The notes under the pieces were generated by a model. It searched no databases. It saw nothing but the letters and a program-made list of their open reading frames with translations, and was not told the origin of the DNA. Made by a program: the position numbers and the translations under genes. Below are positions 1-64,000 of a stretch of DNA of 64,000 bases, one piece after another; within the stretch, counting starts at the first letter, position 1, and each line of letters opens with the position of its first letter. This DNA is from Candidatus Sumerlaeaceae bacterium (GTDB lineage: Bacteria; Sumerlaeota; Sumerlaeia; Sumerlaeales; Sumerlaeaceae): the NCBI GenBank assembly GCA_049968255.1, contig JBMFRB010000005.1, forward strand, positions 133,822-197,821, in the 5' to 3' direction.

Positions 1-1083
1 CTCTTCAACTATACGCGACACGATGGCAAGACCGAGCCCCGTGCCTGTGGCCTTCGTGGTGAAGAAGGGCTCCTGGATTCGGTCGAGATCCTGAGCGGAG
101 ATGCCATGGCCATTGTCGCGCACTCGAATGACATAATGGTCCCTGTGAAGCTCCGTCGCGATCTCAATCATTGCTCCCTCGACACCAGAGAGCGCCTCGA
201 GAGCGTTTTTGAGTAAGTTGAGCAACACCTGCGTCATTTGATTGGGATCGAAATCCACGGGCGGGATTTCATAGTCGAGCGACGTCACCAGCCTTACACC
301 CCGCGCTTCGGCCTCGGGACGAATTGTTTGCAACACACGCTCGATGTGGTAGTTCACGTTCGCCCTTTGCAACATAGGCCGAGAGGGACGCACGGCGGCG
401 AGAAATTCGTTCACCACGCAACCGAGTCGCTTGATTTCCTCAACAATGATGTCGGAGGACTGAAGCTGACGCTGCATCTCTAGGGAACGCGCGCGCTTGA
501 CCTTTTGCCGCAACGCACGCTGCAAAAGCTGCGCGTGGATCTGCAGTGAGTTCAGAGGGTTTTTAATCTCATGGGCGAGCCCAGCTGCAAGGGTGGCCAT
601 CTGTTTCCAGTACTCGGCGCGACGCCGCTGTTCCTCGGCTCGATACCAAGCGGTCACATCTCGAACGACAATCGTGAGAAGCTCGGAGAACTCATGGTCG
701 GATTGAAACTTGAAAGGACTAAGCGAAATTTGTAGCCACCGTTGCTCATGGCCGGGCAGCTCGACCTCAAATTGCCTTTCTTCGCTTTCTCCAAGCAGGA
801 AACGAGTGATCTTCTTGGCGATCTCGGAGGGAATGGGAAATTCGGTGAGCCGACGCCCGATGGGTTTCGATGGCGTGGCAAGCCCAAGCAGGCGCCAGAC
901 TGCCTCATTGGCCAAAAGAATCTCCAGATTCGAACGCACAACCAGAAGACCATCCGCCAGCGCATCGATGATTTTCCGGAGGAAATCGCGGTCGCGCAGC
1001 AGACTTGAGAATATCGCTTCAGCCTGTTGCTCGTCAGCTTTGGTTATCTTTTTGACAAATTTCTCGGATACTCGTTGCCCCAT
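1..1083 (-). CDS. PAS-domain sensor histidine kinase (NtrB-like), 3' end runs off the window
   Basis: Not in the ORF track; translated by hand. ATG at 1083 follows GGAGG. PAS-like N-terminus (IIDALADGLLVVRSNLEILLANEA), H-box ATLAAGLAHEIKNPL and HATPase F/G2 box EPFFTTKATGTGLGLAIVSRIVEE in the same frame at the window edge. Confidence 0.9.
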   Translation of the reverse strand, partial: MGQRVSEKFVKKITKADEQQAEAIFSSLLRDRDFLRKIIDALADGLLVVRSNLEILLANEAVWRLLGLATPSKPIGRRLTEFPIPSEIAKKITRFLLGESEERQFEVELPGHEQRWLQISLSPFKFQSDHEFSELLTIVVRDVTAWYRAEEQRRRAEYWKQMATLAAGLAHEIKNPLNSLQIHAQLLQRALRQKVKRARSLEMQRQLQSSDIIVEEIKRLGCVVNEFLAAVRPSRPMLQRANVNYHIERVLQTIRPEAEARGVRLVTSLDYEIPPVDFDPNQMTQVLLNLLKNALEALSGVEGAMIEIATELHRDHYVIRVRDNGHGISAQDLDRIQEPFFTTKATGTGLGLAIVSRIVEE

Positions 1084-1178
1084 AACGCTGTCATCCTCCG
1101 CGTAGCCTCACAGATTATAGACGGCATCTCTTGGCTACGAACTGAACTCCTTCTGCCCTGGAAATATCCAAGTACCGG

Positions 1179-2591
1179 TCATTTTGAATCTGCTCTTCGC
1201 CTCAGGACAGTGAGACAAAAGCCGTCGAGCTCGGGCCACTCAGGCCATGTCGAAAAAACTTGGCCGGCGACAGATGGAAACAAGTTGCCGAGGCGCTCGG
1301 GCATGGCCAACATAAAATCTTCATGGCTGGCGAGAAAATGTGCTACTACCTCGTGATTTTCGCTGCGCAGGGGCGAGCAGGTCGCGTAAACAATCCGGCC
1401 GCCCGGCCGAACCAACTGCGCGGCAAGCATGAGCAGATCGCGCTGGGTCTCGGCAAAGCTGGCAAGGCTCGCCAGCGTCGCACGCCAACGAACTTCGGGA
1501 TGGCGCCGCACAGTCCCAAGGGCTGAACAGGGAGCGTCTACGAGCACGGCGTCGTAACACTGTGCCTTATTGTGCGCTAGAAGACATATCTCCTCGTAGG
1601 GCCGAATCTCAACGCCCGGCGTTTGCAGTCGTGCAAGATTTTCTTGCAAAAGCTCCAGACGTTTCGTGTCGCGATCTGTGGCATGAATTGTGGCCCGCCC
1701 ACAAGCAAGCTCAGCAAGGTGGGTCGTCTTGCCGCCTGGTGCAGCACAGAGATCGAGCACTTGCTCGCCAGGCCGAGGATCAAGAGCAAGGGAGACGAGC
1801 TGGCTTGCCTCATCCTGAACGTAGAAGGACCCTTGTTGAAAAGTCCAGTGTGCCAAAGCGTTGGCAAAATCCTGTGGTGAGTTCAAGATGAGGGCAGTGG
1901 GAACGATGTCGCTCGGATGGGAGAAGATGCCGTCCGCTGCCCAACAGCTAGCTAATTCGCTAGGCGTGGTGCGCAGGATGTTCACACGAACCGTCGCACG
2001 CGGTTCTTCATTGAGCCATGAAAGTAGCTTCAAAGTGCTGGGCTGGCCATAAGTATCGAGGAATGCTTGCACGAGCCATCGCGGCTGCGACCACCGGACG
2101 GAAAGGTCGTAGGCAGGATCGCCGGTGGACGGATAGTTTAGGTTTTCCTGCGAAGCAAGGGCGCGGCCAACGGCGTTGAGAAAACGGATAGCTCCGGCGG
2201 ACAAGTGCAATGCTTTGCCGATTTCCACCGCATCACTCACCGCTGCATATGACGGCACGCGATCTAAAAAGTGACGCTGAGCACTGATCATCCGAAAGAG
2301 ATTCAGGATCGATGGGTCCGTGGACGATTTCTTCGCGTGCAGACGCTGCTGAATTTGGTAATCAAGTGTGAGCAGGTGACGAAGGACGGTGAGAACAATC
2401 GCAAAAGCAAGGCGACGATCAGGGGCGCTGAGACCCAGGGCCGCAGCGGACCGGCGGACCGCCTCCGGGGCATCTAGTTCTTGCCCGCCAAGAACGGCTG
2501 AGAGAACATGGAACGCCACCCATCGGGCAGGCGAGCACCGAGGCGATGGTTGGCGCAGGCAGTGCGGTTTGAGGCTGACCTTTTTCATCAT
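1179..2591 (-). CDS. rsmB: 16S rRNA m5C967 methyltransferase RsmB/Sun
   Basis: NusB-like N-terminus (VPSYAAVSDAVE, FLNAVGR), then FYVQDEASQ, VLDLCAAPGGKT, VLVDAPCSALG and YATCS motifs. Start placed at the ATG-ATG at 2591/2588 rather than the ORF-track start 2732, which overlaps the divergent gene. Confidence 0.92.
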   Translation of the reverse strand: MMKKVSLKPHCLRQPSPRCSPARWVAFHVLSAVLGGQELDAPEAVRRSAAALGLSAPDRRLAFAIVLTVLRHLLTLDYQIQQRLHAKKSSTDPSILNLFRMISAQRHFLDRVPSYAAVSDAVEIGKALHLSAGAIRFLNAVGRALASQENLNYPSTGDPAYDLSVRWSQPRWLVQAFLDTYGQPSTLKLLSWLNEEPRATVRVNILRTTPSELASCWAADGIFSHPSDIVPTALILNSPQDFANALAHWTFQQGSFYVQDEASQLVSLALDPRPGEQVLDLCAAPGGKTTHLAELACGRATIHATDRDTKRLELLQENLARLQTPGVEIRPYEEICLLAHNKAQCYDAVLVDAPCSALGTVRRHPEVRWRATLASLASFAETQRDLLMLAAQLVRPGGRIVYATCSPLRSENHEVVAHFLASHEDFMLAMPERLGNLFPSVAGQVFSTWPEWPELDGFCLTVLRRRADSK

Positions 2592-2725
2592 TAGCACGAT
2601 CCGAACCCACGCGTTTCCTGATTCCAGTTGAAACTTTTTACCCGCAAGTGTCATCCGTGATAAATAAAAAGTTGGGCCTGCGCGTTTAGAATTATGATGA
2701 GGTGTGCCCCGAGAAAGTTTTTTCG

Positions 2726-3859
2726 ATGTCATTTTTGCGAAATCCGATAATTCTGACGCGACTATTCTTTGTGCTGATCACTACGCTGGTCGGCTACTGG
2801 GTGGGTCGCGTCCAAGTGCCTTCGCGCGGACTCGACTACTCGATTATTGCGTTCTGCCTCGCGAACATCCTTGTTCTCGTTGAAGTCTCGACGAACATTA
2901 TCTCGTCGAAAAAGATACTCCTGGCAGCTGCAGGTTTGTTAGTCGGCCTTGTGATCGCCTGGTTTGTTTATCCCACGATCCCGCCGAGCGTGTTCGGCTC
3001 AGACATCGAGATGGGGCAGCTTCAAGCGCGCATCATCTGCAACCTTGTGTTTGGTTATCTCGGCATCATTCTTGCCATCAAACACGCAAATCGTTTGAGT
3101 TTCTCGCGTTTGAATTTCATCATGGCTTCGCCAAGCGACACGGCCAAAATTCTCGACACGAGCGTAATCGTGGACGGCCGCATCAAGGATCTCATTGCTA
3201 GCAGCTTTATGCAGGGGAATTTCCTCGTACCGGAGTTTGTGTTGGAGGAACTGCATAAGCTGGCGGATTCTTCGGATCCGAAAAAGCGGGCGCGCGGCCG
3301 CCGAGGACTGGAGATGCTCGACGAAATCAAGGACGTGACAAATCGTCTGGCGATTTGCGAGAAGGATTATCCAGACCATCGCGGGGTGGACCACAAGCTC
3401 ATCGCCCTGGCCAAAGAAATTGGCGGCGAAGTGGTGACGAATGACTACAACCTGCAGAAGATCGCCGAATTCCATCGCGTGCGTGTGATCAACATCAACG
3501 AACTGGCGAACCTGCTCAAGCCGACCGTCTTCGTTGGCGAGACGATCAACCTTTTCATCGCCCGCGAAGGCAAAGAGCCCCACCAAGGCGTGGGCTATCT
3601 TGAAGACGGGACGATGGTGGTGGTCGAGGACGGTCGCAGCCGCATCGGAACCGAGGTGGAGCTGGTTGTGACCTCGATCCACCAAACATCGGCCGGGCGT
3701 ATGGTTTTCGCGCGACCGGCAGACTATGTCCAGACGCCGGTGGATTTGCGAAGCGTCCCCGTAGGAGAGGGCCAGACTCGACGACGTCCCGCGAACAGCG
3801 TGCCTCACCCAGCGCCCGACTATTCGGGGAAACCCGAAACGACTCATCGCGAAGACTGA
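2726..3859 (+). CDS. PIN/TRAM domain membrane protein (YacL family)
   Basis: Four N-terminal TM segments, PIN motifs ILDTSVIVDGRI, RGRRGL and VTNDYNL, TRAM motif QGVGYLEDGTMVVVE, and QTSAGRMVFA. ATG at 2726. Confidence 0.92.
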   Translation: MSFLRNPIILTRLFFVLITTLVGYWVGRVQVPSRGLDYSIIAFCLANILVLVEVSTNIISSKKILLAAAGLLVGLVIAWFVYPTIPPSVFGSDIEMGQLQARIICNLVFGYLGIILAIKHANRLSFSRLNFIMASPSDTAKILDTSVIVDGRIKDLIASSFMQGNFLVPEFVLEELHKLADSSDPKKRARGRRGLEMLDEIKDVTNRLAICEKDYPDHRGVDHKLIALAKEIGGEVVTNDYNLQKIAEFHRVRVININELANLLKPTVFVGETINLFIAREGKEPHQGVGYLEDGTMVVVEDGRSRIGTEVELVVTSIHQTSAGRMVFARPADYVQTPVDLRSVPVGEGQTRRRPANSVPHPAPDYSGKPETTHRED

Positions 3860-4072
3860 ACCTCTCTAGTTCTGCCTATGGTTGTCGCACGCACTTTTTG
3901 TCACGACTAATCGGGCGCCAGTTTTTCCCAGTCTCCTAATCCTCCTTTTTCGCGACGTTTTTTCCAACAGGAGCAGTTCCACGCACCATGGAGGCCGGTG
4001 AGATGCATGCGAATTTCCAGGGTGCGCGAATATAGAACCGGTTAAGTACCACTCTTTAGGAGAGGCTTGGCG

Positions 4073-4819
4073 ATGAAAAATTTTTATTCATCACGTCGGC
4101 AGTTTCTGGCGTTGCTGGGTGGTTTCCCTGCCGTTGTCGCTTTAGGAAAGGCCCTCGACACGCTCACGACTCCCACGGCGGCTACGTCCGCGCAAGGGGG
4201 ACCGTTCTCGCTCCCACCGCTCCCCTATTCTTACGCTGCACTCGAGCCGGTCATCGACGTGCAAACAATGCATCTGCACCATGATAAACATCATGCAGCT
4301 TACGTAGAAAATCTGAATAAAGCAATCGCGCAGCATCCTGAACTCGCGAGTAGAGGATTGGAGCAGTTGTTGGGTGACCTTGCTCAGGTGCCGGAGAATA
4401 TCCGCACGGCGGTACGAAATCACGGTGGGGGGCACTGGAACCACACTTTCTTCTGGGAGCTAATGAAACCGTCAGGGGCGAACAAGGCAAGCGGCGAGCT
4501 GGCCGATGCCATTCGGGCGACGTTCATGTCTTTCGAGAATTTTCAGGCACGCTTTGAAGAAGCCGGTCTCAAGCTTTTTGGCTCAGGATGGGTGTGGCTC
4601 GTCGTGAATAAGGAGAAAAAGCTAGAGATCCTCACGACTCCCAATCAGGACACACCGCTAGCTGTCGGAGCTCGACCAGTGTTAGGCAACGACGTGTGGG
4701 AGCACGCCTACTATCTCAAGTACCAGAATCGCCGCGGCGAGTATCTAAAAGCGTGGTGGAAGGTCGTCAACTGGGATGTTGCAGCGGCCAACTATGCACA
4801 GGCGCTCAAAGCAAAATAA
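4073..4819 (+). CDS. sodA: Mn/Fe superoxide dismutase (Mn-type signature) with Tat signal peptide
   Basis: LPPLPYSYAALEP, HHDKHHAAYV, NHGGGHWNH, FGSGW, NQD and DVWEHAYY motifs. N-terminal SRRQFL twin-arginine motif. RBS AGGAGAGG. Confidence 0.93.
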   Translation: MKNFYSSRRQFLALLGGFPAVVALGKALDTLTTPTAATSAQGGPFSLPPLPYSYAALEPVIDVQTMHLHHDKHHAAYVENLNKAIAQHPELASRGLEQLLGDLAQVPENIRTAVRNHGGGHWNHTFFWELMKPSGANKASGELADAIRATFMSFENFQARFEEAGLKLFGSGWVWLVVNKEKKLEILTTPNQDTPLAVGARPVLGNDVWEHAYYLKYQNRRGEYLKAWWKVVNWDVAAANYAQALKAK

Positions 4820-4987
4820 AGGTGGCAACAATCCCCACACTGCTTAGCTTCCCCTCGTATGGGAATCGTCGCCACGTCAGAACGGTTAGCTTTTTATTTT
4901 GCGAATACGCTTTTGAACGCGAGGGGACGACGAACCTTGCCATCGTCGAACATCGCGAGCGTTTCGTGACGATGCCGCCCGACCCAC

Positions 4988-6001
4988 TCAATCGCCAAGG
5001 ATGATTTCGGACGAATCACCAACATTGAGCCGCGTGTGCGTGCCCACAACCTTCGCATTATCGCTGATGATCGAGCCCTCGAGGATAATTTCGCTGACCT
5101 CGGCGTTTTCGCCAATGATCGAGTTTTTTACGATACATGAGCGAAGTATGGTTCCTGCCGAAATGCTGACGTAGGGGCCGACTATCGAGTTTTCTAGGCG
5201 CGCAGATTCATCAATGGCGACAGGCATGTTGATGACAGAGCCCGGATAGCGGTCCGCTAGCCGCGCATACTCCTCGAGATCCTGGATCTTCATGTCCAGG
5301 AGATCGCGGTTAGTAAGCAACATGGTCTCAGGTTTGCCGCAGTCATACCATCCCTCCACCATGAACACGCGCATTTGATGACCACGTTCCAGAATGAGCT
5401 GGAGGGCATCCGTGAGCTGAAACTCCCCTTTGGTGCGTCTGCCAGCCTGGATATTTTCGTCCAAGCAATCAAAGAGCTGGCGCGGGTTTTTGAGATAATA
5501 GATTCCGACTAGGGCTAAGTTTGACGGAGGTATCTCGGGTTTCTCCACAAGGCGTTTGACGTTTCCCATTTTGTCGAGCTCGACGACGCCGAACCGCCGT
5601 GGATCGTCAACCTTTTTGACACCCAAGGCACTTTCGTCGCGCTCGAAAACAGATTTCAGGTCGGCTTTAAAAATGGTGTCGCCAAGCACGATGAGAACCC
5701 GCTCGTCGTCGTAATGAAAAGGCTTCGCGAGCGACACGGCGTGGCCAAGTCCCAACATCTCCGTCTGCTCGACGAAGTTAGCGCGGAACTTCACCGTGCG
5801 TTGCACATACTCCCGAATCATGTCGCCCTTGTAACCAATGATGAATGTTGTTTCTTCGATGCCAAGGCGAGTAAGCTCGTCGAGAATGTGGCCAAGAATG
5901 GGCTTGCCGGCGACTGGCAAGAGCACCTTCGGCGCGGTATGGGTGTGTGGGCGAAGACGCGTTCCTATACCAGCGACGGGGACGATGGCTTTCAACACCA
6001 T
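4988..6001 (-). CDS. Sugar-phosphate nucleotidyltransferase (long-form glucose-1-phosphate thymidylyltransferase type)
   Basis: AGIGTRLRPHT..PK, GLGHAV, LGD, FGVV and EKP motifs, plus C-terminal hexapeptide (left-handed beta-helix) repeats. Confidence 0.88.
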   Translation of the reverse strand: MVLKAIVPVAGIGTRLRPHTHTAPKVLLPVAGKPILGHILDELTRLGIEETTFIIGYKGDMIREYVQRTVKFRANFVEQTEMLGLGHAVSLAKPFHYDDERVLIVLGDTIFKADLKSVFERDESALGVKKVDDPRRFGVVELDKMGNVKRLVEKPEIPPSNLALVGIYYLKNPRQLFDCLDENIQAGRRTKGEFQLTDALQLILERGHQMRVFMVEGWYDCGKPETMLLTNRDLLDMKIQDLEEYARLADRYPGSVINMPVAIDESARLENSIVGPYVSISAGTILRSCIVKNSIIGENAEVSEIILEGSIISDNAKVVGTHTRLNVGDSSEIILGD

Positions 6002-6130
6002 AACTCCTCTTGCTTTCTCTTCGGGACAGGACTTTTCCCGTGCATTCTTTTATCGAACTGGCTGCTGCTTATGGCCAAGATCAAGCACGAAAACTTGCGA
6101 AGTGCATTCGGCACGCGGCTGCGTGTGCGG

Positions 6131-6171
6131 AAAAGAAGCGGCTCCGCCGGTTTGTTCGGCCGACGGAGCCG
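6131..6171 (-). terminator. Probable intrinsic terminator downstream of ppdK
   Basis: 12-bp stem CGGCTCCGCCGG / CCGACGGAGCCG (one G-U pair on the minus-strand RNA), followed on the minus strand by CTTCTTTT. Confidence 0.55.
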
Positions 6172-6212
6172 TGCTCAGTTGTCACCACAAACGCTCCCGC
6201 CTTCGCTGCAAT

Positions 6213-9065
6213 TTAGCGCTTTTTCGACGCTTTTTTCGTTGCAGCTTTTTTCGCAGGCGCTGTTTTCGCCACTTTGTTGGCAGCCGACTTCTTCGCCGAC
6301 GCTTTCTTCGAAAAAGACGACGCAGGCTTCGGCGGTGCGCTTTCGATCGCGGCCTGAGCGGCAGCAAGCCGTGCTATCGGCACGCGGAACGGCGAGCAGC
6401 TCACGTAATTCATCCCCACGCGATGGCAGAACTTCACCGATGCCGGATCACCACCATGTTCGCCGCAGATACCAACCTTGAGGTCGGGTCGCGTTTCACG
6501 TCCGCGCTCGATCCCCACTCTAATGAGCTCGCCGATGCCGTCCTGATCAATGGTCTGGAAAGGATCATCCTTGAGGATCTTCTTCTCAAGGTAATCAGGC
6601 AGGAACGAGCCAATGTCGTCGCGGCTGAAGCCAAAGCCCATCTGCGTCAGATCGTTCGTGCCAAACGAGAAGAATTCAGCGACTTGGGCGAGTTTGCCCG
6701 CTTGCAGCGCTGCGCGCGGAATTTCGATCATCGTGCCGTAGAGGAACGGCAGCTTGCGCAGACCGAATTTCTGCATGACCTCTTTGGCCACGCGATCCAC
6801 GATCTCCTTCTGGTGCATGAGCTCCGTCTCGATGCACGTGACCGGGATCATAATTTCTGGCAACGCTTTCTTTCCGGCCTTTATAAGCTCTGCAGCTGCT
6901 TCGAGAATCGCGCGTACCTGCATCTCGGTCACTTCGGGATAAGTGATGCCAAGACGCACGCCACGATGGCCGAGCATGGGGTTGTTCTCGCGCAATGCTT
7001 CGGCCCGCTTCTGCAATTCGGCCATATCGATCCCCAACTCTTTGGCCAGTGTCTGGAGCTTTTCTTCGGAATGTGGCACGAATTCATGCAGTGGGGGATC
7101 GAGCAGACGGATTGTGACCGGCCGGCCATTCATGACTTCGAGAGTCGCCTTCACGTCATTTTTGACGAATGGGAAGAGCTCGTCGAGGGCCTTGCGCCGT
7201 TCGTCGCCGGTTTTGCTCATGATCATCTTGCGCAGCAGGAACAGGGGCTTATCGCTCCCCTCGCCATAGAACATGTGCTCCGTGCGGAAAAGACCGATAC
7301 CTTCGGCGCCGAATTTGATGGCTTGTTCAGCATCCTTGGGAGTGTCGGCATTCGTCCGCACGCGGAGCTGGCGGAACCTATCCGCAAGCTTCATGAGCTC
7401 CTGGAAGGGCTTGTTGTGTTCGAGGTCCACGTCGACAAGAGGTAGTTCACCAAGGTAAACTAACCCTTTCGTGCCGTTGAGCGAAATCCAATCGCCCTCT
7501 TTGACCACAACGCCGCTCTTGGTCTTGAACGACTTAAGATCGTGAGCGATCTCAATATCGCTGCAGCCGACGATGCAGCACTTGCCCCAACCACGCGCCA
7601 CAAGCGCGGCGTGGGAGGTCATGCCGCCTTTGCTGGTGAGGATCGCCTGGGCCTTGTGCATGCCGTCGACGTCCTCGGGCGACGTCTCTTCGCGCACCAG
7701 GATGACCTTTTCGCCTTTCGCGGCCCATTGCACTGCATCCTCGGCGGTGAACACGACACGGCCGCGCGCACCACCAGGACCGGCGGGCAAGCCTTTTGCG
7801 ATCGGCGTCGTTTTGAGTTCCACCTTCGGATCAAGCATGGGCAGGAGAAGCTCGAACAACTGATTCGGCGCCACACGCTGCACAGCGGTCGCATCGTCGA
7901 TCAGTCCCTCTTTGTACATTTCCGTGGCCATGCGGACTGCCGCCACGCCATTGCGCTTACCGACGCGGCACTGCAGGATATAGAGCTTGCCTTTCTCAAT
8001 TGTGAACTCGATGTCCTGCATGTCGCGATAATGCTTCTCGAGCCGATCCTGAATGTCGTAGAGCTCGGCGTAAACTTCGGGCATCAGCTCTTTGAGCGTG
8101 GGCAGGTGCCTACTCTGCTCGTTTTTGGATTCGTCGTTGATCGGAGCAGGGGTGCGAATGCCGGCCACCACGTCCTCACCCTGCGCATTGATGAGGTACT
8201 CGCCGTAGAAAATTTTTTCACCCGTGCCGGGATGCCGCGTGAAGGCTACGCCGGTGGCGCTGTCGTCGCCCATGTTGCCGAAAACCATGGACTGCACATT
8301 GACGGCGGTGCCCCATTCATCGGGGATGCGTTCGATGCGGCGGTACTCAACGGCACGTTTGCCGTTCCAGCTCGCAAACACGGCGCCGATCGCGCCCCAA
8401 AGCTGATCCCATGGATCCTGGGGGAAAGCTTTGCCTAGCACTTCTTTGACCTTCGCCTTGAAGGCTTTGACAAGCTCTTGAAGATCCTCCGCCGTCAGAT
8501 CCGTATCGGAGCTATAGTCCTTCTCCTTTTTCACTTCCTCGAGCATCTCATCGAGGATTTTGCGGATTCCCTTGCCATCCTTAGGCTCTATGCCTGCGGC
8601 CTTCTCCATAACGACGTCGGCATACATCATGATCAGGCGCCGATACGCGTCGTAGGCAAAACGGGGGTTATTTGTTTTCTCGATGAGCCCCTGAATGGTC
8701 TTATCGTTGAGACCGACGTTGAGCACGGTCTCCATCATGCCGGGCATGGACTTGCGCGCGCCCGAGCGCACCGACACGAGCAGTGGATTCGACGGATCGC
8801 CAAACTTCTTTTTGGTCAGTTTTTCGACCTTGGCAAGCGCGGCCTCGACCTGCCCTTTCAGCTCGGGCGGGTATTTGCGCCCATGCTGATAATAGTAGGT
8901 ACAGACTTCTGTGGTGATTGTAAAACCCGGCGGCACTGGCAGCCGCAGGTCGGGATGCCCAGCCATCTCGGCAAGGTTGGCACCTTTGCCGCCGAGAAGC
9001 TCTTTCATTGACTCATTGCCGTCGGCGCGACCGCCGCCGAATGAGTAGACGTACTTCTTTGCCAT
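6213..9065 (-). CDS. ppdK: Pyruvate, phosphate dikinase with a Lys/Ala-rich C-terminal tail
   Basis: LLGGKGANLAEM, VSVRSGA..SMPGMM, phospho-His motif GGMTSHAA, FSFGTNDLTQ and GICGEHGG. RBS AGGAGG. Confidence 0.97.
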   Translation of the reverse strand: MAKKYVYSFGGGRADGNESMKELLGGKGANLAEMAGHPDLRLPVPPGFTITTEVCTYYYQHGRKYPPELKGQVEAALAKVEKLTKKKFGDPSNPLLVSVRSGARKSMPGMMETVLNVGLNDKTIQGLIEKTNNPRFAYDAYRRLIMMYADVVMEKAAGIEPKDGKGIRKILDEMLEEVKKEKDYSSDTDLTAEDLQELVKAFKAKVKEVLGKAFPQDPWDQLWGAIGAVFASWNGKRAVEYRRIERIPDEWGTAVNVQSMVFGNMGDDSATGVAFTRHPGTGEKIFYGEYLINAQGEDVVAGIRTPAPINDESKNEQSRHLPTLKELMPEVYAELYDIQDRLEKHYRDMQDIEFTIEKGKLYILQCRVGKRNGVAAVRMATEMYKEGLIDDATAVQRVAPNQLFELLLPMLDPKVELKTTPIAKGLPAGPGGARGRVVFTAEDAVQWAAKGEKVILVREETSPEDVDGMHKAQAILTSKGGMTSHAALVARGWGKCCIVGCSDIEIAHDLKSFKTKSGVVVKEGDWISLNGTKGLVYLGELPLVDVDLEHNKPFQELMKLADRFRQLRVRTNADTPKDAEQAIKFGAEGIGLFRTEHMFYGEGSDKPLFLLRKMIMSKTGDERRKALDELFPFVKNDVKATLEVMNGRPVTIRLLDPPLHEFVPHSEEKLQTLAKELGIDMAELQKRAEALRENNPMLGHRGVRLGITYPEVTEMQVRAILEAAAELIKAGKKALPEIMIPVTCIETELMHQKEIVDRVAKEVMQKFGLRKLPFLYGTMIEIPRAALQAGKLAQVAEFFSFGTNDLTQMGFGFSRDDIGSFLPDYLEKKILKDDPFQTIDQDGIGELIRVGIERGRETRPDLKVGICGEHGGDPASVKFCHRVGMNYVSCSPFRVPIARLAAAQAAIESAPPKPASSFSKKASAKKSAANKVAKTAPAKKAATKKASKKR

Positions 9066-9363
9066 TTACAACCTCCTTTTAGGTTGGCTGTGGCCCGGGT
9101 GCTTTCCCCACACCGCTCGCCGATCCCGACTCACGATCGTTCACCCAAGCGCACAGCATTTTTTCGTGGTTGCACAGAACTAAACGTTCGCAAACAAGCG
9201 CTATTCAACTTTTGCGCCGGTCAAGCACGCTTTGGGGCTCAAAGTTGCATGTCAAAGGGAAATGCTGGCTTTTGCGTTTTTTTTACAAATACGTGGTCCG
9301 CAGCCCTCGCGCCGCGTGAAAGCTGGCTTGACACGGCTGTGAGAAGCTCGCGACGGTAGAAAT

Positions 9364-10008
9364 ATGAAAACGCGATTTTCTCATCTCATCATTCTGGCAA
9401 TTTGTGCCGCAATGCTCGTAGGCTGTGGCAGCGATAAGGATAAAAAGCGCTCCGAAAAAGAACGATCGGCTCGCGTGGCCGTGCGCGCAGAGGAAGTACG
9501 CAAACGCCTAGACGACCTCCAGCATTCGCTGGTGCAGCTCTACCAAGAGACAGAAATCCAGCAGATGAAAATTCGCGCGGCGCAAGAAAATCTGGCCGCT
9601 TTGCGCAAGAGCCTTGGCGAGCTGGCGCGCAGCGAGCGCGCTTATTTGGAAACATCGGCCACCGGAAGCGCCGCCATCGAAGTGCCTCGGCTAAAGTACA
9701 TGGAGGAGCCGCGGGCACCTGAAACAAACAAGAAAAGAAAAGAGAATCGGGCGCTGGAAACACTTCTGCTCCTGGCCTTTGCAGCATTCCTTGTGACGAT
9801 TGGCTACAAGCTCTATCAAAAGAAATCGCGCTCCGAAGAAGACTCCAGCGCGGGCGATAGCGGCGACTCTTACACCATTATCAAGCCGCCGCCTGCCGAT
9901 CAGATGGGCCAGAGCGAAGCCGCGCAAGCCCCCGAGAAGGTGGAACCGCCGCAGGATGAGCCAAAGGCCGGCGAATCCGATAAGCCAAGCAATGACACGT
10001 CAGCATAA
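9364..10008 (+). CDS. Hypothetical lipoprotein with coiled coil and an internal TM helix
   Basis: Lipobox LVGC after a hydrophobic stretch, heptad-rich region, hydrophobic segment LLLLAFAAFLVTIGY, and an acidic/Pro-rich tail. Confidence 0.7.
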   Translation: MKTRFSHLIILAICAAMLVGCGSDKDKKRSEKERSARVAVRAEEVRKRLDDLQHSLVQLYQETEIQQMKIRAAQENLAALRKSLGELARSERAYLETSATGSAAIEVPRLKYMEEPRAPETNKKRKENRALETLLLLAFAAFLVTIGYKLYQKKSRSEEDSSAGDSGDSYTIIKPPPADQMGQSEAAQAPEKVEPPQDEPKAGESDKPSNDTSA

Positions 10009-10060
10009 ACAAGTTTATTAACCGCCAAGATATTAAGATAAGGAGCTAGCTCGGTCCCTC

Positions 10061-10975
10061 GTGACGTGCGACCTCACTACAAGCGTCGGTCCTTTGACGC
10101 TCAAAAATCCGGTGACCGTCGCATCCGGCACTTTTGGTTACGGACTTGAATTCGCCGAGTTTTATGATCCGGTGCTGCTGGGTGGCATCTTTCTCAAGGG
10201 GCTGACGCGCGAACCACGTGCCGGTAACGAACTACCCCGCCTCGTCGAAACGCCCAGCGGCCTTATCAACTCGATTGGACTGCAGAACATTGGCATCGAG
10301 GAATTCTGCACCCACAAGTGGAGAGAGCTGGAAGGCATTAACACACTCATCGGAGTGAACATCAGCGGGCGCTCGCCAGAGGAATATGCCGAGCTTACGG
10401 AGCGCGCCTCGCAGGTGCCCATCGTCGGAGCTATCGAAGTAAACGTCTCGTGCCCAAATGTCAAAGAAGGCGGCGTGGAATTCGGCCGCTCCGCCGAGCA
10501 TATTCGCACGATCACGCGTGCCTGCGTGGAGGCCAGCCGCGTGCCGGTTATTGTCAAGCTTTCGCCCAACGTGACCGACCTCGTGCCGCTCGCGGCGGCA
10601 GCCATGGAGTCGGGGGCGACCGCCGTGAGCCTCGTCAACACCTTTTTAGCGATGGCCATTGATGCGCAAACGCGCCGCCCAGTACTACGCAATATCTTCG
10701 GCGGGTTGAGCGGCCCCGCGATCAAGCCCATCGCGCTGCGGATGGTGTGGCAGGTGTGGCGCGAGCTGCGCTGCCCCATCATCGGCATGGGGGGCATCAT
10801 GAGCGGCACCGACGCCGTTGAATTCCTGCTAGCCGGTGCAAGCGCTGTGAGCGTGGGTACGGCCAACTTTGTCAATCCGACAGCGGGACGCGATATTTTG
10901 CGCGAGCTTGAGGACTATTGCGAACGCCACGGCGTCCGCCGTGTGCGCGAGCTTGTCGGCGCTGCTCACGCCTGA
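10061..10975 (+). CDS. pyrD: Dihydroorotate dehydrogenase, class 1B catalytic subunit
   Basis: KNPVTVASGTFG, INSIGLQN, NVSCPNV (catalytic Cys), VKLSPN, GGLSGPAIKP and IIGMGGI motifs. Confidence 0.95.
   Translation: MTCDLTTSVGPLTLKNPVTVASGTFGYGLEFAEFYDPVLLGGIFLKGLTREPRAGNELPRLVETPSGLINSIGLQNIGIEEFCTHKWRELEGINTLIGVNISGRSPEEYAELTERASQVPIVGAIEVNVSCPNVKEGGVEFGRSAEHIRTITRACVEASRVPVIVKLSPNVTDLVPLAAAAMESGATAVSLVNTFLAMAIDAQTRRPVLRNIFGGLSGPAIKPIALRMVWQVWRELRCPIIGMGGIMSGTDAVEFLLAGASAVSVGTANFVNPTAGRDILRELEDYCERHGVRRVRELVGAAHA
10883..10968 (+). repeat. Copy 1 of an 86-bp diverged direct repeat (3' end of pyrD)
   Basis: Aligns without gaps to 15053-15138; 68/86 identical by hand count. Confidence 0.9.
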
Positions 10976-10979
10976 AGCA

Positions 10980-11080
10980 GGAAAGACGCGCCAGAGAAGA
11001 GGCCTTCTCGTGCACTCAACGGCAGGTGTGGCCACGACTTGTTCGGGAAAGACCCGCCAGAGAAGCGACGTTCTCCTGCA
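10980..11080 (+). repeat. Two 35-bp imperfect direct repeats separated by 31 bp, each with an internal hairpin
   Basis: GGAAAGACGCGCCAGAGAAGAGGCCTTCTCGTGCA (10980-11014) and GGAAAGACCCGCCAGAGAAGCGACGTTCTCCTGCA (11046-11080); 30/35 identical; GAGAA...TTCTC inverted repeat inside both. Confidence 0.8.
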
Positions 11081-11529
11081 ACCCTCTTCCGGCCGCGCCG
11101 CAACGCTAAACCGCCCCACTTTCGCGACATGTCGTTCCCTAGTGGCCGTTCGTTCCAAAGACTAACAAGGGCAATGGGCGCAGCCGACGCGAACTCTGCC
11201 TCACAAAGTGCATGGAAGGTCAGTCATTCGTACTCAGCGCTAACCTCCCGCCATGATACGGCGCTCAGAAGCGTGAGCGCTGCGACCGAGAGGAATTTGT
11301 CCTCACAAGCCACAAATCCACGCCGCAGGAATGCTCCAGGCATCGCGCTGCTACCCTCCCGCTGCCCGAGCCAAGTCCAAAAACAGACAGCGGCGGCTGA
11401 AGGCCAATCCTTGAGCCGCTGCACACAAAAAACTTTCAAAAAAACATTACACCGCGAATAAGTGTTTTTTTTTTTCAATATTCCACAATGGCACATGCCA
11501 ACATATTTTTCTGCAAAAGGAGAAGAACG

Positions 11530-11745
11530 ATGAATCGCTTCACGCTTTTGCCACTCGTGGCTCTCATTTCTCTTGCTCCGGTGCTCGGCTGGTCAGACAC
11601 TCCGCAGTGCTCATGGTCAGCCGACAGAAGGCAGTGCCTCGTAGAGCTTGCAACATGCGAGCCTCCTCTGGCGAGCTGCGGAGGGCAGGGTTTCTGGCAG
11701 AGTGGCCCATGGGCGGGCGACGCAATATGTCACTGCCACGAGTAG
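11530..11745 (+). CDS. Small secreted cysteine-rich peptide (71 aa, six Cys in the mature part)
   Basis: RBS AAAGGAG, ATG at 11530, signal peptide MNRFTLLPLVALISLAPVLGWS, mature part DTPQC...ICHCHE. Confidence 0.7.
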   Translation: MNRFTLLPLVALISLAPVLGWSDTPQCSWSADRRQCLVELATCEPPLASCGGQGFWQSGPWAGDAICHCHE

Positions 11746-11755
11746 AGAGTTGAGC

Positions 11756-12724
11756 ATGGAAACAAGGCATCACCTCTTCGTTTTTACATGGGGTCTAGTG
11801 TTTCTATGGTTGGGCGCCGAGGGCATCGGCGCCCAGTCCACCTTGCCGAAAGGCCCTGTTCACCTTGTCCCCGAGCAACTGTCGCTCTGGAAAAATCACA
11901 ATGTTTATTGCCGAAGCCGGTGCGTTGTTGATGATATCCAAGCCAAAACCCAGCATCATTACACTGTCACATCATACCACTTTGGCACTCATGACCTCAT
12001 TATTCATGCAAAAAGCAACCATGCCGAAATCGTTGGATATTGGAATTTTGCACTTAGTACCGCCGACTACTGGATGAGGGGATGCGACCCCTATATCGTT
12101 TTCTTCCCTAAAAGCGGTTTCGAACTCCGTTTCGGTTCACTTGATCCATATTTCAATATATTTGAGAGCGCACGCTGCATTTTCTATGGCTGTGGATTCG
12201 AACACCTCAGCGTGCAATCGGAATTGAATCTTACGACTGTAACACTTTCAGTGTACAGCTCAGACCTCCTAGCCACAAGTACAATATATCATGTCTTCCG
12301 AGACAACCTTGTTGTAGCAAGATTCAAAATAGGAGAAATGGCTGCGCGATATGATAAGAACGGTCGTCTTAATCGCACTGCGGGCCCTCCTTCCTATACC
12401 TTTTACGAAACCTTCGACGACTACCAAACTTCCCATCCATTCTCATTTCCCACTCGGGTAATTTTTCAAGATCAGCCAAGCAATCCCAAGTACTACAAGT
12501 TTGTTCACCAAATTCTTGAAGCAGGACCAATAGACGTCAGTCTGAAGCCGCTCCTTTCTGCTCTTACTAAAAGTCTCCCGCACCGTATTTGTGCCCGTCC
12601 CCACCCCGTACCTATCAGTAGGCTTTTCCGCTCTCGCACATTGCTAGCACAAGCAACTTTCATTCTCATCATTCTGGTCTTAAGTGGGATTTTCTTCCTC
12701 CGAAAGGGAAAGAACCGCTCATAG
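11756..12724 (+). CDS. Hypothetical exported protein with C-terminal membrane anchor
   Basis: ATG at 11756, 10 bp after the previous stop. Signal-like N-terminus; C-terminal TM (ATFILIILVLSGIFFL) followed by RKGKNRS. Confidence 0.7.
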   Translation: METRHHLFVFTWGLVFLWLGAEGIGAQSTLPKGPVHLVPEQLSLWKNHNVYCRSRCVVDDIQAKTQHHYTVTSYHFGTHDLIIHAKSNHAEIVGYWNFALSTADYWMRGCDPYIVFFPKSGFELRFGSLDPYFNIFESARCIFYGCGFEHLSVQSELNLTTVTLSVYSSDLLATSTIYHVFRDNLVVARFKIGEMAARYDKNGRLNRTAGPPSYTFYETFDDYQTSHPFSFPTRVIFQDQPSNPKYYKFVHQILEAGPIDVSLKPLLSALTKSLPHRICARPHPVPISRLFRSRTLLAQATFILIILVLSGIFFLRKGKNRS

Positions 12725-12787
12725 GGTTGTTTCGCTATTCGGAGTCTATATTTAAGTAAACGTCGGATCTGACAAGAGTGATTTGCT

Positions 12788-15151
12788 ATGAGCAGGCCTA
12801 GCATACATCATTTCGGCGAAACGCGCTTTCCCATTGCCCCTTTATTTGTCACCTTGTGTTCTCTCTTGGTTTGGGCGTTACCCTCACTTTCACTCAGTGG
12901 TTTTTTTGGTAGGTTCTTTTTCTATATGGTACATGGGGGTGCACCTATCGCCTCTGAGCTTGGTGTTCGCCCGTGGATTCTGCTGGTATTTGGTACAATC
13001 GTAGGAATACTGGCTTTCTCCTTGTCTCGAAGGATTGTATGGGTGGGATTTCTGCTGCTAAGTGCTTTCAGCGTCGCACAAGCATCTGTGCTAGACTTTC
13101 CGTGGCCCAAACGTGAGGAAGGAGTTATCTTTTTTGTCGCGCATACGGCTATGTGGCTTTTGCTGCCTTGCATTGTTTGGGCTTACGCAAATACACCTCG
13201 TGTGCGACACTTAATCCGCATAAGCTTTATTCCTCTTGGCGTAATCAATTATTTAACATTCGTTTTATGGTTGTCAAAGTCTAGTGTAGGAATAACTCTT
13301 GCCCCCTACGCTCCCTATGTGATGGACAGCTCAGGCATAAATGAAAATGCTTCGCGCTTCAGCGGAACCCTAAACTCGCCGAATGCGTTGGCTCTACTTG
13401 CCATAGTTACGTGGCCGGCGTTTTTGTCACCGATCCGTGCAGAGTGGTGCCGGTTCTATGCTTCGCTGTTACGAATCATTTCATTGGCCCTTATCTATGT
13501 TATGGTGTTTTTCACATATTCTCGCGCTGCGTATTTGGGCTTGATTGTGCAATTCTGTTTTCTCGCGCCGATAGTTTTTGCCCAAAGCCAAGGCTCGTCA
13601 AAACGAGCTGCAGATCATGCGTTCCTCGCCCTAGGCCTTGCTTGCGTTATAGCTGTTTTAGTGAATTCTGTTCGTCAGCGGGTGATTTCTGCGTTTAGCG
13701 GAGGGACTGATGCATCGATTCTTAATCGTTTGGAAGTTTATTCCGTGGCGTTACGACTTTTATGGGAGCGCCCATTTTGCGGCTGGGGCCCGGGCTCGTT
13801 TGCGCATTTATACAATGTGTTCTATCGCATCCCTGGGGTGAATTATGCTTTCCACGATGTTCACAGTGCATTCTTTTCACGTTTTCTCGACATTGGTTTT
13901 GCGGGTATTTGCCTCGAAGTGATACTACTTCTGGGGCTGTCACCTTTTAAAAATGTCAAGCGGGTTCCTTTGTGGGTTCGGCTGAGTTTCGTCGGAGCAA
14001 TAGTGCCCTCGATTGCAGAAAACGCTTCCCGAGTCACGTTTGCAGTAGACATAGCATGGATATGGATAGCTGCCGTCGTCGTCATATACACGCGAGGAGC
14101 CAACGCTCGGAGTAATAAATGTGATAGCGACAGAACAAGAAGTTTATTATTTACCTGTGCATGTTCCGGACTGTGGCTCATGAATTTCGTGGTTGAGCCC
14201 AAAAACGCGTGCGACCGACTAAACGCTGAATTGAACCGGCTTTGTTCATCACTTGTCGGCAAGACGACCGCCTCTGTGTATATCTCTGATGTCGGAACTG
14301 TTTGGCGCTCGAAGGAGGAGAGAGAGTTTCCAAGTGTTATAGCCTCTATGCTGCTCTTGTCCGAAGCCTCCGTTGCGAAGCCGGAAACGATGATAGACCT
14401 GGTCGATTTCCGCCCTGTACCAGCCATGGAGCGAAACGTTCCCATAATCCTGAAAGCGCCGGAGGCCGCGGCCTATCTGTTGTACGCCTCTGACCCGCTC
14501 GCTGCCCAACGATTAGTTGATCTTTTGCCAGCAGACCTTTTGAGAGAGGTGGCTCGACGAGATTTTAGGTGCGAACCGTTTCATGCGGTGGCTGCTGAGA
14601 ATTTTTGTCCGACGTGCGCTCTGTACGAAATCCCGCGACAACGGGAATTCGTTGGTCGTGGTCTACGCACCTACGCAACCACCGCCACTATCTCGCAGGT
14701 TGCGAATGCTTTTGCCAAAATTCTGGAAACGACGACCTCAGCTGTGGTTCCAATCCGGACTGCGCTGGCTGACTCCCGTGATGAGTGGGGGATGCTTCGT
14801 CATTTAGGGGGCGTAGGTTCTGTCTGGGGCCTCAGTTTTTACTCTGGGCCAAAACGCGAGGAAATAGTGGCCATTCCGCTAACTGGCGGTGGACAGCTTG
14901 TTCTGGCGATGGAGTATGAAGCGAGGCAGAGCATTCCGGCACGTGTCGATTCGGCTGCGAATAAAGTTTTTGCACTTACCGCCTGGCGATGTTGGTGTGT
15001 GCTCCAGGCCGAAGGAGAAGAAACGTTTGTGTCCCTGGCCAAACGCAACCCTGCGGGGTGCGATATCCTGCGCGAGCTTCAGGACTACTGTACGCGCCAC
15101 GGCGTGCGCCATGTGCACGAACTTATCGGTGCCGCACAGCCGCCATGGTAG
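12788..15151 (+). CDS. O-antigen ligase (Wzy_C)-like membrane protein fused to a degenerate class A beta-lactamase-like domain; last ~30 aa derive from the pyrD duplicate
   Basis: Multi-TM N-terminal half with RFSGTLNSPNALA, FTYSRAAYLG, SILNRLEVY..A..L.ERPFCGWGPGSF and HDVHS...DIGFAG. C-terminal half with EREFPSVIAS, ASDPLAAQRLVD and YATTAT..VANAFAKI. Ends DILRELQDYCTRHGVRHVHELIGAA. Confidence 0.75.
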   Translation: MSRPSIHHFGETRFPIAPLFVTLCSLLVWALPSLSLSGFFGRFFFYMVHGGAPIASELGVRPWILLVFGTIVGILAFSLSRRIVWVGFLLLSAFSVAQASVLDFPWPKREEGVIFFVAHTAMWLLLPCIVWAYANTPRVRHLIRISFIPLGVINYLTFVLWLSKSSVGITLAPYAPYVMDSSGINENASRFSGTLNSPNALALLAIVTWPAFLSPIRAEWCRFYASLLRIISLALIYVMVFFTYSRAAYLGLIVQFCFLAPIVFAQSQGSSKRAADHAFLALGLACVIAVLVNSVRQRVISAFSGGTDASILNRLEVYSVALRLLWERPFCGWGPGSFAHLYNVFYRIPGVNYAFHDVHSAFFSRFLDIGFAGICLEVILLLGLSPFKNVKRVPLWVRLSFVGAIVPSIAENASRVTFAVDIAWIWIAAVVVIYTRGANARSNKCDSDRTRSLLFTCACSGLWLMNFVVEPKNACDRLNAELNRLCSSLVGKTTASVYISDVGTVWRSKEEREFPSVIASMLLLSEASVAKPETMIDLVDFRPVPAMERNVPIILKAPEAAAYLLYASDPLAAQRLVDLLPADLLREVARRDFRCEPFHAVAAENFCPTCALYEIPRQREFVGRGLRTYATTATISQVANAFAKILETTTSAVVPIRTALADSRDEWGMLRHLGGVGSVWGLSFYSGPKREEIVAIPLTGGGQLVLAMEYEARQSIPARVDSAANKVFALTAWRCWCVLQAEGEETFVSLAKRNPAGCDILRELQDYCTRHGVRHVHELIGAAQPPW
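15053..15138 (+). repeat. Copy 2 of the pyrD 3'-end repeat, in frame with the upstream islet gene
   Basis: Encodes AGCDILRELQDYCTRHGVRHVHELIGAA versus PyrD AGRDILRELEDYCERHGVRRVRELVGAA. Confidence 0.9.
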
Positions 15152-15507
15152 CCCACCGCAAAGCGACCCATTACATCAATGGCTCGGGCCGATCGTAGCC
15201 CGCGCCAAAGTGTGGGATCGGAAGTCCTCCCTATGATTAGCAAGGCCCCCGTTCGGATATGCAGCGATGCTGCAGCGCACGACTGTCGGAAGCTTTGTTG
15301 ATGAGCTCACCCAACTGGCAACTGTCCCCTCCACGGCCGCCGGCGGTTCATGCAAGCTCCCCGTCGTCGCCGGCTCACTTGCGCACTCCGCTAACTCACT
15401 CGCGTAGAAATCCTAACGACCGCCAAGTGACGCCAAAATGATCACGCGCACCAGAAAGTAGAATTCTTCTGTGGTCCCAGAGAGGCTTTGATTGTACTGC
15501 TGGCAGA

Positions 15508-16482
15508 TCAGTGTTCTGTGGTGATGACTTCGAGCGGCGGTGGGCCCACATAGAGATTCACGCGCAGCTCGATGGGGTCGCGATAGCGCCGAACCGTAAA
15601 GATCCCGATGTCCTTCGGGCCAGTGTTGATATTTTCGCCAATACTCACCCGGTACGTATCACCCTCGTGGGCTGGAATGGCAAAGCGTGCGGCGACGGGC
15701 TCGTCCTCCGCGCCGGAGGGCAACGTTAGCGACTCCCTTACGACTGCCTCAAGCGGCGTGAGTGTCACTGGCACATTGATCATCCGGCGAAAGGGCAATT
15801 CATACACGGACACTTCCGCACGCACGACAGGGACGACGGGAAGAAAAAGTGCGCTGGTGGTTTTCGCGTCGCCCACACGCAGGCGAAACCGCCGCTCCGG
15901 GGGATTGCTTGGCCATAAGCGCACCTCCTCGCCAGATAGGGGCTGGTAGTTGGCGAAAATCTCAAGCTCGACTTCGTCAAGTTTTCCCTTGGCTGGAGCG
16001 AGCAAAATGCGCGTGAACCCTCCGCCATTGGTCACAAAGGGACCGCCAACTGTGCTGCCACCATAGCCGTAGATGGCAAAGTCGCTCACGGGCTGCAAAT
16101 TGACGCGATCGAACACGAAGACGCATAAACTGGGAGAAGACGCGGAGGCCGGAGGGAGAGCACTCTTCTCGAACGTAGAAATAATATCCTGCGGAGAGCT
16201 GGTGAGTTCCGGGAGCCATCGCGATCTCGCGGGCTGCCGCGCCACGGTACCCGAAGCGAGGGCGGCTGTCGTGGTCATGGTCGGAGCGCTCTGAGTGTAA
16301 AGCGAGGCTGAAGTGGATGGCGGCTCCACTCGCTTAGCGGCTGGCGATGTCACCGCTGTGGCCGCATCAACATAGACGGCGCGCTGCAGAGTGCTTGTCG
16401 TCAGAGCCGCAGCATGGGGAGCGAAGAACGTTAGTGCGCCCACCACACTCAGCACAATGAACGAATTAATGATCTGCTGCAT
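15508..16482 (-). CDS. Hypothetical secreted protein with Thr/Ser/Ala-rich linker and beta-rich C-terminal domains
   Basis: GGAGG RBS before ATG 16482, signal peptide ending near PHAAA, low-complexity T/S/A/P region. No family recognised. Confidence 0.7.
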   Translation of the reverse strand: MQQIINSFIVLSVVGALTFFAPHAAALTTSTLQRAVYVDAATAVTSPAAKRVEPPSTSASLYTQSAPTMTTTAALASGTVARQPARSRWLPELTSSPQDIISTFEKSALPPASASSPSLCVFVFDRVNLQPVSDFAIYGYGGSTVGGPFVTNGGGFTRILLAPAKGKLDEVELEIFANYQPLSGEEVRLWPSNPPERRFRLRVGDAKTTSALFLPVVPVVRAEVSVYELPFRRMINVPVTLTPLEAVVRESLTLPSGAEDEPVAARFAIPAHEGDTYRVSIGENINTGPKDIGIFTVRRYRDPIELRVNLYVGPPPLEVITTEH

Positions 16483-17133
16483 GTTCGAGTCCTCCCATTG
16501 GACGGTCTTCAGCGACACAATATCGATAATTTCTTATCTTTCTATTATAATGTTAAGCCGTGCAAACTATTATGTTATTCGTTTCAAGCCTCTCAGGTTA
16601 TCGTTTTTGCTCAATGATACATCGATCTTAATGCCGCCCCTTTGTGGACAAGGCTCGATGCCCACATCTCTTCACATTTTTTCCGTAATCGAGGTCGCAA
16701 ACTCCGAGTGCATCCGTGCGATAAATTGTCATCGCTGTATTGCCCGGATGCCTGGCCTTTTGCGTCGAGTGGGCTTTGCGGCTTCTGGGGTGCGCCACGA
16801 GAAACCGCCGTTTTGCAGACACTGAATTGCATTGCCCGACTGTGGCCTACTTGGCAAAGCTCAGAAACAACTTTACCAGCAACGCAAGGCTTGGTCTGGC
16901 TGCGGGCCTTGCAGGGGCTTATCCAAGACTACGACTCCGTTTGTCCTAAGCTTAGGATATCGCCTAGCTTTCGCCACCTCGGGAAAGTTTGTGGCCGCGA
17001 ATACCACAGACGCGAGAAGAATGGTAGGGCTGCTTTTTTCTTCATACATGTGGAACTCAGCTAGGCAAACACAATGTGTCGTCATCCTGCGCAACGCCGT
17101 ATTGTTTTGTAGCCTAACTTCTCGTCAACTGGC

Positions 17134-17171
17134 AAAAAAATCAGGGAGGAGACCCACTCGGATCTCCTCCC
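17134..17171 (-). terminator. Intrinsic terminator of the large secreted-protein gene
   Basis: 9-bp stem GGGAGGAGA / TCTCCTCCC, followed on the minus strand by TGA and T7. Confidence 0.7.
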
Positions 17172-17244
17172 CTTTCTCGCCTCAGTTTGGCAAGAGGTTA
17201 GCCATCGGCGCTCGCCTCATCGCCAAACCTAGAAACGCAGGCGT

Positions 17245-20200
17245 TTAGTAAGCAGCCCATTCGGTCACACCCGCTGGGAAAGGCTCGGCAACCGCAATGT
17301 CCGAAGCCCCACTGTAAATGACGGTGGCAACAGCGCCCTTTGAGCTCAGACGCAGCACACCGAAGCTCGGGTGCTCCGGATTGCTGATGGACTGCACCAG
17401 CTGGTGCAGGTTATATGTCGGCGCGTTTGGTGTGGCTAGCGTCACCCACGACGTGGGGTTCGTTGGATCACGCGCCACGAGCACTGATTTCTGGCCAAGT
17501 GGGTCAACACCAGCGAATCCGCCCACGTCGGCCACAAGAGTCCAGTCGCCGCTCGGACCCACATCGATACCATCGCCGAGAGCCAGGTGATACGCTCCAG
17601 CCGGATCAACCTTGTTCACGTTGTCCATCGAGTTTGTGTTTCCATTCGCGGCAAGGTTGAATGGCCATCCGCCCGGATCTCCGGGGGCGAAGCTCACCGC
17701 AATCGTCCCACCAGCACCGAGTGCTGCGGAAGTGCTCACCGTCAACATTCTACGCAGCCCCGACGCGGGGTCCACCAGCGGGAAGTCCACGCTGGCAAGA
17801 GCCGCCGTCCCGCGCCAACGCTTGAAGGTGCCTTGAACGAGGGCGATTTCACCGCTTGGGTAGGAGAGAGTTCCCACGTTTGAAGTGTCCATTCCAAGAG
17901 TGAGAGTTCCAGCTCCGCCATTCATCACGAGACGCCCTCTCTTCAGGCTCAGCACCTTGGTGCAGCGGTAATCGCCTGGCAGATTCACACTTCCGTTTGT
18001 CGCGCAGACAATTCCGCCAACATCACCCGGCACGAGAGCACCCGCCGCCTGTCCACTGACATCGCCACAGAATCCCCAGACGCCAACACCCTGGAGCGGT
18101 ACATTACTAAAGGCACCACTGAGGGTCACGCCAGGGAAGTCGCTGGACTGCGGCGGCATGTTGGCAAAGCCAGAGGGGCTATCGGTGGCAAATCCACCGT
18201 TTGCACCCCACGTCACACTGCCGAGACCATTGACCACTCCGCCGCTGCGTGGTGCGAGAGTTCCCTTGATCGTGAGTGTGTTGTTGCAGGTCAGTGTCCC
18301 GAAAATGTGGGCGATTTTACCCGTAGCATCTCCGCCAAGCGTGACCGGATCGTTGCAGGTAAGAGTGACGCCGGAAGGCACCACGAGGTCGCCCGAGATC
18401 GTGATATTCGCGGGCCAAGTCATCGAGTTTGAGATGATGAGTGGTGTAGCGTTGAAGTCACTAGCGGTCGTGTTGTTATTGACCACACTGCCCGCGAGGA
18501 TGACTGGTCCTGTCATCGACGGCTTAAAGGTGGCTGTTGCCCCTATTGTCAGGGTATTCGCGATGGTAGCGGGTAGACCGCCCGACGCGGTATAATTCGC
18601 GCCGTTGAGAATAAGATTACCGAAGCTACGGCCCGAGAATGGGATCGCTGTAGATGTTGCCAAAAATTCCACGGTCGATCCCGGATCAAAAGACCATGCA
18701 CCATAGCTCACCGGAATGTATCCGCTTGGCAAGGCCCCTGGGAAAGGCGTGGCGACACTGCGGCTCGTGTTGAACTGGAGATATCCACCATTTTCGACTT
18801 TGCCCGTCGCGGTGGGATCGAAGTAGTAGATGCTAGTTGAGCCGCCCAGCGTGCCAGGCGCAAATTCGAAACGGCCACCGTTGCGCACATTTACGTCCGG
18901 CGTGGCGGGGTTCAAGTCGCCACCAATGTTGAGAATTTCATTGATGGTCGTCGTCTCGATGCGAAGAGTGATCACGTTGCTTGCGCTTAGAGGATCACCG
19001 ATCGTCAGGGTGCGGCAATTTGCTTCGGCAGTGGAAGAGCTAATCTTAACCGTGTAGGCACTTGTGACATTGGTGTGGTCCAGCACGACATCATCGAGTG
19101 GCGTCGGCACACCGGCGGGTGACCAGTTCCCCGGATCGAACCAGTCGCTGGCATTTAGGCCAGCGCCCAACCACTGCTTCACCGTCCCGGTCGCTGGCGG
19201 GGTGATGGCCCACGAACCAATATAGTTGTTGGTGACCAAGGCAAAGATGTTCGTGCCATCAGTAGCAAAGTCGCCTGTCCCATTTGCGTTAGCATTAGGG
19301 GTTGCGAGTGCGGGACCAAAATCCACCAACTGACCCTGAGCAGGTCCGCTCGTGACATCGGTCACCGAGAAACGCGCGTATGCGTTCGTTGATGCTTTGG
19401 GCAGGCCATGGTGAATGGCGCAATAGTATGTTTTGCCGCCGATCGCCAGTGGCACACCGTGCAGAGCACTCGAGTGCACTCCTGTGATCATGGACTGGAA
19501 CGCCCCAGAATTCGTGTAAACCGCGAGAGCCCCATTCGTTTGATGCCAAATCGCACCCGTCACGGGATCCACATATTCGCCGCGCAACGCGTTTCCGAAA
19601 CCATAGTCCGAAGGCAGCCCCGTCAACGTGATCTCTGAGACGGAAGCCACATTCGTGTTGCTCGTCGGTGGAACTTGGGGGTCTGTGTAGGCGAACTTGT
19701 AGACGGAGTTGAGGATGTTGGCTCGCGCCACACCAACATAGAACTCGACATTAGATCCGCTGACAAGCCGCGCCCAGAATGTGTCACCCACACGCTGCGA
19801 GTAAGCAACGAAGGCTTGAGGGAGCGTTGGGCCCACTGGCGTTGCCTCCGCAGTAGCTGCGTCCGCAGCGCGGTTTGCATAGATAACCTCCGGAGCCCCG
19901 AGGGTATCTTCGCTCGCGCCGGCGGCACCAAACCACCGATAAATCTTGAAAGTTTCGGTCTTGCTGTTGATGGAGAGATTGCACGCATAAACAGCGTAGC
20001 CTGCTGCTCCAAAGTCCACAACCCGAACTTTCACTAGAGGCCGTGTGCCACCTGTAACACCCGTGATATTCATATTACCCACTGTGGCGCCGTCCGCGGC
20101 CTTGAGGACCACAATCCCTGGCGCGCTGGTTGATGAACGCACGACAAGCAAGTGGCCAGTACTGGGGTTGTAGGCCAACCCACGCGTCTCGTTGTCATTT

Positions 20201-20316
20201 TGTATGGGCGCGTTGGGAGCGTCAATGCGCCAGTTCTGCGTTAGCGCGCCAAAAGCGCTCAGCGTACCCGCGAGTGTGAGCCATGCCACTAAGCATGGCA
20301 GTATTCGGTGTCTCAT
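17245..20316 (-). CDS. Large secreted/surface protein (1023 aa): beta-propeller-like N-domain, beta-helix-like middle, C-terminal VxxWxxY motif
   Basis: AGGAGG RBS, ATG at 20316, signal peptide to SAFG/A. ETRGLAYNPSTGHLLVV recalls DUF4623-like propellers. WFDPGNWSPAGVP..LDDVVLD is followed by G/T/N-rich beta repeats. Ends AEPFPAGVTEWAAY. Confidence 0.8.
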   Translation of the reverse strand: MRHRILPCLVAWLTLAGTLSAFGALTQNWRIDAPNAPIQNDNETRGLAYNPSTGHLLVVRSSTSAPGIVVLKAADGATVGNMNITGVTGGTRPLVKVRVVDFGAAGYAVYACNLSINSKTETFKIYRWFGAAGASEDTLGAPEVIYANRAADAATAEATPVGPTLPQAFVAYSQRVGDTFWARLVSGSNVEFYVGVARANILNSVYKFAYTDPQVPPTSNTNVASVSEITLTGLPSDYGFGNALRGEYVDPVTGAIWHQTNGALAVYTNSGAFQSMITGVHSSALHGVPLAIGGKTYYCAIHHGLPKASTNAYARFSVTDVTSGPAQGQLVDFGPALATPNANANGTGDFATDGTNIFALVTNNYIGSWAITPPATGTVKQWLGAGLNASDWFDPGNWSPAGVPTPLDDVVLDHTNVTSAYTVKISSSTAEANCRTLTIGDPLSASNVITLRIETTTINEILNIGGDLNPATPDVNVRNGGRFEFAPGTLGGSTSIYYFDPTATGKVENGGYLQFNTSRSVATPFPGALPSGYIPVSYGAWSFDPGSTVEFLATSTAIPFSGRSFGNLILNGANYTASGGLPATIANTLTIGATATFKPSMTGPVILAGSVVNNNTTASDFNATPLIISNSMTWPANITISGDLVVPSGVTLTCNDPVTLGGDATGKIAHIFGTLTCNNTLTIKGTLAPRSGGVVNGLGSVTWGANGGFATDSPSGFANMPPQSSDFPGVTLSGAFSNVPLQGVGVWGFCGDVSGQAAGALVPGDVGGIVCATNGSVNLPGDYRCTKVLSLKRGRLVMNGGAGTLTLGMDTSNVGTLSYPSGEIALVQGTFKRWRGTAALASVDFPLVDPASGLRRMLTVSTSAALGAGGTIAVSFAPGDPGGWPFNLAANGNTNSMDNVNKVDPAGAYHLALGDGIDVGPSGDWTLVADVGGFAGVDPLGQKSVLVARDPTNPTSWVTLATPNAPTYNLHQLVQSISNPEHPSFGVLRLSSKGAVATVIYSGASDIAVAEPFPAGVTEWAAY

Positions 20317-20633
20317 GAGTAAACCCTCCTTGTGTCTCTGATTTTGTGGGAAGTGAAGGTTTTCGTGGTTCTTCTCCTCCACTCACCATGTTTTTTTGCC
20401 AAGCTTTAGTTATGGTTGTCAAGAGACTTCTGCAAAAAAAAACAACAAAAGTGGACCATTTGGTCCGATTTGTCGGACCACGCAGCTGTGCCCAGCATTA
20501 TTGAAGAGTGCATTTCTGGCAGCTGAGAGCAGGACCTTATCTGCCACAGCCACAGCAGCGCTGCGAGCCTTCTTTCATGGAGGGGTTCAGGCGAACACGG
20601 AGCAGCGCTAAGTTGCTGCGAGGGCCCATTGCT

Positions 20634-22250
20634 CTATGAGGCGCGTGGGGGCTGATTTGATTTTCGTGCAGCTTTGATGCGGTACATTTTTTCGTCGGCT
20701 AGGGCGATGAGGTCCATGGGCTCGGCAAAGGGTTCATTGCTGAACGCGATGCCAATGCTTACGCCCACAGAGACCTCGACGTCACCAATGCGAAGTGGCT
20801 GGCGCACAACCTCCTCAAGCCGGTGCGCAAGGTCGTAGACGTGTTGGGGGCTTTCTACGTCTTCCACCAAGACTATAAATTCGTCGCCCCCGATACGCGC
20901 GACAACATCGCTGGGCCGGACAGATGCCGCAAGGCGCGCAGCCATTTGCGCAAGGCAGTCGTCGCCTGTGGTGTGACCATAGTGATCGTTGACGTGTTTG
21001 AAATTATCGAGGTCGAGAAACAAAATAGCAAACTGCTGCTCGGGGTGGCGGCGCACACGCGCCACGGCCCGTTGGAACAGCTCGAGAAAATGGGCTCTGT
21101 TGGGCAACTGGGTAAGTGGATCGTGGTAAGCGCCATGGCGCAATTGCTCCTCGGCGACTTTGCGCCGCGTGATATCGGTCATGCTGCCGGCCATGCGAAT
21201 AGGCTGGCGACGGTCATCGACAATGGCGACTCCGCGGATGTGCATCCAGCGCCACTCGCCACGGCGAGTGACCATGCGAATTTCGACATCGAGCAGACGA
21301 CTTCTCCCTTCGAGATGGTCGCGGATAGCCTGCTGAAAGGCTTCCCGATCTTCGCTGTGAATTCGGGTCAACCATTCGGCTGGCGTTGGACCAACTTCGT
21401 GGTCCTCGTAGCCGAGCAGCCATTTCCACCGCGGAGAATAGAAGATCCTGTTTTGCCTCAAATCCCAATCCCAGATGCCGTCGTTGGCCCCGGTGAGCGC
21501 TAGGCTGAAGCGCTCCTCGCTCTCGCGGAGAGCTTCAGCCATCTTGGTCCGATCCTCGAGCAGTTCCGTAAGCGCGCGGCGCCAACGCTTGAGCCGCAAC
21601 ACCAAGCCTACCCACGTCATTGAAGAGATCAGCAATACACCAAACCAGGACAACAGCGCGGTCCCGTAAGCTGAGCTCAATCTGATCCTGAGGGAATGCA
21701 GGTGTGGGGCGTTTTCGTCGCTCAGGAGTGAAAGCAGCGAGCGCAAGTGGGATCTTTCGAGCATGTAAGCTGATGTCTGGAGGATCTCTATTGCCGAGGT
21801 TGTCTTGCCTTCCGATGCTAGCTGGATAGCCGCCACTTCGTAGCGACTCACGACAAGAGAAGCCGAGGAAACCTGCTCAGCGAGGCGGCAGAGCTTTTCA
21901 TTGCCGAGTTTAACAAGCGATTCGACCAAGGCGTCGAACTCAGCGACGTAATTCGCGCGTTGCGTAAGATAATGGTCCCCCTGAGCCTGCACATACGCCA
22001 AAGTCGTGGTGCCAATGTTCTCGTCGGCTACGAGCAACCGCTGATGTGCGTCACAAAGCAGTGATCGAAGTTTCTCGTACTCTTGGCGAACACGCACCGC
22101 ATCGAAAATCGTAAAGACGCCCAGTATGATAAGCGCGATTGTCAGTAGAATAGCAAAAACAACGCTAGTCAGGCGCCACTCATAGTCGCGCAGGACTTTC
22201 CCGTATGACCTGGCAACTGGGCTTTTCTCTGCAGTGTCCAGTTTGCTCAC
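20634..22250 (-). CDS. Membrane diguanylate cyclase (periplasmic sensor, PAS, GGDEF)
   Basis: Two TM helices flanking a periplasmic loop, PAS (GANDGIWDWD), HDPLTQLPNR, DLDNFK, I-site RPSD and ARIGGDEF. Confidence 0.92.
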   Translation of the reverse strand: MSKLDTAEKSPVARSYGKVLRDYEWRLTSVVFAILLTIALIILGVFTIFDAVRVRQEYEKLRSLLCDAHQRLLVADENIGTTTLAYVQAQGDHYLTQRANYVAEFDALVESLVKLGNEKLCRLAEQVSSASLVVSRYEVAAIQLASEGKTTSAIEILQTSAYMLERSHLRSLLSLLSDENAPHLHSLRIRLSSAYGTALLSWFGVLLISSMTWVGLVLRLKRWRRALTELLEDRTKMAEALRESEERFSLALTGANDGIWDWDLRQNRIFYSPRWKWLLGYEDHEVGPTPAEWLTRIHSEDREAFQQAIRDHLEGRSRLLDVEIRMVTRRGEWRWMHIRGVAIVDDRRQPIRMAGSMTDITRRKVAEEQLRHGAYHDPLTQLPNRAHFLELFQRAVARVRRHPEQQFAILFLDLDNFKHVNDHYGHTTGDDCLAQMAARLAASVRPSDVVARIGGDEFIVLVEDVESPQHVYDLAHRLEEVVRQPLRIGDVEVSVGVSIGIAFSNEPFAEPMDLIALADEKMYRIKAARKSNQPPRAS

Positions 22251-22373
22251 TTCCCCGCTGTTTTCTGCACCAAATTATTTTGCTTCGGCAAGCAGCTGTT
22301 GAGTAGCGCAAGATGACAATAGATCACCGTGCCCCACACAAAGCAAGGGGAATGCCCCCGTTTAGCCAGAAAC

Positions 22374-22416
22374 AAAATTAAATGCGGGGAAGGGAACGTG
22401 AGTTCCTTTCCCCGCA
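22374..22416 (-). terminator. Intrinsic terminator downstream of ahcY
   Basis: 15-bp stem TGCGGGGAAGGGAAC / GTTCCTTTCCCCGCA (one mismatch on the minus-strand RNA) with a 4-nt loop, followed by a T-rich run on the minus strand. Confidence 0.75.
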
Positions 22417-22439
22417 GAAGCTACAGGGTCTAAGCACTC

Positions 22440-23873
22440 TCAGTAGCGGTAGTGCTCGGGCTTGAACGGCCCGTCGATCGGAACACCAATATAAGCAGCC
22501 TGCTTCGGCGTTAGCTTAGTGAGCTTCGCTCCCAGCCTGTCGAGGTGGAGGCGCGCCACCATCTCGTCAAGCTCTTTTGGCAAGACGTAGACCTTTTTCT
22601 GGTACTTGCCCGTGTTGCGATTTGTCCACAGCTCGATCTGCGCCAGGGTCTGATTAGTGAAACTGTTGCTCATCACAAAGCTCGGATGGCCTGTGGCGCA
22701 GCCAAGATTCACGAGCCGTCCGCGCGCTAGCACAGTGAGGCGCTTACCGTTAGGCCATTCGATCTGATCCACCTGAGGTTTTATCTCGTGCACTTTGAGA
22801 TTCGGATCATTATAGAGAGAGTTGACCTGGATTTCAGAATCGAAGTGACCAATGTTACAGACAATCGCCTCGTTCTTCATCCGATCCATGTGTTCGCGCG
22901 TGATGACGTCCACGTTGCCGGTGGCGGTGATAAAGATGTCGCCCCACTCGCAAGCTTCATCCATTGTGACGACTTCGTAGCCTTCCATGCACGCTTGGAG
23001 GGCACAGATTGGATCAATCTCGGTGATGTAAACGCGCGCGCCCATGCCACGCAGAGCCTGAGCACATCCCTTGCCAACATCGCCGTAGCCGCAAACGACG
23101 CATTTCTTGCCGGCGATCATCACGTCGGTCGCACGTTTGATGCCATCAATGAGCGACTCGCGGCAGCCGTACAAGTTATCAAATTTACTTTTTGTCACAG
23201 AATCATTGACGTTGATGGCTGGAAAACGCAACCGCCCTTGTTTTTCCATCTCGTAAAGCCGATGCACGCCGGTGGTTGTTTCCTCGCTCACACCAACGAT
23301 GCCTTTGGCCATATTGCGCCAGAAACGCGGGTCTTCGTCGAGCGTGTCGTTGAGCAGACGATCCACGATCGCTAGCTCTTCGCACTCTTCACTGATGGGA
23401 GGCTTCTGGCCAGTGCGCTCGAACTCTTCTTCGCGCTCGCAGCCGCGATGGATGAGCAGCGTGGCATCACCGCCGTCATCCACGAGCAAAGTGGGGCCGC
23501 CCTCATGCATCAATGCCCACTTGGTGAACTGCCAGTATTCCTCGAGCGTTTCCCCCTTGTAGGCGAACACGGGGATTCCTGCGGCAGCAATGGCTGCTGC
23601 AGCATGGTCCTGCGTGGAGAAAATGTTGCAGCTGGCCCATCGCACTGAGGCACCCAAGGCAACGAGGGTCTCGATAAGCACAGCGGTTTGAATTGTCATG
23701 TGCAGCGAACCAGAGATGCGGGCACCTGCAAGGGGCTTCTTCGGTCCGAACTCCTTGCGCACAGCCATCAAGCCGGGCATCTCGTGCTCCGCCATGCGAA
23801 TTTCTTCGCGTCCCCACTTGGCGAGAGAAATGTCTTTCACCATGTAGGGCGGAATTGCAGTGGTCACCGTCAT
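22440..23873 (-). CDS. ahcY: Adenosylhomocysteinase
   Basis: [54 protein letters not shown] and GHPSFVMS motifs. Start placed at ATG 23873 behind AGGAAGG. Confidence 0.97.
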
Positions 23874-23979
23874 TGCAATCGTCCTTCCTTTGTGTGTGTA
23901 GGGAACCGCTAAAGAGAACAGGCGCCGGGCGTGGCGTGCCATCGCACGGCGGCTCACACATGGCGCAACTGTTTTAGCC

Positions 23980-24990
23980 TTACGGTTCCTTTTCTGTCCA
24001 GCCTGCAGAAGCTGAACAAACTTTTCTTTTTCGCGCGATCAGGCAATAAAGGCGCGGCAGGGGCGCCAGATCATGATCGGGACGCGGCGGTGTGGACACA
24101 TCCCAGAGCTCGAACTCTTCGAACCCAGCTTCGGCTAGCCATGCACGCAACAGATCAGGGGCGATGCCCGCGCGACGGTCACCCATCTGACGACGAAATG
24201 TCTCGTTTTCATAAGGATAATATTCGAGCACAAGGGCTTGCCCGGTGGGGGCGAGCGATCGGCCGAGCTCGAACACAGCGGGACGGATATCAGCAAGGTG
24301 GTGGAGAATCAAAACTAAGAGGGCAAGATCTACTTCGCCCGCTTCCAGTGGCAGCTCCGCCAGATCCCCTTCGCGCAGAGCGACGTTGTCGAGCTTGAGC
24401 TCAGCGACGCGGCGGCGTGCCAGCTCCAGCATTCCCCGGCTCGAATCAACAGCGACAATTCTTCGGAAATGGCGAGCCAGAACAGGCAAAAGATAACCTG
24501 TCCCAGTGCCCAAGTCCGCGACGGTCCACTCCTTGGGGAGCAAATGCAATAGCGTTTCGAGATGGAATGTTGGGCCGAAACAATCTTCACGTAACGCGTC
24601 CCAATGGGCAGCCATGCGGTCGAAAAAAGAGGCATTGTCGCCTGCCCGCAGGGCCAGCACTCGTTCGAGCGATTGGCGTAGCCCAGGGGAAAGATGTTCA
24701 GCTGCCAGGAGTGCCAGGAGATCCCGCCGCAGCGGGGCATCGAACGCATCAGGCTCTGGGGCAAGAGTTGCGCGATAGAAGGTGGCCGGACCGGCAGCGC
24801 GGTCGCTGACGAGTCCTGCTTCGCGAAGCACTTTGAGATGCCGGCTGACACTGGATTGGGGCATGTCGAAAATACGGACGAGCTCACTGACCGTGAGCTC
24901 CTCGCAATTGAGAACATGCAGAATTCTCAGACGCGTCGGGTCAGCTAAGGCTTTGAAGAAGGTACTTATCGCGAGCGGTTTAATCATCAC
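23980..24990 (-). CDS. ArsR-family regulator with SAM-binding methyltransferase domain (SahR-like)
   Basis: Ars[17 protein letters not shown]...[11 protein letters not shown], then VADLGTGTG. Directly upstream of ahcY, as for SahR. Confidence 0.9.
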
Positions 24991-25003
24991 TATATCCGGA
25001 TGA
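24984..25003. promoter_or_regulatory. Candidate SahR operator overlapping the regulator's own start
   Basis: 20-bp imperfect palindrome TCATC-ACTATATCCG-GATGA covering the GTG/ATG start codons. Confidence 0.5.
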
Positions 25004-25293
25004 GCTGTTACGTGTAAAAAATTACGCCGACCTCGATTCTTCTATTCAGCCAGGTGCTACCAGAAAAATACGATGTAAGTTGCCTTTTTACAATTTAGTA
25101 ATCACAAAGGTGCAAGTTTGTGCATTTTTCTCTTGCGACTGCGTCTTTGCTAGGGGCTGTGTGCGCGAAACTCACTGTTTCTCCGGGAAGGAGCGTTTTG
25201 CCATCGGTCTGGCTTTCTCGGGGGAATTCGCGAGACAGGGGGTATCGGTAATCATAAAGGCCGTGACCCCAAGGCGTCGCCAAACTGGGAGTT

Positions 25294-25752
25294 ATGGGCA
25301 TGAGTCTTCTAGAACGCTACGATCTGGGCTTCGCCAAGCTGGTAGAATCCTTCCGTGCGCTTAAGGACGAAGCGGAGCGGCTGATGATGCTCATCGAGTT
25401 TGCAAGCTGTTACGTGGATCCGCCGCCGGCTGTGGCATCGCGGCCCTTTCCGGCAGAATGCAAACTCCCAGGCTGCGACTGCGACGTCTATTTTTGGGCT
25501 CTTATGCGTGAGGACCGTCGTCTTGATTTCTATTTTGCGGTGGACTGCGCAGAGGGCGTTTCCGCCAAGGCCTTTGCGGTCATTCTCTCGCGCACTCTCA
25601 CGGGCGCAGACCTAGAGGCAATCGCCCGGATCCCGCGCGAATGCGTGGCCATTATTTTCGGTGAACTTATCACACCAGAAAAAAAAGCCACACTGGAGGC
25701 TATGCTGGAAGCTGTGCGCCAAGCTGCCCAGGATGTGCTTGGCGAATCTTAG
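25294..25752 (+). CDS. sufE: SufE-family sulfur acceptor protein
   Basis: ERLMMLIEFA, KLPGCDCDVYFW (GC acceptor Cys) and FYFAVD..EG.SAKAFA.IL motifs. Confidence 0.8.
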   Translation: MGMSLLERYDLGFAKLVESFRALKDEAERLMMLIEFASCYVDPPPAVASRPFPAECKLPGCDCDVYFWALMREDRRLDFYFAVDCAEGVSAKAFAVILSRTLTGADLEAIARIPRECVAIIFGELITPEKKATLEAMLEAVRQAAQDVLGES

Positions 25753-26969
25753 CCAGAGCGAAAGAAATCCGCAATTTCCTGGATTGGCCACGGGGGGCGC
25801 GGCACGCACGTTGTGATAAGATGGGGCGTGGGCATGGCATAGGAGCTGCCGGCGTGGCAATAGATGCCGAGCTCCTCGAGCAGCGCCAGGGCCACACTTT
25901 CATCAGAGGCGATGGCCGCAGGAAGTGGAACGGGGAGATAGACGCCACCTTCGGGGCGTGATACTGCAAATCCCTGGCCTTGCCATTGCGCAACGAGAGC
26001 GCTCATGCGGTGGCGATATTTCTGTGCGAACTGCTGGCAAATCGCTAGCGACTGGCTGGACAATAAGGCGGGCAGTGCGGCCTGGACAATTTCGCTGACG
26101 GGGAGAAAAGTGTCGGATGCGTACTCGAGTGCGGATACAAACGCACGAGTAAGCTCGCGATCACTGCCTTCCACCACCATCCAGCCCGCTTTCAGTCCAG
26201 GCAAAGAAAGCATTTTAGAGAGTCCATTGAGAGTGACGCAAAGGGGGGCCGTAAATTCGCTAGGCCGCGGGACGTATGGCGCATCGTGAAGAAACTCGCA
26301 AAAGACTTCGTCGAAAACAATGGGAAGCCGATGACGCATGGCAATCGTGGCAATTTCACAAAGCTCTTCGATGTTGGCCACCATTCCCGTGGGATTGTGC
26401 GGTGACACAAGGACAAGTGCGCACGTGTGTGGCGTGATTTGAAACTCGATCTCTTCGGGATTGAGGCGCCAGGCACCCGTCGCCTTATGTTCGAGATGGT
26501 ACGAGCGAACCTGCAAGCCTGCCAAACGGGCCAAGTCGTCAAAAAGCGGGTAAGTTGGAGCTGGGCACAGGACATTTCCGCCTGGCCGTGCGAGTAGCCG
26601 GAATGTATACCAGTAGGCCATACTGGTTCCCGGGGTCAGAACGACTTGTTCGGGCGAGATAGAGCCATGATAAGCGGCGACAGCTTCGCGCGCGGCAATC
26701 TGGCCTCGCGGATCTGGCTTATAGAAGTGCGCGGTGACACATGCGTCGGCAATCGCTTGCGCGAGTCGCTCGGGAGGATATTCGAAGCCATGCTCTTGCG
26801 GGTTGGCCTGGATGAAATCGAAGACAGGTTCGCCGCGCCGTCTTCGCTGCTCAAGCGCTAAGGCGAGGGGCGAAGCAATGGGATCGCCCCATTCGCTTAA
26901 GAGTGGCGCAAGAACTCGCTTGGCATTACCTGACGAGTGAACTCCCATCCCGATCTGATTCGCGCTCAA
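25749..26969 (-). CDS. PLP-dependent aminotransferase class I/II
   Basis: PAPTYPLF, VSPHNPTG, FDEVF and PLP-lysine motif NGLSKMLSLPGLKAGW. Confidence 0.9.
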   Translation of the reverse strand: MSANQIGMGVHSSGNAKRVLAPLLSEWGDPIASPLALALEQRRRRGEPVFDFIQANPQEHGFEYPPERLAQAIADACVTAHFYKPDPRGQIAAREAVAAYHGSISPEQVVLTPGTSMAYWYTFRLLARPGGNVLCPAPTYPLFDDLARLAGLQVRSYHLEHKATGAWRLNPEEIEFQITPHTCALVLVSPHNPTGMVANIEELCEIATIAMRHRLPIVFDEVFCEFLHDAPYVPRPSEFTAPLCVTLNGLSKMLSLPGLKAGWMVVEGSDRELTRAFVSALEYASDTFLPVSEIVQAALPALLSSQSLAICQQFAQKYRHRMSALVAQWQGQGFAVSRPEGGVYLPVPLPAAIASDESVALALLEELGIYCHAGSSYAMPTPHLITTCVPRPPWPIQEIADFFRSG

Positions 26970-28135
26970 TGCTGCGCGGCGGAGACGTAAACAGCGGCCA
27001 CGCGCGCCGGACGCTGGGCGGGGAGCACATCGACCAGCTCGTACTCGCGCGTACCGACGCCTAGGCTTTCGAGATAGGCCGGCGCCTTGTACGGATCTTT
27101 GTAAGGGCCGTGCACCTGCTGGAAAGGATGGCCAGCATGGGGCTGGAATTCCATCGAGAGTGGCAGAGCCTCTTGGTCAATTCGATATTTAGCCGCCATG
27201 TCAAGCACGGCCGTGTCAACAGCCACGATGTCGTCGGAGCCAAAGACGCCGAGATCTGGGAGGATCGGCTGACCGGTGAACCCAAAACAATCACACACGG
27301 TGTGGATTTGGGTAGCGAGGTTAATGAACACCGCCTTGCCCGGTTCAAAAGTTGAAAGGACGATTTTCGCAGATATGGCGCATGCCTCCTGGAATGCCCA
27401 GAAGTTCTCAGGTCGAATAAACAAAGACCCCTCTGGGGCCACCTTGAGGCAGCGCCCGCATTGGTTGCACATTTCGTAATGTAGGTGAAGATGCCCCGGG
27501 CGATCCTTGTCCTCTACTAACGCCTCGAACGGACACGCGTCCATGATCGCTTTGCGTTTGTCAGTGTCTGTGCACTTTTCGGGAAACCAGTAGGGGTCGA
27601 AGTGGTTTGTGTCGTGAATGGCGCTTCGTGTGGGGGTCATCATGCACCCGAGGGCAAGATTCTTGATGGCAGCTCCAAACCCGCAAGAGGGATGGCCTTT
27701 CACATGGGCCAGGTCAATAAGGAAAGTTGCGTCAGCAATCATGCCTCCGAGTCGCCACTCTTCGATGTTCTTGTAGAGGTACTTGTGGACATAATAATAC
27801 TTTTCGTCCGGGCCGCCCACGGGATAGATCGAACAGCCCAAAGTCTCGGGTGTGTAGCCGCGCTGGGCGGCGGTGGCAACCGCTCCCGCCAAATCGGTCA
27901 CGAAAGGCTTTCCCCCGCCATCGAGCACAGCTTTTACCACCCGGCGCACGAAAACGGGGTGAATCGTTGAATAACCAACGTTGCCGCCGAGGTGCATTTT
28001 GATCGCGACTGTTTCCCCCTTGACGCGGTCACGCAGATGGAGCGCGTCGAGAATTTTGTCGAGTTTCATGGGAAGGGTTTCAGTGGCATCGAGCCGCGAT
28101 TGCTTAGGAGACCCGTAGAACACCTTGGCTGCCAT
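26966..28135 (-). CDS. DUF362 / 4Fe-4S domain protein
   Basis: VAIKMH.G, LAHVKGH...GFGAAIKNLALGC, partial ferredoxin motifs (ACP, CNQCGRC), CDC and GSDDIVAVD. Confidence 0.82.
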   Translation of the reverse strand: MAAKVFYGSPKQSRLDATETLPMKLDKILDALHLRDRVKGETVAIKMHLGGNVGYSTIHPVFVRRVVKAVLDGGGKPFVTDLAGAVATAAQRGYTPETLGCSIYPVGGPDEKYYYVHKYLYKNIEEWRLGGMIADATFLIDLAHVKGHPSCGFGAAIKNLALGCMMTPTRSAIHDTNHFDPYWFPEKCTDTDKRKAIMDACPFEALVEDKDRPGHLHLHYEMCNQCGRCLKVAPEGSLFIRPENFWAFQEACAISAKIVLSTFEPGKAVFINLATQIHTVCDCFGFTGQPILPDLGVFGSDDIVAVDTAVLDMAAKYRIDQEALPLSMEFQPHAGHPFQQVHGPYKDPYKAPAYLESLGVGTREYELVDVLPAQRPARVAAVYVSAAQH

Positions 28136-28392
28136 CGTTGCTTTGCCTCCGTCGAAAAATCTTTTAGTTTCTAAATATCAGCTAACCTAATAGAACGTTC
28201 AAAATCTTTTTAGCCCAACCTCGCAAAGGACTGTGGGGTGGAGCGCAGAAAGGGGCCGTGGGCAAGTTAGGGTGGGCCTAAGGGGGATGGAAAAACGAAC
28301 GGCGATGCGAATCGGACTTGACGTAGCTCTTTTTCTAGACTGCCACACGGTCTGTGGAAAATTTTGCGTTATTCGTGCGAGGGACTCGGGGA

Positions 28393-28866
28393 ATGCAAAG
28401 TGCGAAAGAATCGGATGTGGCGACGCGGTGGCAGATTGAGCCGGTGAATTGGAACTCGCCAACAGCCGAATACCTGAAAGCAATTCGCTTGCAGGTGTTT
28501 GTGGAGGAGCAGGGTTTTTCACAGGAGGAAGAGTTCGACCAGTTTGATGAAGAAGCCTACCACGTGCTTGCTCTTGATCCCCAGGGCAAGCCGTGCGGGA
28601 CGGGAAGGCTCTATCGCGATCTCTTGCATCCAGGTTCTGCTCGGATTGGGCGAATGGCTGTGCTGAGCCAGGCGCGCAGAACTGGTTGTGGCCGAGCCAT
28701 TGTCCGGCACCTTATCGCTGAGGCGAAGAAACGCGGTTTTCGACGCATCGTGCTTAGTGCCCAGGAACATGCCATAGGGTTCTATCAACGCCAAGGATTT
28801 ACACCCACAGGACCCCACTATCTTGACACGCACGTGCTGCACCAGGACATGGTGCTTTATTTGTAA
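28393..28866 (+). CDS. GNAT acetyltransferase (ElaA/YjcF-like)
   Basis: IRLQVFVEEQ, EEFD..D, RIGRMAV...RRTGCG and LSAQ..A..FY...GF motifs. Start uncertain (28354 or 28393). Confidence 0.88.
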   Translation: MQSAKESDVATRWQIEPVNWNSPTAEYLKAIRLQVFVEEQGFSQEEEFDQFDEEAYHVLALDPQGKPCGTGRLYRDLLHPGSARIGRMAVLSQARRTGCGRAIVRHLIAEAKKRGFRRIVLSAQEHAIGFYQRQGFTPTGPHYLDTHVLHQDMVLYL

Positions 28867-28996
28867 GCAGACCTGCGGCCGATAATCGAAAGCTCGCGTT
28901 GCAGCGAAACACAAGAAGCGGTGGCTTGCTAGAAAGTTCGGACATTGTGCAGATTTTCGGACGAGGGGCATAGTCGAAAGCTAAAGGAGTGATCAT

Positions 28997-29914
28997 ATGA
29001 GCAAGCCCAATTTCCCCCACGAGTTTCACCCTTACGTCATCGGAATCGGCGAAGTTCTTTGGGATTTATTTCCGGATAATCGCCGCGTGGGAGGGGCGCC
29101 GCTAAATTTTGCCTACTTCTGCGGCCGGTTAGGAGCACGAAGTGCGGTGATTAGCAGGGTGGGCAAAGATGAGGAGGGACGAGCGCTCATCGAAGCCATC
29201 GCGCAGCTCGGCGTAGAAACGTCACTCATTCAGGTGGACCAGGAAAAACCGACGGGAATGGTGCGTGTGACGGTTGGCCCGAACGGGATCCCGGAATTCG
29301 AGTGCCCGGAAGATACTGCATGGGATTATATCGAGGCAACTGCCGAGGCCATGGAAGCCGCCAAAACAGCGGACATTCTTGGTTTCGGCACTTTGGCACA
29401 ACGAAAAGACCCGTCGTGGAAAACAATTCATCGTTTACTAGCACAAGCAAAACCCGAGTGTTTGCGCGTCTGCGACGTAAACCTTCGGCAGCAGTACTAC
29501 TCGCCCGAGTTCCTGACCGAGAGCTTCATTCAGTCTGATATAGTGAAACTCAACGAAGTGGAACTTGGGATCGTGAAAAATGTGTTGAAAATCGGGCCTA
29601 GCGACGACCAGGCGGCTAGACACTTGGTGGAGACATTCGACCTCACCGCTCTCGTACTCACGCTTGGCCCGCATGGCGCGAAAGCTTGGTCGGAAAACGA
29701 TTACGCGGAACAGGCCGGACTCGTGGTGCGAGTACGCGATACCGTGGGTAGCGGAGATGCCTTCGTGGCCACCTTTGCCATGGAGATTGCGCGTGGCAGC
29801 TCGCTCGCCAATGCGCTTTACTGGGCAAACACCGCAGGGGCGTACCTGGCAACCCAAGTCGGTGCCACGCCGGAATTCAGTTGGGAGCTGCTGCGCAGTT
29901 TTTCTCGCCGCTAA
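28997..29914 (+). CDS. PfkB-family carbohydrate kinase (fructokinase-like)
   Basis: GIGEVLWD, GGAPLNFA, DVNLR, KLNEVE and DTVGSGDAF motifs. Confidence 0.92.
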   Translation: MSKPNFPHEFHPYVIGIGEVLWDLFPDNRRVGGAPLNFAYFCGRLGARSAVISRVGKDEEGRALIEAIAQLGVETSLIQVDQEKPTGMVRVTVGPNGIPEFECPEDTAWDYIEATAEAMEAAKTADILGFGTLAQRKDPSWKTIHRLLAQAKPECLRVCDVNLRQQYYSPEFLTESFIQSDIVKLNEVELGIVKNVLKIGPSDDQAARHLVETFDLTALVLTLGPHGAKAWSENDYAEQAGLVVRVRDTVGSGDAFVATFAMEIARGSSLANALYWANTAGAYLATQVGATPEFSWELLRSFSRR

Positions 29915-30096
29915 GCAGGCATCGAGGCCAAACAGATAGGACCCCCTCTGGGTCGGCGTCAGGTTCCTTTTTGATTTGAAATCATGCCAGGCTCTACTGC
30001 ACCAATAAAGGTTTTACGAAGAGTGGCGGGCAAGATTTGCGTTGTGAGTGTCGAGCAATTACAACAACCTGGCAAAATGATAAAAAGGATATAAAA

Positions 30097-31407
30097 ATGA
30101 TGGGCATAGTAGAAGAGATTCGTGGCACTTCCTTGGGTTCACCGCAGGATGAGAATGGCGTGGCGCAGGGCTTGCGGTGCACGACAAATCTGGTGCATCG
30201 TACGTGTTTGCTGGCATTTTTCGCGGCTGCGATCTTACTCATTTCAGCTACGGCGCTCTACGCGCTACCCGCCAAAGGAGTTTGCCCGATCAATAACCGC
30301 GAGTATATTGCGGCCGTGCGCAAGCTCGTGCAGCATGCGCATTCCAGCATCGCGATTATGCTCTATCAGACGCGCTTTTACGAAGAGTACCCCGACACGC
30401 AGACGAACCATCTGCTGCGTGATCTCATCGAAGCGAAACTGCGCGGGGTGGACGTGAAAATCCTCATAGACACCGGTTCGTGGAACCCGAGCAGCAAAAA
30501 CGAATATAACTTGGATTTCGTGGATCGGCTGACGACTTCCGGAATCGAGATCTGGGAGGATTCGCCTGAAGACGTGAGCCACGAGAAGGTGATCTGCGTG
30601 GATGATGATTTCACGGTCGTGTCATCGCACAACTGGACCTACTACTCGATTGCAAAGAACAACGAGGTGGCCGTGGTGATTGAATCGCAGCCGGTCAATG
30701 AGTTTTTCCGCCACTACTTTACGCTGCGGTGCAACGAGGGGAAGCCGCTGCGCAATGCCAAGGGAGCACCGCAGTGGCCAACTCGCACGCCAGGCTCTCG
30801 GCTGTCAGTTGAGGAGCTGGGGCTGCGCATGTATCCTGTGGACGACGTGACACCGATGACAAACCGTGTGTTTTTCCCCACAATGCACGAAGCTCTGCTG
30901 TCCGCAACGCGTTCGATCACGGTTGTGCAGCGAAGCATTACCATGGCCGACCGCCCACACCCCATGCCGGGTGAAAAGCTTTTGCCAGGCCGGCCGGCGA
31001 GCGAAGTCAATGTGCTGCTCGATGACCTCATTGCGGCACACAAACGAGGAGTGGATGTGACGGTGGTGCTGGACCAGACAGAAGATTTTCAGGACTCGAC
31101 GAATGACGAAACTGCGGACTACCTGAAATCTCATGGTGTGCGCGTGCTACGCGACGACCTGCAAACGCAGACCCACGCAAAGCTTGTGGTCATCGACGAT
31201 CGCTGGGTGTCCGTGGGATCAACGAACTGGACTCCGCCTGCACTGGAATCGGGCAACGAAGCAAGTGTGCTCGTAACCGGTGCGGCCATAAATAAAGTGT
31301 ATCGCGATTATGTACAGGCAGTGTTGGAGAATGCCGCACCCTATCAGAAGGTCGCGAAGGACATCTGGAAAACCCCTTCGGCAAGCCGTTCAAAGCCCAA
31401 GCGTTAG
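30097..31407 (+). CDS. Exported phospholipase D-superfamily protein with two HKD domains
   Basis: HEKVICVD...SSHNWT...NNE and HAKLVVID...GSTNWT...GNE. Hydrophobic signal/anchor ending ATALYA. Start uncertain. Confidence 0.85.
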   Translation: MMGIVEEIRGTSLGSPQDENGVAQGLRCTTNLVHRTCLLAFFAAAILLISATALYALPAKGVCPINNREYIAAVRKLVQHAHSSIAIMLYQTRFYEEYPDTQTNHLLRDLIEAKLRGVDVKILIDTGSWNPSSKNEYNLDFVDRLTTSGIEIWEDSPEDVSHEKVICVDDDFTVVSSHNWTYYSIAKNNEVAVVIESQPVNEFFRHYFTLRCNEGKPLRNAKGAPQWPTRTPGSRLSVEELGLRMYPVDDVTPMTNRVFFPTMHEALLSATRSITVVQRSITMADRPHPMPGEKLLPGRPASEVNVLLDDLIAAHKRGVDVTVVLDQTEDFQDSTNDETADYLKSHGVRVLRDDLQTQTHAKLVVIDDRWVSVGSTNWTPPALESGNEASVLVTGAAINKVYRDYVQAVLENAAPYQKVAKDIWKTPSASRSKPKR

Positions 31408-31557
31408 TTGGTATTGGGTCCGAAGGCTACGATTGTTACCAGTGAGCGACTGGGTGTCAGGGAGGAGCATTCCCACACACTCGTATGTTGAATGCGCGGG
31501 GATTTCCCTTCAAAAGTACGAGGCACGAGAGCCACAAGCCGTAGGAGTAAACAAGCT

Positions 31558-33300
31558 ATGCCCCTAAACGACGAGGCCATGCCCAGAGCAACCCCAAATG
31601 TTGCCGCATCCGGCGAAGGAGGTGGCGACGAAGAAGATTTCGAGCAATTGCTCGAGTCTTACCTAGCCGAAACGCCGCACGTCGAAATCGGAAAGTTGAC
31701 GCAAGCGCGTGTCATTTCAATTTCGAAAGAGTACGTGCTGGTGGATGTGGGCGATAAAGCCGAGGGCATCGTCCCCATTAGTGAATTCACGGATTACCAC
31801 GGGCAGGTGAGCGTGAAAGAGGGGGACATAGTCGATGTTGTTATCCGCGGCCGTGACCCGGAAACGGGCCAGGTGCTTGTCTCACGCGAGCAAGCAAGGC
31901 GGCAGGCCTCGTGGCAGAAAGTGGCTGAGGCGCAGGAGAAGAACTATCCCGTCCACGGCTTCGTCACAAAAGTCATTCAGGGCAAAGGCTTGCTCGTGGA
32001 CATCGGCGTCCCCGCCTTCATGCCAGCCTCGCAAATTGATCTCCGTCCTGTTGAAAACCTGAACTCCCTGCTCGGACAGGAAATTGATGCGTACGTCCTT
32101 TCTGTGGACAAGGTTCGTGGACGCATCACGATCTCACGGCGCAAGCTTCTGGAAGAAGAGGCTGCAAAGAAGCGAGCGGAAATTCTCGCCTCGCTCGAAG
32201 AAGGCGCCACGATTACTGGCAAAGTCAAAAGCCACACCGAATTCGGCGTGTTTGTGGATCTTGGAGGGCTGGACGCGCTTGTCCCGCGCGAGGAACTGGC
32301 GTGGGAAAAGCGTGTGGACCCTGCTGAAACTTTGCGGCTTGGTTACAATTACAAGTTCAAGGTGATCAAGGTTGATCGCGAGCGCGAGCGGGTGACGCTT
32401 AGCCGCCGTCAGCTTAAGCCGGATCCATGGTTAAAAATTGAAGATGATTATCCGCTTGAGCTGGTGGTGCGCGGCAAGGTGACCGCCATAACTCCGCAAA
32501 CCGCGTTCGTGGTGCTCGACTCTGGGATTGAAGGCCGTATCCGCCGCGAGCATCTGAGCTGGGCGCTCACGGTGCGGCGGCCATCGGACCTTCTCAAGGT
32601 GGGCGACGAGGTCAAAGCGGTGGTCATCGGCTACGATAAAGAGCGCCGGCTGCTGGATCTGAGCCTCAAGCAAGTGAGTGAAGATCCTTGGAAAGATATT
32701 GAGAAGAAATATCCCGTTGGCAGCCGCGTAAAGGTGAAAGTCACGGACGTTGTGGCCTACGGTGCATTTGTCCAGCTCGACGAGACAACAAAAGGGCTCA
32801 TTCACGTTTCGGACATGAGCTACGATAAGAATTTCCGTGACCCGAAAAAACTCGTAAAGCCTGGCGAGGAAATCGAAGCCGTTGTGCTGGCCATTGAGCA
32901 CGAGCGACGCCGAATTAATCTTGGGATCAAGCAGCTTGAAGACGACCCGTTCGCAGTGTTCGTGAACAATCACCCCGTAGGCAGTGTGGTGACGGGCCCC
33001 GTGAAATCCATTACGTCCTTCGGTGCCTTCATCGAGCTAGCCCCCAAGATCCAGGGGCTGCTCCACGTTTCCGAGTGGGGCAAGGAGCGGGTGGAGAACT
33101 TGGAGACTGTGCTCAACAAAGGCGACGAAGTCACAGCAAAAATCATAAAGATCGATCCCGACGAACGAAAGATTTCCTTGAGCCGTAAGAGGTACCTTCA
33201 GGATCTCGAGCGCAAGGAAATCGAGGAGTACCGCGAGCAAGGTCCGGTGGATGCCACAACCAAGCTGGGCGATCTTCTAAAGCAACTGGGGTTGAAGTAA
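31558..33300 (+). CDS. rpsA: 30S ribosomal protein S1
   Basis: Six S1 repeats (DVGDKAEG, AFMPASQIDLRP, FGVFVDLGG, YGAFVQL, FGAFIEL). AGGAG RBS before ATG 31558. Confidence 0.95.
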   Translation: MPLNDEAMPRATPNVAASGEGGGDEEDFEQLLESYLAETPHVEIGKLTQARVISISKEYVLVDVGDKAEGIVPISEFTDYHGQVSVKEGDIVDVVIRGRDPETGQVLVSREQARRQASWQKVAEAQEKNYPVHGFVTKVIQGKGLLVDIGVPAFMPASQIDLRPVENLNSLLGQEIDAYVLSVDKVRGRITISRRKLLEEEAAKKRAEILASLEEGATITGKVKSHTEFGVFVDLGGLDALVPREELAWEKRVDPAETLRLGYNYKFKVIKVDRERERVTLSRRQLKPDPWLKIEDDYPLELVVRGKVTAITPQTAFVVLDSGIEGRIRREHLSWALTVRRPSDLLKVGDEVKAVVIGYDKERRLLDLSLKQVSEDPWKDIEKKYPVGSRVKVKVTDVVAYGAFVQLDETTKGLIHVSDMSYDKNFRDPKKLVKPGEEIEAVVLAIEHERRRINLGIKQLEDDPFAVFVNNHPVGSVVTGPVKSITSFGAFIELAPKIQGLLHVSEWGKERVENLETVLNKGDEVTAKIIKIDPDERKISLSRKRYLQDLERKEIEEYREQGPVDATTKLGDLLKQLGLK

Positions 33301-33408
33301 ATTCGGCGCCGAAGACGGTGCCTGTCGTGCGGGGCGGGGGGCGAACACCCCACATGCGGGTGTGGCACTTAGTTAGTGCATATCTGCGGTGGGAAAGGAA
33401 CGCTGCGC

Positions 33409-35094
33409 ATGAGTACGACGATCGAATACCGCGGGGGAGATTATTTCACGTTGCGCTTCCCTTATCATCGTCATTTCTTGCGTTTTGTGCGCAATCTCGC
33501 TCGCCGCGAGTGGGACCCCGAGGACAAGTGCTGGCACATCCACATCGCTCATTTACGCGATGTGATGGACCTTTTCCAGTTCCGCAAGGAAGAGCTGCCC
33601 GCAAAGCTGTGGCGTGCTTACATGATCTATCGCATTCGCACGACGCGTCTGCGCGTGAGCGTTGGGCCCACGGTGGCACGGCTCGAAGGAACAAACATCC
33701 CCATTGAGGAGATCGTGCAAAAGACCTCCTATCTAGTTCCTGGACATCAATACAATCCGCTGTTCATTGGTGGGCGCTGGGATGGAAAAAAAAGCCTGTT
33801 TGATCGGCGGCAGTTGACGTTCCCTGCGGGCCTAAAGGATCGCGTGTGCGAAGTCCTGCGTGCTCACAAAATTCCATTCGATGTTTGTGAGGAGGTCACT
33901 CCTCCGTCTCCTTCGATCAGGTACCGAAAACTGCGATTCGAGCTCCGAGACTACCAAGAAAAATGCGTGGCCGCAGCGCTTGATTCCAAACGGGGGGTAC
34001 TCGAGCTTGCGACGGGAGCAGGAAAGACGGTGATCGCCGCGCAAATTATCAGCGAGCTGGGGTTGCCCACCATTTTCTTTGTGCACACGCGGGACCTGCT
34101 TCATCAAACGCACGAGTTTTTTCAGGCCCACTTGCACAGCAAAGTAGGCCTGGTCGGTGACGGGCACGTGCATCTGGCGCCCCTTACGGTGGCCACTCTT
34201 CAGACCGTCGGCAAAGCATTCGATATCTCTATTCCGGCTCCCACTGACGAGGAGGGTCAAAGCGAAGAGGATGCAACAGACGTTTCGCGCGTGAAAAAAC
34301 GCCTCATCAGCTTTGTGCAAGAATGCCCAGTGGTGTTTTTTGATGAATGCCACCACATTCCAGCCGAAAGTTTCTACTCCTTAGCGATGCGCACAGGCGG
34401 TGCGGTGTTTCGCTACGGGTTGAGTGCCACGCCCTACCGCGCTGACAAGCTCGATCTGCTGCTCGAAGCGGCTATCGGCCCGAAGGTATTTCGCGCAAAT
34501 GCCAGTAGTTTGATCGAGAACGGCTATCTTGTGCCTCCCGAGATCACGTTTCTTGCCCCCTCTGCCTATCGCTTTGCGTCATCGCGCCATTTGGACTACG
34601 CCACTGTATTTTACGAGTATGTAGTGGCAAACCCCGAACGAAACGAATTGATCGTGAAAACAGCACGCAAACTCGCCGCCCAGAATAAAAGCGTGCTGAT
34701 TCTCGTCTCGCAGGTGGTCCATGGCGAACGACTCGCTGCGCTTATGCCTGAGGCCGCGTTCGTGCAAGGAAATGATTCGGCGACGAAACGGCGGCGAGTC
34801 TTCCGCAAGCTTGAAACCAAGGAACAGCCTCTAGTTATCGCGACCTCACTGGCAGATGAGGGGCTCGATGTGCCTACGCTTGATGCGGTCATCCTTGCGA
34901 GTGGTGGCAAAAGCGAGACACGAACGCTCCAGCGTATCGGTCGTGTGCTGCGTCCGGCACCGGGCAAGGAAAAGGCTCACATTATTGACTTCTTCGACAA
35001 TGCGCCATTTCTCAAAGATCATTCGTTGCGCCGTTACGAGCTCTATTCGACTGAACCGCTTTTCACGGTGAGAACTGAAGGCTTCACCATTTAG
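33409..35094 (+). CDS. SF2 DNA helicase (UvsW/XPB-like) with N-terminal HARP-like domain
   Basis: LRDYQ, ATGAGKT, DECHH, GLSATP.R.D, EGLDVP and QRIGRVLR motifs. N-terminal LRFPY...VRNL..REWDPEDKCW; PGHQYNPLF..GRWDGK. Confidence 0.88.
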   Translation: MSTTIEYRGGDYFTLRFPYHRHFLRFVRNLARREWDPEDKCWHIHIAHLRDVMDLFQFRKEELPAKLWRAYMIYRIRTTRLRVSVGPTVARLEGTNIPIEEIVQKTSYLVPGHQYNPLFIGGRWDGKKSLFDRRQLTFPAGLKDRVCEVLRAHKIPFDVCEEVTPPSPSIRYRKLRFELRDYQEKCVAAALDSKRGVLELATGAGKTVIAAQIISELGLPTIFFVHTRDLLHQTHEFFQAHLHSKVGLVGDGHVHLAPLTVATLQTVGKAFDISIPAPTDEEGQSEEDATDVSRVKKRLISFVQECPVVFFDECHHIPAESFYSLAMRTGGAVFRYGLSATPYRADKLDLLLEAAIGPKVFRANASSLIENGYLVPPEITFLAPSAYRFASSRHLDYATVFYEYVVANPERNELIVKTARKLAAQNKSVLILVSQVVHGERLAALMPEAAFVQGNDSATKRRRVFRKLETKEQPLVIATSLADEGLDVPTLDAVILASGGKSETRTLQRIGRVLRPAPGKEKAHIIDFFDNAPFLKDHSLRRYELYSTEPLFTVRTEGFTI

Positions 35095-36932
35095 GCACTG
35101 CCCACCCCGTTGCCGATGACAACGGCTGACATCCATCCGCGCACAGAATTGATGAGCCAGAGTCGATCTGCGCGTCTTAGCTCCATTCGGCTGAGGCGAC
35201 GCTCGCGGATTTTCCCTGAGGCAATTAGGACGCTCCTGAACACGCCTGGCAGCAAGCCGCACTCGATGGGTGGCGTAAAGAGTTGGCCATCGAGCTCCAC
35301 AACAACATTGGCGATCGTGGCTTCCGTGAGGTAGCCAGCTCTGTTGAACAGCAGAACATCATCCACCTCTGGAAAAGCGTGGCGAGCGCATTCAATCGCT
35401 TGCTGATAGATCTGACGCTGTGTTGTCTTATGATAGAGAAGAACTTGTGTTTCATCCACAGGTTCGTTGGCCAGCGCCAGGCGCAAGGGATAAGTTAGCT
35501 CGTGGAGCTCTTTGGCTTCGAGCCGCACTTGGCCAGTGGGCCCATAAAGGAGGCGCACGCGAAGAGGCTTAGTCGCTCCGCGATTTTCTTGGGCGAATTT
35601 GTTCAACGCGCGTTCAACTGCCCCAGGATTCCAGACGAAGTCGAAATAGCGCGCGGATGCTTCAAGCCGAGCCATGTGTTCGGCAAGAAAATCGAAGTTG
35701 TCGTTTGCGTAGCGCAGAGTTTCTAGGAGCTCGAAAGGGGGAAGTGGCGGGGTAAAAAGCACTTGCGCTTTGGCAAGACATTCGTCGTGTTCGCCTTCAC
35801 AGTCGGAATCGGCTGTGACTCCGCTTCCCACGTGGTAACGTGCTGTCGCGCTCTTTTTGTCGAGCACAAGGGTGCGAATTGGAACAGAGAATCGCGCTTT
35901 GCGTCCTGGCGCAATCCATCCAATCGCCCCGCAATAGATCCAGCGCGGCCAGGGTTCCAGGTCGCGAATAATCTGCATGGTTCGGATTTTCGGCGCGCCG
36001 GTCACTGACCCGCAGGGAAACAGCGCCCGAAAGATCTCCGAGAGAGGCGCTCGCGTGCGAGAGGTGATGGTGGAAGTCATCTGCCAAACGGTAGGATATC
36101 GCTCGACGTCGAACAAACGCAGAACTTCCACGCTTCCCACATCGCTCACGCGCCCCATGTCGTTTCGGAGAAGATCCACGATCATGAGATTCTCCGCCTG
36201 CTGTTTAGCCGAAGAGCGAAGGAGGCACATGGCGGCCTCGTCGGCTTTGGGCCAGAGAGCGCGGGGCACAGTGCCTTTCATCGGCCGTGTAGAGAGGCGG
36301 TCACCGTCAAGTTCGAAGAAGAGTTCGGGCGAGGCGCTGGCGATCACAAGCGATCCTAGATCAAAATAAGCTGCCGTATCACATGGCTGGTTGCGCTGTA
36401 GCGCTCTGAAGATCCGAAGGGGGACTTCTTCGAAAGAGCCCTCGAGCGGAAATGCGTAATTCACCTGATACGTGTGACCACGCTCGATATAAGCCTTTAA
36501 GATAGCAAGAACCCTGCTGTAGTCGACACGAGAGAGAAGCGGACGCCAGCGCGCAGGGCGAGGAATAGCAACTTCCGCGTATTCGCAAATTGTCGAGTAT
36601 TCCGGAGGCGTGTGAAAAATTCCCCAAACAGCGTAAGGCCATCCTAGGGGCAACGGATGCACTGCATGGGCCGAATCAAAAGCACACGCTGCTTCGTAGG
36701 CAAGAAAGCCAACCGCGATTGCTCCGGCTTCGACGCGCGATTCGACAGCTTCGAGGATGGGAATCACCTCAGAGGCTGACCAGGCAATATACACATCCGT
36801 CGCAGAACGGAACAGAAACTCCCCTTGCGCATGGAAAGCGCCCCCACATGCTTGCGCGAGAAGTTTGCTTGCAGGCAGACGTGCTTCAATAAGAGTGAGC
36901 TCATGAGCAGCTGTGTGCGGCCTTTGAGTCAT
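35091..36932 (-). CDS. pabB: Aminodeoxychorismate synthase component I fused to a class IV aminotransferase (ADC lyase)
   Basis: GHTYQVN, SASPELFF, PMKGT, AENLMIVDLLRNDMG and FPCGSVTGAPK, followed by the PabC-like LLETL, HKTT.R, TEATIAN and GLLPGVFR. Confidence 0.92.
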   Translation of the reverse strand: MTQRPHTAAHELTLIEARLPASKLLAQACGGAFHAQGEFLFRSATDVYIAWSASEVIPILEAVESRVEAGAIAVGFLAYEAACAFDSAHAVHPLPLGWPYAVWGIFHTPPEYSTICEYAEVAIPRPARWRPLLSRVDYSRVLAILKAYIERGHTYQVNYAFPLEGSFEEVPLRIFRALQRNQPCDTAAYFDLGSLVIASASPELFFELDGDRLSTRPMKGTVPRALWPKADEAAMCLLRSSAKQQAENLMIVDLLRNDMGRVSDVGSVEVLRLFDVERYPTVWQMTSTITSRTRAPLSEIFRALFPCGSVTGAPKIRTMQIIRDLEPWPRWIYCGAIGWIAPGRKARFSVPIRTLVLDKKSATARYHVGSGVTADSDCEGEHDECLAKAQVLFTPPLPPFELLETLRYANDNFDFLAEHMARLEASARYFDFVWNPGAVERALNKFAQENRGATKPLRVRLLYGPTGQVRLEAKELHELTYPLRLALANEPVDETQVLLYHKTTQRQIYQQAIECARHAFPEVDDVLLFNRAGYLTEATIANVVVELDGQLFTPPIECGLLPGVFRSVLIASGKIRERRLSRMELRRADRLWLINSVRGWMSAVVIGNGVGSA

Positions 36933-36993
36933 CGACGCCAGTGTACCGGATTATCGTATTTGAATTTCGACGAAGCACCGGAGTTTTCCTAAA

Positions 36994-38517
36994 ATGTACG
37001 CAACGATGAAAAGCGTGGTGGCTGTGGAAAGGCAAAAGCAACCGAGGCACATTGGACTTGTTCCCGCGGTGCGGAGGCAATGGCTTTTGTTGGTTGCGGC
37101 CTACTTGCTCTCCGCGCTCAGTGCGTGGACTCAAGCCCCGGCGCCTGAAAATACGGGGGAGAGCGGTGCACCCGAAACAGCGCAGCCGACATCCGCGAGC
37201 GAATTTGTTGCAGTTCCTGATCTTGCAGCACAGCTCAAGAAGATAGATCCAAACGCTGTGGTGGAATGGGACGGTCGCCGCTTACGCATCGCGGCAAAGA
37301 ACCAAAAATTCACGCTTTTCCTGAGCAGCTCAGACGTCGTCATCAACGGTACGCCGCAGAAAGTGTCCTCCCCCCTGCGAGTTTATCGTGGCGAACTCTA
37401 TGTGCCTCAAGACGCCGTGGACCTTCTCGCCACGGAATTGGCTAAAAGTGCCCCAGAGGCGGCGCCGACCGGAACCCCTACGCCGCCAACACCGTCGCCC
37501 ACACCCACTCCAGCGTCGGTACTCACACCGAGCCCGAGCGCGTCACCTACTCCAACGCCAACGGCATCACCCACGCCTCAATCAACGGCGCAACCCACGC
37601 CAACGAAAACACCGACGATGGCGGAAACCCTTCCTCAGCCGACGCCTTCCCCGACGCCACGGCCTACCTCACACGTCGCCATCGAGATTAAGCCGAGCGC
37701 GGCGAAGGCCACACCGCCTCTCGCAAAAGTTTCCCAGGCACCCTCGGGCGACGCCTTTGCGCGACTCCTTCATGAGCGCGACCAAATTGCGCACGCCGCG
37801 ATCACTCCGCTGTCTCGGGCTGAGTTGGAACAACGCGCCCGCAGTTCACACGTCGAAAAAATTATTCTGGATCCTGACGAAGGAATCACCGCTGATGCTT
37901 CATCAGAGATCCGTCGACAGAGTCATCTGACGCTGCAGCTCGCGATGAAAATCAAAATGCGCCTTACTGGCGCCGGCTACAGAGTCGAACTCACACGCGA
38001 GGATCCGCAATACGTGTCGCTTGCTCAAAAACTCCAACGAATCCGCGGCTCTCAGGGAGATCTGTTGGTGTCTCTAAGAAGCGGAACTCATGCGTCGGCG
38101 AGTGTGAGCGGTGCACGGATATTTTATCCAAGTCCGACCACTGACTACGCGGTGGGCAAACCAGAGCTGGCGTCGGGCAGCGACACGGTACCGGTTGAGC
38201 AAACTTATCTCCCCTTCGCCGAGAAAAGCAAGCAGGTTGCCTCGGTGTGTCTGGCGGCACTGAAAACTGTGGGTGGCACAGGAGATGCGGCGACGATGTT
38301 GCCGGCCCCGCTTTTTCTCGGACGGCGAGCCCCCATGCCTTCCGTCCATCTTGTGGTGGGATACCTTTCGAATCCGTCGGATCGGGCACGGCTGCTCGAT
38401 GAGGTTGAGCAGGATCGGCTAGCGAACGCCCTGGCGCAGGCCATCATTGAGTTTGCCTCCGGCGCAAAGGCTACGAGCCAGGAATCAGCAAAAGTTCAGA
38501 GAAGAGGGCTCCCATGA
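36994..38517 (+). CDS. Exported Amidase_3-like protein (probably inactive) with N-terminal stalk-like domain and Pro/Thr linker
   Basis: VINGT......P.....GELYVP domain, long PT-rich linker, then amidase scaffold IILDP, VELTRE.D.YVSL, GARIFYP and MPSV...GYLSNP.D with the metal ligands replaced. Start uncertain. Confidence 0.78.
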
Positions 38518-39116
38518 GCGAGCGGCGGGACGATGATTTTGGGCGGTTCCTTTACGTGGTCACGGTGACAGGGCTAGTGGTGACCTTGCTTGGACTGGGG
38601 GCGATTTGGTATTATTTTAATTACGGGACACTCCCCATCCCCAACGTGCCGAATCCGCAGAAAATGCTGGCGAGCCGCACCGTGTTGGGGCCCAACCAGG
38701 TCATGCTTTACTATACCCGCGACGGCAAAACGCTGTCGGGAGTAGTTGCGGAGCTAGATGCGGGCGTGGTTACACCGACCGATCGCGCGCGCACCATCGT
38801 GAACATGCTCCTCGAGGGGCGTGCCTCACTTGGGCTCCGCTCGGCCATTCCTGAGGGGACAACATTGCACTCGGTGTTCGTGACAAACGGCCTGCTTGTC
38901 GTCAATCTTTCGAAGGAATTCGTGAACAACCTCGCCGCCGATAGTAACCTTGAGCTGCTGGCTGTTTACTCGCTGGTCAACAGTTTGTTATTCAATATCG
39001 AGGCGGTGGATGGTGTGCAGCTTCTCATCGAGGGCGAGAAGGTCCCCACGCTGCGGGGCACCGTGGATACGGACCATCCGCTTGTAGCGAATCAGGCTTT
39101 TACGCGGGCTTTGTAG
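38514..39116 (+). CDS. GerMN domain protein
   Basis: N-terminal [30 protein letters not shown] and [13 protein letters not shown] motifs. ATGA overlap with the upstream gene. Confidence 0.88.
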
Positions 39117-39984
39117 CAGCGAGTCGCTCTTTGACGAGCGGGCCGACCTGATCAGGGCGCTCCGCCACAGGCACGCCAGCGGCAGTGAGTGCAGCGATTT
39201 TCTCTTTGGCTGTCCCTTTGCCACCGGAAATGATCGCACCAGCGTGTCCCATGCGCTTGCCTGGCGGTGCGGTAAGCCCCGCAATGAATCCCACGACAGG
39301 CTTGCTCATACGCGTTTTGATGAACTCCGCTGCCTGTTCTTCGTCCGTGCCGCCAATCTCACCGATCATGACAACGGCATCGGTTTCAGGGTCGTTTTCG
39401 AAAAGTTCGAGCGCATCGACGAAGGTGGTGCCGATGATGGGGTCACCACCAATCCCGATGCACGTGGATTGACCCAATCCGTGCAGAGTGAGTTCTTTGA
39501 CAATTTCATAGGTGAGCGTGCCACTGCGCGACACGACGCCGATCCGGCCTTCCTTGTGAATGTGGCCTGGCATGATGCCGACTTTTGCCTTGCCCGGCGA
39601 AATTACACCCGGGCAATTGGGGCCGACCACGCGCACGCCTTGCTGCTTGGCATACCAGTAAACTGGAATCATGTCGCGAACCGGAATGCCTTCGGTGATA
39701 ATCACGACCAACTTCACACCGCTAGCGATCGCCTCAAGAGCGGCGTCCGCGGCAAAAGCTGCGGGCACGTAAATGACGCTGGCATTGGCGTCGGTGGCTG
39801 CGACGGCTTCCTTCATCGTGTTATACACGGGCACCTCCAGGACATTTTCGCCGCCGCGCCCGGGAACCACACCGGCCACCACGCGAGTGCCATAGGCGAT
39901 CATTTGCTGACCATGAAACCGGCCCTCGTTGCCGGTGATTCCCTGAATAATCAAGCGGGTGTCGCGATCAACCAGAACGCTCAT
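39100..39984 (-). CDS. sucD: Succinyl-CoA synthetase alpha subunit
   Basis: [30 protein letters not shown] and RMGHAGAII motifs. Confidence 0.97.
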
Positions 39985-40249
39985 GGGATAAATATTCCTC
40001 TCACAATCTCGATGACGATCCAGAAGTCATGAATGTGCAGCAGTGTTTTGGCACAGAGCTTTCTTGTCAATCCCAGATTCGATTGGAAACCGTGGCCAGC
40101 ATTAGGGGGGGGCATGGTGAGAAGTGTTGCACGCAGGCGCATTAGGACAAGATTTTTGAGTCGATTTTTCTTGAAATAGCAAGGCAGGTATTTGGTAAAG
40201 TGTTGAGTTAGAAGGTTAGAAAAATATCGCTGTACGGGGTTATGGTAAA

Positions 40250-40396
40250 ATGAATAGAAATGTGGTAGGGATTATTCTCATTATTGTCGCTGCGGCGCTG
40301 GTGGGACTTTATGCTTGGCCGAAGCTGAAACCGTACTTTTCAACACCGGCCGCACCGGCTGGACCAGGTGGTGATATGACCACCATGGCGCTGTAA
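40250..40396 (+). CDS. Small single-pass membrane protein (48 aa), below the ORF-track cutoff
   Basis: MNRNVVGIILIIVAAALVGLYAWPKLKPYFSTPAAPAGPGGDMTTMAL*. Lies in an otherwise empty 740-bp gap and is followed by a terminator. Confidence 0.6.
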   Translation: MNRNVVGIILIIVAAALVGLYAWPKLKPYFSTPAAPAGPGGDMTTMAL

Positions 40397-40432
40397 CCGA
40401 GCCAGCTAGAAAAAGTCGAGCGAAGGTTTTAT

Positions 40433-40466
40433 AGCAGATGCACGCGAGTGCGTGGTCTGCTTTTTT
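40433..40466 (+). terminator. Intrinsic terminator after the small ORF
   Basis: AGCAGA-tg-CACGC-gagt-GCGTG-g-TCTGCT hairpin running into a T6 tract. Confidence 0.65.
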
Positions 40467-40725
40467 ATTGGCAAATAGCAAAGAGAAAGAAGTCTAGCAT
40501 CTCCACTATGTTCTTCCTGCGTGTAAGCATGGGGACAAATTCTCGAGAGGGCAAAGAAATGCCAAAGTCAGCGCGGATGTAAGCATACCCTCGCATGCTT
40601 CAAACGTCCCTAAGCGAGGCTCTCTCACGAAGACTCCTCGTTTGCTCAGCGACAAATCCAGCTCTGCGCTCTCACTCTAAGCCGCGAGGCTCTTTGGCCG
40701 TGGGCCTTCTGCCAAACGTAGGCCC

Positions 40726-43020
40726 TTAGAATTTGTACTCGAGCTTTGCATTGTCGAGCTCGCGTTGCTTCAAGGCTTTGAGTCTACGGTCCAATTCCAC
40801 TTCGCGCCAAGCACGGTAGGCATAGGCTTCAATTTCGCCAAAGGAGGGCTTTCGTGCCCGCTGTTCATCTTCCACCACATAAGTGACAGCACGCCCGTTT
40901 TCAATTTTGGGCGGGAGGTAGCTTCCTTTCGGCACTTTCTCTAATTCTGCCGGCAGCTCGGGATGGTCGGACATGTAGACGAAACCCAGATCGCGGTACG
41001 CAAGTTGCCAGTCGGCACTGCGATAATTTTTGACAACCTCGCGCAAATGCGAGGGTGTGATGGTGCGATTGTGAACTGGTGGCTTCGGCATCCCCGCAAG
41101 TTGTCTCGTCGTAGGGGGGGCGGCACCAGAGGGTGCGATGGCTTCGGGTGTGGAGAAGCCAAGCGGTCCTACCCATGTTCCTGAATTTTTGCCCGAGTCA
41201 GCCGGAATCGGAACATGTCCCGCTGGCGATTTTGTTGTGTCGGCCGGACGAATCCCACCTTTGGCAGGCGACTCTGCACCAGCGCCACCCGCCGATGTGG
41301 TCGTGGCATCGACCCGCCCGAGCGCCTCGGTCGTTGTCTTGTCCGTGGCAACTGTGGCCGATGTTTCTGCGGTCGCATCGGAAGAGATTCCCCCAACAGC
41401 CGCTGATGATGTGGATAGGCCTTCCTCGGCCGAGAGCGTCGTTGGGAGATCGCCTAATTCAGGAATTACCGCCTCGGGTTCGCTGGGAACAAGAGGAGAT
41501 CGTGATTCTCCACCGCCCTCTTCGAGCGCGCGTTCAAGTTCGGCGATTGTCTGCTCAGGCCGGGCCGAAGTATTGAGAGGGGTGAGGGTTACTTCGACAA
41601 TGCGCTTCATTGGCATGGGCGTAAAAAGTTCTGGGTGTGCTCTCCAGAATCGCCTGACGACTTCGCGTGACGGCTTAAGCTGGCAGGAAAGGGTTTCTTT
41701 CAATTTTTCAAGCCGCGCCAGGTTGCGAGCCATTTCCAACATTGGGGGAAGGAAAACGCTATGCTGAGCTCCCCCTTCTGCGACTTCCTGGGCAATCGCC
41801 TCACCTTCAAGAATGCGCCGTAGGGTGTACTCGACGGCATCCTCGCGTGACGCGAGGTCTTCGCTCACCAGCGACGGAAAGATGTTCAGGAGTTGCCCCT
41901 TTGTGATACGGAAACCGTGGACTGAGCCCACTACGTGATCCGATGGCTTTTCATCCCAAGGCTTCATATCGAGCACTGGACGCCGTTTTTCTTCGAGCAA
42001 GACCTTGATGTCCCACAAGTACTGCGCACGGAGAACCTGGCGCGTCAGTCCTTCTTCCACTTTGGCCGCTTGTTGGGGATTGTCGAGGGAGAGCTCTTCG
42101 GGCGGCAGGTTTTCGATGAGCTGCACAAGGTAAAAGCCATGGGGCCCGCGAATCACTTCGCTCACTTCGCCCGGCTGCATATGCGACACAGCATCTTCAA
42201 GGTAGAAAAACACTTCACCGCGTTTGAAGGGCGGCACCTGGCCTCCGTTTTGCGCGCTGGGCGCCTGGGAAAAACGGCGAGCAGCCTCAGGGAAATCGAT
42301 TTTTCCACGCAGAATGTCCTGACGCAAATCCTCGAGCCGTTTCTGAACAGCGTCCTGTGTATCGAGGGGATCTGTTTCCTCTGAGCGCATGAAAATGTAG
42401 CGAACACGCCAACGCTCGGGGGCTGCCAGTTCACTGCGGTGCTCCTGAAGGTATTTTACGCGGTCCGCATCGGTGATGCGAATTTTCGATCGCACGACGT
42501 TGGCAACGTAAACAAAACGGTAGGCCTCAAGTGCCGAAACTTGAGCCCGCGCTTCATCAATGTCGTTCCATTCGGCATCTCTAACAAATCGCGGCACGAT
42601 CTGATTGACGAACACGTAATTCTCAATGGCTTTACGGATTTGCTTCGCGAGCTTCTCTTTTTCTTCAGGGAACCTTTCTTTGTCGTACTTCTCCAAAATG
42701 TAGGCAGGCTGTGGTCCCCGCGTCATGATGAGGAAGAGATAGAGGTCGCGTGCCGTCACTTTACCCCACTTCGTGGTAGCCACAACGCGCTCAGGCTCCC
42801 CAATGTAAAGCGATTCGAACAAAGGATGGTCGGAAATACCAGTGCCCGTGGGCTGAAGCACTCCACGCAGAGGCGTAGCAGTGCCGCCAATGGCCCCCAT
42901 TCCAAACGCAGCGGCACGCTGCTGAAATTTAGAAGAGGATGGGATGGCAAAAGCGACCTCGCTCAAGAGGCCGAAAGCCAGTATGATCAAGGCAACACTA
43001 AACCACCGCGCCCACCGCAT
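40726..43020 (-). CDS. Exported parvulin-type peptidyl-prolyl isomerase (SurA/PrsA-like) with a long low-complexity insert
   Basis: Signal peptide, rotamase motif DFPEAARRFSQAPSAQNGG...PGEVSEVIRGPHGFYLVQ, and a T/S/A/P-rich region. ATG at 43020 behind AGAAAGG. Confidence 0.82.
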   Translation of the reverse strand: MRWARWFSVALIILAFGLLSEVAFAIPSSSKFQQRAAAFGMGAIGGTATPLRGVLQPTGTGISDHPLFESLYIGEPERVVATTKWGKVTARDLYLFLIMTRGPQPAYILEKYDKERFPEEKEKLAKQIRKAIENYVFVNQIVPRFVRDAEWNDIDEARAQVSALEAYRFVYVANVVRSKIRITDADRVKYLQEHRSELAAPERWRVRYIFMRSEETDPLDTQDAVQKRLEDLRQDILRGKIDFPEAARRFSQAPSAQNGGQVPPFKRGEVFFYLEDAVSHMQPGEVSEVIRGPHGFYLVQLIENLPPEELSLDNPQQAAKVEEGLTRQVLRAQYLWDIKVLLEEKRRPVLDMKPWDEKPSDHVVGSVHGFRITKGQLLNIFPSLVSEDLASREDAVEYTLRRILEGEAIAQEVAEGGAQHSVFLPPMLEMARNLARLEKLKETLSCQLKPSREVVRRFWRAHPELFTPMPMKRIVEVTLTPLNTSARPEQTIAELERALEEGGGESRSPLVPSEPEAVIPELGDLPTTLSAEEGLSTSSAAVGGISSDATAETSATVATDKTTTEALGRVDATTTSAGGAGAESPAKGGIRPADTTKSPAGHVPIPADSGKNSGTWVGPLGFSTPEAIAPSGAAPPTTRQLAGMPKPPVHNRTITPSHLREVVKNYRSADWQLAYRDLGFVYMSDHPELPAELEKVPKGSYLPPKIENGRAVTYVVEDEQRARKPSFGEIEAYAYRAWREVELDRRLKALKQRELDNAKLEYKF

Positions 43021-43207
43021 GTTGAGCAACCTTTCTCGACTCGCAACTTGGAAGCATTGCGACGCTTACCGCTGGCCGGAGTTTATGAGCAAGCCAAAAC
43101 ACCCACGCAGCGAAAAGGATTCTTGAAATCTGCCGTCATCGGTTATAGCTGGCTTATTAGATTAGCCTAGCACGGGAAATGTATTTCCACCACACGAGAG
43201 GTGCCCG

Positions 43208-43714
43208 ATGAGCACGGCAAAACTTGAATCCGAAAAGTTAGAACTCACGTTCACTCTCAACGGCAAGCCCTGCGTTGCGCTTGTGGATCCCGAAAAACCG
43301 CTTCTTGAAATCTTGCGCATGGAAATTGGGCTCATGGGTACGAAGGGAGCCTGTCTGGAAGGCGAATGCGGCAGCTGTACGGTGCTGCTCGACGGTAAGG
43401 CTGTGAACTCGTGCCTCGTCATGGCTGGCCAGGTCCAAGGACGTGAGGTCACGACAATTGAGGGCCTGGCGAAAAACGGCACATTGGACGTTGTGCAGGA
43501 GAAGTTCATCGAGACGGGGGCAGCTCAATGCGGCTACTGCACGCCCGGCCTGATCCTTGCAGCAAAGTATTTCATTGATTCCATGCCCGACGCCAGCGAG
43601 GACGATGTGATTTCTGCGCTGGAAGGCAACATCTGTCGGTGCACGGGCTACAACAAGATCGTTGAGGCGGTCAGGCTAGCCTATCGCGAAGTCCATGGTG
43701 TGACGAGAGGTTGA
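43208..43714 (+). CDS. (2Fe-2S)-binding small subunit of the xanthine/CO dehydrogenase family (CoxS/XdhC-like)
   Basis: GTKGACLEGECGSCTVL, NSCL, QCGYCTPG and GNICRCTGY motifs. Confidence 0.93.
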   Translation: MSTAKLESEKLELTFTLNGKPCVALVDPEKPLLEILRMEIGLMGTKGACLEGECGSCTVLLDGKAVNSCLVMAGQVQGREVTTIEGLAKNGTLDVVQEKFIETGAAQCGYCTPGLILAAKYFIDSMPDASEDDVISALEGNICRCTGYNKIVEAVRLAYREVHGVTRG

Positions 43715-43726
43715 AAGACTTCGGAC

Positions 43727-44599
43727 ATGCCTAGGATAAGCGCGGGCGCGATGAGAGGATTCGTTCTCGTTGCAAGTCTTTTCGTGCTGAGCGGCAGCCA
43801 AGTCAGTGGCCAACCCACGTTCCTCGAGCGTTCCCATAGAGCCTTTAACGATTTTCTGCGCACGTATGTAGTCACTGAGCTCACGTACAAGGAAGGGAAG
43901 GAATTCGAGAGTTCGCGCGTGCGCTATGGCGCGCTGAAACGCGATGATCGCTGGACATCGTTTGTAGAGTCGCTTGCCAAAGTCGACAGTGCGTATCTGC
44001 GCACGGCCGATCGAGAGGACCGAATAGCATTCTGGATCAATACTTATAATGCCCTCATCATTGACACGGTGATCCAGCACTATCCCATCAGAGCAACCGT
44101 GGCTTATCCCAATCCTAGCATTCGTTCTATCAAAGGCGCTTGGGATGTTCCGCATGAGGTCGCGGGACAAAAATACTCCCTGAGTGACGTCGAAGACATA
44201 CTTGGCAAACTTGGTGACGGCCGCGTGTGGTTCCTCACGTGTCCGGCTGCCATGGGTGGGCCGAACCTTCGCCCCTATGCGCTTACTCCGACAAATATCG
44301 AACAGGAGCTTGAGTCGGCCTGTGGAGGGTGGGTAAACGATCCGCGCCACGTGCGAATCAACTCGGCAGCCAACGAGCTCGAGGTGAGTGATTACCTTGA
44401 GGACAAGTTGGCAAGTCTCAATGAGCCGGTTCGCAGTTTTTTTCCTGGCGCCGAAAAATACCCTTTGTCGCAACGCGCCCTCATAGATACCTTGCTGCGG
44501 CGCTTGCCACCCGAGAAGAAGGATTACATCCGCGCCAAGTGTCCTACGGTGGTGTTTATTCCTCTCGACTGGACGCTCAACGACGCTGCGTCATTCTAA
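43727..44599 (+). CDS. DUF547 domain exported protein
   Basis: Signal peptide, VRYGAL, IAFWINTYNA, YSLSDVE..L, D.RVWF...C.A.GGP.L and WTLND motifs. Confidence 0.85.
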   Translation: MPRISAGAMRGFVLVASLFVLSGSQVSGQPTFLERSHRAFNDFLRTYVVTELTYKEGKEFESSRVRYGALKRDDRWTSFVESLAKVDSAYLRTADREDRIAFWINTYNALIIDTVIQHYPIRATVAYPNPSIRSIKGAWDVPHEVAGQKYSLSDVEDILGKLGDGRVWFLTCPAAMGGPNLRPYALTPTNIEQELESACGGWVNDPRHVRINSAANELEVSDYLEDKLASLNEPVRSFFPGAEKYPLSQRALIDTLLRRLPPEKKDYIRAKCPTVVFIPLDWTLNDAASF

Positions 44600-44635
44600 T
44601 CGCAGCGTTGCGGAGCGCGATCCTTTTTGCCAGGG

Positions 44636-47600
44636 TCATTGCCTGCGGGATCGAGCAAATTCCCACGCAGCCGCGGCAGGCATCGGCGGACCAAAGAGGA
44701 ATCCTTGAACAAAAGGTACGCCAAGTTCCCGCAGATGCGCTGCCTGCATTTCATTCTCGACCCCTTCGGCGACCAGTTGGACACCGAGTGTTCGCCCAAG
44801 ATTGACAATGGTCTGGAGAATCTCCGGGCGCTCGCGTGGCGTGCCAAGCGATGACACAAACATATGGTCAATTTTGATAAGATCCACCGGAAGTCGTTGC
44901 AAATAGCCAAAGGAGGAGTAGCCACTGCCAAAGTCGTCCACCGCTAACCTCAGACCGCGCTCGCGCAACGAATTCAAGGCCGAGGAAACCTGTTCATGCT
45001 CGTCAAGGAAAATGCTTTCCGTGACCTCGATGACCAGCAAACGCGGTGGCACTCCCGTCTCGCGCAGAACGTTTTCGAGCTGCTCGAAAACAATTGGTTC
45101 TTGGAGCTGGCGAGCAGACATGTTGATCGTGAGCGCAAGATTACTTGCTGGATCAGCTTTTAGCCAGTCGGCAAGCTGCGCGCATCCCCGTCGCAGGACG
45201 TAATCCCCGACGTCGAGGATCAGCCCAGTCTCCTCTGCAACCGCCAGGAATTCGAGTGGCAAAAGCATACCACGTAGCGGATGACGCCAGCGAACAATGG
45301 ACTCGAATCCCCACACGGTTGAGTCCATAAGGCATACAATTGGCTGAAACAGCAGGTCGAATTGTTGCTCCTGTACGGCACGACGCAGATCTGTCTCGAG
45401 CTGGAGGCGACTTTGAGCGCGCAACCGCATCTCCGGCGTAAAGACTTCAACACGGTGTCCGCCCAAGGCTTTTGCACGAAACATGGCGGTGTCGGCGTCG
45501 CGCAACATCTCTTCTGCGCTGGCGTAGCTGGAATCCGACATGACGAGGCCGCCACTCGCCGTGACGTAGATATCTCCCACGCTGAGACGGAACGGGCGAT
45601 CGAAGACGCTTAGGAGTTCTTCTGCTAGCTGCTCCGCTTGCTGGCGGTCGCGGATATCATCAAACAGAACAAAGAATTCGTCGCCGCTCAGGCGCCCAAG
45701 GACGTCGCCTGGGCGAAGAGCTTTTTCGAAAGCAGTCGCTACAGCACAAAGGAGCTCGTCCCCAACGCGATGCCCGTGACTGTCGTTGATAAGCTTAAAG
45801 CGGTCTATGTCGAGCAGCAGGATGGCGAAAGCGTAGCTGAATTCGCGGCGCGTAATACCGATCGAGTGCTCGACGTGCTCGAGCATGAGGGTGCGGTTGG
45901 CAAGCTTGGTCAGGCCGTCGTGGAGGGCATCGAACAGCAATTGCTCTTCGGCTTTTTTGCGTGGCGTTAGGTCGGAAAGTGAGCCGGCCATACGGACAGG
46001 GGTCCCGGTGGAGTCGCGCACGGCAAGCCCACGGCAAAGGATCCATCTCTGTTGGCCGTTGCTGCACAGGGCACGGAATTCTGCCGCCAGCTGAGGCGTG
46101 GCGCCGCTCAGGTGCGCTGCAAGAGCCTTACGAAATGCCTCGCGATCTTGTGTGTCAATGCATTTCAACCATTCCTCGATGGTCGTGTACTGTTCTTCGC
46201 CAGCAAGCCCGAGCAGCTCGTTCCAGCGTGGTGAAAGGTAAAGTTTTTCGCCGCGAATGTCCCAGTCCCAAATCGCATCGTTGGAGCCAAGAACTGCGAG
46301 GGAGAAGCGCTCCTCGCTCTCGCGAAGAGCATCAGCCATCCGCTCGCGCTCCGTCACGTCTTCAACGATTGAGGCCACGCCAATGACTGTGCCGTCTGGG
46401 CTCACCAAGGGAGTGTTGTACCAGCAACAAACCACAGGGTGTCCATCTTTCCTCAGATTGACATTCTTCGCATGTGTCCCACCCTTTTGAGTCAAAAGGT
46501 TGTCCCAAACCTGCTGGACGAAATCCCGAACCGGTGGAGGAACGATAAGATCAAAGGCGTGACGTCCCAAAGCCTCATTCCGCGAGTACCCAAAAATGCG
46601 CTCTGCGCCCGGATTCCATTCTTCGACACAAAAATCCTTCGACCAGCGGATGATGCCGAGAGGGGTTTGCTCGAAAAGAAGCTTGAGTTGTTGTTCGGAG
46701 CGCTGAATGCGCCTCAGCGCTTCCTTTTGCTGGGTGACATCCTGAAGAACGACCTGCAACGCCGGGCTGTCTTTGTAGCTGGTGGGGATCTCGCGTGCCT
46801 CAATGGTCAGAGCGCGACCATCGAAGCGACGAATTTCGAACTCGATGGAGGGCAAGGCTGCCACCTGAGAAATAGCTCGGGCCAAGCGTTCTTCTATGAG
46901 GGGTTTGAGCGAATCACTGACAAAATCGAGAAAACGGACATCCAGAAGGTCCTCGTTAGACGAGGCTCCCAGCAACTGCACCCCAGCTGGGTTCACATAT
47001 TTAATCAGCCCATTTTGCAAAACGAGGATGGCTACAGGAGCTTGCTCGACGAGCTTACGATAGCGCTCCTCACTCTCACGGACTTGGTGTTCGGCGCGAG
47101 CGCGTTGCAGGGCAGGCGCCACCACATCCGCCACGCGTTGCAGGATACCTAGATCCTCCTGCGTGTAGCGGCGAGTGTGGTAGGATTGAATCGAAATGAC
47201 ACCGATGACACCATCCGGGAGCCGAATCGGTACGTAAAGAAGTGTCTGCGAGCGATGCTCGACATCGCCAAACGGACGCAACGTCGGTTCCGCGCCGTGT
47301 TCTGCGACGTCAATGAGCACAGATTCGCCGGCGAGAGCACGGCGCATCGGTCCGCTAAGCGACTCGGGCGGGTCTATTGTGCCCGGAAAAACCTGCCGTA
47401 CCCCCTCGACGGTATCTACATATTCGATGACGCGACGCCTATTGCCGGGTTGGCGAACCACAAAGCAATAGGCATCCCAATCGAAGAGTTCCTGCGTGAT
47501 TTCCTGCACAGTTGCTGAAATCCGCTCAATAGTGTCGTCGCCAGCAAGCCGAAGGGCAAGGCGGCCGAGCAGGCGACGTTCCTGTTCCACGCGCACCTTT

Positions 47601-48793
47601 TCCGTGACGTCGCGCACGGTGGCCTGAAGACAAGGTCGCCCACGGTACGTGACAAAGGTAGGTAGGAGCTCTGCCGTGAAGCGCGAGCCGTCTTTTCGCA
47701 AGGCAATGAAGCGTAGGATGTGGGGACGGCGCGTTTCGATCATTTTGGCCACTAGGCGCCCCACGCGTTCGCGAACCTCAGGGGCAACTGCTTCCAGCGG
47801 ATGGAGAGACTTTAGTTCTTCCTCGGTGTAGCCAAACATTTTTTGAAGAGTGCGGTTTGCAACCAGAATGCGGACGGGGACAAGATCCCGCAGATAAAAC
47901 CCCTCGCGCGCTTGTTCGACCAATGCATCGTAACGCTCTTGGGTTTCGCGAAGCTCGCGTGTGGCCTCGAATTGAGTCAACCCCAGCGCCGAATAAGCGG
48001 CAAAGATAGAGATCAGCGTGCGCGAATCGTAAACGGCAGCGAGTGGGCGAGTGTCCAGCGCTGCAATGACACCACGTACGCGCCCCTCCGCATCCACCAG
48101 AGGTGCGCCGAGAAAGGTTTCGATGCGGTGCGTGCGGATGAACTCATCCCCTGGAAAGAGTTGCCAAACGTGCCGTGAGTAATAGCAAAGACTTCCGGGT
48201 TTAAGATTTTCGCAAGGCCCACCTTCAAGCCGGCATGCGAAGGGACTCCCGAGCTCGTCGCGCACCCAACACGCTTCGACATGCAAGAGTTTTGGGTCTT
48301 CCTCGTCCAGTGTCCCCAAAAATGCATATGGCACCGCCAAGACGCGTGCAAGCTGGATGACGACTTGGCGTAGAAACATCTCACGCCCTTGCTGAAGCGA
48401 TGTGCCTATCAAAGCGCGCAACATGTGTTCGGTTGTCCGCCATCGCGTGATATCGCGATAAATTGCAACCTGAAGAGGGGGCTCCGTGCGAAGAAAGAAA
48501 CTCTTCACCGTGACGATCCGTTGGCTGCCATCACGGCAATGTAGAATGAATTGGCCACCGGTGCTTGCGGTTTCGTCCGGCAACTCGATGCGCTCGCCGC
48601 CCCAAGCTTCGGAGGCTGTCAAGCCGATAAGCTCTTTGCACTTTGCTCCTACGAGAAGCCCCATCGCAGGGTTACAGAAGACGATGCGGCCGTTGCTGTC
48701 GAAAGCGGCGACGCCATCGCTCATCGCCTCATAGAGCTGCCTGAGAATATCAAAACTCGGCTGCCTCTGCTGCTGCGTATCATCTTGCGCCAT
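44636..48793 (-). CDS. Cytoplasmic multi-PAS/GAF GGDEF-EAL protein
   Basis: Several PAS and two GAF-like regions, HDGLTKLANR, RLSGDEF, and an EAL domain with FESIVRW, IEVTE, DDFGSGYSS, IKID, EGVE and QGF. Confidence 0.92.
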   Translation of the reverse strand: MAQDDTQQQRQPSFDILRQLYEAMSDGVAAFDSNGRIVFCNPAMGLLVGAKCKELIGLTASEAWGGERIELPDETASTGGQFILHCRDGSQRIVTVKSFFLRTEPPLQVAIYRDITRWRTTEHMLRALIGTSLQQGREMFLRQVVIQLARVLAVPYAFLGTLDEEDPKLLHVEACWVRDELGSPFACRLEGGPCENLKPGSLCYYSRHVWQLFPGDEFIRTHRIETFLGAPLVDAEGRVRGVIAALDTRPLAAVYDSRTLISIFAAYSALGLTQFEATRELRETQERYDALVEQAREGFYLRDLVPVRILVANRTLQKMFGYTEEELKSLHPLEAVAPEVRERVGRLVAKMIETRRPHILRFIALRKDGSRFTAELLPTFVTYRGRPCLQATVRDVTEKVRVEQERRLLGRLALRLAGDDTIERISATVQEITQELFDWDAYCFVVRQPGNRRRVIEYVDTVEGVRQVFPGTIDPPESLSGPMRRALAGESVLIDVAEHGAEPTLRPFGDVEHRSQTLLYVPIRLPDGVIGVISIQSYHTRRYTQEDLGILQRVADVVAPALQRARAEHQVRESEERYRKLVEQAPVAILVLQNGLIKYVNPAGVQLLGASSNEDLLDVRFLDFVSDSLKPLIEERLARAISQVAALPSIEFEIRRFDGRALTIEAREIPTSYKDSPALQVVLQDVTQQKEALRRIQRSEQQLKLLFEQTPLGIIRWSKDFCVEEWNPGAERIFGYSRNEALGRHAFDLIVPPPVRDFVQQVWDNLLTQKGGTHAKNVNLRKDGHPVVCCWYNTPLVSPDGTVIGVASIVEDVTERERMADALRESEERFSLAVLGSNDAIWDWDIRGEKLYLSPRWNELLGLAGEEQYTTIEEWLKCIDTQDREAFRKALAAHLSGATPQLAAEFRALCSNGQQRWILCRGLAVRDSTGTPVRMAGSLSDLTPRKKAEEQLLFDALHDGLTKLANRTLMLEHVEHSIGITRREFSYAFAILLLDIDRFKLINDSHGHRVGDELLCAVATAFEKALRPGDVLGRLSGDEFFVLFDDIRDRQQAEQLAEELLSVFDRPFRLSVGDIYVTASGGLVMSDSSYASAEEMLRDADTAMFRAKALGGHRVEVFTPEMRLRAQSRLQLETDLRRAVQEQQFDLLFQPIVCLMDSTVWGFESIVRWRHPLRGMLLPLEFLAVAEETGLILDVGDYVLRRGCAQLADWLKADPASNLALTINMSARQLQEPIVFEQLENVLRETGVPPRLLVIEVTESIFLDEHEQVSSALNSLRERGLRLAVDDFGSGYSSFGYLQRLPVDLIKIDHMFVSSLGTPRERPEILQTIVNLGRTLGVQLVAEGVENEMQAAHLRELGVPFVQGFLFGPPMPAAAAWEFARSRRQ

Positions 48794-48859
48794 CGCGCTT
48801 CGCTCCTCTGCCTTGGCTGCTCATGTTCACGCGCTGCATTAGCAGTCTGGCAAACCCGT

Positions 48860-50209
48860 TTATAATTTCCAGTAAAAGCCGCGCTTGTTGCAAAACCGGA
48901 CAATAAGCCACAGTAGCAACGTCCAGAGGCCGCCCCAGAACATTCCCTCCCATCCCACTTTTCCTAGGAAGAACGGATACAGTCCAAGTGCTTGCACAAA
49001 GATGCGGACGACAGGCTGCATAAAGTAGGCGAGGAGTGCATTTGCTCCAAAGACATTGAGCGGCACTGTCCAGCGACGCCAGCCCCACACGTCCACCGGA
49101 TAATAAAAAAGCAGGAAAAACAGCGAGGCAATTCCCGCAGTGAAGAGCGAGTAAGAAGAGGTGACAAAATCTTTGTTCATGGGATACCCGAGCGCGTGGA
49201 GTGCATAGCCTAGAGCTGTGAAGACAACTCCGACGATAAGACTGCGCCTGACGATGGTCCGCTGATCGCGGGAAACGATTGCATCACCGAGCAGTGTACC
49301 AATGATCGTGATCATCCCATAGGAGATGCTGGCCCACGGAGTGCAATGAACTGTGAGCGGGCGCAGGGGATCACCATCGAGCCGTGCGATCGTAAGGAAG
49401 GGACGAGTTTTGTCGCCGAGCTCGACCCACCACGGCACGTGGATTGTCAGCCAGCCATGCACCAGAGCGATCATACCTACCACAAGCCATCGCCCGAGTG
49501 GCGGCATGAACATGGCCGCGGCTCCCATAAAATAGGATACCCCGATAGCCTGAAGAATACCCCACCAATAAGAAAGCTTCAGGATGAGGGAAATGTAAAT
49601 CACACCCGCAAGGATGAGACCAAGTGTTCGCATGCCAACGTGGCGCCACCATTCGCCACCGCGCCGCTGACGACTGAGGGGGATGCACATTCCCACGATA
49701 AAAACAAAAAATGGTGCGACAAGATCCGTGAACGTGCAACCATTGCCCACGCCTTGAAATCTGGGAGTAATCTTCTCGCGAGGGTGAGTGACGCCCGCAG
49801 CCTTGGCGCCTGGGTAATGAGCAATGACCTTCTCGCCCACCCGCAACGGCTTGGCGTGGCGGATTGTCACGCCCGAATAAGTACGAGTGGCCTCTTGGTC
49901 ATCGCCGACCACCTCCACGCTGTAGAGCCCATCGTTCACTGCCACAACGCGTCCCTCAATGTACTCTTTCGACGGTTCTCGTCCCTCCCAGAACGCCCAC
50001 TCTTCGGGATCGCCATCCTCGCTCGCGTGTTTGAAAGTGGAAACAGGTGCACTTCCAAAATGGGGAAACGTAAGCGGCAGGTTTTTGTATCCCGCCACCT
50101 GAATGACAAAGATCATTGCGAGGATGGTGAAACCGCGAAAGGCATCAATGGACTCGACTCGTCGGGGCTTTTGCACTGTCAGCTCGCTCACGTTTGTCTC
50201 CTTCGCCAC
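48860..50209 (-). CDS. HGSNAT/DUF5009 (NagX-like) membrane acyltransferase with an inserted soluble domain
   Basis: RVESIDAFRG.TI..MIFV, KHA, GCTFTDLVAPFFVFIVGM, WGILQAIG, PMNK...TSSY and VFGANAL.AY motifs. Confidence 0.82.
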   Translation of the reverse strand: MAKETNVSELTVQKPRRVESIDAFRGFTILAMIFVIQVAGYKNLPLTFPHFGSAPVSTFKHASEDGDPEEWAFWEGREPSKEYIEGRVVAVNDGLYSVEVVGDDQEATRTYSGVTIRHAKPLRVGEKVIAHYPGAKAAGVTHPREKITPRFQGVGNGCTFTDLVAPFFVFIVGMCIPLSRQRRGGEWWRHVGMRTLGLILAGVIYISLILKLSYWWGILQAIGVSYFMGAAAMFMPPLGRWLVVGMIALVHGWLTIHVPWWVELGDKTRPFLTIARLDGDPLRPLTVHCTPWASISYGMITIIGTLLGDAIVSRDQRTIVRRSLIVGVVFTALGYALHALGYPMNKDFVTSSYSLFTAGIASLFFLLFYYPVDVWGWRRWTVPLNVFGANALLAYFMQPVVRIFVQALGLYPFFLGKVGWEGMFWGGLWTLLLWLIVRFCNKRGFYWKL

Positions 50210-50396
50210 GGGATGTGCGACCGGCGCGGCACTGTGCCACGAGCCGGATAAATCAGCATCGGATTTGGGGCACGCACCGCAGCTTACTCTTTTGTGAGGA
50301 CGAAAACAGCATCACGCGGCGAAAACTCAATGCGAAACTCGATGGTTTTTTCACCAAGGTTCGCAGCCGTTACACAAGCTGGACATATAGATCGTT

Positions 50397-50999
50397 CTAC
50401 AAAAGCCCCACGCGCCGAAGAAGCCTATTCCAACGTGAATTGACCCGTGGCCACAGCTTCCTGCTAATCGCAATTTCATCTGGAGAGAGTACCGCGCGCA
50501 AGAGCGCCGCGCGCTCAAGCATTTTTGGTATGCTTCGCTTCTTTTTTCTTACAGTATGCTCTTGCTCGGCGAGAATCAAAGCGGGATGGACAATGGGAAT
50601 TTTGTCTCCATCGAGTAACACGCTAGCGTTAGTGACCCGAGGATCAGGAAACACCCATAAGATATCACGATAGGTTGCAATAACACTATTTTTTTTATAA
50701 GTTAAGAAGAATACAATATCGATCTGCACAAAGTTGTGGTTCCAGACGACATGTGATTTATCGCGGACGACGAGCCTGTCCCCTAGCGTTTCTTCCAACC
50801 GTTGGCGTTGCTCAAGGGGAACAAACAGATCTACGTCCTGATGACTCAGCGGCTTCCCGACAAGACCCTCGACGGCCCAGCCACCATGAACCCATGCTGA
50901 AATTCCCCGCTCTGAAAGAAATCGGAGCACGCCACGGACGTCGCTGCTTTGGGGGTCGCGCCGCTGCGCTTTTAGCAATTTGAGTTCAGACTCATCCAT
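50397..50999 (-). CDS. Pol-beta-like nucleotidyltransferase (ANT(2'')/Lnu-like fold)
   Basis: WVHGGWAVEGL.G....HQDVDLFV and QIDIVF motifs. Confidence 0.75.
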   Translation of the reverse strand: MDESELKLLKAQRRDPQSSDVRGVLRFLSERGISAWVHGGWAVEGLVGKPLSHQDVDLFVPLEQRQRLEETLGDRLVVRDKSHVVWNHNFVQIDIVFFLTYKKNSVIATYRDILWVFPDPRVTNASVLLDGDKIPIVHPALILAEQEHTVRKKKRSIPKMLERAALLRAVLSPDEIAISRKLWPRVNSRWNRLLRRVGLL

Positions 51000-51020
51000 G
51001 GTCGAAACTCAAGTGGTCTG

Positions 51021-52865
51021 TTAGTGGCAGCGCCGGATTTCAATTCCAAAAGTTTTTTCTGAACGATGAGGTTCGTCGCCAAAAAGAATTTCTCTTTGAG
51101 AGTGTGAATGCACCCATTGCATGATTTCTTGACCGTACTCGCGCGACTGGCCAAAAAGCCAAGGACGGGTATGCTTGTGGATGACCACAATGACGTCTGG
51201 CCTCTGACGATTATAATCTGCAACGATTGCACCTTCTCCGAAGCCAGCCACTTCTGTTGGCGTGAGCTGTGGATAGCGCGTTGCCATGAGCTTTCCTAAG
51301 GAAAATGCGAAAAAAGCCCCTTCGGGAATCGCGATAAACTTGTCGGTGGAAGGCACAACATTTTGCATGTAGTGCATGGCGCTCCGCAGCACAGGAACGC
51401 GGGGATCAATTCCCGTATCGAACACAAACATATCCACTGTGGAGGTGGACCAGCGCTCCCTTTTTTGTTGCAAGTAGTTCCACGAGCGCTTCGCGTGCGC
51501 ATAGGTGAAGGAGAAAACTAGAGCGGTCACAACGAGAATCGTTAGGAAACGATCCATGTTCGCTCTAACTGCGATGCGGGGAGCGTCCCCAAGAAGCCAG
51601 GCCGCGCACACGAGCACCGCGGGCATCGCCTGTGTGAAGCCATATTGCTCGACGCGCGCATTCAAAAGCATGCGAAGAATAGTGCCAAGAGCCCATAGAC
51701 TCCAGAGCCAAATGCCAATATCGCGCGCTCGGTTGTTGGACTCCTGACGCTGTAAAACTGATAATGACTTTGCTCCCCATATCGCCAGGCACCAGAGCGG
51801 GAGAGAGCGCGCGAAAAACTGCCACCATTCAAAACGGCGAAAGCAAACGACGCATAAGACAGTGACAATACCGAGTCCTAGAATGCGGGCAGTTTTTGAG
51901 AGCCTCCACTGTCGCCAAGCTCTTGCGAGCAGCACGAAAACAATTCCGAGAGAAACAACTGCGCTGGCGCTTAGCAGAAGGCGTGCGGCGTTCGACCATG
52001 GCGACTCGAACCCCATCGTCTCCACGCTCCAGCGAACGCGAGCCGCAGGAGTAAAGGACATCCACCATGCGCCAAGCACGAGTTCGATCGCGCGCGAAGG
52101 GGGCATGACAAGACAGGCAACGAGAAAGATAGTACAGAGGGTGCCGACGACTGTGGCTGCACCCAGTAGCGCTGCTTTCACCCAGCGCTTTCTCTCGGTC
52201 CAGAAAAAAGCAGCAATCAGATAGGCCCCGCCCCACACAGCAAGCGCTCCCACAGCCATTTCTGCCTTTGTAAGAAACGCCAGAGCTGCGAGAAGGGCCA
52301 ACCCAATCGTTTCTAGCCAGGTGGGCACTCGAATCCATTGTTGCGCGAGCGCGACTGTGCAAAGTCCGAGGTAAAGGCCGTGAACCGTTTCCGAACTGTA
52401 AGGCGCGAAATAGTTGTACATCCCAACCTTTGTGCTGTGAGAGAAAGCAAAAACGAGCCAGAAGATCACCGTGATTGCTGTGGCGACAATGCACCCGTAC
52501 CACTGCGAGAAGAGGCGGAAAACGAGAAGTGAGCCGCCAATAAGAAGAAATAGATTCGCTACGAGCAAGACGGTGTTGTGGGGCCCAAACCAAGCAAATA
52601 GCCCTCCATTGAAATAGACTGAGAGAGGGCCGTACAACCATTCAAAATCGCGTGCGACGTGAAGACCTTTCGAAACTTGGAAAGGACCGTAAAGGGTAAT
52701 CCCATAATCGAGAAAAGGGTCGCCGAATTTTCTCCACGTGGCGACGAGCAAAACCAAAAAGATCCCAGCAAGGATCGTGGCGCACATCCCCTCGCTTCGC
52801 GGACCTGGCCTCGCGGGGTGAGGCCGTTTCGTGCTATAAAGTTTCGAACACACGCTGAATCTCAA
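51021..52865 (-). CDS. GT-C-like polytopic membrane protein (ArnT/PMT-like glycosyltransferase)
   Basis: About 13 hydrophobic segments, D.G..LY....V.KG...ARDF.W.YGPLS loop, LAFLTKAE, and a soluble C-terminal domain. True start may be ATG 52787. Confidence 0.7.
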   Translation of the reverse strand: MRFSVCSKLYSTKRPHPARPGPRSEGMCATILAGIFLVLLVATWRKFGDPFLDYGITLYGPFQVSKGLHVARDFEWLYGPLSVYFNGGLFAWFGPHNTVLLVANLFLLIGGSLLVFRLFSQWYGCIVATAITVIFWLVFAFSHSTKVGMYNYFAPYSSETVHGLYLGLCTVALAQQWIRVPTWLETIGLALLAALAFLTKAEMAVGALAVWGGAYLIAAFFWTERKRWVKAALLGAATVVGTLCTIFLVACLVMPPSRAIELVLGAWWMSFTPAARVRWSVETMGFESPWSNAARLLLSASAVVSLGIVFVLLARAWRQWRLSKTARILGLGIVTVLCVVCFRRFEWWQFFARSLPLWCLAIWGAKSLSVLQRQESNNRARDIGIWLWSLWALGTILRMLLNARVEQYGFTQAMPAVLVCAAWLLGDAPRIAVRANMDRFLTILVVTALVFSFTYAHAKRSWNYLQQKRERWSTSTVDMFVFDTGIDPRVPVLRSAMHYMQNVVPSTDKFIAIPEGAFFAFSLGKLMATRYPQLTPTEVAGFGEGAIVADYNRQRPDVIVVIHKHTRPWLFGQSREYGQEIMQWVHSHSQREILFGDEPHRSEKTFGIEIRRCH

Positions 52866-53055
52866 GGCACAGAATCAAACCTGGAAGCGCAAGACTTTCA
52901 TGAGGTCGAGGCGTATGCTCTGATCTTTGCCGCGAGGTTGGCCGCATTCTCACACACGTCTCATCATTCGTCTTGATTAGCTGGGTGCCGCAAAGAATAA
53001 AAAGACAATAAGGCCAAAATCGGTTCAAAATCAAACATGAGAAGTGTGACAAACT

Positions 53056-53988
53056 GTGACCAAAACAAAATCTGTACTGATGCTAACGAGTGCGTTGTGG
53101 AGCATCTCGGCGCTGGGCTTTAGTTTCGCCGCAACAGGACATCAACTGGTGGCACTCATCTGCGAACACGAACTCACATCGAAAACGCGCGCAGCAATTG
53201 GAACCATCCTGCCGACGGAAAACCTGCCGGAGATCAGCCCCTGGGCCGATTTAGAACGCCAGCATGATCCTTCAACGTCAGGATGGCATTATATCGATTA
53301 CAACATCAAGACGGGCAAGGTCGAGGCCCAACACGCGAACGATCCGACAATTCTCGATGCCATTTCGTCGAACTCCGTGGCGCTTCGGTCGGCAGAATCC
53401 ACAGAAACGCGCCAGCGCGCTCTGAAGTTTCTGGTCCATTTTATGGCGGATCTTCATCAGCCTTTGCATTGTGCGGACAACAATGACGCTGGGGGCAATA
53501 AGACATTCGTCTCTCTTCGCGGCGAAGAGATACGACTGCATCGCGTGTGGGATGGCCCGGTCGTGGAGCGGATGATAGCAGAACGTTATCCGGGAAAATC
53601 CTTGCCGGAAGTGGCTGCCATTCTGCACTCGAACTATGCAGCCAAGAAAGCTGACTTTACTTCGGGAACCATTGAGGACTGGGCACGCGAGTCCTTTGAA
53701 ATCGCGAGGGATCACGTCTACCGTCTCCCACCTCCTGCTGCAGAAGGAAAGCCGCCAGAGATTGATGGAGACTACATGAGGGCAAGCGAGGCGATTATTG
53801 AGAAGCGCCTTGCGCTGGCTGGCTTGCGTTTGGCTCACGTCCTCAACAGCCTACTCGATCCCGATTATCGCCCGACCACCGACGCATTGGGCCTTGGTAG
53901 CAAAAGGGCGCATGCCGCGCCGGTTGAAAAAGTCTCCGCAAAAAAAGTTGGTTCGCAGGGAGCTCTTGTGCCAGCTGGCGTTCACTGA
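53056..53988 (+). CDS. S1/P1 nuclease, secreted
   Basis: GHQLVA, WAD, WHYID, LKFLVHFMADLHQPLH, DAGGN, LHRVWD, WARES and AGLRLA motifs. Confidence 0.92.
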   Translation: MTKTKSVLMLTSALWSISALGFSFAATGHQLVALICEHELTSKTRAAIGTILPTENLPEISPWADLERQHDPSTSGWHYIDYNIKTGKVEAQHANDPTILDAISSNSVALRSAESTETRQRALKFLVHFMADLHQPLHCADNNDAGGNKTFVSLRGEEIRLHRVWDGPVVERMIAERYPGKSLPEVAAILHSNYAAKKADFTSGTIEDWARESFEIARDHVYRLPPPAAEGKPPEIDGDYMRASEAIIEKRLALAGLRLAHVLNSLLDPDYRPTTDALGLGSKRAHAAPVEKVSAKKVGSQGALVPAGVH

Positions 53989-55463
53989 GCCTTGCTCGCG
54001 CGCATCTCGACGCGCAAATGTTTGACTCCCGGAGTTGCGAGAAGATCAAGTCCCCGCCACTCTTGGCCTGCAACGCGCAGCTCGTAACGTCCTGTTGGCA
54101 TGGCTGTAAAGACAGCGTAGCCGTTTCCATCCGCCCGAAGCGAACGCGTGATGGGTCCGCGTAATTCGAGAACCGCGCCATCTGCAGGTTCCTTGTTTTC
54201 TGTGCGTTGGCATTGCACCACCAGCGTTGCGCAGTCCTTACGCCACTGCGGACGCGGTGGTTGGGCTAGGTCGGGATAAACCTCGTTTGCAATTCGCTCC
54301 CACAAAGAGCTTGCGGCACCATAGCGTTTCGTCGTGTCAGAAGTTTTGTCCGGGCGCCAATAACTAAATATGCTGGTTCCAAGCCCGCGGCGCTTTGCCT
54401 CGCGGTACTGAACAATGACATGGTCCGGCTCGTTGAAGTACCCTCCGATGCCAATAGTGATAAGATTGCCCGGGCATTGCTCCGCCAATCGCAGGGAGAA
54501 GTCCGCCCAGTCGCGAAACTGTTTCGCATGCGCGGGGACGTGTTCACGCTTGTAGCCCATGCGCGTGACGATGTCTACCGCCCCTTCGCGAGCCCAGCCG
54601 GCCCAATCTTGATGAACTTGTCGATAGGGACTGGATTTCGTGAAATCGTTTTCGGAAGGAACCGCGCCGAATCCTACAGCACAGACACTGAGCATGGCCT
54701 CGGGGCGCAACTCCCATACTTCGGCGGCACAGCGGCGCACGAACGCGCAAACCTGTTCGCGACGGAACTCGTTCCACTGAGGATCGTTGGGTGTAGGACG
54801 ATCCGTGCGGCCATAGAGATTTTGAAAACGTCGAATCGCAACGGGGTGGTAACCGGCTTCCTCTTCAGGATAGCGAATGAAATCAAGGTTCACCCCATCT
54901 ACCGGATACTTCTTCACGCACTCACGGATAAGTGAAAGCAAGTATTCCTGAACCTCCGGGATTGCGGGGTCTAGGAAAGTTGTTTTTGTCCCCGAGGTCG
55001 TGTAGCTCATCCATTCCTTTATTTTCCTCTGCTGTTCGAGCGACAGGGAGGTTGTTTCGACCTTGCCGAAATTGAAAACATTGAACCATGCGTAGACGTC
55101 GAGCCGCTGGGTGCCACTCGTCGTGTCGTGGGCCTGGAAGAGCAAAGTTTGTAGCGGATCGAAACTGGGCGTCCTTGCCCATGTGGGCGCCGGCGGCTCA
55201 GTGGATGATTGATAAAAGGTCATGCCGCGGTGCCGCACCTGGACAATCACACAGTTGAGATGGGCACGCCGCGCCGCGCCGACCAGATCGGCGATTTCCT
55301 CCGGCGAATTCATGCAGGGTGAGAGCGTGGAGGCCCACACCGCACGAAGTTCTGTTCGGTCCAAGGGCCCACTCATTGCACTCGGTGCAGCAGAAAGTCC
55401 CCAATTTAGGCAACACCCCACAAAAGCGACCAGAAAAACCTTTGAAAAGCAGCTATTGCGCAT
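53982..55463 (-). CDS. Glycosyl hydrolase-like 10 (YddW/DigH-like) exported protein with C-terminal beta-sandwich
   Basis: ELRAVW, VQVR, FDPL....AH, VYAWF, LDPAIPEVQ, YPVDGVNLDFIRYP, FRREQV and QDWAGW motifs. ATG at 55463. Confidence 0.88.
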   Translation of the reverse strand: MRNSCFSKVFLVAFVGCCLNWGLSAAPSAMSGPLDRTELRAVWASTLSPCMNSPEEIADLVGAARRAHLNCVIVQVRHRGMTFYQSSTEPPAPTWARTPSFDPLQTLLFQAHDTTSGTQRLDVYAWFNVFNFGKVETTSLSLEQQRKIKEWMSYTTSGTKTTFLDPAIPEVQEYLLSLIRECVKKYPVDGVNLDFIRYPEEEAGYHPVAIRRFQNLYGRTDRPTPNDPQWNEFRREQVCAFVRRCAAEVWELRPEAMLSVCAVGFGAVPSENDFTKSSPYRQVHQDWAGWAREGAVDIVTRMGYKREHVPAHAKQFRDWADFSLRLAEQCPGNLITIGIGGYFNEPDHVIVQYREAKRRGLGTSIFSYWRPDKTSDTTKRYGAASSLWERIANEVYPDLAQPPRPQWRKDCATLVVQCQRTENKEPADGAVLELRGPITRSLRADGNGYAVFTAMPTGRYELRVAGQEWRGLDLLATPGVKHLRVEMRASKAQ

Positions 55464-55672
55464 GGTTTCACCTACCTTCCCTTTTTGGCTGTTGTCGAAC
55501 ACTTGCACTCAGGGAAATCAAACAATTATACGCAATAGACTTCCAGCCACCGCACCTCGAATGTGGAGCAAATCACGCTTGCGTCGTGACAACAAGTGCA
55601 AGATTTGCAATTGAACTGACGATGCGGGAAAGGGTATGAAGCAAAAGTGCGATGGTGAAGGCAGGACGCAAA

Positions 55673-56716
55673 ATGAAAAAACTCCTCGTTATTTCTCAGG
55701 GAGGAGTTCGGGAGGTAGAGCTGGGGCAAGAAATGACCATCGGGCGCGCCTACACGAATCTTCTTCGGTTGGAAGGGGAGGAAGTTTCGCGTGTGCACGC
55801 GATCCTTTATAAGAGGGACGAGGAGTACCTGATCAGAGACCTGGACAGCAAAAATGGGGTCTACCTGAACGGCCAGCGGGTGACATCGAGTTTGGTCGTT
55901 CCGGGTGATGAAATCCAGATCGGCAACTACATTCTTTTGTTCGATCCTCCTGCGGATTTTGATCTCTCTGCCTTTCTCAGCCAGCGCTCGCTCAAAGGCG
56001 ATTCCGCTGAAAAAGCTGTCGAGAAGAAGTTGGAAAAGGCCGAAAAAAAGGAGGCGAAGAAGTCGTCGGCGGCTGCTATCGCTGTGGTGGCGCGGGAAGA
56101 TGAAACAGACGAACGGTTTGAGACGTCCATTCATTTTGTCCCTCAGCCTCTCACGCAGGTGTTTTACGAGCTGGCTGAAATTGAAGAGCTAAGCCAAACT
56201 GACGCGCTCTCTCCGTCAGGCACGTTCACCGCGGAACTCATTCGTGCCCTGAGAACACTTACTGCACGGCGCGAGAATGGCGCCGAGGAGGGCGAGCCTT
56301 ACCAACGCGTGCTCGAAGCGGCCATAGCAGCTACTCACGCAGACCGAGGAGTTCTCGTCTTGCGCGAGGGGCAAGGTGATGCTTTGCGTTTGGGTGCAAT
56401 TTTTCCGCGCGACCGCGACGTGAGTGTGACGCGTGTGGTGCTGCGGGCTGTGCTGCGCGAAAAGCGCGTCGTCTTGTGCAACGATGCAAAGAACGATCCG
56501 CGGTTTCAGCAAACGGACACGGTCCAACGCGAAAACATCACGAGCCTTATCGGATTCCCGCTGGTCATGAACGGTCATACCGTAGGGCTGCTGTATGTGG
56601 ACACGCAGGGACGCCCCAACGCGTTTCGCCGCGAGCATCTTGTTATTGTGCACTTTCTGTCACGCATCTGCACGCTCACGATGAAGGCGGCTGAATCTTC
56701 TCGACAGCTGCAGTAA
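55673..56716 (+). CDS. FHA-GAF domain protein
   Basis: FHA: TIGR, VSRVHA, DLDSKNGVYLNG, GDEIQIG. GAF: ADRG, DAKNDPRF, SLIGFPL, GLLYVD. Confidence 0.88.
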   Translation: MKKLLVISQGGVREVELGQEMTIGRAYTNLLRLEGEEVSRVHAILYKRDEEYLIRDLDSKNGVYLNGQRVTSSLVVPGDEIQIGNYILLFDPPADFDLSAFLSQRSLKGDSAEKAVEKKLEKAEKKEAKKSSAAAIAVVAREDETDERFETSIHFVPQPLTQVFYELAEIEELSQTDALSPSGTFTAELIRALRTLTARRENGAEEGEPYQRVLEAAIAATHADRGVLVLREGQGDALRLGAIFPRDRDVSVTRVVLRAVLREKRVVLCNDAKNDPRFQQTDTVQRENITSLIGFPLVMNGHTVGLLYVDTQGRPNAFRREHLVIVHFLSRICTLTMKAAESSRQLQ

Positions 56717-56742
56717 ACACTCGCCTTTGGGTCACTCGGAGA

Positions 56743-58029
56743 ATGGGACTAACAACGGCTGCGATTATCTCCACTGGAACTGAAATCTTGCAGGGGCTTT
56801 ATGCCGACACGAATGCCCGGTGGCTGGCCGAGCAACTGAGTGCGGAGGGGCTGGAGGTCAGGCTCATTGCGGCGGCTCCTGACGATAAGATGGAAATCGA
56901 GGCGTTGGTTCGCTATGCAGCCGAGCACGCGGATCTCGTGGTCTGCTCTGGTGGACTTGGTCCTACTGCCGATGATGTCAATCGGGAAGTGTTTGCACGG
57001 CTGTTTGGCATGCAGCTTGTGCGCGACGAACGCGCAGTCGAAATGATGCGAGAGCGCTTCGCGCGCCGCAATCGGGTGATGCCTGAAAGCAACTTGGTTC
57101 AGGCCCTTATCCCAGAAGGAGCCATTGTGCTCTACAATGAATGGGGAACTGCACCCGGTTTTTTCATCCCCCCTGTGGAGGAGCGGAGTAGCACAACAGC
57201 GGAGGCGCCGCGCTGTGCATTGCTCGCTCTGCCGGGTCCTCCCCGCGAACTTTATTCCATGTTTCGCGAGCTTGCCCTTCCACTGATTCGTCATCGCTTG
57301 ACGGGGCGCCGCTATGTGCTCGTGCGTGTGCTTCATACGTTCGGTGCGCCCGAGTCAGAGGTCGGACAATACGTTCATGATCTTTTTGCTACCTCATCCG
57401 ATTATGCTTACACGATGCTGGCCAAACCTCATGGGATTGACATACGCATGGTCGTGCGGGCGAGCACTCGTCGCGAGGCCGAAGAGCGGCTCGACACGCT
57501 CGAGCAGGAAACCCGACGCCGCATTCCCGGTGAACTTATTTACGGTAGCGACGACGAAACACTGCCCCAAGTTGTTGCTAAAATGCTAATAAGGAGAAGA
57601 GCACGCTTGGCGGTCGCGGAATCATGTACCGGCGGTTTGCTTTCAAAATTGCTGACGGATATTGCCGGAAGCTCGGCCTTCTTTATCGAGGGCCTCATCA
57701 CTTATGCCAATGAAGCAAAAATTCACACGTTAGGAGTGAGGGCGGAGACTTTAGAGCGCCATGGTGCAGTGAGTGAAGCGACTGCTCGCGAAATGGCCGA
57801 AGGCGCCCGCCAGCAAGCCGATGCGGATTACGCCCTGGCCCTCACAGGCATCGCGGGCCCCACGGGCGGCAGCGAAGAAAAGCCTGTGGGACTAACATTC
57901 ATTGCTTTAGCCAGTCGCAATGAAACTGCAGTCCAGCGACACGTGTTCGGCGGCGATCGCGAATTCAATCGGACGTTTGCTGCCCTGACGGCTCTGAATT
58001 GGCTTCGGCTGGAATTGCTTTGTCAGTAG
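56743..58029 (+). CDS. cinA: Competence/damage-inducible protein A (NMN deamidase fusion)
   Basis: GTEILQG...DTNA, SGGLGPTADD, GTAPG, LPGPPRE, AESCTGG, HGAVSE and TGIAGP.GG motifs. Confidence 0.95.
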   Translation: MGLTTAAIISTGTEILQGLYADTNARWLAEQLSAEGLEVRLIAAAPDDKMEIEALVRYAAEHADLVVCSGGLGPTADDVNREVFARLFGMQLVRDERAVEMMRERFARRNRVMPESNLVQALIPEGAIVLYNEWGTAPGFFIPPVEERSSTTAEAPRCALLALPGPPRELYSMFRELALPLIRHRLTGRRYVLVRVLHTFGAPESEVGQYVHDLFATSSDYAYTMLAKPHGIDIRMVVRASTRREAEERLDTLEQETRRRIPGELIYGSDDETLPQVVAKMLIRRRARLAVAESCTGGLLSKLLTDIAGSSAFFIEGLITYANEAKIHTLGVRAETLERHGAVSEATAREMAEGARQQADADYALALTGIAGPTGGSEEKPVGLTFIALASRNETAVQRHVFGGDREFNRTFAALTALNWLRLELLCQ

Positions 58030-60022
58030 CCGAGTTGGGCTCCAGCGCTCCGAAGGCGTTCTCGGCATTCACTGATGCTGCGGTTTGTTTAGCACCCATG
58101 GGGTGCGGAGTTTCAAGTTGCCTAAAGAACGCCCAAACAGCCTCGGCCAAAGGACGAGTCATGGAGGGTGCTGCGGCCAACTCTTGTACGTTGGCGGCCT
58201 TGACTTTCGCTAGCGACCCGAAGTGGCGGAGAAGAAGTTTCGCCCGTTTGCTCCCGATGCCGGGGACTTCTTCAAGAATGGAACGACGGTTTGCCGCCGC
58301 GCGAAGCTTCTGATGATAGGTGATGGCGAAGCGGTGCGCTTCGTCGCGTATTCGTTGAACGAGCAGAAGGGCCGCCGAGCCCTCGGGCAACACAATCGGA
58401 TTCCGACGATTTGGCACAAAGAGGCGCTCGGGTTTGGCTTTAGCAGCTGTTTCACCTGCCGTTTGGGTTGCGTCTCGGCACCCTGCACTTTGCCGCAGAC
58501 GAATTTCGCCGCGTGTTCGCTCCTTGGCAAGTGCCGCGAGCATGAGAGAAGCGCATCCGAGCTCCGCAGCAACTTTGCGTGCCACGCCAAGTTGGGCCTT
58601 GCCCCCATCCACAATGAGCAAATCCGGCCATGGCATGGCGCGTGTGCTGTCTGAACGAAAACGGCGTATGAGCACTTCGCGCATCATGGCAAAATCGTTC
58701 GCCCCTTGCACTGTGCGGATACGGTAGCGGCGATAACCTTCTTTCGCAGGACGTCCATTTTCAAACCGCACGATAGAGCCAACAGCAAGTGTGCCCATGA
58801 GGTTGGAGATATCCACACATTCAATCACGCGCGGAATTCTTTCGAGCCCTAGAGCTGACGCGAGATCGGCAAGTGCCTCCTCGACGCTTTTCTCGCCACG
58901 CGCACGCATTTCGAGACGCAAACGAGCATTCTGTTGCGCCATTTCCACAAGCGCGGCTGCTGCGCCGCGCTTAGGCGTCCGGATTTCGATACTTCCGCCA
59001 CGTAGCTCGCGGAGGCACGCCTCGATTAGCTCATGGTCGGCTACCTCGATATTGGTGACAATTTCGGGAGGAATTGTTGTGGCAGCCTCGTAATGACGCG
59101 AGAGGAACTGGCTGAGAACTTCCTCGTCGGATTGCTCGTAATTTCGAACAAAAAAATCTCGCGTGAAGGCAATAGCGCCTTCACGCATTTCCATGAGAAG
59201 GATGAGCGAGTGTCCACCTTGGGACACGATGGCGATAATGTCGCGGTCCGCAACGGCGTGCGACACGACAGTCTGACGCTCGAGCGTTTCGTCCATGGCG
59301 CGGAGATAGTCGCGCACGAGTGCGGCGCGTTCGAATTCCATTCTGTCCGAAAGCGCGTGCATCTGACGCTCGAGCAGCTCGCGTACCTCGTCGCGCCGGC
59401 CACGGAGAAAGCGCGCGACGTTGTCCACGAGTTCTCGATACGACTCTTGGCTCACCGGTACAACGCAAGGTCCGCAGCACTTGCCCACGTCATAGAGCAA
59501 GCAGGGGCGCGTTCGGTTAGCAAAGACACTGTCGCGGCATGTGCGAATGGGAAACACTTTCAAGAGAAAGCGAAGCGTAGCTCGCACCGCAGAGGTCGAC
59601 ACGTAGGGGCCAAAGTACAGGTCGCCACGTTCGAGGCGCTCGCCCGCATAGCGGCGCACGCGCACAATCTCAAGCCGGGGATAAGGATGATTCATCCTCA
59701 TGCGAATCGAAACGTAGGTTTTGTCGTCGCGCAGGCGAATGTTGAAGCGGGGGCGATGGCGCTTAATGAACTCGTTCTCAAGAAGAAAAGCCTCTTTCTC
59801 GTTGGCTGTGATGACAAATTCGATGCTGTGAGCGAGCCGGCGTAAGAACTGAACCGAGAAACGATTGTCAGCCGAGCGCGTGAAGTAACTGCGAACACGG
59901 TTACGAAGATTCACCGCCTTGCCAACGTAAAGGGCGCGTCCTTCGGCATCCTTGAAAATATAGACACCCGGTTGCGCCGGCAACTGGCTAAGATGCTCGG
60001 GCTGTGCAAGAATTTCTACCAT
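57965..60022 (-). CDS. uvrC: Excinuclease ABC subunit C
   Basis: GIY-YIG PGVY...YVGKA.NLRNRV.SYF, UVR domain, ECVDISN, DGGKAQ, RDEAHRFA and HhH VPGIG. Confidence 0.96.
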   Translation of the reverse strand: MVEILAQPEHLSQLPAQPGVYIFKDAEGRALYVGKAVNLRNRVRSYFTRSADNRFSVQFLRRLAHSIEFVITANEKEAFLLENEFIKRHRPRFNIRLRDDKTYVSIRMRMNHPYPRLEIVRVRRYAGERLERGDLYFGPYVSTSAVRATLRFLLKVFPIRTCRDSVFANRTRPCLLYDVGKCCGPCVVPVSQESYRELVDNVARFLRGRRDEVRELLERQMHALSDRMEFERAALVRDYLRAMDETLERQTVVSHAVADRDIIAIVSQGGHSLILLMEMREGAIAFTRDFFVRNYEQSDEEVLSQFLSRHYEAATTIPPEIVTNIEVADHELIEACLRELRGGSIEIRTPKRGAAAALVEMAQQNARLRLEMRARGEKSVEEALADLASALGLERIPRVIECVDISNLMGTLAVGSIVRFENGRPAKEGYRRYRIRTVQGANDFAMMREVLIRRFRSDSTRAMPWPDLLIVDGGKAQLGVARKVAAELGCASLMLAALAKERTRGEIRLRQSAGCRDATQTAGETAAKAKPERLFVPNRRNPIVLPEGSAALLLVQRIRDEAHRFAITYHQKLRAAANRRSILEEVPGIGSKRAKLLLRHFGSLAKVKAANVQELAAAPSMTRPLAEAVWAFFRQLETPHPMGAKQTAASVNAENAFGALEPNSATDKAIPAEANSEPSGQQTSD

Positions 60023-60050
60023 AGGCCGGACTGCGCGCTGATCTCTACTT

Positions 60051-60091
60051 CTGTTTTAGACTACAGGTAGACTACAGGTTTAGATTACAGG
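60051..60091. repeat. Three tandem 11-bp repeats (TAGAYTACAGG) overlapping a CTGT-N8-ACAG palindrome upstream of uvrC
   Basis: Copies at 60057-60067, 60068-60078 and 60081-60091; CTGTTTTAGACTACAG at 60051-60066. Confidence 0.75.
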
Positions 60092-60213
60092 CGCGGGGCC
60101 TCACTTGTTGGGCTTAGTGGGCCTTCCCCGCACAGGGCGAAGTGAGACACCAGCGCGACTGCAGCGCGTGAGGCAATGGCACGCGGAACCGAGCAAATCC
60201 CGCGATAGCCAAA

Positions 60214-61905
60214 TTATTTCCTGCGCGGAGGTGGGGGTGCCTTTGTTGTACTCAAAAGTTTGCGCAGTTGGGCCACAGTGCGCTCGGTCCCTTTCTCACG
60301 GGCAAGCAGATCAAGGTAGCGCTGGGCAAGCGCGTCGTTGCCGGTTTTCTTTGCTGCAGCCACAGCACACGCGAGCAGGTCAGCGCGCGCTGCTGGATCG
60401 AGCGAGACGGAATTCTTCAGCGCACCTTCTGCCAGCGCCAGTGTTTGCGTTGCTTCGTCAGTAGAAATTTTCAGCGCAAGATAAGCTGGTTTACGGGCTC
60501 GCACTTTTTCGATGCTGGCACGGGCGCGCGCCTTGTCGAGGCGATCGCTCGCGGCCATGACAACGGCAACTTCTCCCGTTGTCAGCCGGTCGTCGAACAT
60601 GAGTTCATAAACCAAACCTTCAGCTTCGTCGAGATTGCCAGCATCGATGAGTTTCTCGAGTTTCTTTAGCTGATCGAGCCGCTCGTTATCCGCAAGAACG
60701 CGCTCGGCTAGCTCAACCGGTCCTTTGACATCGACGATGTCCTTAAACTCGTTAGCTCGGCCGCGGATCTGATTCAGCAGCTCACGTGCCGCGGCGAAAT
60801 CTCGCCGATCCAGCAAGGACTGGAAATAATCGAACATCCAGCTGAGGATTTCGTCCACGAGTTGTGCGCGAAGCTTTTTCATCGCGTCGGTGCCAGGGTA
60901 AGTAGCGGCGATTTTTTGCATTGCTTCGATGGCAGCCGTCGTGTCGCGATCTTTTCGGAACTTGTTTCGCACGGCTTCCATTTGCTGTGTCACTTCATAC
61001 TCGCGTGCGTCTTCGAGAAATTTTCGCAGCTCTTCTTTCTCTGGAATATCGGGATAGAGTTTGAGGAACTCGCCTACTTTTTCAGTAAGCTCAGGATAGG
61101 AGACCTCGCCCGTGAGAAATTGGTTGTAGAGCGAGAGGATGCGCTCGCGATAGTAGTGGTTGATGTCCTGCTTTAGCATGGCCAGCGAAGCGCTCGTTTC
61201 TGGGTCAGGCCCTGCCACTTCGATTTCGCCGATGAGGGCAAGTGCCCTTGGATAGTCCTCGCGATGCTTTAGCTCCTGCGCCATTTGAAGCTTTTGTTTG
61301 AAGTTCAACTGAACCGCGTCGCGAAGAGCCCGTGCCGCAAAGCCAGTGGCGGAGTCAGGCCCGCTGCGCTTGAGCACTTCGTTGAGCTTGTTCAAAGCTT
61401 CCCCATAGCGCCCTTGCTGATAAGCGACCTCGGCACGCTTGATAAGTTCGCCGGCAGCGTCGGGGCGCATCGTCCACACGAGAGCAACAAGGAGCACAGC
61501 CACCATGCCCACTAGGCCCATCGTCACGAGGCGCAGAGAACGAAGGAGAGGCAACGATTCTTGGACCTGACCGAGCCGACAGAGGTAGCGATGTGCCTTG
61601 CTCAGTTCCGGCTGCAGGCTAAGGGCCATTTCCCAGGCTTCGCGTGCTCGTTCAAATTCGCCTTTTTTGGCGTAAATCGTGCCGAGCACCACATGCGCCG
61701 GCACGAAGGAACGATCCAGATCGATGGCGTTGTGAAGTTCGTCAATAGCCTCGTCGTAACGGCCTCGTTCGGCGTGTTCGAGCGCCGCATTATAATGGTA
61801 GCGCGCCTTATTCACGATGAGGCGCAGCATCGAGAGGTCGTGATCACAGTGATAACACCTCTCGCGATCGTCGCGATTCTCCGTTTGGCAGTATGGGCAT
61901 TGCAT
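60214..61905 (-). CDS. Zinc-ribbon / TPR bitopic membrane protein
   Basis: CPYC...CYHC N-terminus, TPR repeats, one TM (LVTMGLVGMVAVLLVALVW) and a long helical external region. ATG at 61905. Confidence 0.82.
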   Translation of the reverse strand: MQCPYCQTENRDDRERCYHCDHDLSMLRLIVNKARYHYNAALEHAERGRYDEAIDELHNAIDLDRSFVPAHVVLGTIYAKKGEFERAREAWEMALSLQPELSKAHRYLCRLGQVQESLPLLRSLRLVTMGLVGMVAVLLVALVWTMRPDAAGELIKRAEVAYQQGRYGEALNKLNEVLKRSGPDSATGFAARALRDAVQLNFKQKLQMAQELKHREDYPRALALIGEIEVAGPDPETSASLAMLKQDINHYYRERILSLYNQFLTGEVSYPELTEKVGEFLKLYPDIPEKEELRKFLEDAREYEVTQQMEAVRNKFRKDRDTTAAIEAMQKIAATYPGTDAMKKLRAQLVDEILSWMFDYFQSLLDRRDFAAARELLNQIRGRANEFKDIVDVKGPVELAERVLADNERLDQLKKLEKLIDAGNLDEAEGLVYELMFDDRLTTGEVAVVMAASDRLDKARARASIEKVRARKPAYLALKISTDEATQTLALAEGALKNSVSLDPAARADLLACAVAAAKKTGNDALAQRYLDLLAREKGTERTVAQLRKLLSTTKAPPPPRRK

Positions 61906-62121
61906 AGGGTTAGTGAATCTTTCGAAGCTTGCCAACGCCGGAGCAAGCAAAAGGTTGCTTCAAGTGAAAAATCTCGAACTTCCGTAACATCCCTCTTACG
62001 CACAAGAAAACCGTTTTCTCCATGATGGAAAAAGGGGCATTTGCGGTGAATTTCATTAGTAGCAAGGTTTTAGATTTGTGCAGGCGCACGCCGCACCCAG
62101 CATAAGGGAGGCTTTGGCCTT

Positions 62122-62511
62122 ATGTGCGAAAGATATCGTGAAGCGCTGATGGGGTTGCTAGATAACGAGCTCCCCAAAGCAGAACGCAAAGATGTCGAGC
62201 TTCACCTTCAAGAGTGTCCCGACTGTCAAGCCGAGTACCGAGAGTTCCAGCGTTTAGCAAGCCTCCTCTCCACTGTGAAATTCCCCGAGCCAAGCCAAGA
62301 AGTGTGGGATCATTATTACGAAGGCGTCTGTCGACGTATGCGTGGGGTGGGTCCGTGGTACCTTTGGGGAGCCATTTCCATCGCCTTGCTGCTGCTGGCG
62401 CAAGTGCTGTTTTTCCTTGTGACACCCTCAGTGTTTTCGACGGCTGCCGGAGTACTTGCTTTAGTGGTGGGAGCGGCCTTGCTCTGGACCACATTTGCGT
62501 GCAATTGCTAA
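62122..62511 (+). CDS. zf-HC2 anti-sigma factor-like membrane protein
   Basis: C.......LDNEL.......HLQECPDC motif and two C-terminal TM segments. GGAGG RBS. Confidence 0.85.
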   Translation: MCERYREALMGLLDNELPKAERKDVELHLQECPDCQAEYREFQRLASLLSTVKFPEPSQEVWDHYYEGVCRRMRGVGPWYLWGAISIALLLLAQVLFFLVTPSVFSTAAGVLALVVGAALLWTTFACNC

Positions 62512-62644
62512 GCAGAGAAAGCGGCCGCGTTGCTGCTGCGAGTTTTTGGGGCCGGGTAGCGTAGCGACTTCCGCCATGCCGCTTACTCTTTTAGGCCGCA
62601 AGGCTGCTGTGCTGCCATCACGGTGAGCTAACACGGCAGGGCAA

Positions 62645-64000
62645 TCAGAACTTATCCCAACTCTCGACACGTGTCGGCAGTGGAGCGACGTACACGAATT
62701 TGACCGCATCGACGCAAAAGCGATTCTGTGGATTGGCCCCCGTGCCGTCGCCATCAAGATTTGTCAGAGTGATTCCGCCGACCGTTCCTGCACTTCCCGC
62801 TCTAAAGGGCACGTGGGATGCAAGCTTGAGCCATTTATTGCGCAAGCCAGGCGTGTAGGGATGAAGATAGACGGTGCCGGTCACGTCAGGCCCATCGTTT
62901 TGAACCACAAAACTTGCGTGTGCGTCATTATTCGGGCCCGTGTAGCGATCATCGAGCGTCACATACACATCGTAATAGCCGTCCAGCGGAATCGGGGGGT
63001 TGAACGATGCTTTTGCCCCGACTTGTGTCGAAAAGCGGGCTCCGCTTCCAACGGTTCCTGGTGCGGATGATTTGCTTGTCGTGTTCGAGAAAGTTCCTGT
63101 CTCCTGATAAACAGGGGCTGATGTTTTAGCTCCGGAACTCGTCCGACTCTCGACGATCATCTCAGGGAGAAGCGGATCCGGGATCACGTCGGCGAGAAGC
63201 GTGGTCGAAAGCGAGTTTGCGTTGGCATCAGTCACAGTGACCGTAGCGTTATAAATACCGGACGTCGTCGGCGTTCCAGAAACTAGGCCGGAAGAGGAGA
63301 GGGTGAGGCCGGGGGGCAAGCCACTGCCACTCCACGTATAGGGAGATGCTCCGTAACCTGCCTGAAGCCGATATTGAAAAGGTTGTCCTACGGCGAGTCG
63401 CCCCAGGCTGCATGTGTTGATGCTCAGAGCCATCGTCTTGAGCACCCAATTATCCGGATCGAGATCCACTTCTAATGGGACCGATGTCCCCAAATTCACC
63501 GAGTCGGTGGCGTTGAGCGCGGAATTCCAAACTCGCACGAGTGTGGTCGTGTTGTCCTGGCAAACGATTTCATAATCGAGCGGCATGGCGTAGGGTGTGC
63601 CGCTGATGGCTTGGGTCGTGAAAAAAGTAGCATGCCAATCCATTCCGCTGCGCGCGGTGGTGGTACGGAAACGGTAAGTCGGTTGCGCAGGGGGATTCAC
63701 AGTGTCCGAGCGCCACAGCCATTGCGCAAAAAAGGCCGAAAGATCCATGCCCGCGACGCTCTCCGCGACGCTCTCGAAATCATCGGAGATAGCATTGGCG
63801 TAACTGACCGCTGGATGCTGGGCCCACATGCGCATAGTCTCCCAAAACTTCCCGTCGCCAACAACGTGGCGCAGCATGTGAAGCACCCAGGCGCCCTTAC
63901 GATAAACGGCCGCTAGGGAAAAGTTGTCAGAGTCGGGACCCGCAACAGTCTGCGAGGTCGAGACAGTCCAACCGTTGACACGCGCCCAAAACGCATAGGG
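62645..64000 (-). CDS. M1-family aminopeptidase C-terminal part with Ig-like (He_PIG) and carbohydrate-binding/golvesin-like modules; 5' end outside the window
   Basis: Frame is open to position 64000. M1 motif VYRKGAWVLHMLR..VGD..F and DL..FF.QWL; He_PIG GLPPGLTLSSSGLVSGTPTTSG; GYYDVY...W.KL...DAVKF module. Ends PLPTRVESWDKF. Confidence 0.85.
   Translation of the reverse strand, partial: PYAFWARVNGWTVSTSQTVAGPDSDNFSLAAVYRKGAWVLHMLRHVVGDGKFWETMRMWAQHPAVSYANAISDDFESVAESVAGMDLSAFFAQWLWRSDTVNPPAQPTYRFRTTTARSGMDWHATFFTTQAISGTPYAMPLDYEIVCQDNTTTLVRVWNSALNATDSVNLGTSVPLEVDLDPDNWVLKTMALSINTCSLGRLAVGQPFQYRLQAGYGASPYTWSGSGLPPGLTLSSSGLVSGTPTTSGIYNATVTVTDANANSLSTTLLADVIPDPLLPEMIVESRTSSGAKTSAPVYQETGTFSNTTSKSSAPGTVGSGARFSTQVGAKASFNPPIPLDGYYDVYVTLDDRYTGPNNDAHASFVVQNDGPDVTGTVYLHPYTPGLRNKWLKLASHVPFRAGSAGTVGGITLTNLDGDGTGANPQNRFCVDAVKFVYVAPLPTRVESWDKF

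Follow-up and report, generated by a model that had tools for sequence, protein, structure and literature searches.

Two genes in one stretch of bacterial DNA encode otherwise unrelated proteins with a similar C-terminal ending, and the question is whether this ending directs both products to a common destination. The stretch, 64,000 nucleotides long and referred to here as the window, comes from a genome that belongs to Candidatus Sumerlaeota. The initial annotation read the shared ending as the motif P-[FL]-P-x-x-V-x-x-W-x-x-[YF], placed directly before the stop codon, and proposed that it is an undescribed sorting signal. How folded periplasmic proteins are chosen for T2SS exit in diderm bacteria is a long-standing open question.

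Results

Two window proteins with a common C-terminal tail

Both copies lie on the minus strand, and both proteins end as had been claimed. The first ORF (17245..20382, 1045 aa) ends in PFPAGVTEWAAY followed by the stop codon. Its likely start is the Met at 20316, giving a gene at 17245..20316 whose secreted product has about 1023 aa, with the signal peptide MRHRILPCLVAWLTLAGTLSAFGA directly after that Met. The final eight codons, G-V-T-E-W-A-A-Y (17248..17271, stop codon at 17245-17247), form the core of the tail, and the preceding P-F-P-A (17272..17283) belongs to a variable linker outside the common motif. No family in Pfam or NCBIfam was found for this protein, and its scores against Atlas were all at chance level (<0.8). 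Its N-terminal domain is common to two more tail-bearing proteins (C2 112933-114069 and C2 116095-117153), and its orthologue in another Sumerlaeota MAG (L001, 75% identity) ends in GEPFPAGVHEWDAY and a stop codon.

The second ORF (62645..64000) is cut by the end of the window. It terminates in PLPTRVESWDKF and a stop codon (62645-62647), and the eight codons ahead of the stop, R-V-E-S-W-D-K-F, occupy 62648..62671. The complete gene (G000:C5:196466-199318), whose 3' part is the segment 62645..64000 (minus strand) held by the window, encodes a secreted M1 aminopeptidase of 950 aa with the signal peptide MPKTGALIAGLCFTAAVAMSAP and the domains Peptidase_M1_N, Peptidase_M1, He_PIG and Golvesin_C. 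Full-length BLASTP between the two window proteins returned a best E of 3.2, in agreement with the annotated absence of any other similarity.

The motif is enriched at the exact C-terminus

The pattern V..W..[YF] stands exactly at the C-terminus of 16 genes, where 0.23 (0.228) would be expected from its internal frequency in the 2701 greedy genes of the 3.1-Mb genome; the many matches anticipated for a proteome-wide search were thus obtained. In a six-frame ORF scan of the genome, V..W..[YFW]$ ended 17 of 2651 ORFs of at least 200 aa, one of which (...VRVWSYF) resembles a chance match, and none of 14,390 ORFs below 200 aa. The related pattern [DE]W.L[YF] occurs 11 times exactly at the C-terminus and 7 times with one trailing residue, against 0.023 expected, and at only 8 internal positions in the entire proteome; its enrichment right at the C-terminus is roughly 500-fold. 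In total the genome encodes about 24 carriers, so the statement that no other protein ends in this way holds inside the window and not beyond it.

The prolines proved to be linker rather than motif. In the six-frame scan P.P..V..W..[YFW]$ was restricted to the two window copies, and positions -14 to -10 of the tails are rich in P, G, S and T, with P commonest and none fixed. Closer to the terminus the tails are hydrophobic at -7, -4, -2 and -1, have D or E at -5, and contain an invariant W. Tyr or Phe is the last residue in 37 of 46 tails and is followed by one more, polar residue in the other 9; in a 940-aa protein the motif lies 24 residues before the end. The 11 canonical tails use three Val codons, five Leu codons and all three stop codons, and because synonymous and stop codons vary in this way, selection acts on the tail peptide rather than on the DNA. 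The initial annotation was right about a widespread C-terminal motif on exported proteins and wrong about how that motif is defined.

Read across the sequences, the core appears to be W-x-L-Y, at or at most one residue from the C-terminus and universal in Sumerlaeota tails, with an apparent consensus in Sumerlaeaceae and several other families of [AGS]-V-x-[DE]-W-x-L-[YF](E/Q/D)-COOH. We define WxLY-CTERM as W-x-L-[YF] that lies 0-1 residue from the C-terminus, follows a linker and recurs within a genome on proteins that have signal peptides and belong to unrelated families; this combination was found in the present genome (G000) and in G031, G013, G043, G019 and G029. The window copies fit this definition only loosely, as V..W..[YF] with the L position substituted. 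Copy 1 has A at that position, and copy 2 has K there and S in place of D/E, keeping V, W and the terminal aromatic residue. Orthologues of both copies retain V, W and the aromatic residue. In all 12 orthologues of the M1 carrier, [VI]..W is followed by an aromatic residue two or three positions on; 7 of the 12 have an exact terminal V..W..[YF], 3 have 2-8 residues beyond the aromatic one, and 2 end in ..GVSDWNYE.

The tail recurs across Sumerlaeota

Recurrence in related genomes, as had been foreseen, extends to all three sampled classes of the phylum. A DNA pattern for D-W-x-L-Y-stop matched 232 times in 75 genomes, compared with 70 matches for a reversed control. At least five matches were found in 23 of the 75 genomes, among them both genomes of the other classes, and the control never exceeded four per genome. 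Five outgroup genomes contained 0-1 match each, equal to the control. Among 22 carriers read in the distant genomes G031, G013 and G043, an evident signal peptide was present in 19.

Four families (f3, f7, f8 and f13) were initially scored as tail-negative by this strict pattern, an assignment that was discarded in view of a W-x-L-Y-R variant in orthologues and the results of a second pattern. The basic variant, A-x-[R/G]-W-x-L-Y-R-COOH, is found in two families, f8 and f13, where W-x-L-Y-R-stop is enriched over the control (24 versus 3 and 50 versus 26, respectively); 22 such ORFs were read in these two families (G019 and G029). Between clades the flanking charge is switched, D/E at -5 giving way to R at -5 and +1, which points to a protein partner that co-evolves with the tail.

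Family totals for f4, f5, f6, f9 and f10 showed no excess over the control, with an excess in one f9 genome (G020) and one f10 genome (G027), and neither pattern had any match in the two genomes of family f11; both patterns recover a fraction of the tails (4 strict matches for about 24 carriers in the present genome). The T2SS secretin is present in both f11 genomes. Since this tail-less family keeps its T2SS, the tail cannot be a universal secretion requirement in the phylum.

The tail is a module carried by exported proteins

The tail begins no more than 17 residues past the last Pfam domain. For example, P_proprotein ends at residue 717 of a 734-aa carrier and Golvesin_C at residue 387 of 401, and in L029 and L023 there are 14-17 residues between the last Pfam domain and the stop codon. 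Among 19 homologues with 35-84% identity, the W is invariant and the linker varies in sequence and length. Furthermore, the S8 orthologues of family f11 and of G023 finish right behind the P-domain and lack the tail. Given its place close behind the last domain, the W kept while the linker varies, and the tail-less S8 orthologues, we conclude that the tail is a module.

Nearly all carriers were predicted to have signal peptides, and this was borne out. Inspection by eye found a Sec signal peptide after the correct start codon in 23 of the 24 carriers, the remaining one being cut by a contig end. A crude automatic rule detected signal peptides in 17 of 24 carriers compared with 454 of 1841 genes of at least 200 aa (25%; odds ratio 7.7, p = 2e-6). 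No hydrophobic 19-mer was present beyond residue 60 in 22 of the 24; the other two have one each, and in these the ORF start was over-extended and the signal peptide follows an internal Met.

The carriers represent about 20 unrelated families. BLAST similarity was detected in only 4 of 276 carrier pairs, and the 100 residues upstream of the tail were similar in only 2 of the 276. The enzymes among the carriers include a GH18 chitinase, a GH57 protein with CBM53/CBM25, an S8 peptidase with a P-domain, the M1 peptidase, an Endonuclease_1 with LTD and a polysaccharide deacetylase with Golvesin_C. Kelch and fn3 proteins are also present, and about ten carriers have no recognisable domain. The cargo is that of typical exoenzymes for polymers unable to enter the cell.

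Envelope components and neighbouring genes

The genome is that of a diderm: besides a T2SS operon it encodes an Omp85 protein and two additional secretins; a TonB-dependent receptor was not found in it. One secretin is a giant protein of 1576 aa with TPR-like repeats, and we regard it as a candidate tail receptor only. Its N-terminal part is present in 69 of 75 genomes and that of the T2SS secretin in 68 of 75, and because both are phylum-wide, their distribution does not discriminate the tail lineages.

Genes within four or five positions of the carriers in the present genome, and of 20 loci in G031, G013 and G043, were compared by all-against-all BLAST. The clustered neighbours included no receptor, protease or transferase dedicated to the tail. 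Several families that recur beside carriers were considered as machinery and rejected, namely GT1 glycosyltransferases, ABC ATPases, sugar ABC permeases, GGDEF proteins and a histidine kinase with a sigma-54 regulator. Pilin-like genes were likewise set aside, as 2 of the 26 in the genome adjoin carriers, about the chance rate. A self-BLAST of the 564 proteins of at least 500 aa found none with four or more off-diagonal matches from internal repeats, which rules out a cohesin-like scaffold.

Discussion

The WxLY tail is probably a new short linear C-terminal sorting tag general to Sumerlaeota, acting in translocation or in surface retention, and we divide our confidence about evenly between these two roles. 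The motif, its position and enrichment, the cargo set, the modularity and the spread through the phylum were observed directly. We infer the sorting role, and the step that the tail would control, from the sequences. In the proposed mechanism, carriers would first be exported by Sec, consistent with a type-I signal peptide and no other membrane segment, and would fold in the periplasm. The tail would then be exposed on its flexible Pro/Ser/Thr/Gly linker, where a receptor in the envelope would recognise it as a peptide. Such a receptor may pick the carrier for passage through an outer-membrane secretin by a T2SS-type route, or it may retain the secreted carrier non-covalently on the cell surface. 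If the tail is a surface-retention peptide, it would be a dockerin-like mini-anchor of a new, non-covalent type.

More tentatively, the WxLY tail could be the first linear peptide secretion signal for folded Sec-exported proteins that pass through an outer-membrane secretin, read by a phylum-specific receptor. A T2SS component might serve as this receptor, as might the periplasmic portion of the giant secretin found throughout Sumerlaeota, and the swap between acidic V-x-D-W-x-L-Y and basic A-x-R-W-x-L-Y-R in different families would mark the co-evolution of tail and receptor. The residues that follow the motif in 9 of 46 tails, in three M1 orthologues and in the 940-aa protein weaken models that need a free Tyr carboxylate.

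As a mechanism, a C-terminal peptide read by a receptor for membrane delivery has parallels that share no sequence relation with the WxLY tail. In peroxisomes, the few C-terminal residues of a folded protein that make up PTS1 are bound by the dedicated receptor PEX5. Similarly, as described in the accessible text of PMC3276575, the C-terminal residues of a secretin, its S-domain, are bound by its pilotin, a receptor that delivers it to the membrane.

The T2SS is an apparent point of contact, as the genome has its operon and the cargo is of the kinds classically exported by this system. To our knowledge, no short linear signal has been described for T2SS substrates. In the available part of a 2025 report, T2SS substrate selection is still poorly understood and the VesB signal is placed in a folded Ig domain (PMC12369372). 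T2SS substrate selection involves the PDZ/HR domains of GspC and the N-domains of the secretin, whereas the GspC-like protein here (184 aa) lacks a PDZ domain.

The conserved and easily recognised 8-residue tag offers a ready predictor of the exoproteome for a phylum of polymer degraders that is uncultured and found worldwide. It also opens a way to the receptor, by pull-down with the peptide, by co-variation with the two tail types (acidic and basic) or by a complex-prediction screen. If portable, it could serve biotechnology as a minimal tag for secretion or display.

A different reading, which we consider unlikely, is that the tail labels proteins for quality control or processing in the periplasm and serves as ligand of a PDZ protease or chaperone (HtrA/DegP-like, DegS-like or the S41 peptidase CtpA). 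In variants of this reading, the protease would trim the tail to mature the enzymes or would sense a build-up of unsecreted cargo. The PDZ domains of DegS and DegP bind such C-terminal ligands, the YxF tails of OMPs, and most WxLY tails finish with a hydrophobic or aromatic residue at a free C-terminus. Among the proteins encoded by the genome are a two-PDZ HtrA-like protein, a membrane-anchored HtrA-like protein with one PDZ, a CtpA-like S41 peptidase and RseP, and one HtrA-like gene (C13 7092-8579) adjoins a gene ending in ..VGEWATYLD. However, about one fifth of the tails end in E, Q, D or N, an entire clade has R after Tyr and some tails have 2-8 additional residues, all of which would make poor PDZ ligands. 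It is also hard to rationalise a degradation label on about 1% of the proteome, the share of tail-bearing proteins, that is specific to exoenzymes and under phylum-wide purifying selection. Furthermore, nearly all bacteria have PDZ proteases, whereas the tail is specific to one lineage.

Slightly less probable is a functional appendage without a sorting role, made common by convergence or exon-like shuffling. It could act as an aromatic clamp on polysaccharides or on the cell's own glycans, as an oligomerisation or autoinhibitory peptide, or as a C-terminal cap that protects against exoproteases. Trp and Tyr typically stack sugars, many carriers act on polysaccharides or have CBMs, and the carriers without a recognisable domain leave room for a common biochemical theme. 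On the other hand, the proteases, the nuclease and the Kelch and fn3 proteins among the carriers have no common substrate, and an 8-residue peptide on a flexible linker resembles no known carbohydrate-binding unit. In about 20 unrelated families the tail goes strictly with a signal peptide and stands at the very C-terminus, a pattern that marks sorting tags, and a flanking charge that switches between clades suggests co-evolution with a protein partner.

That the tail is a known signal in diverged guise, whether a Bam beta-signal, T9SS CTD, PEP-CTERM, GlyGly-CTERM or T1SS C-terminal signal, is very improbable. In line with the claim that no defined sorting-signal model covers the motif, NCBIfam hmmscan of 7 forty-residue tails returned no family at E <= 10, Pfam gave no match on the tail portion of 10 tails, and NCBIfam found no sorting model in either complete window protein. 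The literature searched contains no account of the motif, and neither 'secretion system' nor 'outer membrane' occurs in the accessible portion of the 2021 mBio paper on Sumerlaeota (PMC8092238).

Among these known signals, the Bam beta-signal likewise has an aromatic residue at the C-terminus, and it is recognised in the periplasm, as proposed for the tail. It forms the final barrel strand, in which hydrophobic residues alternate, and BamA of the same genome accordingly ends in ..FHFTFTSAF. This differs from V-x-D-W-x-L-Y, with its hydrophobic spacing, acidic -5 and invariant W, and the carriers are soluble multidomain proteins. In some T1SS proteases, the last four residues of the signal are an acidic one followed by hydrophobic ones, which the tail recalls. 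T1SS substrates, however, have no N-terminal signal peptide and leave unfolded by ABC/MFP/OMF export, in contrast to the carriers, which are soluble enzymes with Sec signal peptides.

The T9SS CTD (Por_Secre_tail) of Bacteroidota and their allies is similar in usage, since in these diderms each genome puts it as a C-terminal label on dozens of Sec-exported hydrolases that are unrelated to one another, with similar cargo (chitinases, proteases, nucleases and CBM-bearing glycosidases). It is a folded beta-sandwich of about 70-100 residues, whereas the Sumerlaeota tail consists of 8 conserved residues behind a short linker, and the few residues available past the last Pfam domain rule out a folded CTD of that size. 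A genome scan with the T9SS cargo model TIGR04183 gave no match and is uninformative, as the control likewise matched in no genome.

The tags of the PEP-CTERM/exosortase, GlyGly-CTERM/rhombosortase, MYXO-CTERM/myxosortase and LPXTG/sortase systems resemble the tail in being lineage-specific, in occurring tens of times per genome and in being borne by exoenzymes, which in the case of these tags cross the outer membrane via the T2SS. For MYXO-CTERM and GlyGly-CTERM, this lineage-specific use on T2SS-exported exoenzymes is described in the accessible sections of PMC11980579 and PMC12889589. These tripartite tags are cut by intramembrane or membrane enzymes and need three elements, namely a basic cluster, a signature motif and a transmembrane helix. 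The tails of Sumerlaeota, in contrast, stop 0-1 residue after W-x-L-Y, usually at Tyr, and have neither a hydrophobic helix nor a basic cluster. Lacking that helix and usually ending at Tyr, the tail, as far as its sequence indicates, can be neither anchored in the inner membrane nor cleaved by an intramembrane enzyme in the way of tripartite tags.

Finally, the notion that the tail is a product of chance, a gene-calling artefact or a repeated 3'-end DNA element, for which only the shortness of the motif speaks, is already refuted by the counts: the enrichment is confined to a single position and missing from short, mostly spurious ORFs, synonymous and stop codons vary, orthologues keep the tail down to 35% identity, and both the reversed-pattern control and the outgroups are flat.

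The S8 family also provides an example of a tripartite ending. In S8 homologues named Hydrogenedentes, a Pro-rich motif, a hydrophobic helix and an Arg cluster are found where the tail stands in the Sumerlaeota proteins, a correspondence in position that speaks for a sorting role of the tail. By its sequence this C-terminus has the apparent architecture of exosortase-type sorting signals, and it gives a sub-threshold match to VPLPA-CTERM (11 bits against a cut-off of 25.35).

Results

Two proteins of the window share an ending. Carrier 1 (ORF 17245..20382, minus strand, 1045 aa) has the C-terminus ...AEPFPAGVTEWAAY-stop, and carrier 2 (ORF 62645..64000, minus strand, running out of the window) has the C-terminus ...APLPTRVESWDKF-stop. 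The window corresponds to G000:C5:133822-197821 of its source genome G000 (3.12 Mb, 31 contigs, 55.7% G+C), where full-length carrier 2 is a 950-aa protein with M1 aminopeptidase, He_PIG and Golvesin_C domains (Pfam); carrier 1 matched no family in Pfam or NCBIfam. The initial annotation had described the motif P-[FL]-P-x-x-V-x-x-W-x-x-[YF]-stop in proteins of no other similarity and proposed a sorting signal. ORF translation and BLASTP of the two proteins against each other (best match only E = 3.2) showed both observations to be exact. The prolines did not hold up as part of the motif, since P.P..V..W..[YFW]$ is confined in G000 to the two window copies, and they are therefore assigned to the linker. 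All 12 orthologues of the M1 peptidase retain [VI]..W followed by an aromatic residue 2 or 3 positions on; seven end exactly in V..W..[YF], three run 2-8 residues beyond the aromatic and two end in ..GVSDWNYE. Such an ending was found in none of 108 non-orthologous He_PIG proteins of other phyla. The carrier 1 orthologue in another MAG has the C-terminus GEPFPAGVHEWDAY. An ORF of 336 aa (15508..16518, minus strand), its N-terminus resembling a signal peptide, follows directly downstream of carrier 1 on the same strand and may be co-transcribed with it.

The whole proteome of G000 was translated in six frames, and the remaining genomes were surveyed through DNA patterns and individual loci. Among ORFs of 200 aa or more, 17 of 2651 have the pattern V..W..[YFW]$, vs 0 of 14,390 shorter ORFs. 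Among 2701 G000 genes picked greedily so as not to overlap, with expectations taken from the internal frequency of each motif, V..W..[YF] was observed at the exact C-terminus 16 times vs 0.228 expected, an excess that bears out the proteome-wide recurrence foreseen in the initial annotation. Similarly, [DE]W.L[YF] was found 11 times at the exact end and 7 times one residue off (0.023 expected), with only 8 occurrences elsewhere in the proteome. A somewhat wider regex gave 24 carriers. Borderline endings in G000 were ..VGEWATYLD, ..RVSSWELE, a paralogue's ..VLAAWTVE and a motif 24 residues from one protein's end. The latter two belong to a paralogue of two carriers with the decayed ending ..PIVLAAWTVE (G000:C1:130926-131975) and to a 940-aa protein in which ..TSVAEWERY is buried by an extension (G000:C10:57121-59943). 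Both may have lost the tag naturally and might then serve as controls.

Tails from G000 (24) and from three distant genomes (22) were aligned on the terminal Tyr/Phe, counted as position -1 (Y in 41, F in 5). Position -9 is T/S/A in 41 of the 46 tails, -7 is V/I in 37, -5 is D/E in 41 and -2 is L in 38; the W at -4 was set by the regex and carries no count. P, G, S and T are abundant at positions -14 to -10, where no residue is fixed, and a single additional residue (E, Q or D) is present in nine tails. The tail DNA is not a repeated sequence. Eleven canonical tails use three codons for V, five for L and all three stop codons, with 66% nucleotide identity over 24 bases.

The tail is a module. 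Recognised terminal domains stop 14-17 residues ahead of the stop codon (P_proprotein 635-717 of 734; Golvesin_C 262-387 of 401). For a LamG-like carrier of 262 aa, a large protein collection contains 19 homologues at 35-84% identity, all with ..V.[DE]W.[LM][YF](E/N), in which the W is invariant and the 4-6 residues from fold to tail differ in sequence and length. Orthologues of the S8 peptidase carrier have the tail in Sumerlaeaceae and in one genome of family f14, and end directly after the P-domain, with no tail, in family f11 (three paralogues) and in another Sumerlaeota genome, G023. Among the best 120 S8 homologues, the 22 that end in the tail are the closest ones.

A Sec-type signal peptide was seen by eye, after correction of start codons, in 23 of the 24 G000 carriers, as the initial annotation had anticipated; the 24th is truncated at a contig end. 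A crude automatic rule scored 17/24 carriers vs 454/1841 genes of at least 200 aa (odds ratio 7.7, p = 2e-6). No hydrophobic 19-mer lies past residue 60 in 22 carriers, and the other two, with one each, have over-extended ORF starts and a signal peptide after an internal Met. BLAST similarity links only 4 of the 276 carrier pairs, and the 100 residues ahead of the tail are similar in 2 of 276. The Pfam families represented are GH18 chitinase, a GH57 enzyme with CBM53/CBM25, S8 subtilase with P-domain, the M1 peptidase of the window, Endonuclease_1 with a lamin-tail domain, polysaccharide deacetylase with Golvesin_C, and Kelch, fn3 and alpha/beta-hydrolase proteins; about 10 carriers have no Pfam family. 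This list is the cargo of an exoproteome. Sugar ABC permeases adjoin several of the tail-bearing enzymes.

The nearest named relatives are Candidatus Sumerlaeota MAGs, Sumerlaeaceae and Ca. Sumerlaea chitinivorans. Across 75 Sumerlaeota species genomes, a D-W-x-L-Y-stop DNA pattern gave 232 matches vs 70 for the reversed control. Recurrence in related genomes, also predicted initially, is seen in the 23 genomes with at least 5 matches (control maximum 4 per genome), which include families f1, f2, f14, f15 and f16 and both genomes of other classes (f17, f18). Five outgroups (titled Verrucomicrobia, Planctomycetales, Bacteroidales, Bacteroidetes and Lentisphaerales) gave 0-1 match, the same as control. 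Among 22 tail-bearing ORFs inspected in the Sumerlaeota genomes G031, G013 and G043, 19 had evident signal peptides, 2 were cut by contig ends and 1 had none.

Families that seemed to lack the tail proved to carry a variant of it, seen at the ends of orthologues in f3, f8, f12 and f9 (..VGDYSLYR, ..VEQFELYR, ..ARAWELYR, ..TSWELYR, ..VDNWSLYQN). These variant endings across families indicate that the constant core is W-x-L-Y. A W-x-L-Y-R-stop pattern exceeded its control in f8 (24 vs 3), f13 (50 vs 26) and f7 (16 vs 5). In 22 such ORFs from G019 and G029 the ending is A-x-[R/G/N]-W-x-L-Y-R, with an evident signal peptide in at least 11 of the 16 whose 5' end lay in the examined stretch. The charge of the flanks thus differs by clade: the acidic V-x-D/E-W form (D/E at -5) is found in Sumerlaeaceae and allies, including G000, and the basic A-x-R-W...Y-R form (R at -5 and after the Tyr) in f8 and f13, including G019 and G029. 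Both DNA patterns detect only a fraction of tails. Only f11 (2 genomes, 87% and 93% complete) had zero matches to either; f4, f5, f6, f9 and f10 showed no excess over control when totalled by family, although single genomes, G020 (f9) and G027 (f10), do exceed it.

G000 encodes an Omp85/BamA protein and a type IV pilus secretin with pilMNOP. Its T2SS operon comprises gspE, gspF, gspK-, L- and M-like genes and pseudopilins, together with a secretin of 960 aa and a GspC-like protein of 184 aa that has no PDZ. A third, giant secretin, encoded outside the window (G000:C2:23566-28296; 1576 aa), carries a signal peptide and scattered TPR-like repeats, long low-complexity stretches (K/E/A/P-rich, about 400 residues), a block conserved around 650-1000, Secretin_N domains, a Gly/Thr-rich insert and the Secretin domain. 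This protein and the T2SS secretin are both phylum-wide: the giant form has orthologues (open frames, about 1200-2000 aa) in 69 of the 75 Sumerlaeota genomes, and the T2SS secretin is present in 68. The giant secretin gene adjoins a PilM/PilN fusion, and a tail-bearing gene lies about 7 kb away. G000, a diderm genome that is 96% complete, gave no TonB-dependent receptor barrel (PF00593); the control was positive in E. coli, Caulobacter and Bacteroides.

Discussion

Based on these results, we propose that the tail is probably a tag for sorting, and that a putative envelope receptor reads it in the form of a linear peptide. Such a receptor might choose proteins for secretin passage or might retain them non-covalently at the surface, two options that we hold about equally plausible. 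The giant and the T2SS secretin, given their phylum-wide presence, would be the obvious exits for folded exoenzymes. The f11 genomes have a T2SS and lack the tail, indicating that the tag is no general requirement for secretion.

Strict recognition of the carboxylate is disfavoured by the residues that may follow the Tyr. It is unlikely that the tail acts as a ligand of a PDZ protease or of quality control. A protein partner is favoured by the change of flank charge from clade to clade, a reversal to be expected of a tail co-evolving with a charged binding site; that the tail is an appendage with no role in sorting appears quite unlikely.

A diverged form of a known signal is highly improbable. 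No NCBIfam family was matched at E <= 10 by seven 40-residue tails, nor did Pfam match the tail in ten, in agreement with the initial claim that no defined sorting-signal model fits. The architecture of PEP-CTERM, GlyGly-CTERM, MYXO-CTERM and LPXTG is excluded because the tail has neither hydrophobic helix nor basic cluster. The T9SS CTD is longer, the tail being too short to be one; the beta-signal has an alternating pattern that is absent from the tail (G000 BamA ends ..FHFTFTSAF); and T1SS substrates are unlike the carriers, which have signal peptides. Literature searches, and those parts of the main Sumerlaeota genomics paper (PMC8092238) reached by a term search, gave no description of the motif. 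That the tail is an artefact is scarcely conceivable beside its excess at exact C-termini.

Among the best 120 S8 homologues, many named Hydrogenedentes end instead in ..P-x-x-W-P, a hydrophobic helix and RRR, a build shared with exosortase-type signals (only a sub-threshold NCBIfam match, to VPLPA-CTERM, 11 bits vs 25.35). These endings thus place a classical sorting signal at the same place of the same enzyme in a neighbouring phylum. The PEP-CTERM-like form ..[VP]P[VL]xxWP + helix + RRR is seen in P0165, P0167, P0172, P0173, P0175, P0192, P0199, P0213 and other S8 homologues (several named Candidatus Hydrogenedentes), and may represent an undescribed CTERM class. A further group of S8 homologues (P0180, P0197, P0232, P0238, P0247) has ..P[IT][LM][KS]VPFF.. 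near the C-terminus, then 4-9 polar residues and no membrane helix, which may be a second unrecognised C-terminal tag. Finally, P0188 (cluster of 79; ..STIEHWWLNQ) and P0189 (..SWVEHWPMNK), named Candidatus Hinthialibacteria or Omnitrophica COP1, end after a long Pro/Thr linker in [IV]-E-H-W-x-[LM]-N, which may be a related tail in a neighbouring phylum.
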